A stretch of DNA of 64,000 nucleotides from Minisyncoccota bacterium (GCA_018062765.1 JAGORR010000001.1:506485-570484), one strand, 5' to 3'; numbered from the stretch's first letter, positions 1 to 64,000 are shown. Notes: a model not told the origin generated them from the letters alone. A program made the numbers and translations.

Positions 1-12
1 TATAATGCACCT

Positions 13-1071
13 ATGGACGCACTCACGCTCGGCATCGCAGTTATCGTCATAGTTATCCTGAACCTCGCCGGGATGTGGTACATCGCTACCAGGAAGGGGA
101 AGGACGATGCCGCACCATCTTCTGACGGCATGATGCTCTTGCAGAAGCAGGTACAGGACCTGGCTTCCACCCTCGATCGCAAGGTGACAGACTCCTCGAA
201 GGAGATGAACGACACGATGAGGAGTTCTCTTGGCGAATCTTCGCGCCTCATTAAGGAAATCACGCAGGAGATTACCTCCGTGAAGGAGATCAGCCGGCAG
301 ACCGGGGACTTCGCGAAGCAACTCCAAAACTTGCAGGACATTCTTAAGAACCCGAAGCAGCGCGGAATACTCGGTGAGTATTACCTCGAGACAGTGCTTA
401 AGAACGTGATGAGCCCCGAGGACTACCGCATCCAGTATCCCTTTAAGAACGGCGAGATAGTCGACGCGGTCGTTATCGTTAATAAGAAACTCGTTCCGGT
501 CGACTCCAAATTCTCGCTTGATAACTACAACCGGTACATTCACGCGCCCGAGGGCGAGCGAGCAGCCCTCGAGAAGTCATTCGTGAACGACTTGAAGCTC
601 CGAATCACGGAAACTGCCAAATACATCCGCCCGGAAGAGAACACCATGGACTTCGCGTTCATGTTCATTCCGTCTGAAGGCATTTACTACGACCTTCTCA
701 CCAACCAAGTGGGGGCAGGGGAGGAGGAAAACCTGCTGCAGCGCGCCTTCAGTAAGTACAAGGTTCTAATCGTCTCTCCGTCCACATTCCTCGCGTACCT
801 GCAGACCGTTATGCAGGGGCTCAAAGCGCTCCAAATAGAGGAACGTGCCGCGGAAATTCAAAAGCGAGTAGGGGAATTAGGGAAGCACATCGGCGCATTC
901 GATACGTTTTATAACAAGCTCGGGGCATCCCTTGGCACGACCGTCTCTCACTTCAATAGCGGCTACAAGGAGCTCGCAAAGATAGATAAGGACGTCTACC
1001 GCATCGCGGAAGCGAAGATTGGCATCGAGCCCCTGACCCTCGATAAGCCCTCTATGGAGGCCGAAGGGTAG
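13..1071 (+). CDS. rmuC: DNA recombination protein RmuC
   Basis: 352-aa ORF with an N-terminal TM helix, a long coiled-coil region and a C-terminal RmuC-like domain; family recognised from the sequence. Confidence 0.75.
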   Translation: MDALTLGIAVIVIVILNLAGMWYIATRKGKDDAAPSSDGMMLLQKQVQDLASTLDRKVTDSSKEMNDTMRSSLGESSRLIKEITQEITSVKEISRQTGDFAKQLQNLQDILKNPKQRGILGEYYLETVLKNVMSPEDYRIQYPFKNGEIVDAVVIVNKKLVPVDSKFSLDNYNRYIHAPEGERAALEKSFVNDLKLRITETAKYIRPEENTMDFAFMFIPSEGIYYDLLTNQVGAGEEENLLQRAFSKYKVLIVSPSTFLAYLQTVMQGLKALQIEERAAEIQKRVGELGKHIGAFDTFYNKLGASLGTTVSHFNSGYKELAKIDKDVYRIAEAKIGIEPLTLDKPSMEAEG

Positions 1072-1112
1072 GGGTTGCTTTTGGGGCCTAAAATCGGTAT
1101 ATTTACCCCACT

Positions 1113-1430
1113 ATGGAAATGGCAGTAATCAAGACGGGTGGGAAGCAGTACGTCGTCCGCGAGGGCGATAGCCTCTACATCGAGAAGCTGAAGGACGGGC
1201 TTGTTGCTGGTGATAAGGTCACCTTCGAGGACGTCCTCATGACCGACGACGGCTCTACGGTTGCTGTCGGCACCCCTACTGTCTCCGGGAAGAAGGTCGC
1301 TGCCTCCGTCATCTCGGTTGGCCGCGACAAGAAGATCGATGTCGTGAAGTACAAGGCAAAGAGCCGGTACCACAAGCGCCGCGGTCACAAACAGCCCCAC
1401 GTGAAGGTTTTGATAGAGAAGATTGGCTAA
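1113..1430 (+). CDS. rplU: 50S ribosomal protein L21
   Basis: 105-aa ORF starting MxxVIKTGGKQY..., the canonical L21 N-terminus. Confidence 0.9.
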   Translation: MEMAVIKTGGKQYVVREGDSLYIEKLKDGLVAGDKVTFEDVLMTDDGSTVAVGTPTVSGKKVAASVISVGRDKKIDVVKYKAKSRYHKRRGHKQPHVKVLIEKIG

Positions 1431-1437
1431 TCCCAAA

Positions 1438-1466
1438 AACCCGCCCTCTGGCGGGTTTTTGCTTTG
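1438..1466 (+). terminator. rho-independent terminator after rplU
   Basis: cccgcc-ctct-ggcggg stem-loop followed by tttttgctttgg. Confidence 0.7.
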
Positions 1467-1529
1467 GTAAGGTCATGTGATACGTGCTATTTTCTAAGCT
1501 GCATGAGCACATTGGGGAGTAAGAAGAAG

Positions 1530-1683
1530 TGAGTACGAACTTCGCGAATTGGAAGAACGAATACATCGGCGGGCGCGTGACAAAAGTGTATCTCACAGAA
1601 CAGATACAGGAGTCACGCCCGACTAAAGAGCAGCAACAGCAAACTAAAGACGAAGACAGTAAAACGAAGAAAACAGACACGTA
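1530..1683 (+). CDS. small K/Q/E-rich hypothetical protein (GTG start)
   Basis: 50-codon ORF with GGGGAG SD 9 nt upstream of the GTG; preceded by a TGcTATTTT extended -10; bracketed by two terminators; AT-richer than surrounding DNA. Confidence 0.25.
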
Positions 1684-1692
1684 GGTATCGAA

Positions 1693-1719
1693 GTCCCGCT
1701 CCGGCGGGTCTTTGCTTTA
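1693..1719 (+). terminator. rho-independent terminator
   Basis: cccgc-tccg-gcggg hairpin followed by tctttgcttta. Confidence 0.6.
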
Positions 1720-1884
1720 CTTGATGAGACTTGTTCGATGCTCCGTCTCCGCCTCGTGTCCGCACCAGGGGCAGTACCATGTTGTCTTAGCCGTTGGAGC
1801 GTCCGCAATGGTCCACCAGTGGTCGCACACGCCGCACCTAAAGTGCGAGAGTTTTTCTAGGGAGTGAAGGTGCGGGCGGCTCAC
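1717..1884 (-). CDS. small zinc-ribbon protein (CxxC-x24-CxxC), translationally coupled to recR
   Basis: 55-aa minus-strand ORF VSRPHLHSLEKLSHFRCGVCDHWWTIADAPTAKTTWYCPWCGHEAETEHRTSLIK; its GTG start overlaps the recR TGA as GTGA; absent from the supplied ORF table because it is under 60 aa. Confidence 0.4.
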   Translation of the reverse strand: MSRPHLHSLEKLSHFRCGVCDHWWTIADAPTAKTTWYCPWCGHEAETEHRTSLIK

Positions 1885-2480
1885 GTTTCCTTGCGGTTCT
1901 GGAGCGCAGCGCCAAGCGTTGTCGCGTCCGTGTACTCGAGCTCGGAACCGGTAGAAAGGCCACGGCCGAGCACAGTGAACTTCACGCTGTCGCGGTAAGG
2001 AGTCAGGAGTTCCTTCACCCGGTCGAGCGTGTGCTCACCCTCGCTCGTTGCAGAGAGTGCAAGCACAATTTCCTTAAGCCCGCGCGAAAGCCGCATCTTC
2101 GCCATCGTCACGAGTTCGCGCTCTCGTATCACCCCTTTTCCGGAAAGCGTCAAAACGCCGCCAAGGACGAAGTAGCGTCCGCGATAGGTACCGGCACGCT
2201 CCACCGCAATAAGGTCCTGGTCCTTCTCAACGACCATAAGGAACGCATCGTCCCTCGACCTGTCAGCGCAATAATTACAGAGCCCGTCCGCGACCGCAGA
2301 GAACCGGTAACATTCCTTGCACTGCGCGACATTCTTCGCCAAAGCGAGGATGAGTTCTGAAAGTCGCGCGCGATCAGATTGTGGCGCAGATAGGAGGTGA
2401 TACACAAAGCGACGTGCCTGCCGGGGGCCGATGCCGGGGAAGCGGGCAAATAGCTGCGCGAGTTCCTCAATAGACTCCAT
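1881..2480 (-). CDS. recR: recombination protein RecR
   Basis: 199 aa; N-terminal HhH, C4 zinc finger (CKECYRFS...CNYC) and Toprim region typical of RecR. Confidence 0.9.
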   Translation of the reverse strand: MESIEELAQLFARFPGIGPRQARRFVYHLLSAPQSDRARLSELILALAKNVAQCKECYRFSAVADGLCNYCADRSRDDAFLMVVEKDQDLIAVERAGTYRGRYFVLGGVLTLSGKGVIRERELVTMAKMRLSRGLKEIVLALSATSEGEHTLDRVKELLTPYRDSVKFTVLGRGLSTGSELEYTDATTLGAALQNRKET

Positions 2481-2552
2481 GAGAGTAGCTTATAGCTATT
2501 AGCTGCCAGCTACCAGCTTCCTGATTTCAAGCCTATAGCTCATAGCCCGCAG

Positions 2553-3920
2553 CTAGAATTCCGCGCCGAGGTCTCCGTAGCCGGACTTATCGACCGGCAT
2601 GAAGCTCGTTCGCTTCTCGTCGAAGTAGAGCTCGATTTTGCCGGTAGGGCCGTTACGATGCTTCTCGATAAGAATCTCCGCGATATTAGGGCGGTCGCTC
2701 TCTTTATTCTGCTTGTCCTCGCGATGGATAAACATAACGACGTCCGCGTCCTGCTCGATGGAGCCGGAGTCACGAAGGTCAGAAAGGCGTGGCTTGCCAC
2801 CGCGCTGCTCCACGGCGCGAGAAAGCTGCGAGAGGGCGAGAACCGGCACCTCAAGCTCGCGCGCGAGCCCCTTAAGGGAGCGAGAGATTTCCGTGACCTG
2901 CTGCACCATAGAGTCCGAGTTCCGGGTATTGGTCGGCGCCATAAGCTGCAGGTAGTCGACGATGATGAGTCCGATGCCGCGCTCGCGCTTCAGACGACGA
3001 GCAACCGCGCGCATGGAAAGGATATTGTTGCCCGGCTTATCGTCGATGTAGATAGGCGCCTTGGAAAGGCTTTCAAGCGCATCGCGAATCTTCGCGAAGT
3101 CGTCCTCAGCATGGACCTGGCCCGTACGTATCTTCCAGGAGTTCACGTAGGCCTCTGCCGCGAGCATACGGTCGATAATCTGCTCCGAGCTCATCTCCAA
3201 GGAGAAGATGCCGACAGGTACGTTGTGACGCACTGCCGCGTTACGTGCGATATCAAGCGCAAACGAGGTCTTACCGACCGAAGGACGAGCGGCGAGGATG
3301 ATGAGGTCGGAAGGGTGAAGGCCCGACAGGAGGTTATCAAGATCGGCGTACCCGGTTGGTGTACCGCGTATGCCACCGTCGCGCTTCGAGAGCGCTTCGA
3401 TGCGGTCCCATGCGTCTGCGACCCGGTCGGAGATAGGCACGAACTTGTGTGTCGCGGACGCATTACCAACCGACATGATGGATTTCTCCGCAGTATCAAG
3501 GACCTCGTGCGTGTCGCGAGCCTCGTCATACGCGGACTCGTTGATGTCATACGCCGCACCTATGAGGGAGCGCATCAGGAACTTGCGGCTCACTAATTCT
3601 GCGTAGTGCGCGAAGTTGCCGGGTGAAGGCGCGGCGGAGGCAAGTTCCGCCAAGTACGCCTTACCACCCACACGCTCAATGTGTCCTTTGGCGCCCAAGC
3701 GTTCAGAAAGCGAAAGAAGATCGATAGGCTCTCCCTTCATCGAGAGGTCCTGCATCGCCTCGAATATGAGCTTGTGCTTCTCCGCGTAAAAGGAGTCAGG
3801 AACGATGGAATCGCCGACGTCGTGAATGGCATCAGGCTTCAGCAGAAGTGACCCGAGCAACGCGCGCTCGGATTCAAGACTTTGTGGAGGAATCCGGAGG
3901 GTAGGGTCTTTGGTTGCCAT
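2553..3920 (-). CDS. dnaB: replicative DNA helicase DnaB
   Basis: 455 aa; Walker A ARPSVGKTSFAL, RecA-like C-terminal domain and DnaB N-terminal domain. Confidence 0.9.
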   Translation of the reverse strand: MATKDPTLRIPPQSLESERALLGSLLLKPDAIHDVGDSIVPDSFYAEKHKLIFEAMQDLSMKGEPIDLLSLSERLGAKGHIERVGGKAYLAELASAAPSPGNFAHYAELVSRKFLMRSLIGAAYDINESAYDEARDTHEVLDTAEKSIMSVGNASATHKFVPISDRVADAWDRIEALSKRDGGIRGTPTGYADLDNLLSGLHPSDLIILAARPSVGKTSFALDIARNAAVRHNVPVGIFSLEMSSEQIIDRMLAAEAYVNSWKIRTGQVHAEDDFAKIRDALESLSKAPIYIDDKPGNNILSMRAVARRLKRERGIGLIIVDYLQLMAPTNTRNSDSMVQQVTEISRSLKGLARELEVPVLALSQLSRAVEQRGGKPRLSDLRDSGSIEQDADVVMFIHREDKQNKESDRPNIAEILIEKHRNGPTGKIELYFDEKRTSFMPVDKSGYGDLGAEF

Positions 3921-3935
3921 CGCCCCCTCACTTTA

Positions 3936-5387
3936 TCATCGGGGGTTCCGGGTCAACAGCGTTCCAGAGGCTGAATCTTCCACACGATATCCCCGGGTTG
4001 TAAGAATGTCGCGTATACGGTCGCTTTCCGCGTAGTTTCCGGCCCCACGGGCGAGGTCTCGCTCATAGGCAAGCTTCTGTATATCCTCCGGTATGGCTGC
4101 CTCGGTAGGGGAGGAGAGGGAAGGACCCACGGGTAGCCCCAAGAGGCTCTCGGCGCTCGTGAGAAGCCCCCATTTCTGGCTTGGGGAGTAGTCCTCGCTC
4201 TTCAGGGTGTCCCAAAGAAGGGCCAAGGCTTGCGGTGTTGAGAGGTCATCGCGCATGAAAGTGATGAACTCAATGCGTTTGTCGGAGTCCGCAGCTTTCG
4301 CGCTCGACTCCTTTTCTATCTCGCGCGCGCGACGCAGGAGGCGATCGTAGCCTTCTGCGGAAGCCGCGAGTGCGTCCCAGGTAAAGGAAAGGGGGCGACG
4401 ATAGTGTGCCTGCAAAAAGAAGTAGCGGAGCGCCATAGGGTCGAAACCTTTCTCGACAACATCCGATAGATACACCACATTCCCAGTCGACTTTGCGACC
4501 TTCTCATCGTTAATGTTCACAAACGCTTCGTGGAGCCAGTAGCGCGCCAAGGGCTTTCCGTTTGCTGCTTCTGACTGCGCTATCTCGTTGTTGTGATGCG
4601 TCGGGATGTGGTCGATACCACCGGTATGGATATCAATTTCCGTGCCAAGCACCGCCTTAATCATCGCAGAGCATTCGATGTGCCAACCGGGGTTCCCGAC
4701 ACCCCAAGGAGAGTCCCATTTCTGCAGGTCGTCCTTCTTAGCTTGGCGCCACAGTACGAAGTCGTGAATATTCCGCTTTCCTGGAACTTTCTCAATGCGT
4801 GCACCAGGAAGAATCTCCGCCTCATTCGCGCGCCCGAGCTTTCCGTACTGAGGGAATTTCTTCGTATCGAAATAAACACCGTCATCCGTCTTGTATGCAA
4901 AGCCCTTCGCTTCCAGAACCTCAATCATTTGTATCTGCTCCTGTATATAGTCAGTGGCTTTCGTAACGGTCACATCCGCCATGTCGATATTGAGGAGCGC
5001 GAGGTCCGCGAGGAAGAGATCGGTGTAGCGCTTGGCTACCGCCTCCGGCGTCATCTGTGCCTCTCTTGCGCCCTTCGCCATCTTGTCCTCCCCATGGTCA
5101 CCATCGCCGACCAAGTGACCGACATCAGTTATATTCATCACGCGCGAAAGACGATAGCCCGCTTCCTTAAGGGTGCGCGCTACGAGGTCCGCAAACAGCG
5201 GTGCCTTTAAGTTTCCGATGTGCTGCTTGCTGTAGACCGTGGGTCCGCAGGAGTACATCTTCACGAACCCCTTGGTGAGTGGGGTAAACGGCTCCTTCTT
5301 TCCCGAGAGGGTGTTGGTGAAGAAGGGAATAGCGGAGGATGAGTGGAGCTCGCTCTCACCGGAGAATAGTCTCGAAAGCCATGACAT
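3936..5387 (-). CDS. cysS: cysteinyl-tRNA synthetase
   Basis: HIGN (HIGH) and KMSKS-like motifs and the CysRS zinc-binding Cys; start trimmed to MSWLSRLF...; the longer ORF-table start is upstream read-through. Confidence 0.85.
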   Translation of the reverse strand: MSWLSRLFSGESELHSSSAIPFFTNTLSGKKEPFTPLTKGFVKMYSCGPTVYSKQHIGNLKAPLFADLVARTLKEAGYRLSRVMNITDVGHLVGDGDHGEDKMAKGAREAQMTPEAVAKRYTDLFLADLALLNIDMADVTVTKATDYIQEQIQMIEVLEAKGFAYKTDDGVYFDTKKFPQYGKLGRANEAEILPGARIEKVPGKRNIHDFVLWRQAKKDDLQKWDSPWGVGNPGWHIECSAMIKAVLGTEIDIHTGGIDHIPTHHNNEIAQSEAANGKPLARYWLHEAFVNINDEKVAKSTGNVVYLSDVVEKGFDPMALRYFFLQAHYRRPLSFTWDALAASAEGYDRLLRRAREIEKESSAKAADSDKRIEFITFMRDDLSTPQALALLWDTLKSEDYSPSQKWGLLTSAESLLGLPVGPSLSSPTEAAIPEDIQKLAYERDLARGAGNYAESDRIRDILTTRGYRVEDSASGTLLTRNPR

Positions 5388-5405
5388 ACGCCCTAGTCTA
5401 GCAGT

Positions 5406-5446
5406 TCTATATCCATGCCTTGTTTTTATTGACAATTGGCTAAAAT
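5406..5446. promoter_or_regulatory. divergent promoter region (cysS to the left, membrane-protein operon to the right)
   Basis: minus-strand TTGTCA-18-TATAGA upstream of cysS; plus-strand TTGACA shares the palindromic core TTGACAA; plus-strand -10 (taaaat) spacing is poor. Confidence 0.3.
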
Positions 5447-5502
5447 ACGATACTGTGCGGCCAGGCATAGTTCCCGCCTGATACAGCACCAGGAGGCTCC
5501 AC

Positions 5503-6024
5503 ATGGAGTTGCAGAGAAACCAATGGTACGTGGCGTGGTTCTTCGGAGCCCTCGCCATGTGGGACGAATTCTGCGGAAGGCCGGATACGTCTTACAAGTA
5601 CGAGGAACGCGGCACGAACCTGTGCCACCTCGTCCGCGTGATGACTCTCTATGCGGCCATCGTCATCGTCTCGCACGCAGCTATCGTCGTGGCCGCCATC
5701 TTCACGATTGTCTTCCTGCCGCCGGCACTCTTCGGCACGATGAACTATCTCATGCTTATCGCTGCGCTCGTGTTCGCGGTGATACTGGGATACGGCATCA
5801 AAGTGTTCATCGAGCGCCGCGAAGCAGGTATCACGCCGGCAATGCGCGCAGAAGCCGCGCGTAAGAAGAAGGAGGCGAGGGAGGCTGCTGAAGAGGCACG
5901 AGCGGCCGCAGCGTCGGAGCGCGGACCTGGCTTCTTCGAAATCGTCTGGCGATACGTCGTCGCTGCGAAGCAGAAGACCTGCCCGACGATCACCTTCCAT
6001 ATGCCGAACCGGGGAATTGCTTGA
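5503..6024 (+). CDS. hypothetical membrane protein
   Basis: AGGAGG SD 6 nt upstream; three predicted TM helices; charged K/E/A-rich C-terminal tail. Confidence 0.55.
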   Translation: MELQRNQWYVAWFFGALAMWDEFCGRPDTSYKYEERGTNLCHLVRVMTLYAAIVIVSHAAIVVAAIFTIVFLPPALFGTMNYLMLIAALVFAVILGYGIKVFIERREAGITPAMRAEAARKKKEAREAAEEARAAAASERGPGFFEIVWRYVVAAKQKTCPTITFHMPNRGIA

Positions 6025-6371
6025 TGGAAAACGTCATCCGCACCATCACCCTTCCCTGGAAGGCTCTCGCGGTCCTCGGCGTCTTCATCATATTCCTGAT
6101 GGGGCTCCAGGTCATCATTACGTTCCTGATTCAGGCCGGCACGGTCGTCGAGGAGCGCGCGTCGTGCACGCTCGTCTCGATAGAACCTGTCGAGTCCGCT
6201 ATCGTTGCGAACATCGACTGTTCCGGCCGCAAGATGCGCACAACGAATCCGAAGACCGTGTACGCGCTGATGCAGGACCCGACAAAGCCAATCGTCTGCA
6301 AGCTGATGGCAGCCGATAGCGCGAGTTCCTGTGGGCTCGATGAGCCAGAACAGGTCGCACCCGAAGATTGA
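6024..6371 (+). CDS. hypothetical small membrane-anchored protein
   Basis: ATG overlaps the upstream TGA (TGATG); one N-terminal TM helix; four Cys. Confidence 0.55.
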   Translation: MENVIRTITLPWKALAVLGVFIIFLMGLQVIITFLIQAGTVVEERASCTLVSIEPVESAIVANIDCSGRKMRTTNPKTVYALMQDPTKPIVCKLMAADSASSCGLDEPEQVAPED

Positions 6372-6383
6372 ACCACAAGTAGC

Positions 6384-6427
6384 ATCGCCCGCGACATAGT
6401 CGCGGGCGATTCTTTCTATTTTCTTAT
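6384..6427 (+). terminator. rho-independent terminator
   Basis: atcgcccgcgac-atag-tcgcgggcgat hairpin followed by tctttctattttctt. Confidence 0.8.
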
Positions 6428-6484
6428 TCGTTACGCGAGTTGGGGTTCAGATACGTGCGCCCTGGACCAGATGCGTGCGAAAAA

Positions 6485-7402
6485 TCACAACCACTTCTTG
6501 AAACGGAAGGATATATATACGAACAGAGAAGAGAGCGCCATCAGTATTAATACGATGAAGAATCCATCGGGGCGGCCCACGATAGGTGCGTACTGGCTGT
6601 TCATACCGAATACGCCAGCGATGAGAATAGGAGGAGAAGTAATGAACGCGATGATGGTGAGCGTCTTAATGATCTCGTTCTGGCTCGTCGAGAGCAGGGA
6701 GTCGTTCGTGCTGCGAAGCTCACGGGCGACCGCGCGATAACTTGCGATAAGTCCCGCAGCATGTGACCGCTCCGCCTCGATATGTGCACCATGCTCGCGG
6801 AAGCGCTTACCGAAGAACTCTGGCTTCGAGAGTTCCTGCAGGAAGGAGGAAAGCGGTTCAGCATGCCGAGCCAAGGTCGTATCGAATCGTAAAAGCGTGC
6901 GGCCAACCTCCGATATTGCGCGCACCGTCGCGCGCTCCTTCCCGGAGAAGATATCCGCTTCGATGCGCTCGAGTCGAAGCGCCGCCTGCTCCGCCTCGTT
7001 TCCTAACGCGCCATAGAGGCGACGGAATATACGCTCTAGGAGCACCGGAGCCTTCACATCATCCTTGGAGAACCCGAGGAGCTCCTCGGCCTCGAACACC
7101 TTGTGAAGGTTATGGATGGAGTCGATGACTTCGTACCGGGCAGTGATGATGAACTTAGGCCCGACGATGAAATCCATCTCCTGGTTTTTTGAGCCGCCCC
7201 CGGGGTCTGCGGTAGGGAAGTGGAGCACTGCGTACACGTAGTCCTCAAACGGAATAAAGAGCGGATAGGGCGTCGGACTTACGATTTCGTCCTCGATGCG
7301 TGCATCGATATTAAATTCACGCATCACTTGCCGCAGCTCATCGGCTCCGGGGGATTCAATGTCAATCCACGTCACGCTTCCGCGCGTGTGTCTCACGATC
7401 AT
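6485..7402 (-). CDS. corA: magnesium/cobalt transporter CorA
   Basis: 306 aa from MIVRHTRG...; two C-terminal TM helices with the GMN motif (GVFGMNSQY). Confidence 0.85.
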   Translation of the reverse strand: MIVRHTRGSVTWIDIESPGADELRQVMREFNIDARIEDEIVSPTPYPLFIPFEDYVYAVLHFPTADPGGGSKNQEMDFIVGPKFIITARYEVIDSIHNLHKVFEAEELLGFSKDDVKAPVLLERIFRRLYGALGNEAEQAALRLERIEADIFSGKERATVRAISEVGRTLLRFDTTLARHAEPLSSFLQELSKPEFFGKRFREHGAHIEAERSHAAGLIASYRAVARELRSTNDSLLSTSQNEIIKTLTIIAFITSPPILIAGVFGMNSQYAPIVGRPDGFFIVLILMALSSLFVYISFRFKKWL

Positions 7403-7558
7403 GCAGGTATAAGTATACCGAGCACCTGTCTCGCTTACGTGAGCCTGTAGCTTGGTACGGGGATAGCATGAAATTGATTCTGTATGTGTACCGGTATCGC
7501 GAACGCGGTGCTTGGCAGACCGTCCGCGCATATCGCATATGCTAGAATTTGCACAACT

Positions 7559-8833
7559 ATGACGGAGTACGACTCGGACACTGCGTATCCAACACAAGCA
7601 GGCGCAGGCCTAAAGACGGTGAAGAGTGCTGTGATGCTCGCGCTTGTCGCCGCAGTCTTCTTTGCTGGCGGCGTATATGTCGGCGGAGACGGAAGTCCCG
7701 AAGCGTTCAACAACATCCCACTTCTTGGCGATGGACTTTCAAGCGAACCTGATACTGAAGCGGACCTTTCGGAATTCTGGAAGGCATGGAACGCACTTGA
7801 AGCTGATTTCATCCAGACGCATGCATCTACAACGCTGCCGTCCGCAGAGGAGCGAGTTTGGGGCGCAATTGCCGGCCTCACCTCCTCCTATGGCGACCCA
7901 TACACGGTCTACCTACCGCCATCTGACGCGAAGATTTTCCAGGAAGACATCTCCGGCAACTTCGGCGGCGCTGGTATGGAGATAGGCGTCGGCTCAAACG
8001 GCATACTGACCGTCATCGCGCCTTTGAAGGGGACGCCAGCGGAGCGCGCAGGAATACGTGCGGGCGACGGCATCCTCTCCATCGATGGCAAATCAACGGA
8101 GGGCATGCCTACAGATGAGGCAGTGAAGCTTATTCGAGGAGAAGTCGGTACCCAGGTGGCCTTCGTCCTGCTTCGTGATGGCACCTCCTTCCCGCAAGCA
8201 CTAACGCGCGATGTCATTTCCGTACCTACGCTCGATCACTCGCTCGACAGTGCGACTGGCGTCTACACCATCGCGCTCTACAGCTTCACTGAGAATTCTC
8301 CGGCGTTGTTCGCGAATGCGATAACGGGATTCAAGGCATCCGGAAGCGATAAGCTCATCATCGATCTCAGAGGTAATCCGGGTGGCTACCTCCACGCCGC
8401 AATCGACATGGCGAGCCGGTTCCTTCCAAAGGGCGCGGTCGTCGTAACCGAGGACTACCAGGATAAGAGAGAAGGGGAGTCTCATCGAAGCCTCGGATTC
8501 GGTGGGGTACCGGAGGGGACCAAGGTAGTAGTCCTCATTGATCGCGGCTCAGCGTCCGCAAGCGAAATTCTCGCAGGCGCATTGAAGGATAACGGGGTCG
8601 CAACCCTCATCGGCACCCGCTCGTTTGGTAAGGGTTCTGTTCAAGAGCTCATCGACATCGACGACGGCGCCCTCAAGATCACAGTGGCGCGTTGGCTCAC
8701 TCCGTCCGGAGTGTCCATTTCTGACGGCGGACTTGCAGCTGATATCGAAGTGAACCGCACGCCGGAGGACTATGCTGCAGGAAGAGATCCCCAGAAGGAG
8801 CGTGCTATCGAGTTTCTGACTACCGGGAAGTAA
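7559..8833 (+). CDS. ctpA: carboxyl-terminal processing protease (S41 family)
   Basis: PDZ domain and S41 catalytic region (GSASASEILAG...K); N-terminal TM/signal; start chosen at MTEYDSD. Confidence 0.8.
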   Translation: MTEYDSDTAYPTQAGAGLKTVKSAVMLALVAAVFFAGGVYVGGDGSPEAFNNIPLLGDGLSSEPDTEADLSEFWKAWNALEADFIQTHASTTLPSAEERVWGAIAGLTSSYGDPYTVYLPPSDAKIFQEDISGNFGGAGMEIGVGSNGILTVIAPLKGTPAERAGIRAGDGILSIDGKSTEGMPTDEAVKLIRGEVGTQVAFVLLRDGTSFPQALTRDVISVPTLDHSLDSATGVYTIALYSFTENSPALFANAITGFKASGSDKLIIDLRGNPGGYLHAAIDMASRFLPKGAVVVTEDYQDKREGESHRSLGFGGVPEGTKVVVLIDRGSASASEILAGALKDNGVATLIGTRSFGKGSVQELIDIDDGALKITVARWLTPSGVSISDGGLAADIEVNRTPEDYAAGRDPQKERAIEFLTTGK

Positions 8834-8883
8834 GCAAGAATCCCAGAGGTGTTACCTCTGGGATTAGAAGAGCAGCGTGATGC

Positions 8884-9270
8884 CTAAAGCTCAGGGGTGG
8901 CGAGGTCCGTCAGCTTAATATCGACGAGTCCCTGCAAGATCGCGGACGTAGCGGCGCCGGCGGCGTTTGCTACGCCTAGCTTGGCGTATACCGATTTGCT
9001 GTGAGTGCGCACCGTCTCTACACTGAGCGCAAGCCTTCCCGCGACTGCCGGGACCGTGTGGCCGCAGGCAAGCAGCCGCAGTACCTGTCGCTCGCGTTCG
9101 CTGAGCGCGAGAGCCCGTCGCTTACGCCGCTCCGGTGTAAGTCGCGGCGGAATACGGCTGTCGAAATCAGGCACGTCGACCGAAGTAAAAGAGCTATCAA
9201 AATCTCTCACGACTTGCACCACCCTCTGTTCATTCGATACCCAAACTATACCACGATGCGCCGTCATCAC
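8884..9270 (-). CDS. LuxR-family HTH transcriptional regulator
   Basis: C-terminal LSERERQVLRLLACGHT...VETVRTHSKSVYAKLGV matches the LuxR/GerE HTH signature. Confidence 0.6.
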   Translation of the reverse strand: MMTAHRGIVWVSNEQRVVQVVRDFDSSFTSVDVPDFDSRIPPRLTPERRKRRALALSERERQVLRLLACGHTVPAVAGRLALSVETVRTHSKSVYAKLGVANAAGAATSAILQGLVDIKLTDLATPEL

Positions 9271-9326
9271 AAGCTCTCATGAGAGTAATTGCGGTAATCC
9301 TTTGGAAGCGATAAGGTAGTAACACT

Positions 9327-9752
9327 ATGAAAGTCGTACTTACGAAGGACGTGAAGGACATGGGCCGCGCGCACGAGACCGTTGAGGTTAAGGACGGACA
9401 CGCCCTTAACTTCCTTATTCCTAAGGGCTTTGCTGTTGCAGCGACCTCAGCAGCGCTTAAGGCTGCAGAGCTCCGCCTTAAGACCGTTGCCGATAAGAAA
9501 GCAGTGGGCGTCTCTATGGTGGAGTCGCGCCTACAAGCACTCGCGGAAGAGAAGGTGACCATCACCAAGAAGGCGAACGAGCAGGGTCATTTGTATGACG
9601 CGGTAGATGCAGCAGAGATTGCCGCTGCTGCGAACGTTCCTGAGGACGCCATCAAGCTCCCGAAGCCGTTCAAGGATGTAGGAGTACACGAGGTTCCTGT
9701 TTCTTTTGGGGACTCGATGGGCAAGTTTTCGATAGAAATCGTCGCTGAGTAG
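9327..9752 (+). CDS. rplI: 50S ribosomal protein L9
   Basis: MKVVLTKDVKDMG...FLIPKGFA, the canonical L9 N-domain. Confidence 0.9.
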   Translation: MKVVLTKDVKDMGRAHETVEVKDGHALNFLIPKGFAVAATSAALKAAELRLKTVADKKAVGVSMVESRLQALAEEKVTITKKANEQGHLYDAVDAAEIAAAANVPEDAIKLPKPFKDVGVHEVPVSFGDSMGKFSIEIVAE

Positions 9753-9842
9753 AACGGCGCGTCAGACATTTCGAAGAAAGAGCCGCTCCTGGCCGCTTGG
9801 CCAAGTCTTACTCTCTTTCTTCGCAATATCCTCCGCTAGGAG

Positions 9843-9880
9843 AAAAGTAAAAATCCCGCAAGGCGGGATTTTTACTTTTC
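9843..9880. terminator. bidirectional rho-independent terminator (rplI to the left, rpmA to the right)
   Basis: aaaatcccgc-aagg-gcgggatttt with an A-run before and a T-run after. Confidence 0.8.
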
Positions 9881-9894
9881 TCGCGCTTGCGCGT

Positions 9895-10167
9895 CTAGAT
9901 GACGTCGACGACCTTCTTACGGATGACGCGACCGTCAAAGCCGGTCTTGCGGCGGTCGCGGAACGAGACCGTACCGTTAGTCATTGCAAAAAGGGTGTGG
10001 TCCTTGCCGACCTCAACATTCTTGCCGGCCTCTATTTTCGTACCGCGCTGGCGGACGATGACCATGCCGGTGCGCGCCTGCTGGCCAGCAGCGAGCTTCA
10101 CCCCGAGGTATTTCGGATTCGAAGTATTGAGGTTTTTGGCTGAGCCGCCGGCTTTAGTTGATGCCAT
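9895..10167 (-). CDS. rpmA: 50S ribosomal protein L27 (with C-terminal extension)
   Basis: core VIVRQRGTK...GKDHTLFA matches L27; the protein is about 90 aa with an extended C-terminus; not adjacent to rplU. Confidence 0.9.
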   Translation of the reverse strand: MASTKAGGSAKNLNTSNPKYLGVKLAAGQQARTGMVIVRQRGTKIEAGKNVEVGKDHTLFAMTNGTVSFRDRRKTGFDGRVIRKKVVDVI

Positions 10168-10186
10168 AGTGGTATGCTTTTACCTA

Positions 10187-10576
10187 GTGATTATAGCGAA
10201 AGTTTGGCATTGGTGCAAGGCGCTCTTGGCGCGTGTCCCGACCCACCTTTTGGTCACGGTGGCGGTCATATTAGCTGTCTCCGCGTCGTTCGCCCTAGGC
10301 ATCATTGTGGGTAGCGAGCAGGGGAGGGCGCCGGGTATCGCTGTAAGCCAGGTAGCGACGTCTACCTCGCCCCTACCACTCTCAACGGCCTCAGAGAGCC
10401 CGCCAGCCATCCCCGGGGGAGGGGAGGTTGTCGCCTCCAAAAGCGGGACCAAGTACTACTTCCCGTGGTGCGGGACGGTAAAGCGCATCAAAGAGGAGAA
10501 TAAGGTCTGGTTTGCGTCCCGCGAGGCGGCAGAAGCGGCCGGGTACGAGCCGGCCGCAAACTGCAAAGGGATGTAG
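10187..10576 (+). CDS. membrane-anchored protein with C-terminal Ada-like metal-binding motif
   Basis: C-terminus KYYFPWCGTVKRIKEENKVWFASREAAEAAGYEPAANC resembles the Ada N-terminal Zn-binding domain pattern; one TM helix; start uncertain (GTG 10169 or 10187); the upstream part of the table ORF is antisense to rpmA. Confidence 0.4.
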   Translation: MIIAKVWHWCKALLARVPTHLLVTVAVILAVSASFALGIIVGSEQGRAPGIAVSQVATSTSPLPLSTASESPPAIPGGGEVVASKSGTKYYFPWCGTVKRIKEENKVWFASREAAEAAGYEPAANCKGM

Positions 10577-10584
10577 TATCGATT

Positions 10585-10612
10585 TTGTAATTCTTAAATT
10601 TCGTGTTATAAA
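10585..10612 (+). promoter_or_regulatory. sigma70-like promoter TTGTAA-16-TATAAA
   Basis: lies in an AT-rich intergenic region; GGGAG SD follows before the ATG at 10665. Confidence 0.45.
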
Positions 10613-10664
10613 AGCTTCGGTTGCGTTTCTAACCAAGCACGCATAGTTCAATTGGGAGCTAGAC

Positions 10665-11366
10665 ATGGCAAAAGCCAAGCCTGAATCAGTGATTCCGACG
10701 ACTTCGCTGCTCGCGAAAATCATCGATCAAGTCAACACAAACCCGTTCGGCGATGTTCGTGCGCCAAGCGAGATGATTCCGTCTGGCGTCGAGTCGATTG
10801 GCGTCGCGCCCGACTACATCCGGCGGCTCGTCACCATCGAGGTCGATCTTCAGTTCGTGCACGACAAGGTCGCGGCGGAGCTCAAAGAGCTCAGTGGCCG
10901 GCTCGAAGCGGCCGTCGGCATCAAGAAGGGGCCGATGGATCTCGCGGGGTATGTGCGATCAGTTCTCGAGAGCGACCTCACGGTCGAGGATCTCGACAAT
11001 AAGCTCGAGCTCGAGCGGCAGCACTGGATCATCCATGCCAGGATGAAGATGCTCCGGGAACTCATCAAAGCTGAGCTGATCTTCGCCTTCCCGACGGCGG
11101 TCGACGACTTCGGCAAACCGAGGACGCTCACCGTGTACTCGAACTGGTCGGTGGCGCCGGTGAAAGGACGGCTCGAGAGCCTCCTTGAAGGCCTCACCGA
11201 GGCCGCAATGAATGCCTCCCGCAGCGGCAACGGCTCGGGGCGCCCCGTACCTGAGTTCGACGATACCGACGAGGTGTCTGCTATGTTCGATGGACTCTTC
11301 GGGAGCTCTCCCGGTCTCGGGGACATTCTTCGCCAGGCCGGAGAGGGTGCGCGCTTCGGCGAGTGA
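10665..11366 (+). CDS. hypothetical protein
   Basis: 233 aa, acidic, no recognised domain; own promoter and terminator. Confidence 0.6.
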   Translation: MAKAKPESVIPTTSLLAKIIDQVNTNPFGDVRAPSEMIPSGVESIGVAPDYIRRLVTIEVDLQFVHDKVAAELKELSGRLEAAVGIKKGPMDLAGYVRSVLESDLTVEDLDNKLELERQHWIIHARMKMLRELIKAELIFAFPTAVDDFGKPRTLTVYSNWSVAPVKGRLESLLEGLTEAAMNASRSGNGSGRPVPEFDDTDEVSAMFDGLFGSSPGLGDILRQAGEGARFGE

Positions 11367-11392
11367 TCCTCAGAGCCTGTCGCGACAATCTT

Positions 11393-11429
11393 GTGCCGGA
11401 CCCCCTCGGGTCCGGCACATTCTTTTTAT
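11393..11429 (+). terminator. rho-independent terminator
   Basis: gtgccggaccc-cctc-gggtccggcac followed by attctttttat. Confidence 0.8.
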
Positions 11430-11432
11430 ATT

Positions 11433-12047
11433 ATGATGAGGAGCATGATCGTCCTTGATGTAGAAACCACAGGGCTCTCGGCAGAGAAAAACTCGATACT
11501 ATCTATCGGGGCATTAGACCTAGACGAGCCCACGAATCAGTTCTATGACGAGTGCCGCGCATGGGACGGGGCGGTTATATCGGATGAGGCGCTTGCCGTG
11601 AACGGTTTTACGCGCGAGGAGGCGACGAGCGAGAGTCGGAAGAGCGAAGCGGACCTTATAAAAGCGTTCGTAGCGTGGGGAACGGACCGTCCTAAGGAGA
11701 AGACGCTTGCGAGTCAGAACATCGCGTTCGACCGCGCGTTCGTCGAGGCTGCCTGCGACCGCGCGGATATCGAGTTTCCGTTCGCGCACCGCACCATCGA
11801 TACGCACAGCTTGGTGTGGCTCCACATGATTCAGCGGGGGATAGCGCCACCCCTTAAAAACGGGCATTCAGGCATCAGTCTTACTGCCGCACTCCAGTAT
11901 GTTGGGCTTCCAGAAGAGCCGAAGCCCCATAACGGACTCACGGGCGCACTTTGTCATGCGGAGATAATCGCGCGTGTCGCGTATAATAAGAAACTGTTGG
12001 ACGATTTTTCTAATTACGACATCCCATGGATTCCGAAAGAGATATAA
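11433..12047 (+). CDS. DEDDh 3'-5' exonuclease (DnaQ-like)
   Basis: MIVLDVETTGL exo I motif; start after the terminator (ATG 11433 or 11445); the table ORF start at 11391 spans the terminator. Confidence 0.7.
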   Translation: MMRSMIVLDVETTGLSAEKNSILSIGALDLDEPTNQFYDECRAWDGAVISDEALAVNGFTREEATSESRKSEADLIKAFVAWGTDRPKEKTLASQNIAFDRAFVEAACDRADIEFPFAHRTIDTHSLVWLHMIQRGIAPPLKNGHSGISLTAALQYVGLPEEPKPHNGLTGALCHAEIIARVAYNKKLLDDFSNYDIPWIPKEI

Positions 12048-12208
12048 ATACTGCTTCCGGTGGCAGCCTCGTGCCACGCAAAGGGGGAGGGAAGGATGTC
12101 CATGAATCAGCCCACGCGCTCAAGGCCGCGATTGATGAAGGCAAGCACGAGGTGCCTGCTGGTCCCGCGCCACTAGTATGCAAGCCCCGCGTGCTTGAAC
12201 CATGGCGC

Positions 12209-12811
12209 ATGTTCAAGATTATGGCGGAGTTTACGGAGGGATTCGATCTTTTGACTAAGTACGGACTTGCAGCGACCTTCTTCGGAACGGCTCGGTCCTC
12301 TTTCGATAGTGCCGTCTATAACGATGCCACCGAACTTGCGCAAAGACTTGCAAAGCGCGGTTTTGCCGTCATCACAGGCGGCGCCTCGGGCGTCATGAAG
12401 GCGGCAAATAAAGGCGCGCACGATGCGGGCGGCGCGTCCGTGGGCCTTAACATCGAGCTCGAGCACTCGGAAGGCGAGAATGGATTTTTGACGGACCACA
12501 TTCTGTTCAATCATTTCTTCGTTCGCAAGGTCATGCTGACCTACGCATCTGAGGTATATATCTACTTCCCAGGAGGATTCGGCACGCTGGATGAATTCTT
12601 CGAGATAGTGACGTTGGTTCAGACGGGAAAGATTAAACCCGTTCCTATCGTCCTCTATAATAAGGAGTACTGGACTCCGCTTATCTCGTTTTTTGAGACA
12701 CAGCTCCGGGACAAGTATCACGCGATTGACCCACTCGATATGGATCTTTTCCATCTAACCGACACCGTAGACGAAGCATTTGAGTATATTGTTGCCAATG
12801 TGAAGTGTTAG
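12209..12811 (+). CDS. LOG family (TIGR00730) protein
   Basis: GGGxGxM and PGGFGTLDE motifs; about 200 aa from MFKIMAEF; an in-frame start further upstream is possible. Confidence 0.7.
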   Translation: MFKIMAEFTEGFDLLTKYGLAATFFGTARSSFDSAVYNDATELAQRLAKRGFAVITGGASGVMKAANKGAHDAGGASVGLNIELEHSEGENGFLTDHILFNHFFVRKVMLTYASEVYIYFPGGFGTLDEFFEIVTLVQTGKIKPVPIVLYNKEYWTPLISFFETQLRDKYHAIDPLDMDLFHLTDTVDEAFEYIVANVKC

Positions 12812-12837
12812 TGCCAGTCCCAACCTAACGCGTGTCA

Positions 12838-12872
12838 AAGCCCCGCCAATTATTGGCGGGGCTTTCTCGCTC
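12838..12872. terminator. bidirectional terminator
   Basis: aaagccccgccaat-ta-ttggcggggcttt. Confidence 0.7.
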
Positions 12873-12886
12873 GGGCGCGTATGTCG

Positions 12887-13156
12887 TCAGCGCACACCGC
12901 GCTGAAAGGCGTCATAGGCATGCGCCGGCATGGTTTTCTCGGTGCTCTCGAGTGCGCGGTAGTGCGCGGTCACGTAGTCCGGAATCGTCGCACGCAGACG
13001 ATACCCATTCGTGTCGTCCGTGAATTGCTTCCCGGTGCGCCGCTCCTTCCGGGTCTGAACCCAAATGGATTCAAACAGCGCATAGTGCGTGCACTTGCGC
13101 TTCGCCACATCCTCCTCGATTCGCTCGCGTACTGTCTTCGCCACGTAATCCTCCAT
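12887..13156 (-). CDS. hypothetical protein
   Basis: 89 aa from MEDYVAKTV...; AGGAG SD 10 nt upstream; no recognised domain. Confidence 0.45.
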   Translation of the reverse strand: MEDYVAKTVRERIEEDVAKRKCTHYALFESIWVQTRKERRTGKQFTDDTNGYRLRATIPDYVTAHYRALESTEKTMPAHAYDAFQRGVR

Positions 13157-13227
13157 CGCTATCGAACTCCTGTTTGGGAGTTTACTCCTAGCCGCCGTGC
13201 TGTGAAGGGGAGCGAATGGACAAGATA

Positions 13228-13262
13228 AAACCCCCGGCCGTAAGACCGGGGGTTGCCAGCGA
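13228..13262 (-). terminator. rho-independent terminator of the histidine-phosphatase gene
   Basis: minus-strand cccccggtc-ttacg-gccggggg hairpin then ttttatcttg. Confidence 0.6.
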
Positions 13263-13369
13263 CATCCCGTCACGGGAAGGCCCTCATGGGCAGCTGCAGG
13301 AATGACCTTGTGGGACATTCGCTTCGCCGACGCCAAGAATGTGCCATAGGCGTGTACGCCTGTAAAGCA

Positions 13370-13816
13370 CTAGACGCGCTCGAAGGTCTTCGTGGCGCAA
13401 TCGATGATGACCGCCTGACCTTTATCGATGCTTCCGACCTGGAACCGTGTCTGAAGCTCGTTCTTCCCGAAGTACGACGGGAACTCATCGCAATACTCCT
13501 GATGGGTCACGATGAGGAGCGTATCGACGTCTGCACCGCGATCCTTCACAAGCTTGAGCGCTGCAGGCATGTCGGGGTCCTGCGCCGCATCAGACCGCAA
13601 CAGCGCGTACTGCTCGGGCTCGCTATTGCTCACCAGCGAAAGTATCCCGGCCGACTCAACCGCTCGCTTTGCGGTCGACGTAAGGATGCGAAGCCGACCA
13701 AGTTCACGCAGACATAGCTCGCGCGTGAGCATCTCTATCTTCTCGGTACCAGAGGCCGAAAGGCCCAAGGTGGCCGTATCATAATCGCCGTGGCGCACGA
13801 TGATGAGGTATTTCAT
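13370..13816 (-). CDS. histidine phosphatase family protein (SixA-like)
   Basis: IIVRHGDY (RHG catalytic motif) near the N-terminus; 148 aa. Confidence 0.7.
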   Translation of the reverse strand: MKYLIIVRHGDYDTATLGLSASGTEKIEMLTRELCLRELGRLRILTSTAKRAVESAGILSLVSNSEPEQYALLRSDAAQDPDMPAALKLVKDRGADVDTLLIVTHQEYCDEFPSYFGKNELQTRFQVGSIDKGQAVIIDCATKTFERV

Positions 13817-13935
13817 TTGATTTCTCCAGGAACAAGTTCGAAGGCACTATGCTTTAACTCGCACAGTTTGTGAAGGGCAGATATGTCTTAAAAGGAGAGC
13901 TCCACGTACACAGTCATGGATGCTATGCTGGCCTC

Positions 13936-14322
13936 ATGTCCGTAAATCTCAAAATTTTGCAAGGTCAGGACGAACTAATTGCTAGCGAATCCTTCCTCGT
14001 AATCGAAGACAATCCGGTGGATGTAAAGTTATCTGCTGATGATGGTCCACCACTCGAGTTGCGTTTTCTGTTTGACGAAAAGGATGAAAAAAAGAATGAC
14101 GGTGCACCTGTTACTGAGGTTAAGGATGAGATTCTTACTGTTCAATTAGGACATGTTCCCGATGGCGGGAATGCAAAGCCCTGGGCAATTGGCACAAACG
14201 ATAAGGGAGACGAGGAGATAGTCATGCTCATCAATGTGCAGAGACAAGACCCTTCCGGATCTGTCAGAATCTTGATGGTGACATTCTACAAGAGGAAGCG
14301 CCTAAGTCCTCTAAATGCTTAG
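13936..14322 (+). CDS. hypothetical protein (AT-richer island gene A)
   Basis: 129 aa from MSVNLKIL (alternative GTG 13870); composition differs from flanking genes; no recognised domain. Confidence 0.5.
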   Translation: MSVNLKILQGQDELIASESFLVIEDNPVDVKLSADDGPPLELRFLFDEKDEKKNDGAPVTEVKDEILTVQLGHVPDGGNAKPWAIGTNDKGDEEIVMLINVQRQDPSGSVRILMVTFYKRKRLSPLNA

Positions 14323-14324
14323 GT

Positions 14325-14591
14325 ATGGCAAAGCCTCTATTACCGCACGGAGTTAGACGAGAGAGTAATTGGCAAACTCAAGCCGATAAAACTATAAACA
14401 CCGTTATGCTAATCGTCCGTGCGGGACTTTGGACACTGTTTATCGTTTTCATCTGTCTTCTAGCTTACCTAATTGGATACTACGTGTATCACGGCGATGT
14501 CGACGGGATTAAATCAATCTTATTCAATGGCATGTCAGGTCTTATCGGATTCCTACTCAGCCAGATTAAATTGAACGTAAAAGGGAAGTGA
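14325..14591 (+). CDS. hypothetical 2-TM small membrane protein (island gene B)
   Basis: 88 aa; start 2 nt after the gene A stop (coupled); two hydrophobic helices. Confidence 0.5.
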   Translation: MAKPLLPHGVRRESNWQTQADKTINTVMLIVRAGLWTLFIVFICLLAYLIGYYVYHGDVDGIKSILFNGMSGLIGFLLSQIKLNVKGK

Positions 14592-15140
14592 CATCCCCAA
14601 TTTTGACCGAAATCCGACTTCCCCGGGTCCGGTCGATTTTCGACCAAAGTGCCACTAGGAGAGACTCAGGCAGGCCTATCGACGCGAGTTCTGATACCTA
14701 ATACGAATTGAGAATTCAACGCGCGCGATTCTAGAGCCTCGTATGGGGCAGGGTATGGGCAGAGGGAAGTCCCCCGGCTTACGCTATATGAGTGTCGCAC
14801 AATATATCTTTTGCGACTCTTCCTCCTAGGAAGGGTTGTAAAAGATACGGCGCACATCTACGACGTGCCTTGGCCCCAAGTACGTCATAGATGTGCTTTT
14901 GCGACCGGTTCTGTGGGTAGTCGTAGGCACTTCTCTCTATACCCGGACCGAGAATCGTCAAACGAGATTTAAAATGGCCCACTTCCTAGGCTAGGGGACT
15001 ACTCCCCTCCCCTACAATCTCGGATACCCGAGATTTATGAAGCGAACGTCGCAAATTGGAAATACACTCAGGTATACTCTAACCGTTCGGTTGGATCGGT
15101 CGTGATTACCCCTCCTGCCGATATCGTTCGACTAACTTAA
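14592..15140 (+). ncRNA. candidate large structured noncoding RNA or long structured 3' UTR (unclassified)
   Basis: about 550 nt with no ORF over 67 aa on either strand; several hairpins (14794-14817, 14852-14896, 14994-15010, 15017-15034); repeated cttttgcgac and cctagg motifs; ends in a strong plus-strand terminator. Confidence 0.3.
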
Positions 15141-15191
15141 GCCTGCAGCCCCGGACGTCGCAGACGTCTTGCGCCTGCAGGCTCTTTTTTA
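15141..15191 (+). terminator. strong rho-independent terminator
   Basis: gcctgcag...(inner gacgtc-gca-gacgtc)...ctgcaggc compound hairpin followed by tctttttt. Confidence 0.85.
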
Positions 15192-15437
15192 TACTTCGCC
15201 GTCTAGGTGCCTCGTAAAGTGCTTCTTAATCGTGTTGTCGAGCGCCTTTGAGAAATCAATAGCGTGCTTTGGGGAAAGGACGACTTCGGCAACGAGCTGG
15301 CCGTTGGTTGCTGCTGGTCGCAGGTACGCGAACTGAATAATTACTGAGTCGTCGGAAACGGTGACTTGCGTCGCATTCGAAAACGATGGCGCAGCGCCTG
15401 CGGGCATCGGAATGGTGATGGTTTTCTTTAGAGCCAT
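15189..15437 (-). CDS. DUF3467-like small protein
   Basis: 82 aa; FSNATQVTVSDDSVIIQF...VVLSPKHAIDFSKALDNTIKKH pattern resembles DUF3467. Confidence 0.55.
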   Translation of the reverse strand: MALKKTITIPMPAGAAPSFSNATQVTVSDDSVIIQFAYLRPAATNGQLVAEVVLSPKHAIDFSKALDNTIKKHFTRHLDGEV

Positions 15438-15447
15438 AGAAATCGTC

Positions 15448-15660
15448 TTAGGTGAATATACGAACGACCCATTCTAAGATGCCGCCGAGGAAATGAAATA
15501 TGAAGGCGATGCCGGCCTTTAGAAACCCGAGGACATAGTCGATATTCTCCTGACCGGCAGGAGACTCGACCACGGCCTGTATCGAGATGCCGAAAAAAGA
15601 CATAACGAGGACTGCAATAGCCGTCCACATGAGGATGCGAATCATGAACGTATTATACAA
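15448..15660 (-). CDS. small 2-TM membrane protein
   Basis: 70 aa; two hydrophobic helices; in an operon with the M23 peptidase. Confidence 0.5.
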   Translation of the reverse strand: MYNTFMIRILMWTAIAVLVMSFFGISIQAVVESPAGQENIDYVLGFLKAGIAFIFHFLGGILEWVVRIFT

Positions 15661-15678
15661 CTTTCCAACCTCCCTGCC

Positions 15679-16941
15679 TTACAGGTACGACATCGGGTCG
15701 AGATAGGCGTTAGGCGCCGCGATAGGAATAGTCACGGTGTATCCGCTCTTGCAGGTGTACTGCCTGAAATTAACGGCATCCGCGTAGTAGACGGTGAAGT
15801 GGAGATGGGGTCCGGTCGCGTATCCGGTCATTCCCGCGTAGCCAATGACAGCGCCCGTGCCGACCGCATCTCCCTTCTCGACCGATACGGTTGAAAGGTG
15901 CGCGTAGAGAGTCGCAAGTCCGTTGGCGTGCTTTATGAGAACCCACTTACCGTACTGACAGTTCTGCACAGCGCCGAGATTAATCTCCATGACCGTACCG
16001 GAAAGTGATGCGTAGATTGGCGTCCCAGTCTGCGCGCGCAAATCGATGCCATCGTGGTACCCAGATGTATAGAGACGTCCCGAGTCCGAGGTCTTACCGA
16101 AATTCTGAGTAATAAACGCGTCAGCGACTGGCCAACGAAGCACGCCCTTGCCCGCAACCGGCACCGTGTCTGGATTGATAATGTACTGCAGCTTAGAAGA
16201 AAGGTCGTATAGCGCGTCCTGGAAGGACGCCGCCTCCGCTCGCTTATCAGCGAGGAGCTTCTGATACTGCGCCTCCTCTGCCTGCGTTTGCGTAAGGAGC
16301 TGCGCCTTGCCCTGCCGATTCACATCAAGCGCTTGTTTCTGGCTTGAGAGCTCCTGATTGCTCGCCGAGAGTCCTACACGCGTGTCAGCAACGGCTTCGT
16401 GCTGATCGTGAAGAGCAACCTTAGCCTCGGAGAGCGCAAGCGTATGACTGCGGAGCGTCTCCGAGAGCGCGGCGAGCTGATCGATGGAGGTCCAGGCATC
16501 ACTGAAGTCGCGCGAGCCGACAAGCCGCTCGACTATAGAGTAGTCATCCTCGACCGCCATGGCGCGAAGGGACGCAGCGAGAGCCGCCTGGTCAACAGCG
16601 ATTGACTTCTCCTTATCACTAATCTCAAGCGCGAGCTCATCGAGACGCAGGTTCGCTGCAGATATTTTCTGCTGAATTGACTTGATCTGCGCAGATGTCT
16701 TGCTGCGCGAAACATCAAGGGTCTGTATCGCTGATTGCAAAGTTTGCTTGTTGCCGGAGATGGTCTGCAGTTGTTTCTCGTAGGTGCGAATCTCTTCATC
16801 GAGCTTGGCACGCTCTTCGTTAATCGATTCAATTTGCTCGCGTATCTCTTCAACGGTATCGGCCTGCGTCGCAACCGGAAGGAGACTCGCTACAGAGAGC
16901 AGGGCAATAAGAAGTATGAAAATGCGGCCAAGAACGTTCAT
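15679..16941 (-). CDS. M23 family metallopeptidase with N-terminal coiled coil (EnvC-like)
   Basis: signal peptide; long coiled coil; C-terminal HxxxD...HLHF M23 motifs (GYHDGIDL, GPHLHFTV). Confidence 0.8.
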   Translation of the reverse strand: MNVLGRIFILLIALLSVASLLPVATQADTVEEIREQIESINEERAKLDEEIRTYEKQLQTISGNKQTLQSAIQTLDVSRSKTSAQIKSIQQKISAANLRLDELALEISDKEKSIAVDQAALAASLRAMAVEDDYSIVERLVGSRDFSDAWTSIDQLAALSETLRSHTLALSEAKVALHDQHEAVADTRVGLSASNQELSSQKQALDVNRQGKAQLLTQTQAEEAQYQKLLADKRAEAASFQDALYDLSSKLQYIINPDTVPVAGKGVLRWPVADAFITQNFGKTSDSGRLYTSGYHDGIDLRAQTGTPIYASLSGTVMEINLGAVQNCQYGKWVLIKHANGLATLYAHLSTVSVEKGDAVGTGAVIGYAGMTGYATGPHLHFTVYYADAVNFRQYTCKSGYTVTIPIAAPNAYLDPMSYL

Positions 16942-18362
16942 CGCCCCAGTATAGCAATTGCAGATTTTATACGAGAGAGGGATTCTTCCCTGCCAAGGAT
17001 ATATATGAGGGAAAATGGGTCAGGAGACTTCTCAGCACCGGAAAGCGCGTAGCGAAGCGGCCACAGGACGGCCCCCCTTCCCTCTTTATCGGCATAGACC
17101 ATAAGCTCGGTCTTTATACCCTCAATTGAATCAGGACCCTCGTACGCTTCGATAAGACGAGAAATTTCCGTGAGGTGCGTCGCGGTTACGCCTGGCGTCT
17201 CGGCTGGTTCCTTAGAAACGAGGAGTTTGGAGTCGAGCGTGGACGGTGCCGTAAACACGCAGGCGAGCTCTCCCGCGAGCATCTCGCGTGCTTCCTTAAA
17301 TGTCCGCGCGCGTTCCTTCAAGAGCGAAACCGACTTTCGTAACCGCTCATCGCCGGACAACTCAAACCCACCCTTTAGAACGTACTCCTCATCCGTAAGG
17401 CGGCGCATCCACTCCTGGTTGATATGCAGGAGCTTCTCTTCATCGAGCTTGCCGCCCGACTTCTGTACTTTCTCGATTTCGAACGCGTTAATAAGCTCAT
17501 CGATTGAAAGAATCTCTTCGTCTCCAGCAGGATGCCAGCCCACAAGCGCGAGAAAGTTTACGAACGCGTTTGGCAGGTACCCATCAGCACGGTACTCAAG
17601 GAGATCTTTCGCTCCGTCGCGCTTCGAGAGCTTTTTCTTACCGTCGGGGCCGAGTATCACCGGCATCGTTGCGATGGCGGGTGACGTCTTTCCAAGCGCG
17701 TCGTAGAGCGAAAGGAATTTTGGCGTCGAGGAAATAAACTCCTCTCCACGGATGACGTGCGTGATGCGCATCTCGATGTCATCGACGACGTGCGCGAAGT
17801 TGTAGGTTGGATAGCCATCCGCCTTGATGAGTATGAAGTCGTCGAGCGCCTCCTCGCCGGCAGTAAGCTCGCCGCGCGTAAGGTCGTTCCAGGTAAAACG
17901 CTTAATCTCAGGCGTCTTGAATCTAAGAGACCGAGTACCGTCCCACGTCAGAGTCACTTCCGGGCGATGGTCACGAAAAAGGAAGGGGCGATTCTCCGCT
18001 TCTGCCTGCTTACGGAACGCCTCAAGCTGCTCCTCGGTATAGGGGTCCGGATACGCATGTCCCCTGGCAACAAGCTCATCTGCATACTTTTTGTAGATAT
18101 CGAGGCGAGCAGACTGCACATAAGGACCATACGGCCCATCTTTGTCCGGTCCCTCATCCCAGTCGATGCCAAGCCAACGCAAGCTCTCCATGATGTGGCC
18201 AATGGAACCTTCTACCTCTCGCTCCTTGTCCGTGTCCTCGATGCGCAGAATAAACTGACCGCCGTGCTTTCTGGCATGGAGCCAGGCAAAAAGCGCAGTG
18301 CGCACACCACCCACATGCATCATGCCGGTTGGAGACGGTGCAAATCGGGTACGTACGGTCAT
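16938..18362 (-). CDS. gltX: glutamyl-tRNA synthetase
   Basis: RFAPSPTGMMHVGGVRTALFAW...LRIEDTD class I signature; ATGA overlap with murG. Confidence 0.9.
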   Translation of the reverse strand: MTVRTRFAPSPTGMMHVGGVRTALFAWLHARKHGGQFILRIEDTDKEREVEGSIGHIMESLRWLGIDWDEGPDKDGPYGPYVQSARLDIYKKYADELVARGHAYPDPYTEEQLEAFRKQAEAENRPFLFRDHRPEVTLTWDGTRSLRFKTPEIKRFTWNDLTRGELTAGEEALDDFILIKADGYPTYNFAHVVDDIEMRITHVIRGEEFISSTPKFLSLYDALGKTSPAIATMPVILGPDGKKKLSKRDGAKDLLEYRADGYLPNAFVNFLALVGWHPAGDEEILSIDELINAFEIEKVQKSGGKLDEEKLLHINQEWMRRLTDEEYVLKGGFELSGDERLRKSVSLLKERARTFKEAREMLAGELACVFTAPSTLDSKLLVSKEPAETPGVTATHLTEISRLIEAYEGPDSIEGIKTELMVYADKEGRGAVLWPLRYALSGAEKSPDPFSLIYILGREESLSRIKSAIAILGR

Positions 18363-19510
18363 ACAACAGGCTGAGGCTCGTGAGAAAGACCGATACGTAT
18401 CGCTTCCTCAGCAATAAGATCTGCAGCGTCAGCAGGCATGAATGCAGCCCCTGCTCTGCTCATCGACGCTGAGAGCGCTTGGTCCGCCGCGATGCGCTTC
18501 GCCTCGCTTGCAAGAAGGTGCGGCGTAAGATTCTGCTCTTCAAGCACGACCGCAGCACCCGTGCGCGCGTACGTGTATGCATTCGTGCGCTGGTCATGAC
18601 TTACGCTCTCCGGTATCGGGATGAGTATCGCCGGCTTTTGGAGCATAGAGAGTTCTGCGATAGAACCCGCACCTGCACGAGACACGATAACTGACGCAGC
18701 TGCGCCTGCATTCCTAAGAGATTCTAACGAGAGGAAGTCGAACACGTGGTAGCGACTCGCGTTTGGGTTATCCGCGAGTATCACTTTGGCAGTGCGCTCA
18801 ATCTCCGCAAACTCCGCACGACCTGTCTGATGGATAATGTTCAAGCTGCCTACCATATCAATAAGTCCGGAGAGAACCGCTTCATTAATGCGCGCAGAAC
18901 CCGATGAGCCGCCGAGTATAAGTACGGTGGGCACGGAGGCATCAAGTCCCAATTGAGCGCGAGCCGCATCAGGCGTTCCTCCCTTAAGGCCGCGGCGTAT
19001 CGGAATACCGGTGAGTGCAATTTTTGCCTGCGCTGACTTTGGAAACAGCGCTGCCGCGCCGGGGAACGATATCGCGATGCGGTACGCGTACTTGGCGGCC
19101 ATAAGATTCGCGCGCCCGGGCTTGCTGTCCGACTCATGCACGATGACCGGAATACGCCAGAAGCGTGCCGCCAAGGTGACTGGCACGCTCGCGAATCCAC
19201 CCTTGGAAATCACCACGTCCGGATAAATCTGATAGACAGTGACGAGGGCCTTAAATAGGCCGTAGAGTGTCACAAAAAGGTCTGCGTAGTTCTTCATCGA
19301 GAAATACCTGCGCCACTTCCCTGCCGGTACCGGGATGAATATCATTTCGGCCGCGAATAAGGACTGCTCGTCGTACGGCACTGGCGCAAGATAATAGAGG
19401 CGCGGCGTGATGAGCCTGTGTTCCCTGGCCTTCTCGTGCACACTCTCCGCAATCGCTATGAGCGGGTAGAAGTGCCCGCCCGTTCCCCCGCCGCAGAATA
19501 CGATTTTCAT
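18359..19510 (-). CDS. murG: undecaprenyldiphospho-muramoylpentapeptide beta-N-acetylglucosaminyltransferase MurG
   Basis: MKIVFCGGGTGGHFYP N-terminus and GT28 C-terminal domain. Confidence 0.85.
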   Translation of the reverse strand: MKIVFCGGGTGGHFYPLIAIAESVHEKAREHRLITPRLYYLAPVPYDEQSLFAAEMIFIPVPAGKWRRYFSMKNYADLFVTLYGLFKALVTVYQIYPDVVISKGGFASVPVTLAARFWRIPVIVHESDSKPGRANLMAAKYAYRIAISFPGAAALFPKSAQAKIALTGIPIRRGLKGGTPDAARAQLGLDASVPTVLILGGSSGSARINEAVLSGLIDMVGSLNIIHQTGRAEFAEIERTAKVILADNPNASRYHVFDFLSLESLRNAGAAASVIVSRAGAGSIAELSMLQKPAILIPIPESVSHDQRTNAYTYARTGAAVVLEEQNLTPHLLASEAKRIAADQALSASMSRAGAAFMPADAADLIAEEAIRIGLSHEPQPVV

Positions 19511-19574
19511 GTGGGTTTTGGCCCAATTGTACACCATGCTATCGTTTCCGAGGACCTAAAACAGGGAGGGTCAG

Positions 19575-19868
19575 ATGACCGACAAATCGCCATTTGAACG
19601 CATCCACGAGGTACTACGCAAGCCGCTCGACGCCATCACGTCCGAGGATCGCGCCGCCGTGGCCCGCTTTCTGGAAACGGAGGACCCAAGGGTGCAGAGG
19701 CATCCTGCCGATGCGGCATGCCCGGGCATAATCGACCGCATCGCTGAACCCATGCGGCGATTCGCCGCCGGCAAGGACGTCGACATCGACGATATGGTCG
19801 TCGCCATCGCCTTCTTCGCCCACCGGGCGTACAAGGAAGTGGAGGAACCTCCTCCCACCAAGCACTGA
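19575..19868 (+). CDS. hypothetical small protein
   Basis: GGGAGGG SD before the ATG; 97 aa; no recognised domain. Confidence 0.5.
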   Translation: MTDKSPFERIHEVLRKPLDAITSEDRAAVARFLETEDPRVQRHPADAACPGIIDRIAEPMRRFAAGKDVDIDDMVVAIAFFAHRAYKEVEEPPPTKH

Positions 19869-19903
19869 GCTCTCGGCCCGCGCTACGCGTGGGCCGCTTC
19901 TAT

Positions 19904-20398
19904 TTATCGCGTCACACTTATTTCTTCTTCAAGCTCAGCGGATGGCGCCGCTACGATGTACCGGCCGAATTCATCGACCTCGACGGTATAGCCGGTGTCG
20001 TAGTCCCCGGCATCGGTCCAATGCGCACCAGTCGCCGATGGGTCGAACGGGAGGCGCGCCGGGATATACGTTGGCGTAAGGCAGGACAGGTCTATCGTTG
20101 CGGATCCGTCTGATGCGATACGAAACATTGTACTCGTCGCTATCGACGGACATTCGTACGTTTCTCCTGCCGCAGTAAACTCTCCAGCGAACGTTCCCTT
20201 ATTCTCGGCGACACGTGCGCCTATCGCGTTCAATAGGGCAGTCACATTCGCGGTTCGCTCGGTGTTACGCGCCTGCGCGAATTGCCGTGACGGATTGAGT
20301 GCCACGAGAACCACGCCGGCCAGCACGGCAATAAGCCCGATGACGACAAGAATTTCTATTAACGTGAACCCTGCACGAGAATCTCTTGGATTCCTCAT
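19904..20398 (-). CDS. type IV pilin (prepilin N-terminal cleavage/methylation domain)
   Basis: RAG|FTLIEILVVIGLIAVLAGVV with Glu at +5; 164 aa from MRNPRDS. Confidence 0.75.
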   Translation of the reverse strand: MRNPRDSRAGFTLIEILVVIGLIAVLAGVVLVALNPSRQFAQARNTERTANVTALLNAIGARVAENKGTFAGEFTAAGETYECPSIATSTMFRIASDGSATIDLSCLTPTYIPARLPFDPSATGAHWTDAGDYDTGYTVEVDEFGRYIVAAPSAELEEEISVTR

Positions 20399-20455
20399 GG
20401 CGAGCCAGTTACTGGTATGAGCGCATGCTAGCACCAGATTACTGGAGCAAATCCG

Positions 20456-20857
20456 TCATTGGGCTGCGTTGGGGATTTCTTGCATGGTTACTACCTGTCT
20501 CGACTGACTATCTATAATTACTTCTAGCTCCGTCTGACGGTTCACGTGTGATATGTCGGACGAAACTCTGACTCTGATTCTTTTGGACTCGTCGGCGCTT
20601 TCTACTCGACCTATTCGACAATGTATATTCTCGTTTAGCGTGTAAGTATCGTCCCCAACGTACTTCGGTTCATACAGAAGCTTGAGCTGAACACTCTCTG
20701 CGCACGCACGCGCTGCCGCGCGCGACGCTTCCCTTCCCTCAAACGCAAGCATGCTCGCTCGTGCGTAGAATCCCGCGTAACTTGCGGTCGCAACCGCAGC
20801 AAGCAGAAACCCAGCTATGGTTACAACCGACACAAGCGCGGTAAATCCTCGGGTCAT
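20456..20857 (-). CDS. minor pseudopilin-like protein
   Basis: RG|FTALVSVVTIAGFLLAAV hydrophobic N-terminus lacking E5. Confidence 0.55.
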   Translation of the reverse strand: MTRGFTALVSVVTIAGFLLAAVATASYAGFYARASMLAFEGREASRAAARACAESVQLKLLYEPKYVGDDTYTLNENIHCRIGRVESADESKRIRVRVSSDISHVNRQTELEVIIDSQSRQVVTMQEIPNAAQ

Positions 20858-21276
20858 GGCAAATAGAATGACGTACTGAACTCTCTTCCACCAAGCATGA
20901 AGTACGCATGGAGCACCTCATCCTCATATGCAAACGCAGCCTCCGTTACGGAAAGCGTAGTAAGAGGGACACGCAGTCCTCCTCCCCTTCTTGTGTATAT
21001 GATCTCATCGTCGTGCTCGAACTCCACCGAATCAGAAAAATTCTCGATAGCCTCCAATCGTATTTCACTCACCGTTACCTCCTCGAAACCAGCCGACTGA
21101 TGTACGGCGGCGCGCAACTTAGCTAGCACGAACGCTCCCTCTTCCGCGGTGCGCAGCTCCGACTGATCCGTATCGGTACTTCTGCCAACTCCAAATGCAA
21201 GAGATGCACACCCGAGCATTAGGAGCGACAGTAGAGCGAGGTAGATGACTGCTTCGATGAGAGTGAATCCACGCAT
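20854..21276 (-). CDS. prepilin-type N-terminal cleavage/methylation domain protein
   Basis: MRG|FTLIEAVIYLALLSLL. Confidence 0.7.
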   Translation of the reverse strand: MRGFTLIEAVIYLALLSLLMLGCASLAFGVGRSTDTDQSELRTAEEGAFVLAKLRAAVHQSAGFEEVTVSEIRLEAIENFSDSVEFEHDDEIIYTRRGGGLRVPLTTLSVTEAAFAYEDEVLHAYFMLGGREFSTSFYLP

Positions 21277-21277
21277 A

Positions 21278-22660
21278 TCAATTCGACGGGAGCAAGCGCA
21301 GTATCGGATCTCGCGTCGATACCGCGTATACCCCGCCCGGAGCCACGTCTATCCCCCGAGGAGCAAGCCCCGGAATCGAGCGCGAGTCGATGCGCTCCAT
21401 ACTGCTTGGATTGCTTACATCATAGATTTCGAGCCGTCTTGTTGAGACACCTGAGGGCGTTGCCGCAAGATACGCTCGGTCGCCAACTACCCGTACGCCG
21501 GTAATGGACACCGAAGGTATCTCAGCAGAGCCAAGCTGCGTGAACGACTCGTCGTCTATGCGATAGGTGTACAACTCCGGACCGGCGGTATTCGACGCTC
21601 GCCCGAGATAGAGCATGTCAGCAATGACGGCGATACTTTCACCATCCTGGCTTCCGGGTAAATCGGTGCGGAGCATAGTGAGCTCCGCTAGGGTGCCCGT
21701 ATCCGATATCTGATAGACCGCAATCTCGCCCGTGTCGCGTGCCGTCGCAGCATACAGTCTGTCATCCTGTATCGAAAAATCATTCAACGTTATGTTTATC
21801 GAGTATCCTGCACCTATCTCTGTAGGATGTTCTGGATCTGCAACACTAAATACATGCAGTTCGGGCCCGGCAGTCTCGAGTGTTGAAATAAATACACGAC
21901 CATCGTAGTAGAAGATACGGTGGCCACCAGGCGCGGAACCGCTTGGTACCACACCCGCCAATGTCGATGTCGCGACAAGGAGCGGTTCTGACGCATCTGA
22001 AGCATCAATAACTGCCAGCTGCCCCGTAGAGGTCTCAAGCGCAGCAAAAATGATTGTCCGCATCCCCTCTTCCCCACCGGGGTAGTGAACGACATCGAGT
22101 GCCGCTGGACGTGCATGCAGAGAGAAACCGTTCGTAAATGCTACATACTCGACGTCCTCATGAATACGAAGATACGGCGGCTTATCCGTGCCGATATAAA
22201 TGTGCGAATCGAGTGTGTCTATAGCGCTTCCCTCTTCCCCGGCAACACTCCCGTAGTCATGCGGTATGCCAAGATCCGAATACGACCTGTACAAACAATC
22301 GCCGCCCAGTCGCATACTTTCCTCTACATCCGCCTTGTACACGCGGCGCTCAAACATATAACGTTCGCGGGACACGGACGCTTCGAAACTCGACATGCAT
22401 GCCGTGAGAGCAGACTGAGTCATGGTGGTCACGTACGTCGTGCCGTTCAGTTCGACACGCTCTGCAATATCTGCCTCTGAAGACATCGCTTTAGCGAGCG
22501 CATAATCCGCTATCGCGAGCATGTCCGCATGGCGGAGCGTCGCTTCCGCCGCGTCGTTGACCCCTGCTTCGATGAGAAGGATTGCACCCGCTGAGAGCGC
22601 GAACACGGAGAACGCGATGAGTATCTCCACCGTGATGCTGCCTCGCGACTGGCGCGCCAT
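21278..22660 (-). CDS. large pseudopilin-like protein with beta-propeller (LVIVD-like repeats)
   Basis: N-terminus RGS|ITVEILIAFSVFAL (Glu at +5) then about 400 aa of repeated ...YxxDxxLYxA/...IYDVSNP... blades; start trimmed to MARQSRG. Confidence 0.55.
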   Translation of the reverse strand: MARQSRGSITVEILIAFSVFALSAGAILLIEAGVNDAAEATLRHADMLAIADYALAKAMSSEADIAERVELNGTTYVTTMTQSALTACMSSFEASVSRERYMFERRVYKADVEESMRLGGDCLYRSYSDLGIPHDYGSVAGEEGSAIDTLDSHIYIGTDKPPYLRIHEDVEYVAFTNGFSLHARPAALDVVHYPGGEEGMRTIIFAALETSTGQLAVIDASDASEPLLVATSTLAGVVPSGSAPGGHRIFYYDGRVFISTLETAGPELHVFSVADPEHPTEIGAGYSINITLNDFSIQDDRLYAATARDTGEIAVYQISDTGTLAELTMLRTDLPGSQDGESIAVIADMLYLGRASNTAGPELYTYRIDDESFTQLGSAEIPSVSITGVRVVGDRAYLAATPSGVSTRRLEIYDVSNPSSMERIDSRSIPGLAPRGIDVAPGGVYAVSTRDPILRLLPSN

Positions 22661-22704
22661 TTGCCAGAGTATATCGTGTGGCGCATAGTCATCTCGGATA
22701 AGAA

Positions 22705-23262
22705 ATGGAGGTCGACATGGTCGCGAACATCGCACAGATTGAGCTTTTCCACGTGGGAGGGCAGAAGACGTTCGGAGAGCTCTCGAGGGAGATTCTCGCG
22801 CGCGTACACGAGGACCTTTCGGCCGGCGACTTCGACCGGCCGACATCCATCAAGACCTGCTTCCGGATTTATGACTGGAGCGGCGACATGACCCGCTACG
22901 CTCTGGACCTTGAGTCGATGCCGAGCCTTGTCGACGACTATGAGGCATACACATCGGCCCCGACGCGCCTTGGCCGATGGCTCGCCAGTCGTCGGGAACG
23001 ACGAAATTCGCGCCGGCGCGCGAATCTGAAACAGATGATGACCGCAGACGCGGGCAGGCTGGTGCGAGAAGCCATAGATGCCAGCGATTCTGTTGCCATA
23101 GAAGTCGCTGAGCATCGCTATCGGATGATGCGTCGCGACGAGGCGACCGAAATGCGCTCGCGTGCGACCCATTACTCGCACGCATGGCTCTTTGTCTTCG
23201 AGCCGAATGAGCTCCTTGCAGACCGCAACGAAATCGTCGGTTCGATAGCTCTCGTACTTTAG
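22705..23262 (+). CDS. hypothetical protein
   Basis: 185 aa (alternative start 22717 with GGAGG SD); terminator follows. Confidence 0.5.
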   Translation: MEVDMVANIAQIELFHVGGQKTFGELSREILARVHEDLSAGDFDRPTSIKTCFRIYDWSGDMTRYALDLESMPSLVDDYEAYTSAPTRLGRWLASRRERRNSRRRANLKQMMTADAGRLVREAIDASDSVAIEVAEHRYRMMRRDEATEMRSRATHYSHAWLFVFEPNELLADRNEIVGSIALVL

Positions 23263-23264
23263 CG

Positions 23265-23298
23265 AAGCGGCCCCATCAGGGGCCGCTTTCACTTTCTT
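23265..23298 (+). terminator. rho-independent terminator
   Basis: gcggcccc-atca-ggggccgc then tttcactttctt. Confidence 0.75.
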
Positions 23299-23857
23299 AA
23301 TACTCGATACGTATCGGGAACGACAGGGATCGGTCACGCTCCGGCTCACCGGATGCGTTGCTGTTTTTGATGATAAGGGTTGCGTCGCCAATGAACCCTG
23401 CAGGTATCGTAACGGCCGCAGTGAACGGCACGAATTCCTCCGTCATCCACTCCCCTTCTGCTTCTGCGTATCCGTTCGCTATCACGTTCCCGTCAGCGTC
23501 CTCGACCTCTATCGGAAACGATGCCTCGAAGTACCAAGTGCCGCGTGCCTCACCCTTCACAATGAGCGGCTTCCCGGTAACCGCACCCGGAGTCGGTGTC
23601 GAGACCGTGATGAGGTCCGGCGACGCATTTACGTAGGTCGGCTCGATAACAATTTCCTCTGCAAACGTGCGCCCATCAGGCGTCCGACACTGGCGCGGAT
23701 AACTTTCCATTACGGGATACCCTGCTTCTGCACAGTCGGCAAAGGAGAGGATATCTGCGTCTGGAGTCGCCGGAGGTATCTCCCCCTGCATAAGCCATAT
23801 CCCCGATCCGACAAGAATAAGGATGAGCCCGATCACCCAGAGGTATGAAGTATTCAT
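23297..23857 (-). CDS. membrane-anchored Gmad2-like immunoglobulin-domain protein
   Basis: TM anchor then C-terminal ...WYFEASFPIEVEDADGNVIANGYAEAEGEWMTEEFVPF resembling the Gmad2 Ig-like domain. Confidence 0.5.
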   Translation of the reverse strand: MNTSYLWVIGLILILVGSGIWLMQGEIPPATPDADILSFADCAEAGYPVMESYPRQCRTPDGRTFAEEIVIEPTYVNASPDLITVSTPTPGAVTGKPLIVKGEARGTWYFEASFPIEVEDADGNVIANGYAEAEGEWMTEEFVPFTAAVTIPAGFIGDATLIIKNSNASGEPERDRSLSFPIRIEY

Positions 23858-23895
23858 ACTGATAATCGTACGCCCGGGATTCGCATATGGGAAGG

Positions 23896-25182
23896 CTAGC
23901 GCCGTTTCCACTCCTTGTCCTGACGAACGAGGTGCTTCACGTCCTCCGGATTCTCAAGAAGACCCTCAATAAGGCGTTCGAGGCGGATATTGTTCTGCGA
24001 GCCCTTGGCGAGCACGACATCGCCCTTCTCGAGCATCGGCAGTATCGCTTCCGCGGCATCCTTTGCGGTTGCGCATGAGGTAAGACGATCTTCGGTCATA
24101 CCGCCTTCCTTCGCGCCATCAAGCAAGGTACGGGCTCGTATGCCAACTGCAAACAAATGATCGACTACTTTTGCCGCGAGCCTCCCGACGCGCTCATGCT
24201 CGGCAAGCGAGTAGCGACCAAGTTCGAGCATGTCGCCTAAGACCGCAATACGTCTCTTGGCTGGCATGTGGGAAAGTGTCGAGAGCGCTTCTTCTGCCGC
24301 GACCGGCGAAGAGTTATAGGAATCATCTATCAAAGTCGATCCATTTTTCCCGAGGAAGAGACGCGCACGGCCTGGTGGCGGCGTGTAAGAGGCGAGCCCT
24401 TTTAGGGCTTCAGCAGGTGCGATATCGAGCGCGCGTGCGGTTAAGAGCGCTGCGGCGGCGGCAAGCAGTGCCGGCTTCCCCACTACGCCAAGAACTCGAA
24501 GCTCGTGGCTTACACCGTCCATACGTATCGCCGCGCGCATCCCCGTCGGCACGCCTTTCTCGATAAGAATTTCCGCATCCTCGATGCGCGCGTCCGCGCG
24601 TTCTGCGAAACCGAACGTCATCACTCGTGCCTGTAGTCGCTTTGCATACGCAATCGCATACGGATCCTCGGCGTTAATGATGAGCGGACTCCCGGGCGCG
24701 AGTCCATAAGCCGGAACGAATTCCTCTTCTCGCACCGCCTCAGGGCTCGGATACGCTTCGACATGGACGGGAATCTCCGGAAGCTTAGTGACCACAACCG
24801 CGTCCGGCGTCGCTATCTTCAGTATCTTCGCGAGGTCGCCTGGACGGTCCGCGCCAACCTCAAGCACGAGCACCTTCGGGTAGTGATTGGGTAAAAGGAG
24901 TAGCGTGATGCCCTCAAGGATGACCTTTCCCCAGGACAGCGTATTAGACCAAGGATTCTCTGCACCGATGACCGTAAGCGGTACACCAAACTCGGTGTTA
25001 TAGCTCTTTTCGCTCGCGCGCGCGTACGTCTTGGTGGAGAACGCGGAGCGAAGCGCATCCTTGGTCGACGTCTTTCCAACGCTTCCGGTGACCATAATGA
25101 TGGTCGGGCGATATTTGTGAATGATGAGACGCGCGAGCTGCGCAATGGAGAAGGTGACGATACGCTTGAGAAAATTTTTCAT
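23896..25182 (-). CDS. murF: UDP-N-acetylmuramoyl-tripeptide--D-alanyl-D-alanine ligase MurF
   Basis: Mur ligase motifs GSVGKTSTK, DDSYNSSP; 428 aa. Confidence 0.85.
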   Translation of the reverse strand: MKNFLKRIVTFSIAQLARLIIHKYRPTIIMVTGSVGKTSTKDALRSAFSTKTYARASEKSYNTEFGVPLTVIGAENPWSNTLSWGKVILEGITLLLLPNHYPKVLVLEVGADRPGDLAKILKIATPDAVVVTKLPEIPVHVEAYPSPEAVREEEFVPAYGLAPGSPLIINAEDPYAIAYAKRLQARVMTFGFAERADARIEDAEILIEKGVPTGMRAAIRMDGVSHELRVLGVVGKPALLAAAAALLTARALDIAPAEALKGLASYTPPPGRARLFLGKNGSTLIDDSYNSSPVAAEEALSTLSHMPAKRRIAVLGDMLELGRYSLAEHERVGRLAAKVVDHLFAVGIRARTLLDGAKEGGMTEDRLTSCATAKDAAEAILPMLEKGDVVLAKGSQNNIRLERLIEGLLENPEDVKHLVRQDKEWKRR

Positions 25183-25208
25183 ACACTACATGCCGAGCAC
25201 TTGTACCA

Positions 25209-26948
25209 TCATACCGGTTCATCACTCACTGCAACCGGGTCGCGATCGGGCGGAACTGCATAATAATTTGCAAGGAACTTCGTGAGTTCGATAAATGATG
25301 AGGTCAACGTTTCTGACGCGTACTGCACACCCTTAGGTTCTCGAGTATAAAGAAGAATGATAAAGCGCGGTTCGTATGCCGGGAAATATCCAAAGAACGA
25401 GTGGAAATATTTGTCGGCGTAATACCCGCCCTCGGGGTTCGCTATCTGCGCGGTGCCGGTCTTCGCGGCGACACTCATCTCAGGAATAGAGGCGTCACCG
25501 TTAAGGAGTGCGGTATCGACCACGTGAGCCAGCATCGCTGAGACGGTGGCGGTCGAAGCACTCTTCATAACAGGCTGCGGCGACCCCCAGGATAGCTCCT
25601 TTTCTATCCCGCTCTCGAGCTTTACCGCGGTCACCAAATGCGGCGTAACAATCATGCCATCGTTCGCGAGTACTCCTAAGGCGCGAATCATCTCCATAGG
25701 CGTCTGCGCGATACCCTGGCCGAATGAGGCGGTTGCAAAGTTGATGTCTCTATCGACCGAGAGATTCGCAAGCGTACCGCGAATCTCGACGGGCAGGTCT
25801 ATGCCGGTCTCGGTATCCATTCCGAGCCTCGTAAAGTAATCCTTCATGCGTCCGTGGCCGAGCTCTCCTGCAATGAACGCGGCACCCATGTTCAAAGACT
25901 GTGACAGAACCTCCTGCATGGGGACCGAGCCACGCGCCTTAAGGTCAAAGTTACAAAAGGTCTTCGTGTTGAGAGTCATGCATCCCTGGTCGTTGTAGTA
26001 CGTGCCGGGAGTAATGACACCCGAGTCGATACCAGATGCCATCGTGAGTGCCTTTACGATAGAGCCGAACTCGTAGCGTTTCTCCACCAATGGATTTCCG
26101 AATACTGACGCGTCAGCATCCTTAAAGTCGTTAGGGTCAAACGAGGGGACGACGTCGAGCGCTATGATTTCCCCGGTCTTGGGGTCCATGATGATGCCTC
26201 CGGTTTCTGCGGAGGAGTACCGCGTATTGATGTCGATAAGCATCTCATCGAGCTTCTGGAGAACCACTGGCTCGATAGAGGTCACGAGATCCCCAGCTCG
26301 AGCGTCGCGTGCGTCTGCGACAACATCACCAACATTCGCGAACAGTTCTGCGAAGAAGTTCCCGAAGAGACCTGATCCTTGTCTTGAAAGTGAATCTTCG
26401 TAGTAACGCTCGAGTCCGTACCTGCCAACGACAGCATCGCTCTCATCGTGTCCGATGAAGCCGATGGTTTGCGCTGCAGCGTTCGCAGCCGGATACGTTC
26501 GCCATCGACTTCGTATAACCAAGACTCCATCCATTTCCGCTTCTGCAATCGCCGCTCCCGCCTCCTCTGGCACCTCCTCGACGATGACCTCATACGGGTC
26601 ATCCAACTTCGCTGCTTTCCGCATGAAATCCTCGCGATCGACTTCTACGTGACCGGCGACTAGCGCATACGCCGCCTCAGGGTCCTCAAGGACCTTGGGA
26701 TTTAGTGCCACGATGAAGCCGGTTGTAAGCGTCGCGGCTGAGATAAGGGTCCCATCTTTGCGGGTGAAGTAAATTGTGCCGCGATCGTAGAGCTGACTAT
26801 TGGCATTCGCAAACTGGCGCTCAGCGCGTAGCGCATACTCTTCGCCCTTGAGAATCTGAACAAAGTAGAGCCGTACGATAAGGAGCAACGCGAACGCGGC
26901 GAGTATGAAAAAGACGAGACGTAGACGGGACCGGAGGGCGTGCCGCAT
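25209..26948 (-). CDS. ftsI: peptidoglycan D,D-transpeptidase FtsI (class B PBP)
   Basis: N-terminal TM, PBP dimerisation domain and transpeptidase domain (SIVK, SSN, KTGT motifs). Confidence 0.85.
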   Translation of the reverse strand: MRHALRSRLRLVFFILAAFALLLIVRLYFVQILKGEEYALRAERQFANANSQLYDRGTIYFTRKDGTLISAATLTTGFIVALNPKVLEDPEAAYALVAGHVEVDREDFMRKAAKLDDPYEVIVEEVPEEAGAAIAEAEMDGVLVIRSRWRTYPAANAAAQTIGFIGHDESDAVVGRYGLERYYEDSLSRQGSGLFGNFFAELFANVGDVVADARDARAGDLVTSIEPVVLQKLDEMLIDINTRYSSAETGGIIMDPKTGEIIALDVVPSFDPNDFKDADASVFGNPLVEKRYEFGSIVKALTMASGIDSGVITPGTYYNDQGCMTLNTKTFCNFDLKARGSVPMQEVLSQSLNMGAAFIAGELGHGRMKDYFTRLGMDTETGIDLPVEIRGTLANLSVDRDINFATASFGQGIAQTPMEMIRALGVLANDGMIVTPHLVTAVKLESGIEKELSWGSPQPVMKSASTATVSAMLAHVVDTALLNGDASIPEMSVAAKTGTAQIANPEGGYYADKYFHSFFGYFPAYEPRFIILLYTREPKGVQYASETLTSSFIELTKFLANYYAVPPDRDPVAVSDEPV

Positions 26949-26961
26949 ACGATACTTGTAG

Positions 26962-27246
26962 CTACGGCGCCAGAAGCGTCACAGACGGCGCCGGCAACTC
27001 CTTGGCGTACCGCTTTGCCGCAGGATGCGTGAGTCCGTGAGCGGATGGATCGGACTTTGCGACCGCATCCACGGCAGAGAAGTACTTCACCTCAAGCGCA
27101 GCTATAGACGCCTCCGTATCGTGTATCGCTTCGCGCAGGTCGGATTCGAGTGCGGCGAAGTAGACGGTTGAAATAATGAGCGCAATGTACACCGCAACGA
27201 GCGCGAAAAATGATCCCCGCAGCATTGGTACCAATCGACTAGGCAT
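26962..27246 (-). CDS. ftsL: FtsL-like cell division protein
   Basis: small single-TM protein with coiled coil between rsmH and ftsI; start taken at MPSRLVPM. Confidence 0.5.
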   Translation of the reverse strand: MPSRLVPMLRGSFFALVAVYIALIISTVYFAALESDLREAIHDTEASIAALEVKYFSAVDAVAKSDPSAHGLTHPAAKRYAKELPAPSVTLLAP

Positions 27247-28207
27247 GGTTGGTGTCGAGCTTCGCGAACACGCGCAACTTCGCACTTCGCGCGCGCGGGT
27301 TTGCGGCTATTTCCTCGTCTGAGGGCGTCAGCACTTTCTTCGTAAGCACGATGCCTGCTCCCGCCTGCTCAAGGTCACGGAACAAATTCTTAACGACACG
27401 GTCCTCAATACTATGAAAAGTAATAACCGAGATCCGACCACCCGGGGCAAGGAGCGCAGCGGCCGCACGCAATCCCTCATCTATAGCGCCGAGTTCATCG
27501 TTGACCGCTATCCGGAGCGCCTGGAAGGTGCGCGTCGCCGGATGTAGGCGGCCCTTCTTATAAGCAGCCGGCACACTCTCCTCTATTACGCGCACTAAGT
27601 CGCCGGTCGTGAGTATGCGCTCCCTCGCGCGCGCAAGAACGATGCCTTTGGCGATGCGCCGCGCGTAGCGCTCTTCTCCGTACAGGAAGATGAGTTCAGA
27701 AAGCTCCTCCTCGCTCGCGCTTCCCACCAATTCTGCGGCGCTCTTCCCTGCCTCCGGTTCCCCGTACGTCATTAAAAGAGGTTCATCCGCACGGAAGGAG
27801 AAGCCTTTACCGCTTTCTAACTGATACCCGCTCCAGCCAAGATCGAAGACCGCGCGGTCTATAGAAGTGACCTCGAGGCGCGCAGCAACGCGCGCGAGAT
27901 TACGGAAATTATCGGCGACCAGATGTACGCGCGGCCGATCAGGGCGCTTATCAGCAGCAACGGTCTCTCGTGCCCTCTCAAGCGCATCCGCGTCGAGGTC
28001 GATACCAATAAGGACGCCATCGCTCCCAAGCATGGCGAGCAGTCGTTCGAAGTGCCCTGCGCCGCCCACGGTTCCATCGACGACCGTGTCGCCGGTGCGC
28101 ACCTCTAGCATGTCGACGGCCTCCGATAGGAGGACCGTCGTGTGTTTCGCGCCTGGCGCCCCTGTAGACGCGCTCGCATATGCCGGATTCATCACAGTCG
28201 TTTCCAT
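27239..28207 (-). CDS. rsmH: 16S rRNA (cytosine1402-N4)-methyltransferase RsmH
   Basis: SAM-binding motifs DGTVGGAGH; conserved position after mraZ. Confidence 0.9.
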   Translation of the reverse strand: METTVMNPAYASASTGAPGAKHTTVLLSEAVDMLEVRTGDTVVDGTVGGAGHFERLLAMLGSDGVLIGIDLDADALERARETVAADKRPDRPRVHLVADNFRNLARVAARLEVTSIDRAVFDLGWSGYQLESGKGFSFRADEPLLMTYGEPEAGKSAAELVGSASEEELSELIFLYGEERYARRIAKGIVLARARERILTTGDLVRVIEESVPAAYKKGRLHPATRTFQALRIAVNDELGAIDEGLRAAAALLAPGGRISVITFHSIEDRVVKNLFRDLEQAGAGIVLTKKVLTPSDEEIAANPRARSAKLRVFAKLDTNHA

Positions 28208-28213
28208 ATCTCT

Positions 28214-28648
28214 CTAGAGCGCACCTCGCTCGCCCAAGGTCTCGGCGAACCGGTCCGCCTCCTTCTCGATGGTCGCGGTGTACTTCTCCCATGCGCTTTC
28301 GTCCCATACCTCGATGCGTGCCGACACGCCGGCCACCACAGCGCGCGTGTCGAGCGATGCGAACTTCTTAAGGTAATCGGGAACAAGGATGCGTCCGGTC
28401 GAATCTACTTCCGCTTCAGATGCTCCTGCGAGCATGAGGCGCGAAAGACCGCGTCCCGCCGCGCCTCCGGTCGCGTGCGCTGCAATCTTCCTGGCCTCTG
28501 CTTCCCATGTCTTCTTGGGGTAAACGAACAGACATGAGTCGAGTCCACGCGTCACTACAACTGCCCGTCCGAGTTCCTTGCGGAACTTAGCAGGAAGCGA
28601 GATGCGATTCTTCGCATCGAACGTGTGACGGTACTCTCCGATGAACAT
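28214..28648 (-). CDS. mraZ: transcriptional regulator MraZ
   Basis: two SpoVT/AbrB-like repeats (FDAKNRISLPAKFR...; TGRILVPDYL...). Confidence 0.9.
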   Translation of the reverse strand: MFIGEYRHTFDAKNRISLPAKFRKELGRAVVVTRGLDSCLFVYPKKTWEAEARKIAAHATGGAAGRGLSRLMLAGASEAEVDSTGRILVPDYLKKFASLDTRAVVAGVSARIEVWDESAWEKYTATIEKEADRFAETLGERGAL

Positions 28649-28694
28649 AGTGAAAAGATGGGTCGGGAGGATGAAGCGGGCTCATGAAACCGTG

Positions 28695-28745
28695 CTTACC
28701 ACTTCATCCCACCTATATGGCAGTATATGCCACAGTTTCCCACTC
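28695..28745 (-). promoter_or_regulatory. putative MraZ operator (GTGGG direct repeats at 10-nt spacing)
   Basis: minus strand reads GTGGGAAACT GTGGCATATA ... GTGGGATGAA GTGGTAAGCA upstream of mraZ. Confidence 0.4.
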
Positions 28746-28849
28746 CCCTCCCCTTATCCACACGCGGATTTGACCGCGATAAGCCCGTTCCGGTAGGATG
28801 GCGGTATGAGCAACGCGGGACGCCTTACTTGGTTTTATGCCTATGCTTG

Positions 28850-28950
28850 GGCCTTCTTTAGGAAGGTCGGGGTCCCGCTTGAGATTTCTCTCCGCCAATA
28901 GGCATCGATAGAGATCTGACGCAGGCCCCCGACCAAATCGGGGGCCGTTC
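28850..28950 (+). promoter_or_regulatory. structured RNA leader, copy 1 (candidate riboswitch/attenuator)
   Basis: P1 CCTTC/GAAGG hairpin; GGTCGGGG (28865-72) complementary to CCCCGACC (28927-34), which is also the 5' arm of terminator-style hairpin GGCCCCCGA-ccaaa-TCGGGGGCC; CU-rich/AG-rich internal hairpin. Confidence 0.5.
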
Positions 28951-29010
28951 GCTTGTAGCGATGCAACGTTCTTTCAACCGCGGCAGGAGCCGCACGAATA
29001 GGAGTTACCG

Positions 29011-29469
29011 ATGATCCAGATGGCATACCAGTATCGCTTCGTGACGAACGCGAGACACCGCCACACTGCAGCCGTGATGACGTATCTTGCGACCCTCACT
29101 GGCTGCCAGGTCGTTACCCTGACCGATTCGAGCGAGCTGCCGCGCACCTCAGATATCGCCATCGTCTTCGGCACACTCGGGATGAAACCCGGCGTCGAGG
29201 TACTCTATGGAGAACCGACCGAGCTGCGACAGCTTGGCTGCCACGACATTACGGGAGACGACCGGTCTGCGGGACAAGTCATCCTCATCCGTTCACGCAT
29301 GACTGACTTCAGTCCGTACGGGAGTTTCGAAGCGTGGATGACACACCTCCGCAAAGAGCTCGAAGTGGCCGTCCGCACAATTGGCACCAAGAAGCCAAAA
29401 CCTTCGGCCCGTTCCGGCCTTCCGCCGGATGATGGCGAGTACCGTCGTCATGCATCGACTGCCTGGTAA
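29011..29469 (+). CDS. hypothetical protein (paralog A, leader-regulated)
   Basis: 152 aa; AGGAG SD; weak similarity to the 29753 gene (FGTLGMKPGVEVLYG~FSSSTGIFKGTYLRHG; KKPKPSARSG~KKPEKPAIEWKSG). Confidence 0.55.
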   Translation: MIQMAYQYRFVTNARHRHTAAVMTYLATLTGCQVVTLTDSSELPRTSDIAIVFGTLGMKPGVEVLYGEPTELRQLGCHDITGDDRSAGQVILIRSRMTDFSPYGSFEAWMTHLRKELEVAVRTIGTKKPKPSARSGLPPDDGEYRRHASTAW

Positions 29470-29603
29470 TCTAATAGACTCTCACTGCAGCCCCTATGGG
29501 GCTGCTTTTCTTTTCCCCAGCCCGCCCAGTTGACCGGATATGCGCGAATAGGTAGGCTCTATAAGCAATGAATCAAGCGAAGATTATCGTCGTCACCCGC
29601 ATC

Positions 29604-29705
29604 GGCCTTCTTAGGAAGGTCGGGGCTTCGCTTGAGCTTTCTTTCCAGGGACACTAAAAGGAAAAGAAAGTTCACGGGAACCCCCGACCGAAAGGCCGGG
29701 GGTTC
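29604..29705 (+). promoter_or_regulatory. structured RNA leader, copy 2 (candidate riboswitch/attenuator)
   Basis: same architecture as copy 1: CCTTC-ttag-GAAGG, GGTCGGGG (29618-25), CTTTCTTTCC/GGAAAAGAAAG hairpin, CCCCCGACC-gaaa-GGCCGGGGG. Confidence 0.5.
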
Positions 29706-29752
29706 CGCTCGTTATGCAGAGTGCAAACGGGCAATCATAAAGGGAGCGAGTC

Positions 29753-30190
29753 ATGTTCTTTGTATTTAAGAGTGATGAGGTTGCGAACCTCGCAGGAAAG
29801 GCGCTCGAGAGAATGACGGTGCCCGTCGCCGTCCTTTCCGGAGCTCTTGAACGGTGTCCGCAGGCAGGCATCCCGATATTCTCGAGCTCGACCGGCATCT
29901 TCAAGGGGACCTACTTGAGGCACGGAACGATAGAAAGCCTCAGGAGCCGAGGTATCCGTATACCAGCATGGGCCGAGGGCGCGAAGTACGGTATCGCACT
30001 CAAACGTCTGGAGCCGGTGGTCTGTCAGCATGACCGCCGCTTCAGTCGCGCAGTCCTATCGGTAGACTGCGTCAGGCTCATGACCCCGCATGCGAAGAAA
30101 CCGGAGAAGCCGGCCATCGAATGGAAAAGCGGCTACTTCGCACGCATGCGCCAGGGCCGGCTCTCACGCCTCGAAACGATGGGGCTCTAA
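29753..30190 (+). CDS. hypothetical protein (paralog B, leader-regulated)
   Basis: 145 aa; AGGGAG SD; see paralog A. Confidence 0.55.
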   Translation: MFFVFKSDEVANLAGKALERMTVPVAVLSGALERCPQAGIPIFSSSTGIFKGTYLRHGTIESLRSRGIRIPAWAEGAKYGIALKRLEPVVCQHDRRFSRAVLSVDCVRLMTPHAKKPEKPAIEWKSGYFARMRQGRLSRLETMGL

Positions 30191-30196
30191 ATTGCC

Positions 30197-30229
30197 AAAG
30201 GCGACCGTAAGGTCGCCTTTTCGCTTTTA
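30197..30229. terminator. bidirectional terminator
   Basis: aaaggcgacc-gtaa-ggtcgccttt then tcgctttta. Confidence 0.8.
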
Positions 30230-31789
30230 CGCGCTCGCCTCTTTAAGGCGCGCCGAGACCATCTCAGGCGGCAGCACTGATAGAAACCATCCTGCCTTAG
30301 GCCCTGAATCACGGTTAAGGAATATGCGGTAAATCGCTGAGAAAAGCGCCTTGGGCTCTATCGGCACCTCATTCCGGAGCTCAAACAGTTTCGCTTGCAC
30401 TTCCTCCCCCGTATGCGGCGTCTGCATGAAGTCTGCAAGCGCGGAGAGCGCCTTCTTCTGCTCATCCGAGAATGTAAGCCCCTCAGGAACCGTGTTTTGC
30501 AGAACGTACTTGTGACTATCGGGCGCATACGTAGAGAGCCAGAAACGCGCGTACGCGGCGCGCTCACCGAGCACCCGCTTCTCTTCTTCCGTAAGTGGGC
30601 TTTCCTTCACGCGCTCGGCCTCTGCTTCAAGCGAGAGGTGCGGCATCTGCACTATGAATGCGACCTGAGAAAAGCGCAGCTGCCAGGGAGCGGCGTATCC
30701 GGTTCCAGGAAGTTGCGAAACCGCGTAGATGCGTGCAAAGTCATCCGCCTTCCCGTCCCGCACACCGTCCGCAAGGTCGTCGTACCAGTCGAAGGTGCGC
30801 GGTACCGAGTCACCAGAAGGGTCGATGTCTATCTGTTGATTGATATCTTTCCCGAGCATGACGAGGCGGAACACCGTGGGCGGGAAGAGCTCGCTCATCT
30901 CCTTAGCGCTTGATCCACGACCCTTCGACGAAGACATCTTCTTACCGCCCACCAAGAAGAACTCGTACGGGATGTCGTAGGGCGACGGTAAATCAAACAG
31001 CTCCTTAGCGATGTGATTTGAGACATCGCGTGCGCCGCCTTTGGTGGAGTGGTCCTTTCCTGCGCCCTCGATATCAACGCCGCGCGCCGCCCACTTCGCC
31101 GCCCAGTCAACTTTCCAAAATAGTTTTGCAGCGCCTTTCCACGGCGCAACGCGTCCCTTGGCGCCGCACGGCACCGACCCATCGGGACCTTTGTCGCACG
31201 TGTAGCCGACCGTCTCACCATCAAAATCATAGGCGCGCGTTGTCATCACCTTCCCGCAGGTCTCACAAATAACAGATATCGGAAGCCACGAATCATCCTT
31301 CGTCGAACCGGAGACTTCTTTCATAATGCGTCTGACGTCAGCAGCGCGCGTAAGCGCGATACGGATGTACTTATCCATGGCGCCGGAGCGGTAGAGCTCG
31401 GTCGCGCGATAGTAGGTTGGTTTAAAACCGGCCTTCTCGTGCACCGATACGAACTCGGCAGCGAAGTATTCAGCATAGCTATCAAATCCTGGCTCAGGAG
31501 ACGGGACCGCGTACAACGGCTTTCCGAGATGCTCTCGGAACACTGCCTCATCGAGGTATCCGGGAACCGTGTCGAACGGATCGATATCGTTGAGTTCGTA
31601 CTGATACTCATTCGCAATACCTTTCGCGGTAAGAATCTCCGAGACGAGACCGTGTATCGCAACCCCGCGCATGGAACCAATATGGACCCTGCCGGACATC
31701 GTTTTCTCGTCGCGAATAACGAACTTCTTACCGTCTCGCGGGGTAAGGTCGGCAATCTCCTTGGCTATCCTGTCTGCCCAAAACATCAC
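30227..31789 (-). CDS. lysK: class I-type lysyl-tRNA synthetase (LysK-like)
   Basis: 520 aa; SGRVHIGSMRG (HIGH-like) and GGKKMSSSKG (KMSKS) in a class I LysRS-like arrangement; ArgRS-like alternatives not excluded. Confidence 0.55.
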   Translation of the reverse strand: MMFWADRIAKEIADLTPRDGKKFVIRDEKTMSGRVHIGSMRGVAIHGLVSEILTAKGIANEYQYELNDIDPFDTVPGYLDEAVFREHLGKPLYAVPSPEPGFDSYAEYFAAEFVSVHEKAGFKPTYYRATELYRSGAMDKYIRIALTRAADVRRIMKEVSGSTKDDSWLPISVICETCGKVMTTRAYDFDGETVGYTCDKGPDGSVPCGAKGRVAPWKGAAKLFWKVDWAAKWAARGVDIEGAGKDHSTKGGARDVSNHIAKELFDLPSPYDIPYEFFLVGGKKMSSSKGRGSSAKEMSELFPPTVFRLVMLGKDINQQIDIDPSGDSVPRTFDWYDDLADGVRDGKADDFARIYAVSQLPGTGYAAPWQLRFSQVAFIVQMPHLSLEAEAERVKESPLTEEEKRVLGERAAYARFWLSTYAPDSHKYVLQNTVPEGLTFSDEQKKALSALADFMQTPHTGEEVQAKLFELRNEVPIEPKALFSAIYRIFLNRDSGPKAGWFLSVLPPEMVSARLKEASA

Positions 31790-31970
31790 TAAAATCTACC
31801 ACAGTGCACTCAGAAGGAGCGAGAGGAACGGATTTTCGGGACTCTCGGAGGCAAAGCAGCACGGTAATTTTGCCGCCGATAGGCAGCTGCGGCGAAATTC
31901 GCGAGCCGAGAGAGAGCGCGACCTCCGGCTGGGGAGGTCGACACGTGCCCGAAAAGATGTTCCTCGAGCG

Positions 31971-32441
31971 TTAGACTACCTTCTCTATCGTATAGGTCTG
32001 TTTACCGTTAGGAGTCTCAAACGTGAAGGTCTCCCCCTTCTTCTTTCCCATAAGTGCGGCGCCAAGTGGCGATACATGGGAGAGCTTCCTCTCGCGCATA
32101 TCAGCTTCCTCGCTACCGACAATCATGTACTCATGCGCGTCAGGCGCACCCTCTTTCTTGATGTGGACCTTCGAGCCAAAACCTACTACGTCCTTCTTCT
32201 TGTTATCGCTCTGTATCTTCGCGTGCTTCACCACATCCTCGAGCTTTCTGATGCGCTCTTCAGTTGCAGCTTGGAGTTCCCGCGCTTCTTGGTATTCAGC
32301 GTTCTCAGAAAGGTCTCCGAGTGAACGGGCATACTCAAGATTCTTCGCGATCTCGGTGCGTCGTACGGTCTTGAGGTTCTCGAGCTCCTTGACTATCTCG
32401 TCGAATTTTTCCTGCGAGACTATCGTTTCCGTTTCGGTCAT
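31971..32441 (-). CDS. greA: transcription elongation factor GreA
   Basis: 156 aa from MTETETIVSQEKFDEIVKELE; coiled-coil N-domain and FKBP-like C-domain; AAGGAA SD. Confidence 0.85.
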   Translation of the reverse strand: MTETETIVSQEKFDEIVKELENLKTVRRTEIAKNLEYARSLGDLSENAEYQEARELQAATEERIRKLEDVVKHAKIQSDNKKKDVVGFGSKVHIKKEGAPDAHEYMIVGSEEADMRERKLSHVSPLGAALMGKKKGETFTFETPNGKQTYTIEKVV

Positions 32442-32496
32442 TTCCTTTGCGCTGATGATATGGAGGCATTGTACGGGAAGCGTTCGCAAGCGCAAG

Positions 32497-32537
32497 GAAA
32501 AACCGCGCCCGTGAGGGGCGCGGCCTTGGTTTGTTTG
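32497..32537. terminator. bidirectional terminator
   Basis: ccgcgccc-gtgag-gggcgcgg flanked by an A-run and a T-run. Confidence 0.75.
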
Positions 32538-32545
32538 AAATCGCA

Positions 32546-32881
32546 TCAACGATTCTTCGATTCCTGGCCGTCTGTGATGCGCGACCCCAGATGAGAACCG
32601 CTCTGCTTCCCGGTAGGAACACAGCTCTGAATGAGCTTGTGCTTCGCTCGCACGAACGCATCTGGATACGCTTTTGCCATAGTGTCGAGCTCGGCAGTAG
32701 TGACTCCGAGCCTTAACATCGCATCGGGTACGTCTAAGCCTAGACGTTTATCATGCATGAGCATGAAAGCGAGCAAGGCATCAGATCGCCGCTCGTCATC
32801 AGCGGATGAACTGCGCAGGACGAGCAGATGCAAGGCGCAGGCTGAGATCCACTCCTCTGCATTGGGCATTGCTTCCGTCAT
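32546..32881 (-). CDS. hypothetical protein
   Basis: 111 aa; no recognised domain. Confidence 0.45.
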   Translation of the reverse strand: MTEAMPNAEEWISACALHLLVLRSSSADDERRSDALLAFMLMHDKRLGLDVPDAMLRLGVTTAELDTMAKAYPDAFVRAKHKLIQSCVPTGKQSGSHLGSRITDGQESKNR

Positions 32882-32958
32882 GATCTTCAGATCTCCTATC
32901 CATTCCGAGAAATATCATACTACATATTTAACAATGTTGCAACCCAGACACATGCACG

Positions 32959-34638
32959 CTACTGGGATTCTTCAATGCCGAAGTACTCCGGAGCGGTCTC
33001 TCGAAGCTCTCTTAATATCTGATGCATTACATAAATGCCGCCGGTCGCAGTTCCCGCGGGCCCTCGCTCCATCACGACGACGTATACGTACTTCGGATTG
33101 TCGTATGGCCAGAAGCCGACCGCCCACATGTTGTAGTACTCGTTATTTGCACCAAGCTGTGCGGTTCCCGTCTTTCCTGCAGCGCGCACATATGAAAGAT
33201 CGTTAAGACCGATCGACGTTCCTTCCGTAACGCCAAGGCGCATACCCTCGCGCGCGATTTTGAGCCCTTCCGCCGATATATTCATACTCTCTCCAATTGG
33301 CGACTGCCCCGCCACCACAGTGGGTCGCAATAACTTTCCTCCGTTTGCGATAGCTGCTACCGCACGCGCCGCTTCAAGCGGGGTTATTTGCATCGAGTAC
33401 TGCCCTATAGCGGTGTGGAAGGTGTTGCCGATATTCCATGCCTCACCAAACGTCTCCTGCTTCCACTCAGGGTCCGGTATGAATCCACTCGCCTCGGCGC
33501 CAAGATCCACCTTGGTTGCAGTATCAAATCCAAACGTATGGAACCAGTGCTTTAGGCGCTCGATACCAAGTCCCTTTTGGCCTGCGAACCCGCCGCCAAC
33601 CGTGTAGAAATACACGTCTCCCGAATGCGCTATGGCGCCGCGCATATCCAAGGCGCCATGCGCCTTCCAGTCCTTGAATATCGTCGGATGCTCTGGGTCG
33701 TACGGGTTCGGGTATTCCAAGGCGCCATCCGAGTAGATAGTCTTGTACTCGCTAATAATGCCGTCTGTGATAGCACCTGCCGCGACCATCGGCTTTACGA
33801 TGGAACCTGGCGTATAGAGACCTGAAACTGCGCGATCGACATACGGACGGCGCGCGTCGGTCGCGTATCCTGCAATGACATCGGCCGGCTCTCCCTTTGA
33901 GAGCACGTTTGGGTCGTACTCTGGGTAAGAAACGAGTGCGTGTATCTCCCCAGTAGTAGCATCCATGAGTACTCCGGACCCGCCTTCAAATGGCGTGCGA
34001 CCGGCAAGGTCTGCAATAGCGCGATAGAACGCGCTCTGCACGCGCTTGTCTATGGAAAGAGTCAACGTCTCTCCCGGAATCGCGGGCTCCGTCATTCCCT
34101 GCGATATCACCTCTCCGAGCGCGTCTTCCTCCACTAGGAGGCGGCCATTCTTTCCGGCAAGCTCCGCGTCGTGCGCGCTCTCTACACCCGCCATACCCTG
34201 TATCTCTGTCTCGTAGTAATTTCCGGAGGAATCCTTCTTCGGGTAGGAAACGTATCCCAATAGATGCGCGAAGCCCGGAGAGGCATACACGCGTCGTGTG
34301 AATCCTTCCTCCGTCGCTTCGTTTGATACGAGAGGTTCACCACGCCGGTCTGTGATGGCGCCGCGTGGCGCAAAGATAACTTCAGGCGAAAGCGTGTTCC
34401 GCTCGCTTTGCGCGGCGTACGCCTTCCCCTTCATGACCTGCAAATGCATTGATTGGCCCGCAAGAATAAGGAGCATGACCGTAACGAGACCACCGAGGCC
34501 CCAGAACGCGCGAGCCGACAACGGCTCTTCGAGTCTCCCTTCCATGCGTTCGCGATCGAACGCAGGGATGTTGGAAGCGTCGAGAAATATCTCGTCCGGT
34601 GCTATTTCTCGCTCCCTATACCGACGAAATGGACGCAT
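32959..34638 (-). CDS. mrdA: peptidoglycan D,D-transpeptidase MrdA (PBP2)
   Basis: class B PBP with SIVKP, SGD, KTGTA motifs; follows mreBCD. Confidence 0.8.
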   Translation of the reverse strand: MRPFRRYREREIAPDEIFLDASNIPAFDRERMEGRLEEPLSARAFWGLGGLVTVMLLILAGQSMHLQVMKGKAYAAQSERNTLSPEVIFAPRGAITDRRGEPLVSNEATEEGFTRRVYASPGFAHLLGYVSYPKKDSSGNYYETEIQGMAGVESAHDAELAGKNGRLLVEEDALGEVISQGMTEPAIPGETLTLSIDKRVQSAFYRAIADLAGRTPFEGGSGVLMDATTGEIHALVSYPEYDPNVLSKGEPADVIAGYATDARRPYVDRAVSGLYTPGSIVKPMVAAGAITDGIISEYKTIYSDGALEYPNPYDPEHPTIFKDWKAHGALDMRGAIAHSGDVYFYTVGGGFAGQKGLGIERLKHWFHTFGFDTATKVDLGAEASGFIPDPEWKQETFGEAWNIGNTFHTAIGQYSMQITPLEAARAVAAIANGGKLLRPTVVAGQSPIGESMNISAEGLKIAREGMRLGVTEGTSIGLNDLSYVRAAGKTGTAQLGANNEYYNMWAVGFWPYDNPKYVYVVVMERGPAGTATGGIYVMHQILRELRETAPEYFGIEESQ

Positions 34639-34665
34639 CTCTCCATTCTATCAAAATCGTCCTTG

Positions 34666-34926
34666 CTACGCCCCGAAACCCGCGACGCGAGTCGAAAAAA
34701 AGCGCGAAATAAGAAAACCTGCGAGCGTTGCGGCTGTTCCGTAAATGATGCCCTGGGGCACACTTGCCGCACCCGGCGCGAAATAAAGCGCGTCCGCAAG
34801 GACGCCATAGAGTATGCCTGCAGGAGGAAACGCGATAGACGCGATACACGTAAGTAGCATGAAAAATGGCGCCGGAAACATGAGGAGTGCGGGCAACGGA
34901 GCAGCAATGAGTATCGCGCGAATCAT
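34666..34926 (-). CDS. mreD: MreD-like small membrane protein
   Basis: 86-aa hydrophobic protein in the mreD position between mreC and mrdA; unusually short. Confidence 0.45.
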   Translation of the reverse strand: MIRAILIAAPLPALLMFPAPFFMLLTCIASIAFPPAGILYGVLADALYFAPGAASVPQGIIYGTAATLAGFLISRFFSTRVAGFGA

Positions 34927-35720
34927 GGAAGTGCTACGGGCGGATACACGATGACCGAGGAAATTGAGAAGGGATTCGTGATGGGATCTATGTATACCGT
35001 TTTCGAAGGATCTGCCGGGTCCGTATCGACTCGACGTATTACCCCTATCGGCAGGGAGCCCGCCGCTGCTACATATATAGAGTCGCCCTCGAGGACTGTT
35101 GCCTCGCGCGGCGCGTTTGCGGTAAAGGCGCCTGCCCCTGCTCCAGTCAAAGCGAGCGCGATGCGTGCCTCCCCTGCCCAGGCCTCCGTGAGGACGCCTG
35201 GCGCAGACAGAAGCAAGACGCGAGCCGACGCACGGGTCACGGAGGCAACACGACCGAGCGGGATACCTCCTGCTCCCGTTACAAGTCCCCCAACACCAAC
35301 TCCCGCATCACTGCCCTGGTCTATCACCAAGGCATCATAGGGGCTTTGTGGTGGGCGGGCGATAACATATGCGACAACACCTTTTGCCGGTTCCGTACGC
35401 GAGCCAAGGAGCGTTTCGAGGTCAGCGACACGCGACGCAAGCACCCTGTTCTGCTCCTCCATCGCCGTTGCGTACCGCTTGGCTTCCGTGAGCTTTCGCG
35501 AGAGCTCTGCAGGGCCCGTAACCGCTGCGCCTCCAGCAGCGATGCCAGCAATCGCCATATCGGAAACATAGGCGACGGGTGCCAAGACACCAGAGACGGC
35601 ACCCGGAACGACAAGCCGCACACCTATGATGGCAACGACGAGCACGACGAGCACGACGCCCGTGCGCGAAATCTTCGACGGCAGAATGGCGTTACGCCTC
35701 CCGAAGACTGACTTCTTCAT
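34923..35720 (-). CDS. mreC: rod shape-determining protein MreC
   Basis: N-terminal TM, coiled coil and beta-rich C-domain; conserved context. Confidence 0.8.
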   Translation of the reverse strand: MKKSVFGRRNAILPSKISRTGVVLVVLVVAIIGVRLVVPGAVSGVLAPVAYVSDMAIAGIAAGGAAVTGPAELSRKLTEAKRYATAMEEQNRVLASRVADLETLLGSRTEPAKGVVAYVIARPPQSPYDALVIDQGSDAGVGVGGLVTGAGGIPLGRVASVTRASARVLLLSAPGVLTEAWAGEARIALALTGAGAGAFTANAPREATVLEGDSIYVAAAGSLPIGVIRRVDTDPADPSKTVYIDPITNPFSISSVIVYPPVALP

Positions 35721-36747
35721 CGATGAATGTGTTCGCCCACGGCCGCGGGTCCTCGGTCACGATGCCTGTCCCACGGACGACCGCCGTGAGAGGTTCTGGT
35801 GCCACGTGCACCGGAACGCCGAGCATCTTCGAGAGCAGTTGCGGTAAGCCCCGCAAAAGCGCTCCGCCACCGAATACCACCACCCCGCGCTCAAGCACAT
35901 CCGAAAGCAATTCCGGCGGCGTTTTCTCGATAACTTCCTTCATGGCTTCCATCAAGGTATCAAGAGATGGTTCCAAGGCCTCGCGCACATGCGCGTCTGT
36001 CAACGTAATCTCGCGCGGCAATCCAGTCGCAAGGTCTCGTCCACGCACCGCCTTCTCAAGCGCGTCGTTCATCGGCAATACCGCTCCAATGCCTATCTTC
36101 ACCTCTTCTGCAGTGCGTTCGCCAATCAAGAGTTGAAATTCGCTCCGTACGAAATCAATGATGTTCTCGTTGAAACGATCGCCCGCGACCTGAGAGCTCT
36201 TGGAGGAAACGGTGCCGCCTAGCGCCAAGACCGCAATATCGGTCGTGCCGCCCCCGATGTCGAGCACCATGGTGCCCACCGCTTCCTGTATGGGAAGCTT
36301 CACGCCTATCGCGCCCGCCACCGGCTCCTCCATGATGTACACCTCTCGCGCGCCTGCGGTCAATGCCGCATCCCGTACCGCGCGACTCTCCACGTTCGTG
36401 ACGCCGGTAGGTACACCAACAACAACGCGCGGTCCAAAAAGGCGCGAACGCCCGCCCTGCGCCTTATTGATGAGGTACGCAAGCAACTCCTCGGTAACCT
36501 CAAAGTCAGAAATGACACCGTGCGATAACGGCCGTACCGCCCGTATATGCGACGGCGTCTTCCCGAGCATGCGTTTCGCTTCAGTACCTACAGCGACCAC
36601 CTGCCCCGTTTTGTCGTTCACGGCGACGACCGAAGGTTCCGCTATAACAATGCCTCGACCGCGCACGTAGACGAGCGTATTTGCGGTACCCAGGTCTATT
36701 CCGATATCACTCGAGAAAAGTGAGCTCTTTGAGAAACGCCGTACCAT
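35692..36747 (-). CDS. mreB: rod shape-determining protein MreB
   Basis: actin-fold motifs DLGTANTLVY, DIGGGTTD. Confidence 0.9.
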   Translation of the reverse strand: MVRRFSKSSLFSSDIGIDLGTANTLVYVRGRGIVIAEPSVVAVNDKTGQVVAVGTEAKRMLGKTPSHIRAVRPLSHGVISDFEVTEELLAYLINKAQGGRSRLFGPRVVVGVPTGVTNVESRAVRDAALTAGAREVYIMEEPVAGAIGVKLPIQEAVGTMVLDIGGGTTDIAVLALGGTVSSKSSQVAGDRFNENIIDFVRSEFQLLIGERTAEEVKIGIGAVLPMNDALEKAVRGRDLATGLPREITLTDAHVREALEPSLDTLMEAMKEVIEKTPPELLSDVLERGVVVFGGGALLRGLPQLLSKMLGVPVHVAPEPLTAVVRGTGIVTEDPRPWANTFIDEEVSLREA

Positions 36748-36765
36748 AACAGAAGCTGATGACTC

Positions 36766-38049
36766 TTAGCTCGTGGCTGTTGGAGCGGAAGGCTTGGCGA
36801 AAAGATCATCGAGCGCAATGGTTTTCATCTGCCCCGTCCTGCGGTACGTCATCTCTATCTTTCCGGAAGCGAGCGCCTCCTTCCCCACGACGATGCGATA
36901 CGGGATGCCGTAGAGGTCTGCATCCGCGAATTTCTCTCCGGCGCGCGCATCCCTATCGTCGTACAGAACCGATGCTCCACCCTGCATCAGGCGCTGGTGC
37001 ACATCTTCCGCGAACTTTTTCGCATCTTCATTGTCCGGCATAAGGTTCAGCACATGGAACATGCAGGGTGCGACTGCCTCAGGCCACACCATTCCCTTCT
37101 CGTCTGCCAGCGCCTCGACGATAACGCCCATGAGGCGAGTCGTGCCAATGCCGTAGCAGCCCATAATCGGGTACTTGTCGGTTCCATCCTCTGCCTTGTA
37201 CGCAAAGCCAAATGCCTTAGGGTAGCGGTCTCCCAGATCAAATACATTTCCGACCTCGCTTGCAACTCCCTTCTGCATGACGCCCTTCTCGCACTTTTTA
37301 CAGCTATCACCTTCCTTGAGGTGATCGGCCACTTCTTCATTCACACAGTGTTCGCAGGAATCACAGTAGAAAATCGCATCCTCGCCCGCATTCGTAAGCA
37401 CCATGAACTCGTAGGAGATTTTCGTTGAGAACGCACCGCCGGAAGCTTCCGTCACCTTTGCCGTCAGTCCGCACGCCTTATATATGCGTAAGTACGCTTG
37501 CTTCACCTTCTCGTAAAACGCATCGAAGTCCTCCTGTGAGGTATGGAAGCTGTACATATCCTTCATGCCAAACTCGCGCCCGCGCATGATGCCGGACTTC
37601 GCGCGGAGCTCGTCACGATACTTCTGCCCAATCTGATATATCGCTTTCGGGAAGTCGCGATACGAAGGAAGATACTCGGACGCGATTGGCGTCACAATTT
37701 CTTCCTCGCTCTGGCCGAGCGCATATTCCTTATCGGTGCGGCTCTGAATCTTAAATAGCACGTCGATGGAATCCCATCCGCCGGTAGTCTTCCAAGGCTC
37801 CGCAGGGTGGAGCGTTGCCATGCGTATCTCCTGCGCGCCGAGGCTATTCATCTCGTAGCGCACGAGGGCCTCGATGTTCTCGAGGACGCGAAGCCCCAAG
37901 GGCAGGTACGAATAGGAACCCGCCATTTCCTTGTGAACGAACCCGGCACGTACTAAAAGCTCCGCGTTCTTCGCGGTCTCATCCTTAGGGGCGTCCTTGC
38001 GGGTTTTTGTGAATAGGTGCGACTGCCTCATAAATGGAGTATACGACAT
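36766..38049 (-). CDS. proS: prolyl-tRNA synthetase (short form without editing insertion)
   Basis: class II motifs and RQSHLFTKTRKDAP...LLVRAGF N-terminus; 427 aa. Confidence 0.85.
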   Translation of the reverse strand: MSYTPFMRQSHLFTKTRKDAPKDETAKNAELLVRAGFVHKEMAGSYSYLPLGLRVLENIEALVRYEMNSLGAQEIRMATLHPAEPWKTTGGWDSIDVLFKIQSRTDKEYALGQSEEEIVTPIASEYLPSYRDFPKAIYQIGQKYRDELRAKSGIMRGREFGMKDMYSFHTSQEDFDAFYEKVKQAYLRIYKACGLTAKVTEASGGAFSTKISYEFMVLTNAGEDAIFYCDSCEHCVNEEVADHLKEGDSCKKCEKGVMQKGVASEVGNVFDLGDRYPKAFGFAYKAEDGTDKYPIMGCYGIGTTRLMGVIVEALADEKGMVWPEAVAPCMFHVLNLMPDNEDAKKFAEDVHQRLMQGGASVLYDDRDARAGEKFADADLYGIPYRIVVGKEALASGKIEMTYRRTGQMKTIALDDLFAKPSAPTATS

Positions 38050-38269
38050 TGGCCTGTTAGGAGCGAAAGCGAGTCAGAGGCCAAGAAGTGCCCTTGTGGT
38101 GCGACATTGCCTTGTCGGGAGCGACATTTCCTTTTTGGACTAGTGAAAGCCTCTCAAAATCGATGCTACGCAAGGCGCGGAGCTAAGGCATTGCGAGGCG
38201 TATCGAGTATACGATGAGCGATGCCGGGAGGCTCCGCAACGATGCAGAGCGCGATTTGGAGAGGCTTGC

Positions 38270-39382
38270 TTAGATCAGCTTACCAATATCGGAGATAGTC
38301 ACGGCAACCATGAGGAGGATCAGGAATGCAAAACCAAGGGCGTTCACGGCGCCTGCTACCTTCGTCGGGATTTTGCGACGCGTAATCGCCTCGATGATAA
38401 CGAACAGGAGGCGGCCGCCATCGAGCGCCGGCACCGGAAGCAAGTTGATGATGGCGAGGTTAATGGAAATCACCGCGGCAAGCGTGATTAAGGAAGTAGC
38501 GCCGATATTTGTAGCGTCCCCGACCGCAGTTGCAATACCGACAGGGCCCGCGACCTGCGTAAGGTCCGCAGACAAGTCGAAGATGCTTATAAAGAATACG
38601 GAAAGACCAATGGCTGTCTGCTTCGTTATCTCCCACGTGTAGCGTGCTCCCTCAATCGGTGCACGAGTAAGAGACATAGGCACCGTTCCGATCACCGCAA
38701 CCGAAACGCCAAGCGCGCGGCGCTCAGGTTCAGACTCGATGACACCAGCTTTAGGGAGCGCCGACACGAGAATCTCTTCGCTGCCGCGTGTGAGCTTGAA
38801 CGTCACGGGACTTCCCGCCGGAGTTTCAGCAACAAATGCGGTGAAATCTTTAGGATCATTCCCTGCGAATATGCGCGTGCCTGCGTTCGAGGATACTTCG
38901 CGCACCGTGTCTCCCGCCATGAGCCCATTTGTTTCCGCCGGAGAACCTGGGGCAACGTACGCAAAGACTATAGACGCGTCCGGCGCGCTCGCGATTTCGC
39001 TATCCTCAAGAGCGCGCGGCGTGCCGACCAGTAAGCTTCCCGTAATTAAAAGCCACGCGAATACGATATTCATCGCGACGCCAGCGACGAGAACTACGGC
39101 CTGCAGTGCACGGTTCTTTGAAGAGAATGCTCGGGAGCTATCTATCGATTCTGACTCCTTCCCTTCAGGATCATCCTCTCCGTATATCTTCACGAAGCCT
39201 CCGAACGGCAGCCAGTTAAGACTGTATACCGTCTCGCCAAATTTCCATCCCTTCGCGCGTGGCGGATACCCGACACCAAATTCATCGACCCGCATCCCTG
39301 AAAGTTTTGCTGCGAAAAAATGACCGAGCTCATGTACGACGATGAGCGCGACGAGGACAATGATGAGCAGAATGACTGACAT
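38270..39382 (-). CDS. rseP: site-2 protease RseP family zinc metalloprotease
   Basis: HELGHFFAAK HExxH motif in TM1, PDZ domain and C-terminal TM helices. Confidence 0.8.
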   Translation of the reverse strand: MSVILLIIVLVALIVVHELGHFFAAKLSGMRVDEFGVGYPPRAKGWKFGETVYSLNWLPFGGFVKIYGEDDPEGKESESIDSSRAFSSKNRALQAVVLVAGVAMNIVFAWLLITGSLLVGTPRALEDSEIASAPDASIVFAYVAPGSPAETNGLMAGDTVREVSSNAGTRIFAGNDPKDFTAFVAETPAGSPVTFKLTRGSEEILVSALPKAGVIESEPERRALGVSVAVIGTVPMSLTRAPIEGARYTWEITKQTAIGLSVFFISIFDLSADLTQVAGPVGIATAVGDATNIGATSLITLAAVISINLAIINLLPVPALDGGRLLFVIIEAITRRKIPTKVAGAVNALGFAFLILLMVAVTISDIGKLI

Positions 39383-39388
39383 GCAAGA

Positions 39389-39940
39389 TTACTGCGCTAT
39401 TTCCTCTTCTTTCTTCTTCTCGAGAAGCATCAATGCCTCGACGCCGGCGTCGATGAGCTTCTGCACCTCCGCCTTATAGCGTGCGACTTCGTCTTTACCC
39501 ACACCGCCACCTTTTTCCATCTCGTCGAGTTCCTTAATGGAATCTGTACGGTGCCCGCGAAGGGTGACTTTCGCCGTCTCGTGTTTCTCTCCTGCGAGCT
39601 TCGTGAGCATGATGCGGCGTTCGGCAGTAAGCATCGGAAAGGAGACGCGAAGTCCCGAGTCGTCGGAAGCGACCGACACACCGAGATCAGCCTCGATAAT
39701 CGCCCTCTCAATGTCTTTTGTTACTGACTTATCCCATGGCGAGACACGTAGTGTTCGCGCGTCCTCGATGCCAACAGCAGCGACCTGGTTCAATGGGGTA
39801 CGCGCGCCGTATACCTCGGGCTTTATGGAGTCGAGAAGCGCGGGCGATGCGCGACCAGTGCGCACACCAGCGAGCTCGCGCTGAAGCCACTCCTCAGTCT
39901 CCTTTATCTTCGCTTTGAGCGGATTGAAGTCGTAAGCCAT
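39389..39940 (-). CDS. frr: ribosome recycling factor
   Basis: 183 aa; RRF signature along the whole length. Confidence 0.9.
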   Translation of the reverse strand: MAYDFNPLKAKIKETEEWLQRELAGVRTGRASPALLDSIKPEVYGARTPLNQVAAVGIEDARTLRVSPWDKSVTKDIERAIIEADLGVSVASDDSGLRVSFPMLTAERRIMLTKLAGEKHETAKVTLRGHRTDSIKELDEMEKGGGVGKDEVARYKAEVQKLIDAGVEALMLLEKKKEEEIAQ

Positions 39941-40021
39941 TAGGATTCAGCGTACAGCGTTTAGCGTACAGGTGACAGTAATAACAACAGTATAGCAAAA
40001 GAGCATCTGCCGACCATGTTG

Positions 40022-40705
40022 CTAGGCTTTCGGAGCAGTAATGAGGAGGTGCTCGAGAATCGGTTTTAAGGGCGCGGCGCGGTCGGTAAGAACCGGGATG
40101 AGACGGTTAAGGTCTTGAAGAAACGGGATTAGTTTTCCGTCATCCGCTTTCTGCCACTTTTGGTGCGCAAGTACTGCGAGTCCCTCCGCAAGCTTTCGCG
40201 CACGTGCGCGCGCTTCGAGTTTATCTTCCTCATCGTCCGATTTTGCGTCCTTCAGTATCGACTCGACTACCTTTCCGCGCGCACCAGCGCTTCCCTTCCA
40301 AAACTCCTCGGCGTCTTCCGTCACCTTCGGCTTCGCGCTCTGACGTACCGGAAGCGGCAAGAGTCGGGAGCGAGTAGTCTCTAGGAGATCTCCCTCGGAC
40401 GGAACGATGACTATGATCGTCGTTCCTTCAGGTGGTTCCTCAAGCGTTTTCAGAAGCGCGTTCTGCGCTTCATGGAAGATGCGTCCGGCAGCGATGACGA
40501 GCGCTTTCTCGCTTCCGGAAACCGAACGGAGGCTCGCCTTGTCGTTAATGCGACGCGCGTCATCCACTTTCAAAAGCCCGTGCCGCTCGACGATGACGTT
40601 CGGATTACCACCGCCTTCTAACCCGCGCTCACGGGAAAGAAACTCTAGTGCAGCGACTATCCCCTCCTCCTGTTCGCCAGTAACGAAATACGCATGATGC
40701 GCCAT
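40022..40705 (-). CDS. holB: DNA polymerase III delta' subunit
   Basis: AAA+-like fold with ALLKTLEEPP motif; start taken at MAHHAYF. Confidence 0.7.
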   Translation of the reverse strand: MAHHAYFVTGEQEEGIVAALEFLSRERGLEGGGNPNVIVERHGLLKVDDARRINDKASLRSVSGSEKALVIAAGRIFHEAQNALLKTLEEPPEGTTIIVIVPSEGDLLETTRSRLLPLPVRQSAKPKVTEDAEEFWKGSAGARGKVVESILKDAKSDDEEDKLEARARARKLAEGLAVLAHQKWQKADDGKLIPFLQDLNRLIPVLTDRAAPLKPILEHLLITAPKA

Positions 40706-40900
40706 TGAAGCAATCATAGCGCACTGTCTTCATGTACGTTTGATGAACGAAATATGGCTTATTTACTCGATATTTCTGTAATGTCCGTTTCCTTCGTCCG
40801 TCTTCCAAGAAGTACCCGATGAACTGCTTCGTGCGGTTCTGTCGAAACGGGGAGCCGCCCCTCGGGCGGCATTGCAAGCAAGGCTAATCATCCACTTACT

Positions 40901-42172
40901 ATGATGAGTACATTTGCAGCTAAGGCAGGAGCAGTCGCGCTCGCGCCATTCTTGGCGTTCGGTGCGCATGGAGGCGCAACCGCTGACATGAATGCGCACC
41001 ACGGGAACGCAAACGCGAACGCTAAGTTCACTGCGGCAGCCTCCGTGAAGGCAGCTGAAACAGATGAGAATGAATCGGACCTCGCGTGTACTGAGCTTGA
41101 ACGAACCCTCTACTGGGGTAGCCGTGACCGCGGCACGGAAGGCGAAGTAACCGAGCTCCAGGCATTTCTTAATGCCTCGGGGTATCTATCCGCTGAGCCA
41201 TCCGGATTCTTCGGTATGTCTACCTATCGCGCCGTACGCGCGTTCCAGGCAGATGCTGATATCCGTGCAACCGGATTCGTGGGCTCACAGACCCGCGAAG
41301 CAATAGAAGACGCGAGCTGTGAGGACATGAACGAGGACCTAGCCATCACGTCGATTGATGCGCCAACGACGCTTGCGCTTGACGCTGAAGGAACCTGGAC
41401 CGTTAACGTCAACACTGACCCGGATGCGGGCTCTCTCCGTTACGCCGTAAAGTGGGGTGACGAAAACATGTTCGCGCGCATGGCGGGCATGGACGAGGAC
41501 GTGCAGACGTCCGCTACCTTCACCCACACCTACTCAAGCGAAGGAACGTACACGCCTGAGTTCACTGTCACCGACGAGGACGGTAACACCGTGACGAAAT
41601 CTGCCGCCTCTGTCGTGGTCTCAAATGACATGGACGAGGCGCCGGTAATCACCGCCATTAGCAAGTCTGAGGCGACCATCGGTACTGAGCTTACCCTTAC
41701 GGGAACGGGCTTCACCGAGGACAGCGTGGTCCATCTCGGCTCGACTGAGGTAGACGCAACATTCGTAAGCGACACATCGCTCACGTTTGTCGCTCCTGAT
41801 ATCGCGCTTGGCGCGTACAGCGTCACCGTGCATGACGGGGACGATACGAGTAACGCGATAGATCTGAAGCTCATCGAGAAGACCAAGGCACGTGTCTCAA
41901 TCTCGGGCGTCGATGCTCCGGTATCCCTCTCGATTGACGAGGAAGGTACGTGGACCGTCCACGCTGACACGAACGCTGAGAATCTCTCCTACTCCGTAGA
42001 GTGGGGCGATGAAGGATTCATGGCGCGCATGATGGACTCGACCACTGTACAGACGTCTTCGACGTTCACCCACACCTATACGGACGCGGGTACGTACACG
42101 CCGAAGTTCACCGTGTCGGATGCTAACGGCGTTAGCTCGTCGGTCTCTACAACCGTGGTCGTGACCGAGTAA
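40901..42172 (+). CDS. secreted protein with peptidoglycan-binding, PKD and IPT/TIG domains
   Basis: signal peptide; PG_binding_1-like segment (TLYWGSRDRG...VRAFQ); two WGDE...FTHTY PKD-like repeats flanking an IPT-like segment. Confidence 0.7.
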   Translation: MMSTFAAKAGAVALAPFLAFGAHGGATADMNAHHGNANANAKFTAAASVKAAETDENESDLACTELERTLYWGSRDRGTEGEVTELQAFLNASGYLSAEPSGFFGMSTYRAVRAFQADADIRATGFVGSQTREAIEDASCEDMNEDLAITSIDAPTTLALDAEGTWTVNVNTDPDAGSLRYAVKWGDENMFARMAGMDEDVQTSATFTHTYSSEGTYTPEFTVTDEDGNTVTKSAASVVVSNDMDEAPVITAISKSEATIGTELTLTGTGFTEDSVVHLGSTEVDATFVSDTSLTFVAPDIALGAYSVTVHDGDDTSNAIDLKLIEKTKARVSISGVDAPVSLSIDEEGTWTVHADTNAENLSYSVEWGDEGFMARMMDSTTVQTSSTFTHTYTDAGTYTPKFTVSDANGVSSSVSTTVVVTE

Positions 42173-42236
42173 CACACCAAGCCACTCCAGGACACCAAGA
42201 AGTTGAGTAAAGGTGTACTTCCTGACAGCCCCACTA

Positions 42237-42277
42237 CAACACCACAGGCCGCCCGAAGGGCGGCCTGTGGTGTTGTA
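42237..42277 (+). terminator. long hairpin terminator
   Basis: acaacaccacaggccgcc-cgaa-gggcggcctgtggtgttgt (18-bp stem); weak U-tract. Confidence 0.6.
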
Positions 42278-42353
42278 CAACGCATCTCATTGACCACGTA
42301 GCGAGACAGGCATAGGGTTCCTGACAGGAGTTCAGCGCACCAAGGAGAGTCAT

Positions 42354-42851
42354 ATGCGTGTACCAGTGTTCGTCTCGACAATCGTCGCGCTATGCACGGG
42401 AGCATTCATCGCGTCCGCGGAGCCGGCCCTTAAAACCAAGGACGGAGAGGACCTCGCCTTCGTCATCGCAATCGGCGCGTTGTGCGATAGCCAACGGGCG
42501 ATGCAGGAGTATCTCGACGCTCATCTCGCACTCGACGCGAACGCCGACGACTTGCCTGCCCGCGCGCGAATCGAACAGCTCGCCGCAAGCCGCGAGTGCA
42601 CTATCGTCTCGCAGGAGGAAGATGTCGTCGTTAAGACGGTGGTGCTTAAGGTGACTGGAGAAGTTGCGCGCATTACCGCGAGCGGCCACAGAATTGTCAT
42701 CCTCAAGGGTGAGCCGGTTCGAGTCGTGACGCACGGCGCGATTGGCGACGCGATAAAGCCCGGCACCATTTACTATGCACTCGCATCCGCTGATGCATTC
42801 GACTTAAAAACTCGAGGCGAAGCGATGAAGCCTGACGGCACTCCGATATGA
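42354..42851 (+). CDS. secreted hypothetical protein
   Basis: AAGGAG SD; signal peptide; 165 aa. Confidence 0.55.
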   Translation: MRVPVFVSTIVALCTGAFIASAEPALKTKDGEDLAFVIAIGALCDSQRAMQEYLDAHLALDANADDLPARARIEQLAASRECTIVSQEEDVVVKTVVLKVTGEVARITASGHRIVILKGEPVRVVTHGAIGDAIKPGTIYYALASADAFDLKTRGEAMKPDGTPI

Positions 42852-42858
42852 CAACACA

Positions 42859-42897
42859 CGGCGCAGACATTTCATGTCTGCGCCGTCTTCACATTCC
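42859..42897 (+). terminator. rho-independent terminator
   Basis: cggcgcagacat-ttc-atgtctgcgccg. Confidence 0.7.
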
Positions 42898-42924
42898 GCA
42901 TGAAGGGGAGAATGTTTTGCGCTG

Positions 42925-43938
42925 CTATTTCCGAGCGATGATGCTTTTCTTGTACACGTCGAGATGCTTGAGAGCGATTCCCGTTCCCCGCGCCACACAG
43001 TAGTAGGCGTCTGGAGCAAGCTTTGCCGAGACACCAGTGCGTCGCAGCACCAATTCCGGCATCATCCGGAGTTGCGACGAGCCACCTGTAAGGATGATGC
43101 CGTTATCGATGATGTCGGAGGCCAACTCCGGTGGCGTGTCCTGAAGAACCTTACGTACTGCACCCATCATTTCGCGCAACTCCCGGTTCATCGCCTGCAC
43201 CAACTCGTTCGATTTGATGTCGACGGTACGCGGAAGCCCCGAGACAAGGTCGCGTCCTTTGACGCCAAGCGTTAATTCCTCCGTAAGCGGCACGGCGGCA
43301 CCCACCGTTATCTTCACTTCCTCCGCAGTCTTATCGCCTATCGCGAGGTTGTACTGCTTTTTTATGTAATCAGCGACTGCTTGGTCGAGTCGGTTACCTG
43401 CGCACTTCACGGATGTCGCTGCGACAATCCCGCCAAGAGAAATCACCGCAACGTCAGTCGTCCCTCCCCCGATATCAACGACCATGCGACCCATCGGCTC
43501 ATGAATCGGGATGCCCGCACCTATCGCCGCGAGGATGGGCTCTTTGACGACGAACGCGTCCCTGGCGCCTGCCTTTATCGCTGCTTCGATGACGGCGCGT
43601 TTCTCGGTCGAAGTCACACCCGCAGGAACGGAGACTAGGACGGTCGGACGAAATGGATTCCACCTTCCCACCGCTTTACGTATGAAATAGCGAAGCATCG
43701 CTTCCGTCACGCGGTAGTCCGCGATAACCCCATCCTTCATCGGTCGGTACGCAACGATGGAATCTGGGGTGCGGCCCACCATTTGCTTCGCTTCCGCGCC
43801 AATGGCGAGCACTTTATTGGTCTCCTTGGAGACCGCCACCACAGACGGCTCGTTAATGACGACGCCTTTTCCTGGCAAAAAAACGAGCACGTTCGTGGTC
43901 CCGAGATCGATGCCAAGCCGTGGAGAGAAAAACGACAT
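42925..43938 (-). CDS. MreB/Mbl-family actin homolog (second copy)
   Basis: MSFFSPRLGIDLGTTNVLVF..., DIGGGTTD; start trimmed to MSFFS; the upstream 500 nt of the table ORF is antisense to murA. Confidence 0.8.
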   Translation of the reverse strand: MSFFSPRLGIDLGTTNVLVFLPGKGVVINEPSVVAVSKETNKVLAIGAEAKQMVGRTPDSIVAYRPMKDGVIADYRVTEAMLRYFIRKAVGRWNPFRPTVLVSVPAGVTSTEKRAVIEAAIKAGARDAFVVKEPILAAIGAGIPIHEPMGRMVVDIGGGTTDVAVISLGGIVAATSVKCAGNRLDQAVADYIKKQYNLAIGDKTAEEVKITVGAAVPLTEELTLGVKGRDLVSGLPRTVDIKSNELVQAMNRELREMMGAVRKVLQDTPPELASDIIDNGIILTGGSSQLRMMPELVLRRTGVSAKLAPDAYYCVARGTGIALKHLDVYKKSIIARK

Positions 43939-43984
43939 GTCCCCATGATACGCGCGCGGCTTCGCTGACGCAAAAAATGGTAAG

Positions 43985-45316
43985 ATGTTCGCCATGACGG
44001 AATCCGACGGGCTCTCATTCGTCGTAGATGGCGGCCACCCGCTCTCAGGCTCCATCACGACGAACCGTTCAAAAAACGGTGCGGTCGCGCTCCTTGCTGC
44101 TTCACTCTTGAATCGCGGCACTTCGACCTTCAAGGAGATGCCAAAGATTGAAGAGGTGCATCGCCTCGTTGAAGTGTTGCGCTCCATAGGGGTCAAGGCC
44201 GAATGGATGGACCACGACCTTATCGTGACTCCTCCCGAGAAGCTCACGCTCGAGACCATTGATGTGGCGGCCGCGATGAAGACGCGGAGCATCTTGACCT
44301 TTATCGGCTCCTTGGTGCACCACTTCCCCTCCTTCGATATCCCGCAATCAGGCGGGTGCGACTTCGGCGTACGCACGGCGCGCCCACACCTGTGGGCTCT
44401 CGAGCGTTTCGGCGTCACCATCGAAACCAAGAGTGACAAATACCGCGTCTCTCATGAAGGCCTGAAGCCTGCGGAGATAGTCCTCTACGAGTCGAGCGAC
44501 ACCGCGACGATAAGCGCGCTCCTAACCGCCTCGCACGTCCCGGGTGTCTCGATTGTCAAATATGCTTCTGCCAACTACCAGGTGCAGGAAGTGTGCGGCT
44601 ATCTGCGCGACTTGGGCGTGAAGATAGAGGGTATTGGGACGACGACGCTAAAGGTCATGGGAGTCGCAGATATACGAAAAGATATTTCTTACACGGTTGC
44701 GGAAGACCCTACCGACGCGATGTGCTTCATCGCTGCAGCGGCGGTCACACACTCAGGCATCGAGATACGGCGAGCCCCTATCGAATTTTTAGAGGTCGAG
44801 CTCGCCGTCCTTGAGAAGATGGGTCTTAAGTTCTCATTCAGGAATCCACAGCTTTCTGAAAACGGCATCACGCGTCTCGCGGACGTCGTCATCGAGCCAT
44901 CGGACTTAGTCGCCTTCCCAGAGAAAATACATCCGCGACCATATCCAGGTCTCAACATCGATACGCTCCCCTTCTTTGCAGCGATAGCTACCCAGGCCAG
45001 AGGCACCACGATGATTCACGATTGGGTCTTCGATAAGCGCGCGGTTTATTACACCGAGCTCGATCGTCTTGGAGCAAAGACACTGCTACTTGATCCGCAC
45101 CGCATCCAGATAGAGGGACCAACGAAACTCAAGGCAGCCGATATCACCGCACCCCCGGCCTTGCGCCCTGCAGCAGTCATCCTTATCGCTATGCTTGCCG
45201 CCGAAGGAACCTCGAAACTCTCGAACGTGTACAGCATCAACAGGGGCTATGAGGACCTCGCGTCCCGGCTCGCTTCACTTGGTGCTCACATAGAAAGCGT
45301 ACACTCGACGGTGTAA
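43985..45316 (+). CDS. murA: UDP-N-acetylglucosamine 1-carboxyvinyltransferase MurA
   Basis: EPSP-synthase fold; active-site Cys region; 443 aa. Confidence 0.9.
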   Translation: MFAMTESDGLSFVVDGGHPLSGSITTNRSKNGAVALLAASLLNRGTSTFKEMPKIEEVHRLVEVLRSIGVKAEWMDHDLIVTPPEKLTLETIDVAAAMKTRSILTFIGSLVHHFPSFDIPQSGGCDFGVRTARPHLWALERFGVTIETKSDKYRVSHEGLKPAEIVLYESSDTATISALLTASHVPGVSIVKYASANYQVQEVCGYLRDLGVKIEGIGTTTLKVMGVADIRKDISYTVAEDPTDAMCFIAAAAVTHSGIEIRRAPIEFLEVELAVLEKMGLKFSFRNPQLSENGITRLADVVIEPSDLVAFPEKIHPRPYPGLNIDTLPFFAAIATQARGTTMIHDWVFDKRAVYYTELDRLGAKTLLLDPHRIQIEGPTKLKAADITAPPALRPAAVILIAMLAAEGTSKLSNVYSINRGYEDLASRLASLGAHIESVHSTV

Positions 45317-45359
45317 GGGTATTGGCAGCCTTTCGTCATTCCTGATACGCTACTGCGAC

Positions 45360-46157
45360 ATGACCGACCCTAGACCTTTTTCTCTCTCCCGACACCTCCG
45401 CCGGTACGGCATCTGGTGGGCCGTCCTCTTATTTGTCGCCATACTCGCAGGTGGCTTTGCGCTAGGCTACCGAGTCGGCCCTGGCCTCTCTATTGTGAAA
45501 GCAGGCACCCTCGTCCTCACTGACCTACCGGAATCGACCTCTATCTACGTTGACACGAAGCTGCGCGCCACCGTCAAGAGTGGCGGCGAATATCGCACGC
45601 GTCTCGTACCTGGCGTCCACACCATCATCGTCGATTCTGAAGGACGCACCCCCTGGCAAGACGCAGTCGTGATTGTCGGTAGCGAGGAGACGGTTAAGGA
45701 GCCTTTGCTGCTTGCCACGCGGCCTGACGGCGCAGTGCTTCGCGCTGAGGAGCGCGCGAGGGCGATACAGGCGATTGATGCGCAGCGCATCCCGACCATA
45801 GCAACCGCGCTCACGGTTGGCTGCACCGATATCTACGTCGCTCAGAATCGCATCATGGGACGCGCGGTCCCGGGCTGCGAGAATACTCCTGACTATCTGT
45901 GCGAGGCCGGCGACTGCACGGCACCTACCATGCTCCTTGCACCTATCGAAACCATAACCTCCCTTATTGCGTACCCAGGACGCAACGACACCCTCCTCTT
46001 CACCATCGGTGATTTCGTCTACGCGCTTGATATCGATCCACGAGACCCTCGTTTCTTCGCGCCTTTCATCCGTACTTCGATGCCGAGAGTTGGACTTGGG
46101 GAAGAAGGTACGCTCCTTCTTAAGGACGAAGACAACGCCTACTCCTTCACGCTCTAG
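45360..46157 (+). CDS. membrane-anchored PEGA-domain protein
   Basis: TM helix then SIYVDTKLRATVKSGGEYRTRLVPGVHTIIVDSEGRTPWQDAVVI (PEGA-like). Confidence 0.55.
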   Translation: MTDPRPFSLSRHLRRYGIWWAVLLFVAILAGGFALGYRVGPGLSIVKAGTLVLTDLPESTSIYVDTKLRATVKSGGEYRTRLVPGVHTIIVDSEGRTPWQDAVVIVGSEETVKEPLLLATRPDGAVLRAEERARAIQAIDAQRIPTIATALTVGCTDIYVAQNRIMGRAVPGCENTPDYLCEAGDCTAPTMLLAPIETITSLIAYPGRNDTLLFTIGDFVYALDIDPRDPRFFAPFIRTSMPRVGLGEEGTLLLKDEDNAYSFTL

Positions 46158-46189
46158 AGCGTAGAGCGTCCAGTGCTACAGTGGGGGCG

Positions 46190-48007
46190 ATGTACGTCCT
46201 CGAAGTCCTCCCGCTCGCTAAGGGCCCTGCACTCGGTACCCTTTCGTATCGCTCCGCGAGCGACGCGCCCACCGGAACACTTCTCAAGATACCTATTCGC
46301 AAGCGCGAGACACTTGGCGTCGTTCTCTCGTCTGTGCCAGTCGCAGAGGCGAAGGCGACCCTAAAGCGCGCAACGTTCGCTCTTAAGGGCGCGCATATTC
46401 ATGATGTGGGACGCGTCCCAGATGCGTACATGCGCGCCGCGCGCGAGCTCGCACTTCTTCACGCGACCCATGAGGGTGCCGTACTCCTCGCCCTTTGCGG
46501 TGAATATCTCTTGCAGGGTATGAAGTCGTTTCTGCCACCAACTGGTTTCAGCGATACGCGTATTGAAAATGCGTACGGGAAGCGCATCCGTGCGTACGAA
46601 GCGGCAATACGCGCAGCAGGTCATCGTGGAGAGTCAACGCTCCTGCTTGTGCCAACACGCATCGAGGCGAAACGTTTCGCTGCCATGTTCGCCGAAATCC
46701 ATCCTGTTGTCCTTACAGGTGAAGAGCCGACGAAGCGCCGAGAGAACCTACTTAAGAAGGCGCTCGATTCATCGCTCGTTATCGCGACCCCTGGATTTGC
46801 GTGGCTCCCACTGCCCTCGCTCGGCCTCATCATCGTCGAGCGAATTGGCGCCGGTACCTACATGCGCGAGCGACATCCATATCTTGATATGCGCTTTGCC
46901 GCATACGCGTACGCGAAGGCACGTAGCATCGCATTTCTTACCGGCGATTTCCCGCTTCCAGTTTCCTGGCGACCCGACCCTGCGCTTCCTATTCAGAGCG
47001 AGCTTCCCGGCAGCATCCACCTCATCGACGCACGCCCCAAGGAAGACCAGGAACACGCGCGAGAACCCTTCCGCGCGCTTCCAGAGGATGCTCTGACACG
47101 TGTCAGAAAGGCACTCGCAGCCTCCGGACGGGTTGCTATTCTCGCAACGCGTCGCGGGTACTCACCCTCAGTGGTGTGCCGCGATTGCGGCACAAGCGTG
47201 AAGGATGCGGAAGGTCGTACGCTTTCTTTTGCAAAAGCTGGCGGTCTTCCTGTATTCCGTTCCGCAGACGGTAAGACCATTCGCACGGCGGATATTCACT
47301 GCACACAGTGCGGCGGCTGGAACCTGCTTCCGCTAGGAATCGGCATCGAACGAGTAGCTGAAGAGATCGCCACCGCCTTTCCAGACGCACCCCAGGCCCT
47401 ATTCGACGCTGCGGTGTTGCGCAAGAAAGGCGCTGCCGAAAGGCTCATGAAGCGCGCTATGGAGCCCGGAACCGTACTTATTGGCACCGAGTCGATGCTC
47501 GCCTACCTCGATCCACTGAAGCCGGTTTATGAGGGCGTCATCGCGTCCTCAGATAGCTTGCTGTCGCTCCCTTTCTGGAACGCGCGCGAACGATTGGTAC
47601 GACTCGGGCTCGCGTTCCGCGAGCGAGCCACCCACCTTACGGTGCTGACGCGGAATCCGGATGACGCAGCGTTCGCAGCGATTGAGCGGGCGAAGGATGC
47701 TGCGTTCTGGCAGGAAGAAACGGTGCTCCGAAAACGCTTCCTGTACCCGCCCTTTGGACGTCTTCTCGTCATGCGTGCCGAAGGCACACCTCGCGCGCTT
47801 GAAACTGTGCTTCCGCTTATTCGCAAGGCCTTTGGCACACAGGCGGTTACAGAGCTCCCGCTCCGTGCCGTCACACAGACTCGACGCGCACTCTCGGTCG
47901 TCGCGAAGATTGAAGCAACTAAGTGGCCAGACGAGTCGCTCGCTGAGCGCATCGCAGCACTTCCGCCATCAGTACGCACCTACGTTGACCCAGAGAGCCT
48001 TTGGTGA
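46190..48007 (+). CDS. priA: primosomal protein N' (PriA)-like, helicase motifs degenerate
   Basis: PriA-like N-terminus and C-terminal CxxC...CxxC zinc-binding region (CRDCGTS...CTQCGG); no canonical Walker A GxGKT. Confidence 0.5.
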   Translation: MYVLEVLPLAKGPALGTLSYRSASDAPTGTLLKIPIRKRETLGVVLSSVPVAEAKATLKRATFALKGAHIHDVGRVPDAYMRAARELALLHATHEGAVLLALCGEYLLQGMKSFLPPTGFSDTRIENAYGKRIRAYEAAIRAAGHRGESTLLLVPTRIEAKRFAAMFAEIHPVVLTGEEPTKRRENLLKKALDSSLVIATPGFAWLPLPSLGLIIVERIGAGTYMRERHPYLDMRFAAYAYAKARSIAFLTGDFPLPVSWRPDPALPIQSELPGSIHLIDARPKEDQEHAREPFRALPEDALTRVRKALAASGRVAILATRRGYSPSVVCRDCGTSVKDAEGRTLSFAKAGGLPVFRSADGKTIRTADIHCTQCGGWNLLPLGIGIERVAEEIATAFPDAPQALFDAAVLRKKGAAERLMKRAMEPGTVLIGTESMLAYLDPLKPVYEGVIASSDSLLSLPFWNARERLVRLGLAFRERATHLTVLTRNPDDAAFAAIERAKDAAFWQEETVLRKRFLYPPFGRLLVMRAEGTPRALETVLPLIRKAFGTQAVTELPLRAVTQTRRALSVVAKIEATKWPDESLAERIAALPPSVRTYVDPESLW

Positions 48008-48204
48008 GATAAGAGGCATGGGTTGCGGGCGCTCTGATGCTGCCCCTTGGGTTCGACAAGCGAGCGCGTCCTTCCCTCAAAGGAGCTTCCACCACGTAGG
48101 ACCTTGTCCACCCTCGTGAACGGAAGCGGAGCGTCCGCAACCCGCTACTCTCAAGTCCCGACCTGGTCGGGACTTCTTCTTTTTCCTGCGCTATATTCGA
48201 CTAC

Positions 48205-48753
48205 ATGGTGCTTCCTATACTTCAGGACGGGGCGGATACGCTCCGCACCCCTTCGGACCCGCTTCCTGAGCGGCTATTTGGCACGCCCGAGCTCCGTAAG
48301 ATGATTACGGACATGGCCGAGACTGTTGCGAAAGAGCCAGACGGTGTGGCAATAGCGGCGCCCCAGGTGGGCATCCCCTATCAAATATTCCTCGTGCGGT
48401 ATGACCGAATGGAACCATTAGGTGAGGGAGAGCGTATCGAAGAACGCGCACCGGATGTGGGTGTCTTCATAAACCCCAAGCTCTCCAAGCTCTCGCGTAA
48501 ATCATCCGAAGTCGATGAGGGATGTCTCTCCGTGCGTGGAGTCTATGGTTCAACCGTGCGCAAGGACCGCGCGACCATCGAGGCGCGCGACGAGGAAGGA
48601 GTTCATTTCACGCGTGGCGCGGGCGGCCTTCTCGCGCAAGCATTCCAGCACGAGGTCGATCACCTCAACGGCATCCTGTTTGTCGATCATGCGGTAAAGA
48701 TATGGAAGCCGCGCGCGAAGAAGGGAGACTCGGATGACATTCATGCAGCCTAA
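48205..48753 (+). CDS. def: peptide deformylase
   Basis: GVAIAAPQVG, EGCLS, HEVDHLNG motifs. Confidence 0.9.
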   Translation: MVLPILQDGADTLRTPSDPLPERLFGTPELRKMITDMAETVAKEPDGVAIAAPQVGIPYQIFLVRYDRMEPLGEGERIEERAPDVGVFINPKLSKLSRKSSEVDEGCLSVRGVYGSTVRKDRATIEARDEEGVHFTRGAGGLLAQAFQHEVDHLNGILFVDHAVKIWKPRAKKGDSDDIHAA

Positions 48754-49576
48754 GTTCGTATTCTTCGGAACGCCTCTCGTTGCGAGCCGCACACTTGAAA
48801 GGCTGCTCGAAGCCGGCTATACGCCGTCGCTTGTGGTTACGAGCCCCGACGCACCCCAGGGTCGCGGCATGACGCTTACCCCTTCGCCCGTTAAGGCACT
48901 CGCAGAATCGCGCGGCATCAAGATCGCAACGCCTGAGAAAGCACGCAACACAATCGACGAGGTGCGAGCGACAGGTGCCGAGTATGCGCTCGTAGTCGCG
49001 TATGGAAAGATTCTCCCGCAGACGTTAATCGACGCATTCCCGCTCGGTGTACTAAACGTCCACTATTCCCTCTTACCCAAGTACCGCGGCGCCTCCCCCG
49101 TTGAAGCCGCGCTTCTAAACGGGGACACGGTAACCGGGGTCGCAGTCCAGCGTATGGTGCTCGCGCTTGACGCAGGCGACATACTCGCCGTGAAAGAGGA
49201 GCCGATAGCCTCCGATGATACCGCGCTCACGCTCCGCCCAAGACTCATCGAGCTCGGAGCCGACACACTCATCGAGGCGCTACCCGCGTTCGTGGCAGGC
49301 ACAGCACTGTTTACTCCTCAGGACGAAACGCTCGCGACGCATTGCGGGAAGATATCCAAGGAAGCGCGCGAGCTGGACCTTTCAGCGGACGCGAAGGAGA
49401 ACTGGAACAAGTACCGCGCATACGCAGAGGGCCCGGGTACGCACTTTTTCATGGAAAGGGACGGCAAGCGCATCCGCGTAAAGATAAAAAAAGCATCCCT
49501 CAGGAACGGGCAATTCGTTGTCGAGCGGGTCGTACCCGAAGGCAAGAACGAGATGGATTTCTCGGCTCTCCACTGA
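48734..49576 (+). CDS. fmt: methionyl-tRNA formyltransferase
   Basis: FVFFGTP N-terminus, HxSLLPxxRG motif; overlaps the def stop (possible start at 48743). Confidence 0.9.
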   Translation: MTFMQPKFVFFGTPLVASRTLERLLEAGYTPSLVVTSPDAPQGRGMTLTPSPVKALAESRGIKIATPEKARNTIDEVRATGAEYALVVAYGKILPQTLIDAFPLGVLNVHYSLLPKYRGASPVEAALLNGDTVTGVAVQRMVLALDAGDILAVKEEPIASDDTALTLRPRLIELGADTLIEALPAFVAGTALFTPQDETLATHCGKISKEARELDLSADAKENWNKYRAYAEGPGTHFFMERDGKRIRVKIKKASLRNGQFVVERVVPEGKNEMDFSALH

Positions 49577-49582
49577 CAAAAA

Positions 49583-49948
49583 CTATCCCCTTCCGAACCG
49601 GAGCCAGGATTTCATCCTTGCGCCCGTCGCACGAATGAGACGCTTCGTGCGTCCGCGTGCCTTCTTCACTTCCCGTGATAGCTCACCCGCCGCCTTATCT
49701 ATCGCCGCCTCTATGGCATCCCCCTCCGCCTCCACACGATAGAGCTTCCCGCCTACATCCAGGTTCGCCTCGGCCCGGTATATCTGGCCAGACTTATGGT
49801 GTTCGGTCGAACGGCCGAGCTCTATTTCGAGGAGCGCCGTGGCCCGGTCATTTCCGAGTAACCGCTCGACCGAACCGAATCGCTCTTTCGCGAACTCAAG
49901 AGCCTTGTCCGACGCTTCGTAATTCGGGGTCTTGGTGGTGATGTTCAT
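49583..49948 (-). CDS. hpf: ribosome hibernation promoting factor (HPF/RaiA)
   Basis: 121 aa; sigma-54 modulation protein/YfiA-fold pattern. Confidence 0.75.
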   Translation of the reverse strand: MNITTKTPNYEASDKALEFAKERFGSVERLLGNDRATALLEIELGRSTEHHKSGQIYRAEANLDVGGKLYRVEAEGDAIEAAIDKAAGELSREVKKARGRTKRLIRATGARMKSWLRFGRG

Positions 49949-49957
49949 GGAAGTGCG

Positions 49958-50179
49958 TTAGCGATCAATACTCACCATCTTAGAACGCGAACGGTGACCA
50001 GTCAGGATGCGCACGCCGGCGAGCGGCACGCGGTACCTGCGAGCGAGCAGTGTCCGGATGCGCTCGTTCGCGAGGTTTTGCTTTGCCGGCTCCCGCACCG
50101 CAATCGAAAGCGTATCGCTTGCGACCTCGGTTACGAGCTCCCTTCTGCTCCCAGGTGCCGCGATAACCTTGATATACAT
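49958..50179 (-). CDS. DUF167 (YggU-like) protein
   Basis: 73 aa; ...LARRYRVPLAGVRILTGHRSRSKMVSI resembles DUF167. Confidence 0.6.
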   Translation of the reverse strand: MYIKVIAAPGSRRELVTEVASDTLSIAVREPAKQNLANERIRTLLARRYRVPLAGVRILTGHRSRSKMVSIDR

Positions 50180-50189
50180 GCCTTACGCA

Positions 50190-50456
50190 TCAATCTCGCT
50201 TCGGATACTGCTCGCCAAGGTACTTGATGATGTCTTCGGACTCGTACATGGCGACACCCCTGGTGGAATCGATCAGGTACGGCATCTGCCGCTTGCCGCC
50301 GTGCGCGATAAGCTCCTCGGCAACACCAGGATCGTTGATGTTCTTACGCGCATACTCGACACCGAGCTCATCCGCAACTTCGCACACGTGCTCGCAGTAC
50401 GGGCATCCGGGCTTCACAAATAGGGTGAGCATCTGCCGGGTATTAGGGGTATGCAT
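50190..50456 (-). CDS. glutaredoxin-like protein
   Basis: CPYC active site in a thioredoxin-fold context. Confidence 0.75.
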   Translation of the reverse strand: MHTPNTRQMLTLFVKPGCPYCEHVCEVADELGVEYARKNINDPGVAEELIAHGGKRQMPYLIDSTRGVAMYESEDIIKYLGEQYPKRD

Positions 50457-50488
50457 CTAGTATAGGCCACCCCCGCATGAGCGTGGGA

Positions 50489-50526
50489 TGAATAACAAAT
50501 GCCCCGCAGCTGGTGCTGCGGGGCGG
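50489..50526 (-). terminator. rho-independent terminator
   Basis: gccccgcagc-acca-gctgcggggc then atttgttatt on the minus strand. Confidence 0.75.
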
Positions 50527-50538
50527 GTGTTCTTGACG

Positions 50539-51267
50539 CTAATGTACGGTCAGATGGGTCAGTACCTCCGGAAGGTCCGCATCCCGCTCGGGAATGAAGC
50601 GCGGACCCTCGTAGGGCTCGCCAGCCTTCGTGGTGCGGTCGCGGATAGGATCGAAGAACCCGTCGCCGTTCCAATAGAACGGGCGCAGGATGAGGTTCCC
50701 TGCGTGCGGCGGATACAGGGGGACATAGAGAGTCGAGAGTTTCTCGCTTCCCTTCCCGCCTGAAAGGCGACCGGTGCCGAGTATCGCATAGCGATTGCTC
50801 GGATCCTTCCAGAGCTTCGCGTATCCCGGCTGGATGCCGGTTCCGGTCGCAAGCTCTTCAAGCATGTCGAGAGGGCGGCAGGGCCGGCGCATGATGTACC
50901 GGATGCCGAGCTTCTGCGTGAGCCCGATGCTCGAGTTGACCGGCGCGAGGAATTCGGAAAGCAGGATGCAGGTCGCTGCGAATCCGGCACGCGGCAAGAC
51001 TGCATAGAACTCGCGGGTCTCCACGTTCTGGGCGACGCCGAGCACCTTGCATTCGTTGCCGTCGTAGTCCTCGTACACGCCGCACGGCGCGAACCCGCGG
51101 ATGACCCTCTCGAATTCGCGGATTTCTTCATCGCTGTAGTGCCGGCTTTTGCCGACCAGAGGCATCTCATGCGCGAGGCGATGCGATGCGATGGTCTGCA
51201 GCTGCGGCGTAACGTGTTCCCTCCAAAGCGCGACCGACGGTTTCGGCTGCGAATCAAGTATCAGCAT
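50539..51267 (-). CDS. hypothetical protein
   Basis: 242 aa; no confidently recognised domain; the alternative-frame table ORF 50559-51257 is an Arg/Ser-rich artefact. Confidence 0.55.
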   Translation of the reverse strand: MLILDSQPKPSVALWREHVTPQLQTIASHRLAHEMPLVGKSRHYSDEEIREFERVIRGFAPCGVYEDYDGNECKVLGVAQNVETREFYAVLPRAGFAATCILLSEFLAPVNSSIGLTQKLGIRYIMRRPCRPLDMLEELATGTGIQPGYAKLWKDPSNRYAILGTGRLSGGKGSEKLSTLYVPLYPPHAGNLILRPFYWNGDGFFDPIRDRTTKAGEPYEGPRFIPERDADLPEVLTHLTVH

Positions 51268-51347
51268 TGCGTTTGACTCCCGTAAAGAGCAGCGGGCCTA
51301 CTCGCCCACAGCTGCCGATACTAGCGCCATTCGCTCCTTTTATCCAG

Positions 51348-51376
51348 TTGGCATCAGGGTCGTTTTTGGGTACACT
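51348..51376 (+). promoter_or_regulatory. sigma70-like promoter TTGGCA-17-TACACT for the tRNA
   Basis: lies 32 nt upstream of the tRNA 5' end. Confidence 0.45.
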
Positions 51377-51408
51377 CGCCTATGACCGTCCTCGGACGGT
51401 CATGACAT

Positions 51409-51480
51409 TCCGCGATAGCTCAATGGTAGAGCAGCGCCCTGTTAAGGCGTTGGTTGTAGGTTCGAGTCCTACTCGCGGAG
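51409..51480 (+). tRNA. tRNA-Asn (anticodon GTT)
   Basis: manual cloverleaf: acceptor tccgcga/tcgcgga, D arm gctc-aatggta-gagc, anticodon stem gcgcc/ggcgt with loop cTGTTaa, T arm gtagg-ttcgagt-cctac; CCA not encoded. Confidence 0.85.
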
Positions 51481-51488
51481 CAAAGACG

Positions 51489-51512
51489 AAAGGCGCCTTA
51501 GGGCGCTTTTCG
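51489..51512 (+). terminator. rho-independent terminator after the tRNA
   Basis: aggcgcc-ttag-ggcgct then tttt. Confidence 0.65.
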
Positions 51513-51620
51513 CGTTGCTCCGCGAAACAGAAGCGAGGCGGTTGCGAGGAAGCTCTGCTTTCCGCACCCTCCTCGCAAGGGCTTCGATCTTATTATCCGA
51601 GACCTCTTCTTGCCGGTACA

Positions 51621-52943
51621 ATGGGTCAAATGTCCCGCGTCTCCTCCTTCACGTTTGGTACTTACAAAGTAGACACGGCGACTTCTACGCTCTCCTTCAC
51701 CTACAAGATCGGTTTTAAAAGCGGAAGGGTAAAAACATACACAGACCAGCTCTTTCTTCATGGCGTACCGCCGGAGGCGTGGGAGAAGATACCTAAGTCC
51801 GTACTCGAGCCGACCTTACAGAGCCTGCTCCTCATGCTCGGTATCAACTACTGGACCGTCTACCCGACGAGAAACATGCGTATCGAGGGATTTACGCTGA
51901 CGCGCGAACAGGCCGAGTTCTGGAACTCCCTTTACCTTAACGGCCTCGCGGAGTTCTTCTACCTCATGAAGATGGATTTTCATGACCTCATCGCGTTTCC
52001 CTTTGATGAATCTGCGATAGCGTCCGTGCCGACCGCCTTTAAGCGCCCTACACGCTCCTTGCTTCTTAACGGCGCCGGCAAGGACTCCATCCTTTCCGCG
52101 GAGATGCTGAAGGAATCCGGTACCCCGTTCGACTTTTTTGCATTCTCGCCGACGCTCGCGCATGAACGAATCGCGAAATTAGTCGGTGCGAATACCGTAC
52201 ACGTCACTCGTCGCAGGGACCCATGGATTAAGTTTCCGGTGACCTTTGGCGCCGTATCAACCGCATACCCCTCCGTCTCCACATTCACCTTCATAGCGGT
52301 ACTCGTCGCGGAGCTTCTTGGGTATGACTCAATCGTATTCTCTAACGAACGGAGCGCGGATATCGGCAACCTCACGTACCATGGACTCCCCGTCAATCAC
52401 CAATGGTGCAAGTCTTCCGAGGCAGAGAAGATGACCAATGACTACATCCAGCGCTACATCACGCCGGACATCAGGACGAGTTCTCTATTGCGAAAGTTCA
52501 GCGAGCTCGAGATAGTCCGCCGCTTCGTTACGTACCCGCAGTACCTGTATGCGGTCACAAGCTGCAATAGTTACTTCTGTTTTTCGCGCTTCGAACAGCG
52601 CTTTCTGCGAACGCCCTATTGGTGTCGGTCATGCCCAAAATGCGTGTTCCTTTTCTCCTGCTTTGCTGCTTTCCTTCCGAAAGATGAAGTGGTCGCCATG
52701 TTCGGCGCAAATCTATACGCGCGTAGACGCCATCTGCGCCTCATCAGAAGGATACTCGGACTGGAAGGATTCAAACCGCTCGATTGCGTTGGCGAGCCCG
52801 AAGAAATGATTCTCGCAATGCATTACGCTGCCGAAGGTAAGGAATACGAGGGTACTCCCGCGATGCGAGTCTTTAGTGAGCGCTTTCCGTCGACGTACGA
52901 TTTCGCGGAGGCCGAGCGAAAGGTATTTGCAACCGGTTCGTAG
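51621..52943 (+). CDS. PP-loop-like (adenine nucleotide alpha-hydrolase superfamily) protein with CxxCxxC motif, function unknown
   Basis: NGAGKDS (variant SGGxDS) and downstream WCRSCPKC cluster; 440 aa from MGQMSRV; the upstream part of the table ORF spans the tRNA and terminator. Confidence 0.5.
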   Translation: MGQMSRVSSFTFGTYKVDTATSTLSFTYKIGFKSGRVKTYTDQLFLHGVPPEAWEKIPKSVLEPTLQSLLLMLGINYWTVYPTRNMRIEGFTLTREQAEFWNSLYLNGLAEFFYLMKMDFHDLIAFPFDESAIASVPTAFKRPTRSLLLNGAGKDSILSAEMLKESGTPFDFFAFSPTLAHERIAKLVGANTVHVTRRRDPWIKFPVTFGAVSTAYPSVSTFTFIAVLVAELLGYDSIVFSNERSADIGNLTYHGLPVNHQWCKSSEAEKMTNDYIQRYITPDIRTSSLLRKFSELEIVRRFVTYPQYLYAVTSCNSYFCFSRFEQRFLRTPYWCRSCPKCVFLFSCFAAFLPKDEVVAMFGANLYARRRHLRLIRRILGLEGFKPLDCVGEPEEMILAMHYAAEGKEYEGTPAMRVFSERFPSTYDFAEAERKVFATGS

Positions 52944-52947
52944 CGTT

Positions 52948-53262
52948 TTACTGCTTTGATTTAGTCATCCTGCCGAGTACCCATTTCTGGGTTTTGCTTA
53001 CCGCCTTATCCTTGCGATGTGGGCATCCCATCCAGCAGCAAGGACGACGCTTCCCTTCCCGCAATTCTTCAACTGCACGCGTGATGTGCTCTCTCCTTGT
53101 TTCCGCAGTCTTCACGGTTATCGTCCAGCAGATCCACTCATTACGCGCGAGCGGCGTAATGTCTTCCCATGCTAGGAGCGCCTTCGGCGAAGCGCTGAGC
53201 GCTTTGCGCATATCATCCGGCAACTTATGAGCAGTCCCGCTCGAGATTCCCTTGGTAGCCAT
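52948..53262 (-). CDS. YdeI/OmpD-associated family protein
   Basis: WICWTITVKTAETRREHITRAVEELREGKRR pattern of the YdeI/OmdA family. Confidence 0.5.
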   Translation of the reverse strand: MATKGISSGTAHKLPDDMRKALSASPKALLAWEDITPLARNEWICWTITVKTAETRREHITRAVEELREGKRRPCCWMGCPHRKDKAVSKTQKWVLGRMTKSKQ

Positions 53263-53319
53263 GAGGCTATCCTAGCAAAGTTATGCGAGCGGACAGATTG
53301 TCATACCGCAACCATATGG

Positions 53320-53356
53320 AAAGCGCCCGACCGAAAAGGTCGGGCGCTTGTCTTTA
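53320..53356. terminator. terminator hairpin
   Basis: agcgcccgacc-gaaaa-ggtcgggcgct then tgtcttt. Confidence 0.7.
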
Positions 53357-53381
53357 GGAAGACACTTTCGTGCCAAGGGGA

Positions 53382-54149
53382 TTACACCATCTCCAAGATA
53401 ACGTAATCCGGAAGCAGTTCGCCCGGCAAGGGCGGGCCGGCGGAGAGAAACTTATCGATGACCTCGTCGTATCGATAGTCATCCTTAAGGTGCGTATACA
53501 GGATGTCGAATCCGCCCTCAGCTTCGCGCCAGCGTACCGTCGCATCATCCGTACCGGTCCATATACGCTTGCTGACGGAGGTCGGCTTCGTACCCGCCAC
53601 CAGATTCTCATACACGCTTACGAAGCCGTTTCGCAGGCACCGTGCATGCGATGAGTCGTCGGACAACCAGCCCGGCATGCGAGCGACGCAGTCGGAGACG
53701 AGCGCGCGAGCGATTGCTGCTTTTATCTGCCTACTTGTCATCGGCTCGCTCGCTCCGAACGCTTTCTGTTCAGGCACCTTCGCAGGTGGATTCAGTAGCG
53801 GCTCGATTATCCCGAGCGTCGTCACGACCCTCGTGCGCCCGATGCTCTTCAGATTCGAGTCGAGCAGGTCGAACGTAAAGCCGACGAGTTGTCTGCTTCG
53901 GGAGCTTTCGTAGGGTGTCGTGACAAACGCACTCTTCACGAGGTGAAGAGTGCCGCCTTCGACCCACGCGAGGGTCCAGGGATCTGTCTGTCTCCCTTCC
54001 GTCCATTTGATGCGAAGATCTGCCACCGGCACACCGTAGCGAGTACGGAGGTGGCTCACGATGTCCCCCACCATTCCCTCGATGGTTCCGGTACGCTCTC
54101 GGAGCCCCTTTTCCCGATCAATCTCGAACATACTCCATCTCCTTTCCAC
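53382..54149 (-). CDS. hypothetical protein
   Basis: 255 aa; no recognised domain. Confidence 0.5.
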   Translation of the reverse strand: MERRWSMFEIDREKGLRERTGTIEGMVGDIVSHLRTRYGVPVADLRIKWTEGRQTDPWTLAWVEGGTLHLVKSAFVTTPYESSRSRQLVGFTFDLLDSNLKSIGRTRVVTTLGIIEPLLNPPAKVPEQKAFGASEPMTSRQIKAAIARALVSDCVARMPGWLSDDSSHARCLRNGFVSVYENLVAGTKPTSVSKRIWTGTDDATVRWREAEGGFDILYTHLKDDYRYDEVIDKFLSAGPPLPGELLPDYVILEMV

Positions 54150-54325
54150 TCTTGAAGGCGTTCGTCAAAGAACTGTTGCGGGTATTCTGCGCCGCATCCT
54201 TTGTTTCCGCAATCGCCGAGCGAGCGCATCATTCCACAGGTGGTCTGAGCCTGCCTATCACTTCTGTTTACCCTACCTCGTTCACGTGGTATCAAATGTA
54301 CGGACCAGCAGAGGAGTGTCCGATG

Positions 54326-54493
54326 AATGCTTTTAGCGACCGGCGAGTTGATCTGCCGGACACCAACATGTTCCGCTATATGCGGGACGACGTCGCGCGA
54401 ATATCGCAAGGATGGAGCGTCATCGTCGATTTTCGCACGGCCTCTGAGATAGAGACCGAGCGCAATGCCGCGAAGGCGAAATCCGGAAGTTGA
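54326..54493 (+). CDS. small hypothetical protein (55 aa)
   Basis: GAGGAG SD 7 nt before the ATG; terminator 25 nt downstream. Confidence 0.35.
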   Translation, partial: NAFSDRRVDLPDTNMFRYMRDDVARISQGWSVIVDFRTASEIETERNAAKAKSGS

Positions 54494-54516
54494 AGAGCGA
54501 TCTTCCCGACCCTTAC

Positions 54517-54551
54517 CGGTCGCCGCACTCCGCGGCGACCACTTCTTTTAT
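54517..54551 (+). terminator. rho-independent terminator
   Basis: ggtcgccgc-actcc-gcggcgacc then acttcttttatt. Confidence 0.75.
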
Positions 54552-54611
54552 TGCTCCCTATCCCGTGGTATCGTCCGACCCGGCTGCACCCTAACAGAAA
54601 GGTTCCTACTG

Positions 54612-55019
54612 ATGTTCCAAATGATTAAGGATCCCGAGACCGCATCAGAACGGCTCGTGAACCGACTCCTCGCATCCATCGAGGGCAAGGCCATGATCTA
54701 TCCTTTCGAGGCCTTCGCGGAGCTCGCCTCCGGCATGATCGCAGTGCTCGATGCACAGGACGAGATCGACGTCGTCTTCGACCTGTCGCTCTGGGCATAC
54801 AAGCACCCGGATGCATGGCTCAAGAACGGTGCGTTCCCGCACCTGCGGCCTGAACTCGGGTTTGGCGTACTGCCTGGGGTCGGTACCGTTCCGAAGCCGA
54901 GGACGTTTGATGACGCCCTCACCTACGCGCATATGGCACTCGAGATGCTTCCCTTGCCCGCATGGTGCTCGGCGCCGAAAGCGATACTGATTCGTCCGGC
55001 GAAGCCACTCGCAGCCTGA
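54612..55019 (+). CDS. hypothetical protein
   Basis: 135 aa from MFQMIKDPE; AAAGG SD; hairpin terminator 55021-55055. Confidence 0.5.
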   Translation: MFQMIKDPETASERLVNRLLASIEGKAMIYPFEAFAELASGMIAVLDAQDEIDVVFDLSLWAYKHPDAWLKNGAFPHLRPELGFGVLPGVGTVPKPRTFDDALTYAHMALEMLPLPAWCSAPKAILIRPAKPLAA

Positions 55020-55065
55020 CGCCAAACGCCCCCGACAAAGTCGGGGGCGTTCTACGTCTACACTA

Positions 55066-55100
55066 GTGCAAAAGAAAGGCCGCCAGCATTGCTGGCGGCC
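55066..55100 (-). terminator. rho-independent terminator of the flotillin gene
   Basis: ggccgccagc-aat-gctggcggcc then tttcttttgc on the minus strand. Confidence 0.75.
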
Positions 55101-55133
55101 TGAGTTCGTCTTGAAAGACAGTATCCAGAAACG

Positions 55134-56534
55134 CTATGCGGTGCGCGGAGCGGGATCTGCGCCGGCGCCGTTTGTCGCGATTGCGACAGGCGGTGTTGCG
55201 GGCGCTTCTTCCTTCGCTTCCGACTCACCCACACCCATCGTGTTCAGCACTGCTGCACCCGTGGGCGTATTCTTGAGGCCCTCGAGCAAACTGCCGAGCG
55301 CAGTACCGCCCGCCGACGACAACAAGCTGCCGATCGACGTGAGGCCTGTGTCCATGGCGCCGGCGTTCGCGATCACCTTGATGTCGGCCGCCTTCAGCGC
55401 TTCCGCCTGGGCGACACCGACGACCTGGTTGGCCTTCACCAGCTCGACACGGACCAGATAGTCCTGGTACCCGTTGTTGTTGCCGATCTCCTTCGCGAGC
55501 GTCATCTGGGCAGTGACCGGAGCCATGAACTTGGCGGTGTCGGCGGCGCCGACTGCCTCGCCCTCGACCTTCACGCCTTCGGCGTGCAGCTTCGCGGCGT
55601 CCAAGTTGCCCTGAGCCGTGATGACCGTCGTCTGCTTGGTCTGGTCTGCTGCCACGACGGCGGAGTCTCGCGTGATCTCGGCCTGTTTTACTTGGCCGAC
55701 GCGAATGACCTCCATCTCCTTCTCGCGAGTGATCGCTTCTTGTGCGGTCACTGCCTGCTTTGCCTCTTGGTTGGCGATGCCGACGAGCTTGTCCTTCTCG
55801 GCGGTACGCGTGCCGACGAACTGCTCGGCCTCCTGAGTGCGAACATCGACCGCCTGCTTGGCTTCGATTTCCGCAGTCTGAGCTGCCTGGCCATTCTTCG
55901 CCACTTCAACACGGGATTCCATGTTGATGTGCGAGGACTTCTTCGCCATGATGTTGGCGATGACCTGGCTGCCATCCGCATCGCGGATGTCCATCAGCTC
56001 GATATTCTTCACGGGCTCTACGCCCCAGTTCTCGAGCTCCTTCTTCACCTCGTCGGTGAATTGTTGGCCGAAGGTAGCGCGGTCCACCATGATCTGGTGA
56101 ATGTCGTTCGACGCCAGAATCTTTCTGACGGCGCCCTGCACCACCGACATCAGCTGGTGATGCAGGCTCTTGAAGTCAGCGACCCGTTCCGCAGCCTGAT
56201 TGGTGTCCTTGATGCGGAAGAATGCGGTCACGTCGATCTCGAACGGCAGACGATCCTTGTCATACGACTTGTACTGCGTGAGATGCAGGTCGAAGTTCGA
56301 CACAGGAAAGTGCGTGCTGGTGACGCCGATAAGCGGCACCCAACGCGGCCAGCGGTAGTAGACGTTGCCGGCGCTTTGGGTCGCCCCGTACGAGACGGTC
56401 TTGCGACGGCGCTGGACGATGTGGACCATGTTCGTATCGACGACCGATCTGAACATGATCGAGAGCAGGAGCACGAGAGCAAGGACCGCGAGGCCGCCGA
56501 CCACGTACAGTGCCCAAACTGGAAGTTCTTCCAT
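55134..56534 (-). CDS. flotillin-like SPFH/band 7 protein
   Basis: N-terminal TM, SPFH domain and long Ala/Glu/Gln-rich flotillin repeat region; start at MEELPVW. Confidence 0.8.
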   Translation of the reverse strand: MEELPVWALYVVGGLAVLALVLLLSIMFRSVVDTNMVHIVQRRRKTVSYGATQSAGNVYYRWPRWVPLIGVTSTHFPVSNFDLHLTQYKSYDKDRLPFEIDVTAFFRIKDTNQAAERVADFKSLHHQLMSVVQGAVRKILASNDIHQIMVDRATFGQQFTDEVKKELENWGVEPVKNIELMDIRDADGSQVIANIMAKKSSHINMESRVEVAKNGQAAQTAEIEAKQAVDVRTQEAEQFVGTRTAEKDKLVGIANQEAKQAVTAQEAITREKEMEVIRVGQVKQAEITRDSAVVAADQTKQTTVITAQGNLDAAKLHAEGVKVEGEAVGAADTAKFMAPVTAQMTLAKEIGNNNGYQDYLVRVELVKANQVVGVAQAEALKAADIKVIANAGAMDTGLTSIGSLLSSAGGTALGSLLEGLKNTPTGAAVLNTMGVGESEAKEEAPATPPVAIATNGAGADPAPRTA

Positions 56535-56775
56535 AGGTAGTACCCTCGAGTGCAGTCCCGGAATGGGCGCTGCGCGGAGTCGCTCTTGGCGAACCGCGGT
56601 CAAGGCTCTCTAAAGCCCTTACTGCGATTCACCAAGACGCTCCCGAGGTGTTTCTGGATATGCGTCTTTCAAGCAAGCTGCTTCTGGATTTGATAATGGG
56701 ACTTATAAGAGATTTGTCAATAGGCTACAGGAAACGCCTCCCGAGCTAGGTCGGGAGGCGTTTCCGCGTCAGAGG

Positions 56776-57876
56776 CTAGTATCCGAACATCCAGGTGGTT
56801 CCCTTCACCGGGAGATTCGCACGTACCTTTCCGTTCGTCTCAACTCCTGTCACATCAATCATCAAGGAGCTGCCTGCGTAGACAGCAACTGAGGAGCCTA
56901 CCTGTGCCTTTATAGTGAAGAGTTTCGTTTCGCCAGGCAGCAAGGTGCCGTTTGCCGGCGCTGTTGCAACACCCTTCGAAAACGGACGCGTGCCGGTCGA
57001 TGCTGCGCGAGAGAGCCCCTTATCGTCTACCGTCGAGAGCTGGATAATTCCATCAGTAGACGCGCGACCGTTCTGCTTCAACATAAAGCCCGTGACGGTC
57101 GCTGGCTTGTTGCCGATGTTCGATACCTGAAGGTACGAGAGTGGGATAGAGGCATTCGCACGTGCGACACCACCCGAGAGAAGCGGCACAGCTGATACCA
57201 CAAGCGTCGTGTCGACCGATGCGGTCTTCTTGTCTCCAATCACGAGCGTGCTGTCTGCAAGATCGCGACTCCCTAGCTTCTTAGGTCCAATGAGGGTCAA
57301 ATCGTACGCACCTTCTGAAAGTTTTTTTGATACCTTTACGCGCCATTTTCCATTCTTCACCTTGGTCTCCTTAGTCGTGTACGTCTTCCCCTCCCCATCA
57401 GCTGGGGTAATGACTACACGCACAGCAGTAACACCCTCCGCAGTCCCGGAGAGGTACGGCTTCTTGTTTGCCTTAGACTCGTACAAATCCTCCGAGAAAC
57501 TCGCGTCAACGATATTCACGTCGACAGAGCAGGTAGCTTTTCGGCTACCTGAGCGGAACTCGTATGAGTAGGTCTCGGAAGTCGAGGCAGTGAATGTGGT
57601 AGAGCCGGTAAGTTCAATATCCTCTCCGCGAGGACCTTCCGCAGTCTTCGCATTCTTTCCCTCCCATGCGATGTCTACTTTCTCTCCAACGTCGACAAGC
57701 ATGACGCCCTCGTCCCGGATGGTAAGGCGGTCATCCTCCGAGGTGGTCACTCTAAGCTCGCATGAAGGACGCGTCGACGCGGCTCCTGCAGCAAACGGTG
57801 TAAAGAGGAGCATGCCACCGACTGTCGTTACAAGGGTGGTGCGCAGGAGTGTGAAAGTAGTCATGAATAGGTGCAT
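56776..57876 (-). CDS. secreted hypothetical protein (beta-rich)
   Basis: signal peptide (MHLFMTTFTLL...AAGAAS); T/S/V/K-rich beta-strand-like repeats. Confidence 0.5.
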   Translation of the reverse strand: MHLFMTTFTLLRTTLVTTVGGMLLFTPFAAGAASTRPSCELRVTTSEDDRLTIRDEGVMLVDVGEKVDIAWEGKNAKTAEGPRGEDIELTGSTTFTASTSETYSYEFRSGSRKATCSVDVNIVDASFSEDLYESKANKKPYLSGTAEGVTAVRVVITPADGEGKTYTTKETKVKNGKWRVKVSKKLSEGAYDLTLIGPKKLGSRDLADSTLVIGDKKTASVDTTLVVSAVPLLSGGVARANASIPLSYLQVSNIGNKPATVTGFMLKQNGRASTDGIIQLSTVDDKGLSRAASTGTRPFSKGVATAPANGTLLPGETKLFTIKAQVGSSVAVYAGSSLMIDVTGVETNGKVRANLPVKGTTWMFGY

Positions 57877-57981
57877 TACGCGTATAGAGCTGTAGACGGC
57901 AGAGCGTAGCATTTCTTGCATGAAGACAAGGACACCCGGCGTTTAAGGCGCCGGGTGTCCTTGTCTTCTGCATAATTGGTC

Positions 57982-58251
57982 CTAGATGCCCGAGACGTCG
58001 TTGCCGACGATATCATCTGAAGGGCTGGTGATGATGATTACGCCGCTTCTTGCGTGGATGCTGGGAGCTGTCGCAATCGCTGACTGCCAGTCGTTTGCGA
58101 CAACAGTACGAACCTCGCCCGAGGTGTTGACGTAGGCGTAGGTTGCTGCGGATGCGAAGACCGGGAGCGCAAGCGCCGCGGCGACGCCTACGAGTGCCGC
58201 GCTGCGCACGAGCGTACGCGTAAGACCGTTCTTAGAGGTGGAATGAGTCAT
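57982..58251 (-). CDS. small secreted hypothetical protein
   Basis: signal peptide ...PVFASAAT; 89 aa. Confidence 0.45.
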   Translation of the reverse strand: MTHSTSKNGLTRTLVRSAALVGVAAALALPVFASAATYAYVNTSGEVRTVVANDWQSAIATAPSIHARSGVIIITSPSDDIVGNDVSGI

Positions 58252-58401
58252 GGCTTTTTTGATTTCAGGAATAATGACAACGCTCAGGTGCGTGGAGGTA
58301 GGCGCGTTGTGCGCTACCGAAGTCGAGTATGCCTCTTCATGAATGAAGGTGGGGTTAAGCTGCGAGTCTGCAGCTTCCGCCTATTTTCATCGCAAACCTA
58401 C

Positions 58402-58429
58402 TTGCTGCGTGTAGACTAGGCACTATTAC
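58402..58429 (+). promoter_or_regulatory. sigma70-like promoter TTGCTG-16-TATTAC
   Basis: upstream of the 58446 gene. Confidence 0.35.
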
Positions 58430-58445
58430 CGATAGCGACATACGT

Positions 58446-58796
58446 ATGGCTCGATTCCTGGTTCTCTACACCGCCCCTGCCGCCACCCTAGATGAATGGA
58501 TGAAGACGCCGGAGGAGGAGCGCAAAGCACTCGAGGCAAAGATGAAAGCCAATTGGGATGCATGGATGGCTTCGCACGGCTCCATGATTAAGGAAACCGC
58601 GGGTGCAGGTTCGACAAAACGCGTAACCTCGGACGGTGTCGCAAACGTACGGAACGACATCATGCTCTACTCCTTCGCCGAAGCGGAATCCGCGGAGGTC
58701 GTTGCCGATGCATTCAAAGGCCACCCTCATTTTGGGATACCGGGCGCTGCAATTGACGTGATGCCCGCCAATCCGCTACCGGGTATAGGCGCGTAG
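58446..58796 (+). CDS. hypothetical protein (possible dimeric alpha/beta-barrel, YciI-like)
   Basis: MARFLVLY... N-terminus typical of YciI/Dabb-type proteins; 116 aa. Confidence 0.45.
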   Translation: MARFLVLYTAPAATLDEWMKTPEEERKALEAKMKANWDAWMASHGSMIKETAGAGSTKRVTSDGVANVRNDIMLYSFAEAESAEVVADAFKGHPHFGIPGAAIDVMPANPLPGIGA

Positions 58797-58824
58797 CGCT
58801 GCTTCGATGCTACAATACGCGCGC

Positions 58825-59745
58825 ATGAAGCGCGTTATCACTCTTTCAGTCCTCGTTGCGCTCGCATTCGTCACACCTTACGCCAGCGTCGAGGCCGCAA
58901 CCAAGAAATCGATTGTAACGGGCCCCATCGCGGACGCGACCGTGAACCTCTACTGTCGCATTAAGTCCGGCCGGAAAACCTACGCAACCTCCGGAAGCGG
59001 GGTCTTTATCGACGCGCGAGGCGTTATCCTCACGAACGCGCACGTCGCTAAAAACAACATTATTGCTGAGGAGGATGGGAAAGTAGAAGGGCGCTGCACA
59101 GTGCGCATGGGTACGCCGGCCAAAGATCGATACGAAGCAGAAATTCTTTACTTCCCTTCTACCTGGATTAGCGAGAATGCGTCAGAGCTTACGAAGCGCA
59201 TGCCAAAGGGTACCGGGGAGAACGACTTTGCGCTTCTATATGTCACAAAGGCAAAGAAGGGCTCACTTCCCTCAGCGTTTCCCTTCCTCGCTCCAGATGT
59301 CCTGGGAGGCGTCTCTGAGGGAGATGCCATCACGGTCGCGGGATATCCTACCGAGGGATTTAGCTTTGCGAAGCTAGAGAAGAAGCTTCCCTTGGTTGCC
59401 GCAAGCTCCACCATAACCGCTTCGCAATACTTTAGCGCAGCACGCCTACAGGACTCCGTGACCATCGCAGAGTCTAAGGCGGGAAGTCCTGGAATTTCCG
59501 GTGGCCCCGTCATAAACGCATCGAATGAGGTGATTGGTATCGCGGCCGTTAAGGGTGCAGCAAAAGATAATCACACGCTGCGCGCTATCACGCTCCCCTA
59601 CATTAACCGCATCATATTTAGTGAGACCGGGATTTCCTTGCCCGCACTCCTTTCAAGCGAATATGGAGCACTCGCATCGCTCAGCCGTGCCAAAATCAGT
59701 GAGTCGGCAGTGAAAACACTTGAGAACGGACTACTCGCAAATTGA
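58825..59745 (+). CDS. secreted trypsin-like serine protease (S1 family)
   Basis: signal peptide; catalytic His (ILTNAHV), Asp region, Ser (GSPGISGGPV). Confidence 0.7.
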   Translation: MKRVITLSVLVALAFVTPYASVEAATKKSIVTGPIADATVNLYCRIKSGRKTYATSGSGVFIDARGVILTNAHVAKNNIIAEEDGKVEGRCTVRMGTPAKDRYEAEILYFPSTWISENASELTKRMPKGTGENDFALLYVTKAKKGSLPSAFPFLAPDVLGGVSEGDAITVAGYPTEGFSFAKLEKKLPLVAASSTITASQYFSAARLQDSVTIAESKAGSPGISGGPVINASNEVIGIAAVKGAAKDNHTLRAITLPYINRIIFSETGISLPALLSSEYGALASLSRAKISESAVKTLENGLLAN

Positions 59746-59758
59746 ATTGCAACACTAT

Positions 59759-59786
59759 TTGATTTATATGTTTAGCGTGGTATAAA
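59759..59786 (+). promoter_or_regulatory. sigma70-like promoter TTGATT-16-TATAAA with TGG extended -10
   Basis: tggtataaact element shared with the 60137 promoter. Confidence 0.5.
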
Positions 59787-59826
59787 CTGCTTCATACGCA
59801 GTGTTTGTTCTTCACAGGAGGACGTA

Positions 59827-60075
59827 ATGAAAACCGCCGCAGACGCATACCACAATCGACTTGCGGAACTGGGGAGTTCAGACGAAGTAGTGACGCTCCA
59901 TCGCAAGGACGCTACGAACGTTTCCGGGAAGGTCACGTCAACTACCGCTGACGGGGTAACGATGAGCTTTTCGCATCCGACCAACGCGGAAGCGAGGACT
60001 GACGTGTTTGTTGCCTACGGAGACATCCGCGGCATCGAAACGACGGACTGGGATTACAACGTCATCAGCAACTGA
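59827..60075 (+). CDS. hypothetical small protein
   Basis: AGGAGG SD; 82 aa. Confidence 0.55.
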   Translation: MKTAADAYHNRLAELGSSDEVVTLHRKDATNVSGKVTSTTADGVTMSFSHPTNAEARTDVFVAYGDIRGIETTDWDYNVISN

Positions 60076-60113
60076 CACGAGCAAACGGGCGACCCCTTGG
60101 GTCGCCCGCACTA

Positions 60114-60142
60114 TTTGCACATATCCGCTTTATATGGTATAA
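60114..60142 (+). promoter_or_regulatory. sigma70-like promoter TTGCAC-17-TATAAA with TGG extended -10
   Basis: tatatggtataaact nearly identical to the 59781 promoter. Confidence 0.5.
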
Positions 60143-60187
60143 ACTACATCGTCCGAACGGGACGTGATCTTTTATTGGAGATTCAGC

Positions 60188-60814
60188 ATGGCATTCGACC
60201 GAGCCGCGGCATACACCGCCGATGTACTCGAATTCATCGCGGGGCGCGTGAGTGAAATCGAAGCGAGCGGCAACTTCGCGAATCCTGCGCAGGACGTCCC
60301 CGAGGGCATCAGTGTCATCGCTGTCGTCCTCACGGACCGCCACAAGGCGCTCAATACGCTCATCATCGAACTCGAGGATGAACATCGGGCAGCCCACATC
60401 GAGATGACCGCGGTCGCCAAGTCCGCCAAGAGCGAGCTCGAGACGATGCTGGCGTCCCAGGTCGACCAGGACCACGTGAAGAAGTTGGCCGACGACGTCC
60501 TCACCGTCGATCGCAAGCACGCCCGCATCAAGGAGATCGGCAAGATCTCGGCCCTCATGCTCATCGAGAGCATGAAGCGTGAGTTTCCGCTTCTCCTGAA
60601 GAGCAACCGCTTCGCCATCGCCAAGAATTGGCAGGTGTACGAGAAGCCGTCACGCACGTCCGTGCTGCTGCGCGAGCTGGTCAGCGCGTTCGGCGACATG
60701 CCGGGCTTTGCCGGCGCTGCCTACGTCGGCAAGGACGGACTCGAATTTGCAGGCTCCGATGACGAGCCGCGCCCCGGCTTCTTCAATCGCATTCGCCGGC
60801 GCATGGGCGGATAA
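60188..60814 (+). CDS. hypothetical protein
   Basis: 208 aa from MAFDRAAAY; GGAG SD. Confidence 0.55.
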   Translation: MAFDRAAAYTADVLEFIAGRVSEIEASGNFANPAQDVPEGISVIAVVLTDRHKALNTLIIELEDEHRAAHIEMTAVAKSAKSELETMLASQVDQDHVKKLADDVLTVDRKHARIKEIGKISALMLIESMKREFPLLLKSNRFAIAKNWQVYEKPSRTSVLLRELVSAFGDMPGFAGAAYVGKDGLEFAGSDDEPRPGFFNRIRRRMGG

Positions 60815-60820
60815 GCGCCA

Positions 60821-60865
60821 AAGCCCCATTCGCACACCACGTGCGAACGGGGCTTCTCTTTGTAT
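60821..60865 (+). terminator. rho-independent terminator
   Basis: gccccattcgcac-acca-gtgcgaacggggc then ttctctttgtat. Confidence 0.75.
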
Positions 60866-60887
60866 ACCAGCGACCCCGGGCAGCAGG

Positions 60888-60916
60888 TTGAAATAACGCC
60901 AATCATGTGGCATAAA
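60888..60916 (+). promoter_or_regulatory. sigma70-like promoter TTGAAA-17-CATAAA with TGG extended -10
   Basis: upstream of the 60954 gene. Confidence 0.45.
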
Positions 60917-60953
60917 TAGCCGGTCCATTCTGGACTGTTCTTTGGAGGAATAC

Positions 60954-61442
60954 ATGGCGCGTGCCACCAGCGTTCTTGCCCTGATTACGAGCCGGCTCGC
61001 GGCTCTCGATCCGGCAAACTTCGTCGAACCGGACTATGTTCCGGACGAAAGCGACCACAAGGTCGAAGGGGTGTTCCCCGACGATCTGAAGCGGCTCTTC
61101 ACGCTCCGCGAGCATCTACGCGAAGAGTACAACGCACTCGTCCAGAAGGCGCAGGCATTCGCCAAGTCGGATGCGCCTGACGCGACAGAGAAGGAAGCGC
61201 TTCTCGGCTCGCTTGAACGCGGCAAGAAGCTCTATGAGCTCGTCACTGCAATGTTCTGGGAAGATGTGAATCGTACCTTCCCAGAAGTCGCGCCGAAGAA
61301 TGCAATCGCCATCGGCGTCGGCTGGACCGTTCACTGGAGCGACCCGAAGCCGACAAGCGATCTTGGCTCTCTCTTGAGCCGGCTCGTCGGGGGCGCAGTC
61401 GAAGTTGTCGTCGTCGGCCCCGGCAAGCGCCCGTTTGGCTAA
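60954..61442 (+). CDS. hypothetical protein
   Basis: 162 aa from MARATSVL; GGAGG SD. Confidence 0.55.
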   Translation: MARATSVLALITSRLAALDPANFVEPDYVPDESDHKVEGVFPDDLKRLFTLREHLREEYNALVQKAQAFAKSDAPDATEKEALLGSLERGKKLYELVTAMFWEDVNRTFPEVAPKNAIAIGVGWTVHWSDPKPTSDLGSLLSRLVGGAVEVVVVGPGKRPFG

Positions 61443-61449
61443 CGTATCT

Positions 61450-61482
61450 AGGCCCGCCGCTTGCGGTGGGCCTTCTGTTTAT
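61450..61482 (+). terminator. rho-independent terminator
   Basis: ggcccgccgc-tt-gcggtgggcc then ttctgtttat. Confidence 0.75.
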
Positions 61483-61494
61483 ACTCGGTGCTGT

Positions 61495-61523
61495 TTGACA
61501 TCCGGCCCTGAGGGCCGTAAAAC
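61495..61523 (+). promoter_or_regulatory. sigma70-like promoter TTGACA-17-TAAAAC
   Basis: upstream of the 61560 gene. Confidence 0.5.
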
Positions 61524-61559
61524 CGGATAAGACTCCAAGGACCAGCGGAAGGATATCGG

Positions 61560-61817
61560 ATGCTCGCTATCGAATTCTCTACCTTCGATACGGATGAAGC
61601 GATCGAGTACCTCAATAAAATCAAGCGGCGCATGAAGGGCAAGAAAGTCTCGCCCGAATACCGCGAACAAATTGAAGCGTGCCTTGCGGGCGTCAAGAAC
61701 GCCGAGGGATTCATCACCCGCTTCCGACTTGTCGACATTGGGATGATGCGCGAAGTCGAACGCCTCGCCACAGTCGAGGATGAACGCGAAGCTCGTAGTA
61801 AACCGACCGTGCACTAA
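61560..61817 (+). CDS. hypothetical small protein
   Basis: 85 aa; GGAAGGA SD. Confidence 0.55.
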   Translation: MLAIEFSTFDTDEAIEYLNKIKRRMKGKKVSPEYREQIEACLAGVKNAEGFITRFRLVDIGMMREVERLATVEDEREARSKPTVH

Positions 61818-61820
61818 CCC

Positions 61821-61858
61821 AGGCCGCCCGACTTTGCTCGGGCGGCACTTCATATACT
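61821..61858 (+). terminator. terminator hairpin
   Basis: gccgcccga-ctttgc-tcgggcggc. Confidence 0.65.
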
Positions 61859-61927
61859 GCACGTAGTAATTGACAAATACTATTTTTTAGGTATGTTATA
61901 TTTAAACGTCCTTTACAGGAGGCATGA

Positions 61928-62560
61928 GTGCGAACAGAAGAGATTCGGAACTGGCTTGAGAGTCTGACACGCTCCTACGGGAACCCCCGGCGAAGCGTGG
62001 AAGAGGCTCCGCTCCGGGCGCTCTATGACGCAAAGGACTGGCCTGGGCTCGTCTCGCGCATTAAGACAACGCTACTGCTGGGTCCGCTTCGCGTGAAGCT
62101 ACGCCTCGTCGCAGAGTCTAAGGAGACGGCGCCGATGTGGATCAATGGACTTTCGGACATGCCGATGTTCGGCACGAAGGAGTTCAACGGCCACACCGTC
62201 ACGCTGAGCGCGAAGAGCGCGTTCCTCAGGGAGCGAAGCTTCGAGACCATCGTGCTCGGCTTCGCGCACGAACTCTGTCACGCAGTCGCTGACGCCGTAA
62301 GACAGGAGTACTTCAACATCGAGGAGACCATCGACCTCACGGCGATGTTCCTCGGCTTCTCGAACTTCTACCTCAAAGGCGCGAAGGTCAGGGTATTCAG
62401 GACCGCGCCCGGATACGAAGAAAGCCTTGCGGTACTCAAGGACCTCAGCCCACGTGCTCACGCAGCGATGCTTAAGGAGCTCGAAGTCAGCGCAGACCAG
62501 CTAGTCGGATACCTCAGTATCGAGGAAATCCGCTACGCACGCGCACTCATGCGTTGCTAG
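61928..62560 (+). CDS. hypothetical protein with HExxH motif (putative ImmA/IrrE-like metallopeptidase)
   Basis: GTG start after an AGGAGG SD; HELCH motif in FAHELCHAVAD; TTGACA -35 at 61870. Confidence 0.5.
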   Translation: MRTEEIRNWLESLTRSYGNPRRSVEEAPLRALYDAKDWPGLVSRIKTTLLLGPLRVKLRLVAESKETAPMWINGLSDMPMFGTKEFNGHTVTLSAKSAFLRERSFETIVLGFAHELCHAVADAVRQEYFNIEETIDLTAMFLGFSNFYLKGAKVRVFRTAPGYEESLAVLKDLSPRAHAAMLKELEVSADQLVGYLSIEEIRYARALMRC

Positions 62561-62570
62561 TCATTACGCC

Positions 62571-62606
62571 ATACGGCGCGGAATATTCCGCGCCGTATTT
62601 GTTTTA
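62571..62606. terminator. bidirectional terminator
   Basis: tacggcgcgg-aatatt-ccgcgccgta then tttgtttt. Confidence 0.8.
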
Positions 62607-63380
62607 TGACTGCTCCTCGCTTCCCTTCTCGAACGATTCGTACAAGCGCCTGGCGAGCTCCGTTCCATCTCTTCGTGCTTCGTTAATCTGCTCCTGGGTT
62701 ATCGGGCCCTCTCGCGCGTCCCACGGCGTCCATGCGAATTCCTGTCCCACGGAAGGCATTGCGAGCGTGCTACCTGTCTTCTTGGCTACCCCGCTCACGC
62801 GACGATTTGAAAACACGCTTGTCGGCATCTCTTCCATTCCGAAATACACTGATCCGCCGAAACGTTCCTCAAGCTCATCAACTGACGACGCGTTACCATC
62901 GTGTCTGCGCAAATGTCCGATAGCTGCGATATCAAACGAAACGTTTTTATCTTTCAAAATGGGTGTCACGTTCGCGAGCGTAGCGCCGCTCGCGATAATG
63001 TCGGTTATAAAGAGGGCGCGTGCGCTCTTGTCGCCCGCGAGCGCGTCAAGGTGAGGCGAGAAGCGCTGTGCTATCTCTGTGCGCTCGGTATCAGGTTGTG
63101 CGCCCCGGTTGCCGGCGAAATAAAGAGTGAGCGGGTGCGGGAAGCCTCGCTTGTCATACGCGGATTTAATAACGCGCGACAGGATGTGGGTCGGTATACG
63201 GCCCGACGCATCATCGCCGATAAGCACTCGGTATTCCCCGCGTTCGATATGCGGCCGGATACTCTCCAAGATACGCTCCATCGGCTCCTGAAGCTCCTCG
63301 AACCGGTTTCCCTCCGGCTCCGGTGGTGCAAGCTCATCCTTGGATTCGCCTTTTAGATAATTCGTCAGTCGTTCGTTCAT
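62604..63380 (-). CDS. phosphoribosyltransferase-domain protein (type I PRTase fold)
   Basis: PRPP-binding motif ALFITDIIASGATL. Confidence 0.55.
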   Translation of the reverse strand: MNERLTNYLKGESKDELAPPEPEGNRFEELQEPMERILESIRPHIERGEYRVLIGDDASGRIPTHILSRVIKSAYDKRGFPHPLTLYFAGNRGAQPDTERTEIAQRFSPHLDALAGDKSARALFITDIIASGATLANVTPILKDKNVSFDIAAIGHLRRHDGNASSVDELEERFGGSVYFGMEEMPTSVFSNRRVSGVAKKTGSTLAMPSVGQEFAWTPWDAREGPITQEQINEARRDGTELARRLYESFEKGSEEQS

Positions 63381-63472
63381 GCGGGCCAGTATAGCAACCG
63401 GAAATCCCTGTCGCTGCCGTATAGAGCGAAAGACCGCCCCGGTTCAGACTCATGAACTCCGGGGTAGCAGGG

Positions 63473-63508
63473 TAAAAAGACACCGGCCGAGTGGCCGGTG
63501 TCTTTTGG
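63473..63508. terminator. bidirectional terminator
   Basis: aaaagacaccggcc-gagt-ggccggtgtctttt. Confidence 0.8.
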
Positions 63509-63705
63509 CTTATGCAGCCTCTCCTTCTGCTGGCTCAGCGGCTGGAGCGACTTCCCCCTCGGGGACGACGACATCTCCTTCAGCTGGAACCGGATTCTCG
63601 TCTTGCATGACGATGTAGTTAGCTTGCAAACGCACCTCGAGGGTATGGTAGCACGGGTCAGTAAGAAGCGCGCAAGCCCCTCGTCTATGGTATCGTAGCC
63701 CCACC

Positions 63706-64000
63706 ATGGATACTAAGAAACGCGTCATCGTGCTTGCGGTACTCGCCCTACTCGCTATAGGGGGTCTTACGTACGTAAACAGAGGGGTCGTCTTCTCTCC
63801 TCGCACTGACGCCCCCGTGGCTACCGCACCCGATAGCCGAGAGCTCGTCGGAGGTGTGCCGGAAGGTGGCCGTGATATCGATGAGTACGCAATTGTCACC
63901 GACGATTTCATCTACTTCCGCTCCATCACGAGCTCGTCTACCCTTAAGATTCCAAACGGCGACCCCGCTACATTCGAACGCCTGACTGGCTTTATGGAAT
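63706..64000 (+). CDS. hypothetical membrane-anchored protein (partial, continues past window end)
   Basis: ATG at 63706 then one TM helix (RVIVLAVLALLAIGGL); open to the end of the window; not in the ORF table because it has no stop. Confidence 0.4.
   Translation, partial: MDTKKRVIVLAVLALLAIGGLTYVNRGVVFSPRTDAPVATAPDSRELVGGVPEGGRDIDEYAIVTDDFIYFRSITSSSTLKIPNGDPATFERLTGFME

Follow-up and report, generated by a model that had tools for sequence, protein, structure and literature searches.

We analyzed a 64,000-nucleotide stretch of DNA (hereafter the window) from the chromosome of an uncultured member of the Paceibacteria (Candidate Phyla Radiation, CPR), represented by a 'Candidatus Pacebacteria' metagenome-assembled genome; gene calls were made with the 'Candidatus Pacebacteria' assembly GCA_017991435.1. 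Five plus-strand open reading frames (ORFs) stand here in series: g1 (59827–60075, 82 aa), g2 (60188–60814, 208 aa), g3 (60954–61442, 162 aa), g4 (61560–61817, 85 aa) and g5 (61928–62560, 210 aa). These are the ORFs and coordinates of an initial annotation of the locus, which we confirmed together with a well-spaced Shine-Dalgarno site before all five (GGAGG for g1). Codon usage was host-like, with log-likelihood ratios per codon from 0.21 (g1) to 0.41, inside the range of 0.13–0.42 covered by 21 of 22 long reference ORFs; the remaining one scored −0.29 and is probably a miscalled ORF. Searches of g1–g5 against Pfam, PHROG, PADLOC and NCBIfam matched no family, the best single E-value (0.0098) falling far below the family cut-off, and Rfam returned nothing within the array.

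Each ORF is preceded by a promoter-like site on the plus strand, and the hexamers quoted in the initial annotation were all found, at 59759, 60115, 60888, 61495 and 61870. P1 (59753–59788) comprises a CACTATTTG block that includes the −35 element TTGATT (59759–59764), set 16 nt from TATAAA, and an extended −10 reading TGGTATAAACT (59778–59788). P2 (60109–60145) has the same CACTATTTG block, a −35 element TTGCAC (60115–60120), a 17-nt spacer before TATAAA and the same extended −10 (60135–60145). In P3 (60888–60916), TTGAAA and CATAAA are 17 nt apart with TG upstream of the −10 (TGGCATAAA), and P4 (61495–61523) pairs TTGACA with TAAAAC at the same distance, while P5 (61870–61902) has TTGACA followed by either TATGTT (16-nt spacer) or TGTTATATT. 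The array sites carry −35 and −10 elements at 16–18 nt or an extended −10; only one site passed a strict sigma-70 consensus scan. The proposed good −35/−10 pairs are in place as hexamers, but their common feature is the extended −10.

P1 and P2 have 20 nt of promoter sequence in common, and within the window CACTATTTG and TGGTATAAACT are each found at these two sites only, suggesting that the two derive from a single duplicated promoter. A nearly identical extended −10 had been ascribed to three promoters; it is exact in P1 and P2, whereas the third reads TGGCATAAATA. P3 differs from P1 and P2, and P4 and P5 differ in sequence from P1–P3. Four of the five spacers contain the extended −10 motif TGnYATAnn, where its frequency in intergenic DNA predicts 0.41 (P ≈ 9e-4). 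The motif also occurs upstream of further window genes and is the general promoter style of this genome. As in extended −10 (TGn) sigma-70 promoters, TGnTATAAA-type boxes lie ~30 nt 5′ of the Shine-Dalgarno sites and start codons; unlike in those promoters, the −10 hexamers (TATAAA, CATAAA, TAAAAC) end in A or C and not in the canonical T.

Stable GC-rich hairpins follow the stop codons at 6–11 nt, as in intrinsic terminators. The initial annotation had reported four, at 60821, 61450, 61821 and 62571, which are real (folding energies of −20 to −30 kcal/mol, z-scores of −3.3 to −7.1), but had missed T1 (60086–60108, plus strand), a 10-bp hairpin 3′ of g1 with a weak T tract (−24.9 kcal/mol, z −5.7). 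T2 (60821–60855, plus strand) is an imperfect 14-bp hairpin followed by CTCTTTGTAT (−24.5 kcal/mol, z −5.1), T3 (61450–61473, plus strand) is a 10-bp hairpin followed by TCTGTTTATA, and T4 (61821–61846, plus strand) lies 3′ of g4 with a poor T tract and a stem identical in a sister lineage. T5 (62571–62598), a perfect 12-bp palindromic hairpin (−29.6 kcal/mol, z −7.1), separates g5 from a convergent 258-aa gene, is 100% identical in the sister-lineage contig L068 and is probably a bidirectional terminator. T-rich tails are present on T2, T3 and T5 and weak on T1 and T4; several of the array hairpins differ from intrinsic terminators in that their T tracts are interrupted or poor. From sequence and conservation only, we infer that the promoter-like sites act as promoters and the hairpins as terminators.

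The arrangement of one promoter, one gene and one terminator had been considered an exception within the window, a view that did not hold: of the 79 crude ORF calls in the window, 23 have both a hairpin just 3′ and 45 nt or more of spacer on the 5′ side, and 18 window ORFs besides g1–g5 have this single-gene, hairpin-bounded layout. The stretch from 50 to 63.4 kb is built nearly entirely of units of one gene and one hairpin.

The five genes fall into two groups when compared with the sister lineage, known from metagenomic contigs with ~88–92% nucleotide identity to the window in the flanks. Contigs L068–L070 lack a 1,749-bp block (59744–61492, plus strand) that comprises P1-g1-T1-P2-g2-T2-P3-g3-T3. 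In L068, 39 unrelated bp stand in its place, and blastn matches between the window and this contig end at 59743 and restart at 61493, junctions that we also read directly. The block fits exactly between the end of a gene for a trypsin-like protease, at its stop codon, and the −35 element of P4, and no terminal repeats were found flanking it. Contigs L068–L071 instead carry the protease gene, g4 and g5 in direct succession, followed by a 182-aa gene. Presence/absence polymorphism with conserved flanks is thus confined to g1–g3, which are strain-variable accessory genes; the accessory character proposed for all five does not extend to g4 and g5, which the sister lineage retains. Because just two lineages are known, gain of g1–g3 here and loss in the sister lineage both fit. 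Neighboring indels, involving a Band_7 gene and the 258-aa gene, likewise consist of entire hairpin-bounded units.

Within the block, g2 and g3 are similar over the full protein length (BLASTP E = 4e-7; shuffle z = 12.4), which, together with the common P1/P2 blocks, is the part of a proposed common origin that stood. The two genes are tandem paralogs, and internal duplication has shaped the block. Apart from g3, no homolog of g2 was found in 5.8 billion proteins, and neither gene had relatives in IMG/VR or JGI metagenomes. The ORFan g1 gave no match in family or phage searches, and its cluster at 90% identity is a single sequence that recurs in two assemblies from NCBI and one from Logan. The proteins encoded by g1–g3 look cytoplasmic, and those of g2 and g3 are predicted to be mostly helical; the AlphaFold2 model of g2 was poor (pLDDT 47). 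The designation as orphan genes stands for g1–g3, which have no homologs elsewhere, but not for g4, with an ortholog in the sister lineage, or for g5, which has a large family. The block resembles flexible gene islets of lineage-specific ORFans in its absence from a ~90% identical sister, its clean intergenic junctions, its lack of homologs elsewhere and its signs of local duplication; it differs in being very small (1.75 kb), in lacking mobility genes or flanking repeats and in having a separate promoter and terminator for every gene.

Variable presence, a promoter-gene-terminator architecture like that of phage morons and raised GC3 values (0.83 for g2 and 0.72 for g3, compared with a typical 0.60–0.68) might also suggest that a prophage or other mobile element left the block, or even all five genes, behind as a remnant with moron-like cargo. 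We consider this very unlikely. The surroundings contain neither an integrase nor phage structural genes nor an attachment site at a tRNA (the only tRNA is at 51409), the block has no terminal repeats, and its architecture is shared by many ordinary window genes. Overall GC content matches that of the remaining window sequence, and codons are used as in the host. PHROG gave no matches at E < 0.01, and no relatives were found in IMG/VR or among 50,697 phage genomes, a set in which g1–g4, including g3 and g4 individually, had no homologs. Like phage morons, the array genes are single genes, each flanked by a dedicated promoter and terminator and in some cases variably present, but the array lies outside any prophage, and the moron-like origin raised in the initial annotation was not borne out.

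In the sister lineage, g4 and g5 are under purifying selection. The g4 ortholog in L068 has 92% amino-acid and 87% nucleotide identity with a dN/dS of 0.06, and the dN/dS of g5 is 0.075; g4, which had no family match, is restricted to these two lineages. Their regulatory DNA is more conserved than their coding DNA. Over alignment columns 14–86, which run from just 5′ of the −35 element of P4 to slightly beyond the start codon (ATG) of g4, the two lineages agree at 71 of 73 positions (97% identity), and the T4-P5 region is about 94% identical, compared with 87% for the coding DNA of g4 and 92% for that of g5. P4 is kept in the sister lineage, as are the −35 element and A/T-rich −10 region of P5, although its TG is not.

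The HExxH motif noticed in the last gene is real: g5 encodes a predicted soluble zinc metallopeptidase in which the motif corresponds to H114-E115-H118. A profile search retrieved 697 cluster representatives at E ≤ 1e-3, mainly from Patescibacteria and Alphaproteobacteria, and no Pfam or NCBIfam model covers g5. H114, E115, H118, E132 and D136 are near-invariant in a 72-sequence family alignment, with E132 and D136 at least 90% conserved. The AlphaFold2 model (pLDDT 95.2) shows a zincin fold that combines HExxH and ExxxD, the latter at the start of helix 132–151, next after the active-site helix 105–123. The best fold matches in the PDB were selecase (probability 0.93), SPRTN and jannalysin, all of them weak (E ≥ 0.08), and the best viral matches (BFVD) were SprT-like, zincin and M48 proteins, again weak (E ≥ 2e-3), with TM-scores normalized to the query of at most 0.37. 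The matches place g5 weakly closest to minigluzincin, SprT-like and M48 zincins, and because all fold matches are weak, any assignment beyond 'zincin with HExxH' is tentative.

In SprT-like and WLM zincins, the third zinc ligand is the histidine of HExxHx5H, whereas gluzincin- and minigluzincin-type zincins combine HExxH with a glutamate on the next helix as the third ligand; an ExxxD motif was reportedly described in minigluzincin, M48 and M56 proteins by Lopez-Pelegrin et al. in 2013. In g5, the sequence reads H114-E-L-C-H118-A-V-A-D-A-V124, such that the histidine at +6 is absent (position 124 is Val) and the near-invariant E132xxxD136 is found instead. In profile comparisons, g5 scored 12.8 bits against the WLM model, under its gathering cut-off of 26, and among the 72 relatives only three touched the SprT-like model (PF10263; best E = 8.8e-4) and one the WLM model (PF08325; 9e-6). 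WLM and SprT domains have a structural organization in common with minigluzincins (PMC4559962). By its model, g5 would resemble selecase and projannalysin, SprT/Spartan and WLM/Wss1 in being a soluble protein with a small zincin fold whose active-site helix carries HExxH, but selecase is only about half as large, g5 having in addition a helical part at the N-terminus and a further part at the C-terminus.

The initial annotation had raised common regulation, for instance as a small stress or defence regulon, as one possibility. If g1–g5 were one co-regulated module or damage switch, a common promoter motif would join the genes and an ImmA/IrrE-like g5 would cleave a repressor. The sequence common to P1 and P2, the extended −10 motif in four of five spacers and the HExxH motif, which g5 shares with ImmA/IrrE along with a length of ~200 aa, are compatible with such a module, as is one Bradyrhizobium g5 homolog that adjoins DUF3644, UvrD/AAA_21 and reverse-transcriptase genes in a defence-island-like setting. 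Against it, the sister lineage has g4–g5 without g1–g3, P3–P5 are unlike the first two promoters, and an extended −10 is general in the genome. Nor is g5 an ImmA/IrrE protein: Peptidase_M78 (PF06114), the family of these proteases, did not match g5 even at E ≤ 1, nor any of the 72 family members at E ≤ 0.01, and IrrE-like proteins rank only 41st among the viral fold matches (E = 0.12). An HTH partner, already noted as not visible, was not found near g5: no HTH domain occurs in the neighboring g4 and 258-aa proteins, and no Xre-type gene is among the Pfam hits of the array (L001). PADLOC gave no match at E ≤ 1 for g1–g5, p116 (58446–58796) or the 258-aa gene. Across the family, g5 homologs sit in mutually unrelated, otherwise housekeeping contexts, unlike prophage switches, with no conserved partner, and relatives of g1–g4 are absent from the 65 other g5-family loci searched. 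We regard a single module as slightly less probable still than a mobile remnant.

Least probable of all is the reading in which certain small ORFs (g1, g4 or g2/g3) do not encode proteins, with non-coding transcripts or real antisense genes in their place: g1–g3 lack homologs, antisense ORFs of 105–175 aa exist opposite the array and minus-strand promoter-like sites occur at 61876 and 60869, but the antisense ORFs score −0.19 to 0.13 per codon, all below g1–g5, and the five Shine-Dalgarno sites, the full-length g2/g3 protein similarity, the dN/dS of 0.06–0.08 for g4 and g5 and the absence of an Rfam match argue for coding genes.

Together, these data are best explained, with a probability of roughly 75%, by five independent single-gene units, an accessory g1–g3 block next to conserved g4–g5, that do not form one system. 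In each unit, a sigma-70-type promoter, in most cases of the extended −10 kind, would be followed by a short 5′ UTR (about 20–36 nt) containing the Shine-Dalgarno site, by a single ORF and by a terminator in the form of a GC-rich hairpin. The run would join two kinds of genes, the accessory g1-g2-g3 and the retained g4 and g5, each of the latter with a conserved promoter and terminator. The array as such is a modest, largely ordinary finding. Its last gene is a predicted zincin-fold member of a large unnamed family that is presumably catalytically active, in which H114, H118 and probably E132 would bind zinc and E115 would serve as the catalytic base; as none of its gene neighbors is kept as a partner from phylum to phylum, g5 would work as a stand-alone enzyme.

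The initial annotation had placed five consecutive plus-strand ORFs at 59827–60075, 60188–60814, 60954–61442, 61560–61817 and 61928–62560 (g1 to g5), and these coordinates proved correct, with a well-spaced Shine-Dalgarno sequence before each. Codon log-likelihood ratios were 0.21–0.41 per codon for g1–g5 and 0.13–0.42 for the window's long reference genes, a range that omits one reference ORF, an apparent false call; antisense ORFs scored −0.19 to 0.13 per codon, each below g1–g5. An exact look-up of the g5 protein put the locus on contig JAGOQO010000004.1 of assembly GCA_017991435.1, listed at NCBI as 'Candidatus Pacebacteria bacterium' and belonging to the Candidate Phyla Radiation (CPR). 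The GC content of the array (0.52–0.59) matches that of the window, the remainder of which is ordinary chromosome encoding MurG, two penicillin-binding proteins, an M23 peptidase and three aminoacyl-tRNA synthetases (class I Glu/Gln, class I Lys and one class II enzyme). A 558-aa plus-strand ORF at 51267–52943, which overlaps tRNA-Asn (51409–51481) and whose codon statistics resemble those of non-coding sequence (log-likelihood ratio −0.29, GC3 0.45), is probably not a gene. None of the five array proteins matched a Pfam, PHROG, PADLOC or NCBIfam model, and PDB sequence searches with g1, g2/g3, g4 and g5 returned no match. The only Rfam match in 57–64 kb, to a plant microRNA family, was sub-threshold, at 32 bits where the gathering score is 87, and spurious; it lies outside the array, on a perfect 22-bp hairpin (57922–57968) between the minus-strand genes 56776–57921 and 57982–58251 that is probably a terminator.

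The promoter hexamers previously quoted were all found in the array spacers, and the four hairpins named as terminators all fold stably, although a fifth, after g1 at 60086–60108, had been overlooked. A strict sigma-70 scan accepted a single array site, at 61870. The feature really common to the array spacers is an extended −10 box, TGnYATAnn. Counting both strands, the window has 20 copies, 12 of them intergenic; four of the five spacers that precede array genes contain the box, where the intergenic rate would predict 0.41 (P about 9e-4). Because it also stands 5′ of genes elsewhere in the window, among them 10665(+), 28648(−), 39940(−) and 63380(−), it represents a general promoter style of this genome and not a private motif. 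Nor is the one-promoter-one-gene-one-terminator layout the exception it was taken for: nearly all of 50–63.4 kb is built likewise, 26 spacers in the window carry a GC-rich hairpin of 8 bp or longer, and 23 of 79 crude ORF calls combine such a hairpin just 3′ with 45 nt or more of upstream spacer. The array is merely the longest same-strand run of such units and, as far as predicted promoters and terminators define it, consists of juxtaposed, independent single-gene transcription units.

Two minus-strand promoter-like sites were also seen in the array spacers. One, at 61876 (TTGTCA-16-TATGAA), overlaps the −35 of P5, the predicted g5 promoter, and would drive antisense transcription into g4; the other, TGGTATACA at 60869, lies just after the hairpin downstream of g2 and would drive antisense transcription into g2. 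Either could be a coincidental match within the A/T-rich tail of a terminator. For g1, g2 and g3 alike, the predicted 5′ UTR starts with a stem-loop of 5–7 bp and then a T-rich stretch (59786–59802, 60150–60164 and 60921–60937), and all three were flagged by the terminator scan. For g1, the fold of the entire UTR did not reach significance (z=0.25), and these stem-loops could be 5′ stabilizing hairpins, attenuators or chance.

To our knowledge, CPR bacterial promoters are not well characterized experimentally, so conservation of predicted promoters and terminators between two lineages is useful. A cluster look-up returned variants of g4, g5 and the trypsin-like protease encoded 5′ of g1, more than 90% identical, in other samples. 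The metagenomic contigs that carry them (L068–L071) represent a sister lineage with 88–92% nucleotide identity and the gene order protease, g4, g5 and a 182-aa gene. The alignment ends at 59743, the protease stop codon, and restarts at 61493, which is 2 bp upstream of the TTGACA in the predicted g4 promoter, P4; the intervening 1,749 bp with g1–g3 correspond to 39 unrelated bp in the sister lineage. As g1–g3 are missing there while both flanks align, they are strain-variable accessory genes, and with only two lineages known, gain here and loss in the sister lineage fit equally well.

The g1–g3 block is one of four whole-gene indels, of one to three genes each, that separate two approximately 90% identical lineages within about 20 kb. 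The convergent minus-strand 258-aa gene (62604–63380), bounded by hairpins at 62571–62598 and 63475–63506 and resembling phosphoribosyltransferases only faintly (PHROG E=5e-4, Pfam E=0.17), belongs to a strain-variable unit (62606–63476) that corresponds to 16 bp in L068. The same contig is missing the whole unit (55052–56731) of a minus-strand Band_7/SPFH gene (55134–56603; hairpins at 55077–55101 and 56730–56765), with one hairpin retained between the flanking convergent genes; the GC3 of the Band_7 gene (0.79) is unusually high, like that of g2. Upstream of this region, positions 1353–2635 of L001, the contig that holds the window, encode 249-aa and 65-aa genes and correspond to 46 bp in L068. 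The three boundaries read, those of the g1–g3, 258-aa and Band_7 indels, are intergenic. A scan of the genome collection for synteny with the flanking protease found no match, which suggests that the collection lacks this MAG and its near relatives, and a DNA scan of JGI metagenomes with the conserved P5 sequence likewise gave no match.

Against the sister lineage, dN/dS is 0.06 for g4 and 0.075 for g5 (dS 0.67 and 0.31), and both are real, constrained genes. Their coding identities between lineages are 87% and 92%, respectively, whereas P4 through the start codon is identical at 71 of 73 positions (97%) and the spacer from the g4 hairpin to P5 is about 94% identical. The regulatory DNA of g4 and g5 is thus better conserved than their coding DNA, which is the best available support for the predicted function of these promoters and terminators.

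The suggestion of accessory genes of common origin holds for g1–g3, which are missing in the sister lineage and show internal relatedness. In a pairwise comparison of the five proteins, only the g2/g3 similarity was solid, the two being paralogs from end to end (27% identity, E=4e-7, shuffle z=12.4). The predicted promoters of g1 and g2 (P1 and P2), both within the block, share a −35-containing block, CACTATTTG (0.24 occurrences expected in 64 kb), and an extended −10 block, TGGTATAAACT, each found nowhere else in the 64 kb. Together, these likenesses point to duplication within the block. Marginal similarity was also seen between g1 and the 89-aa neighbour (E=0.009), and between residues 184–208 of g2 (60737–60811) and 3–27 of g4 (61566–61640), where 36% identity (pairwise E=4e-4, shuffle z=3.9) over the pattern EF..D.......N.I.RRM.G could reflect a shared motif or a duplicated fragment. 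A word-indexed search of 5.8 billion clustered proteins with g2 matched itself only, g2/g3 had no relatives in IMG/VR or JGI metagenomes, and g1–g4 matched none of 50,697 phage genomes. An AlphaFold2 model of g2, built on a two-sequence alignment, was mostly helical and, with a pLDDT of 47, too poor for a fold search.

Common regulation of the array is not supported, as the extended −10 box is general in the genome and g4–g5 are kept without g1–g3 in the sister lineage. We likewise rejected an operon, a prophage remnant and a known defence system, the five proteins matching no PHROG or PADLOC model and the array being split in the sister lineage.

A two-sequence profile of g5 and a Bradyrhizobium protein retrieved 697 cluster representatives at E≤1e-3 (402 at E≤1e-10) in an exhaustive search, a family for which no Pfam or NCBIfam model was found. 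In a 72-sequence alignment, H114, E115, H118, E132, D136, L137, A139, M140 and G143 are near-invariant, as is a C-terminal GYL..E motif. The AlphaFold2 model built on this alignment (pLDDT 95.2, pTM 0.86) predicts a beta sheet, an active-site helix (105–123) with HExxH and a following helix (132–151) that begins with E132xxxD136. An ExxxD motif is also described for minigluzincin, M48 and M56 proteins. The PDB fold matches comprised the minigluzincins selecase and jannalysin, SPRTN, the HtpX domain, BlaR1 and Ste24 (best E=0.084); viral models gave zincin, SprT-like and M48 proteins (E from 2e-3). These matches are coherent, though all weak. A few g5 relatives touch the SprT-like and WLM Pfam models. 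The third histidine of SprT/WLM is absent from g5, where residue 124 is Val; a glutamate, E132, is therefore most likely the third ligand. WLM and SprT domains share their structural organization with minigluzincins (PMC4559962). The proposal of an ImmA/IrrE-like switch was not supported: neither g5 nor any of 72 relatives matched M78, and g5 has no HTH neighbour.

A genome scan located the family at 56 loci, mostly in Patescibacteria (Paceibacterota, Moraniibacteriota, Niyogibacteria, Adlerbacteria and bins labelled Saccharibacteria) and Alphaproteobacteria (Bradyrhizobium, Roseiarcus, Methylocapsa, Rhodopseudomonas), with more distant matches in Dehalococcoidia and others; no g5 relative was found in IMG/VR. 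Contexts vary by locus (ATP synthase, FtsZ/SOD, clpB or, in one Bradyrhizobium, a defence-island-like set), and neighbour clustering across 45 loci revealed no partner common to different phyla. One neighbour family recurs in seven of the 45 (L009, L016, L022, L024, L030, L040 and L042, most of them alphaproteobacterial), six copies downstream and one upstream; in L009 it is clpB (Pfam Clp_N, AAA, AAA_2), convergent with the g5 homolog, and its recurrence may reflect clade synteny and shared ancestry or hint at a role in proteostasis. A tblastn search of g1–g4 against 65 loci found no relative. With neither a cross-phylum partner nor relatives of g1–g4 at these loci, g5 is a stand-alone gene whose adjacency to g1–g4 is specific to this lineage. 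The only trace of a shared neighbourhood concerns a hypothetical protein of 116 aa, encoded two genes 5′ of g1 (58446–58796), whose homolog in L006, from another genome assembly (7804–8154; 32% identity, tblastn E=1e-15), lies approximately 2.3 kb from a g5 homolog. In Bradyrhizobium liaoningense (L003, approximately 6001–6777), the g5 homolog has a hydrophobic N-terminal extension of approximately 60 residues, judged by eye to be probably membrane-spanning, and adjoins DUF3644, a UvrD-like helicase with an AAA_21 ATPase, and a reverse transcriptase, in what looks like a defence island.

The most far-reaching reading, to which we give roughly one chance in five, is that this CPR lineage gains and loses genes as hairpin-bounded promoter-gene-terminator cassettes. 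The g1–g3 genes would be recently born or recently acquired, spread and expressed via the duplicated, "portable" promoter P1/P2, and would serve a strain-specific role, for instance in host interaction or in the defence of an episymbiotic cell. Independently of this, g5 would found a new soluble gluzincin-type peptidase family common to Patescibacteria and Alphaproteobacteria. Handling the array as a defence system, a regulon or an operon is not advisable, since it divides into a strain-variable ORFan block and two conserved genes. The practical value is modest, and most useful are the array-splitting polymorphism and the high-confidence structural model and 72-sequence alignment that g5 yields for a sizeable, unannotated family of predicted zinc metallopeptidases, common in CPR bacteria and Bradyrhizobium-like Alphaproteobacteria and open to curation and testing. 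The two-lineage comparison offers a small, clean case of gain or loss of entire predicted promoter-gene-terminator units within a CPR genome of reduced size.
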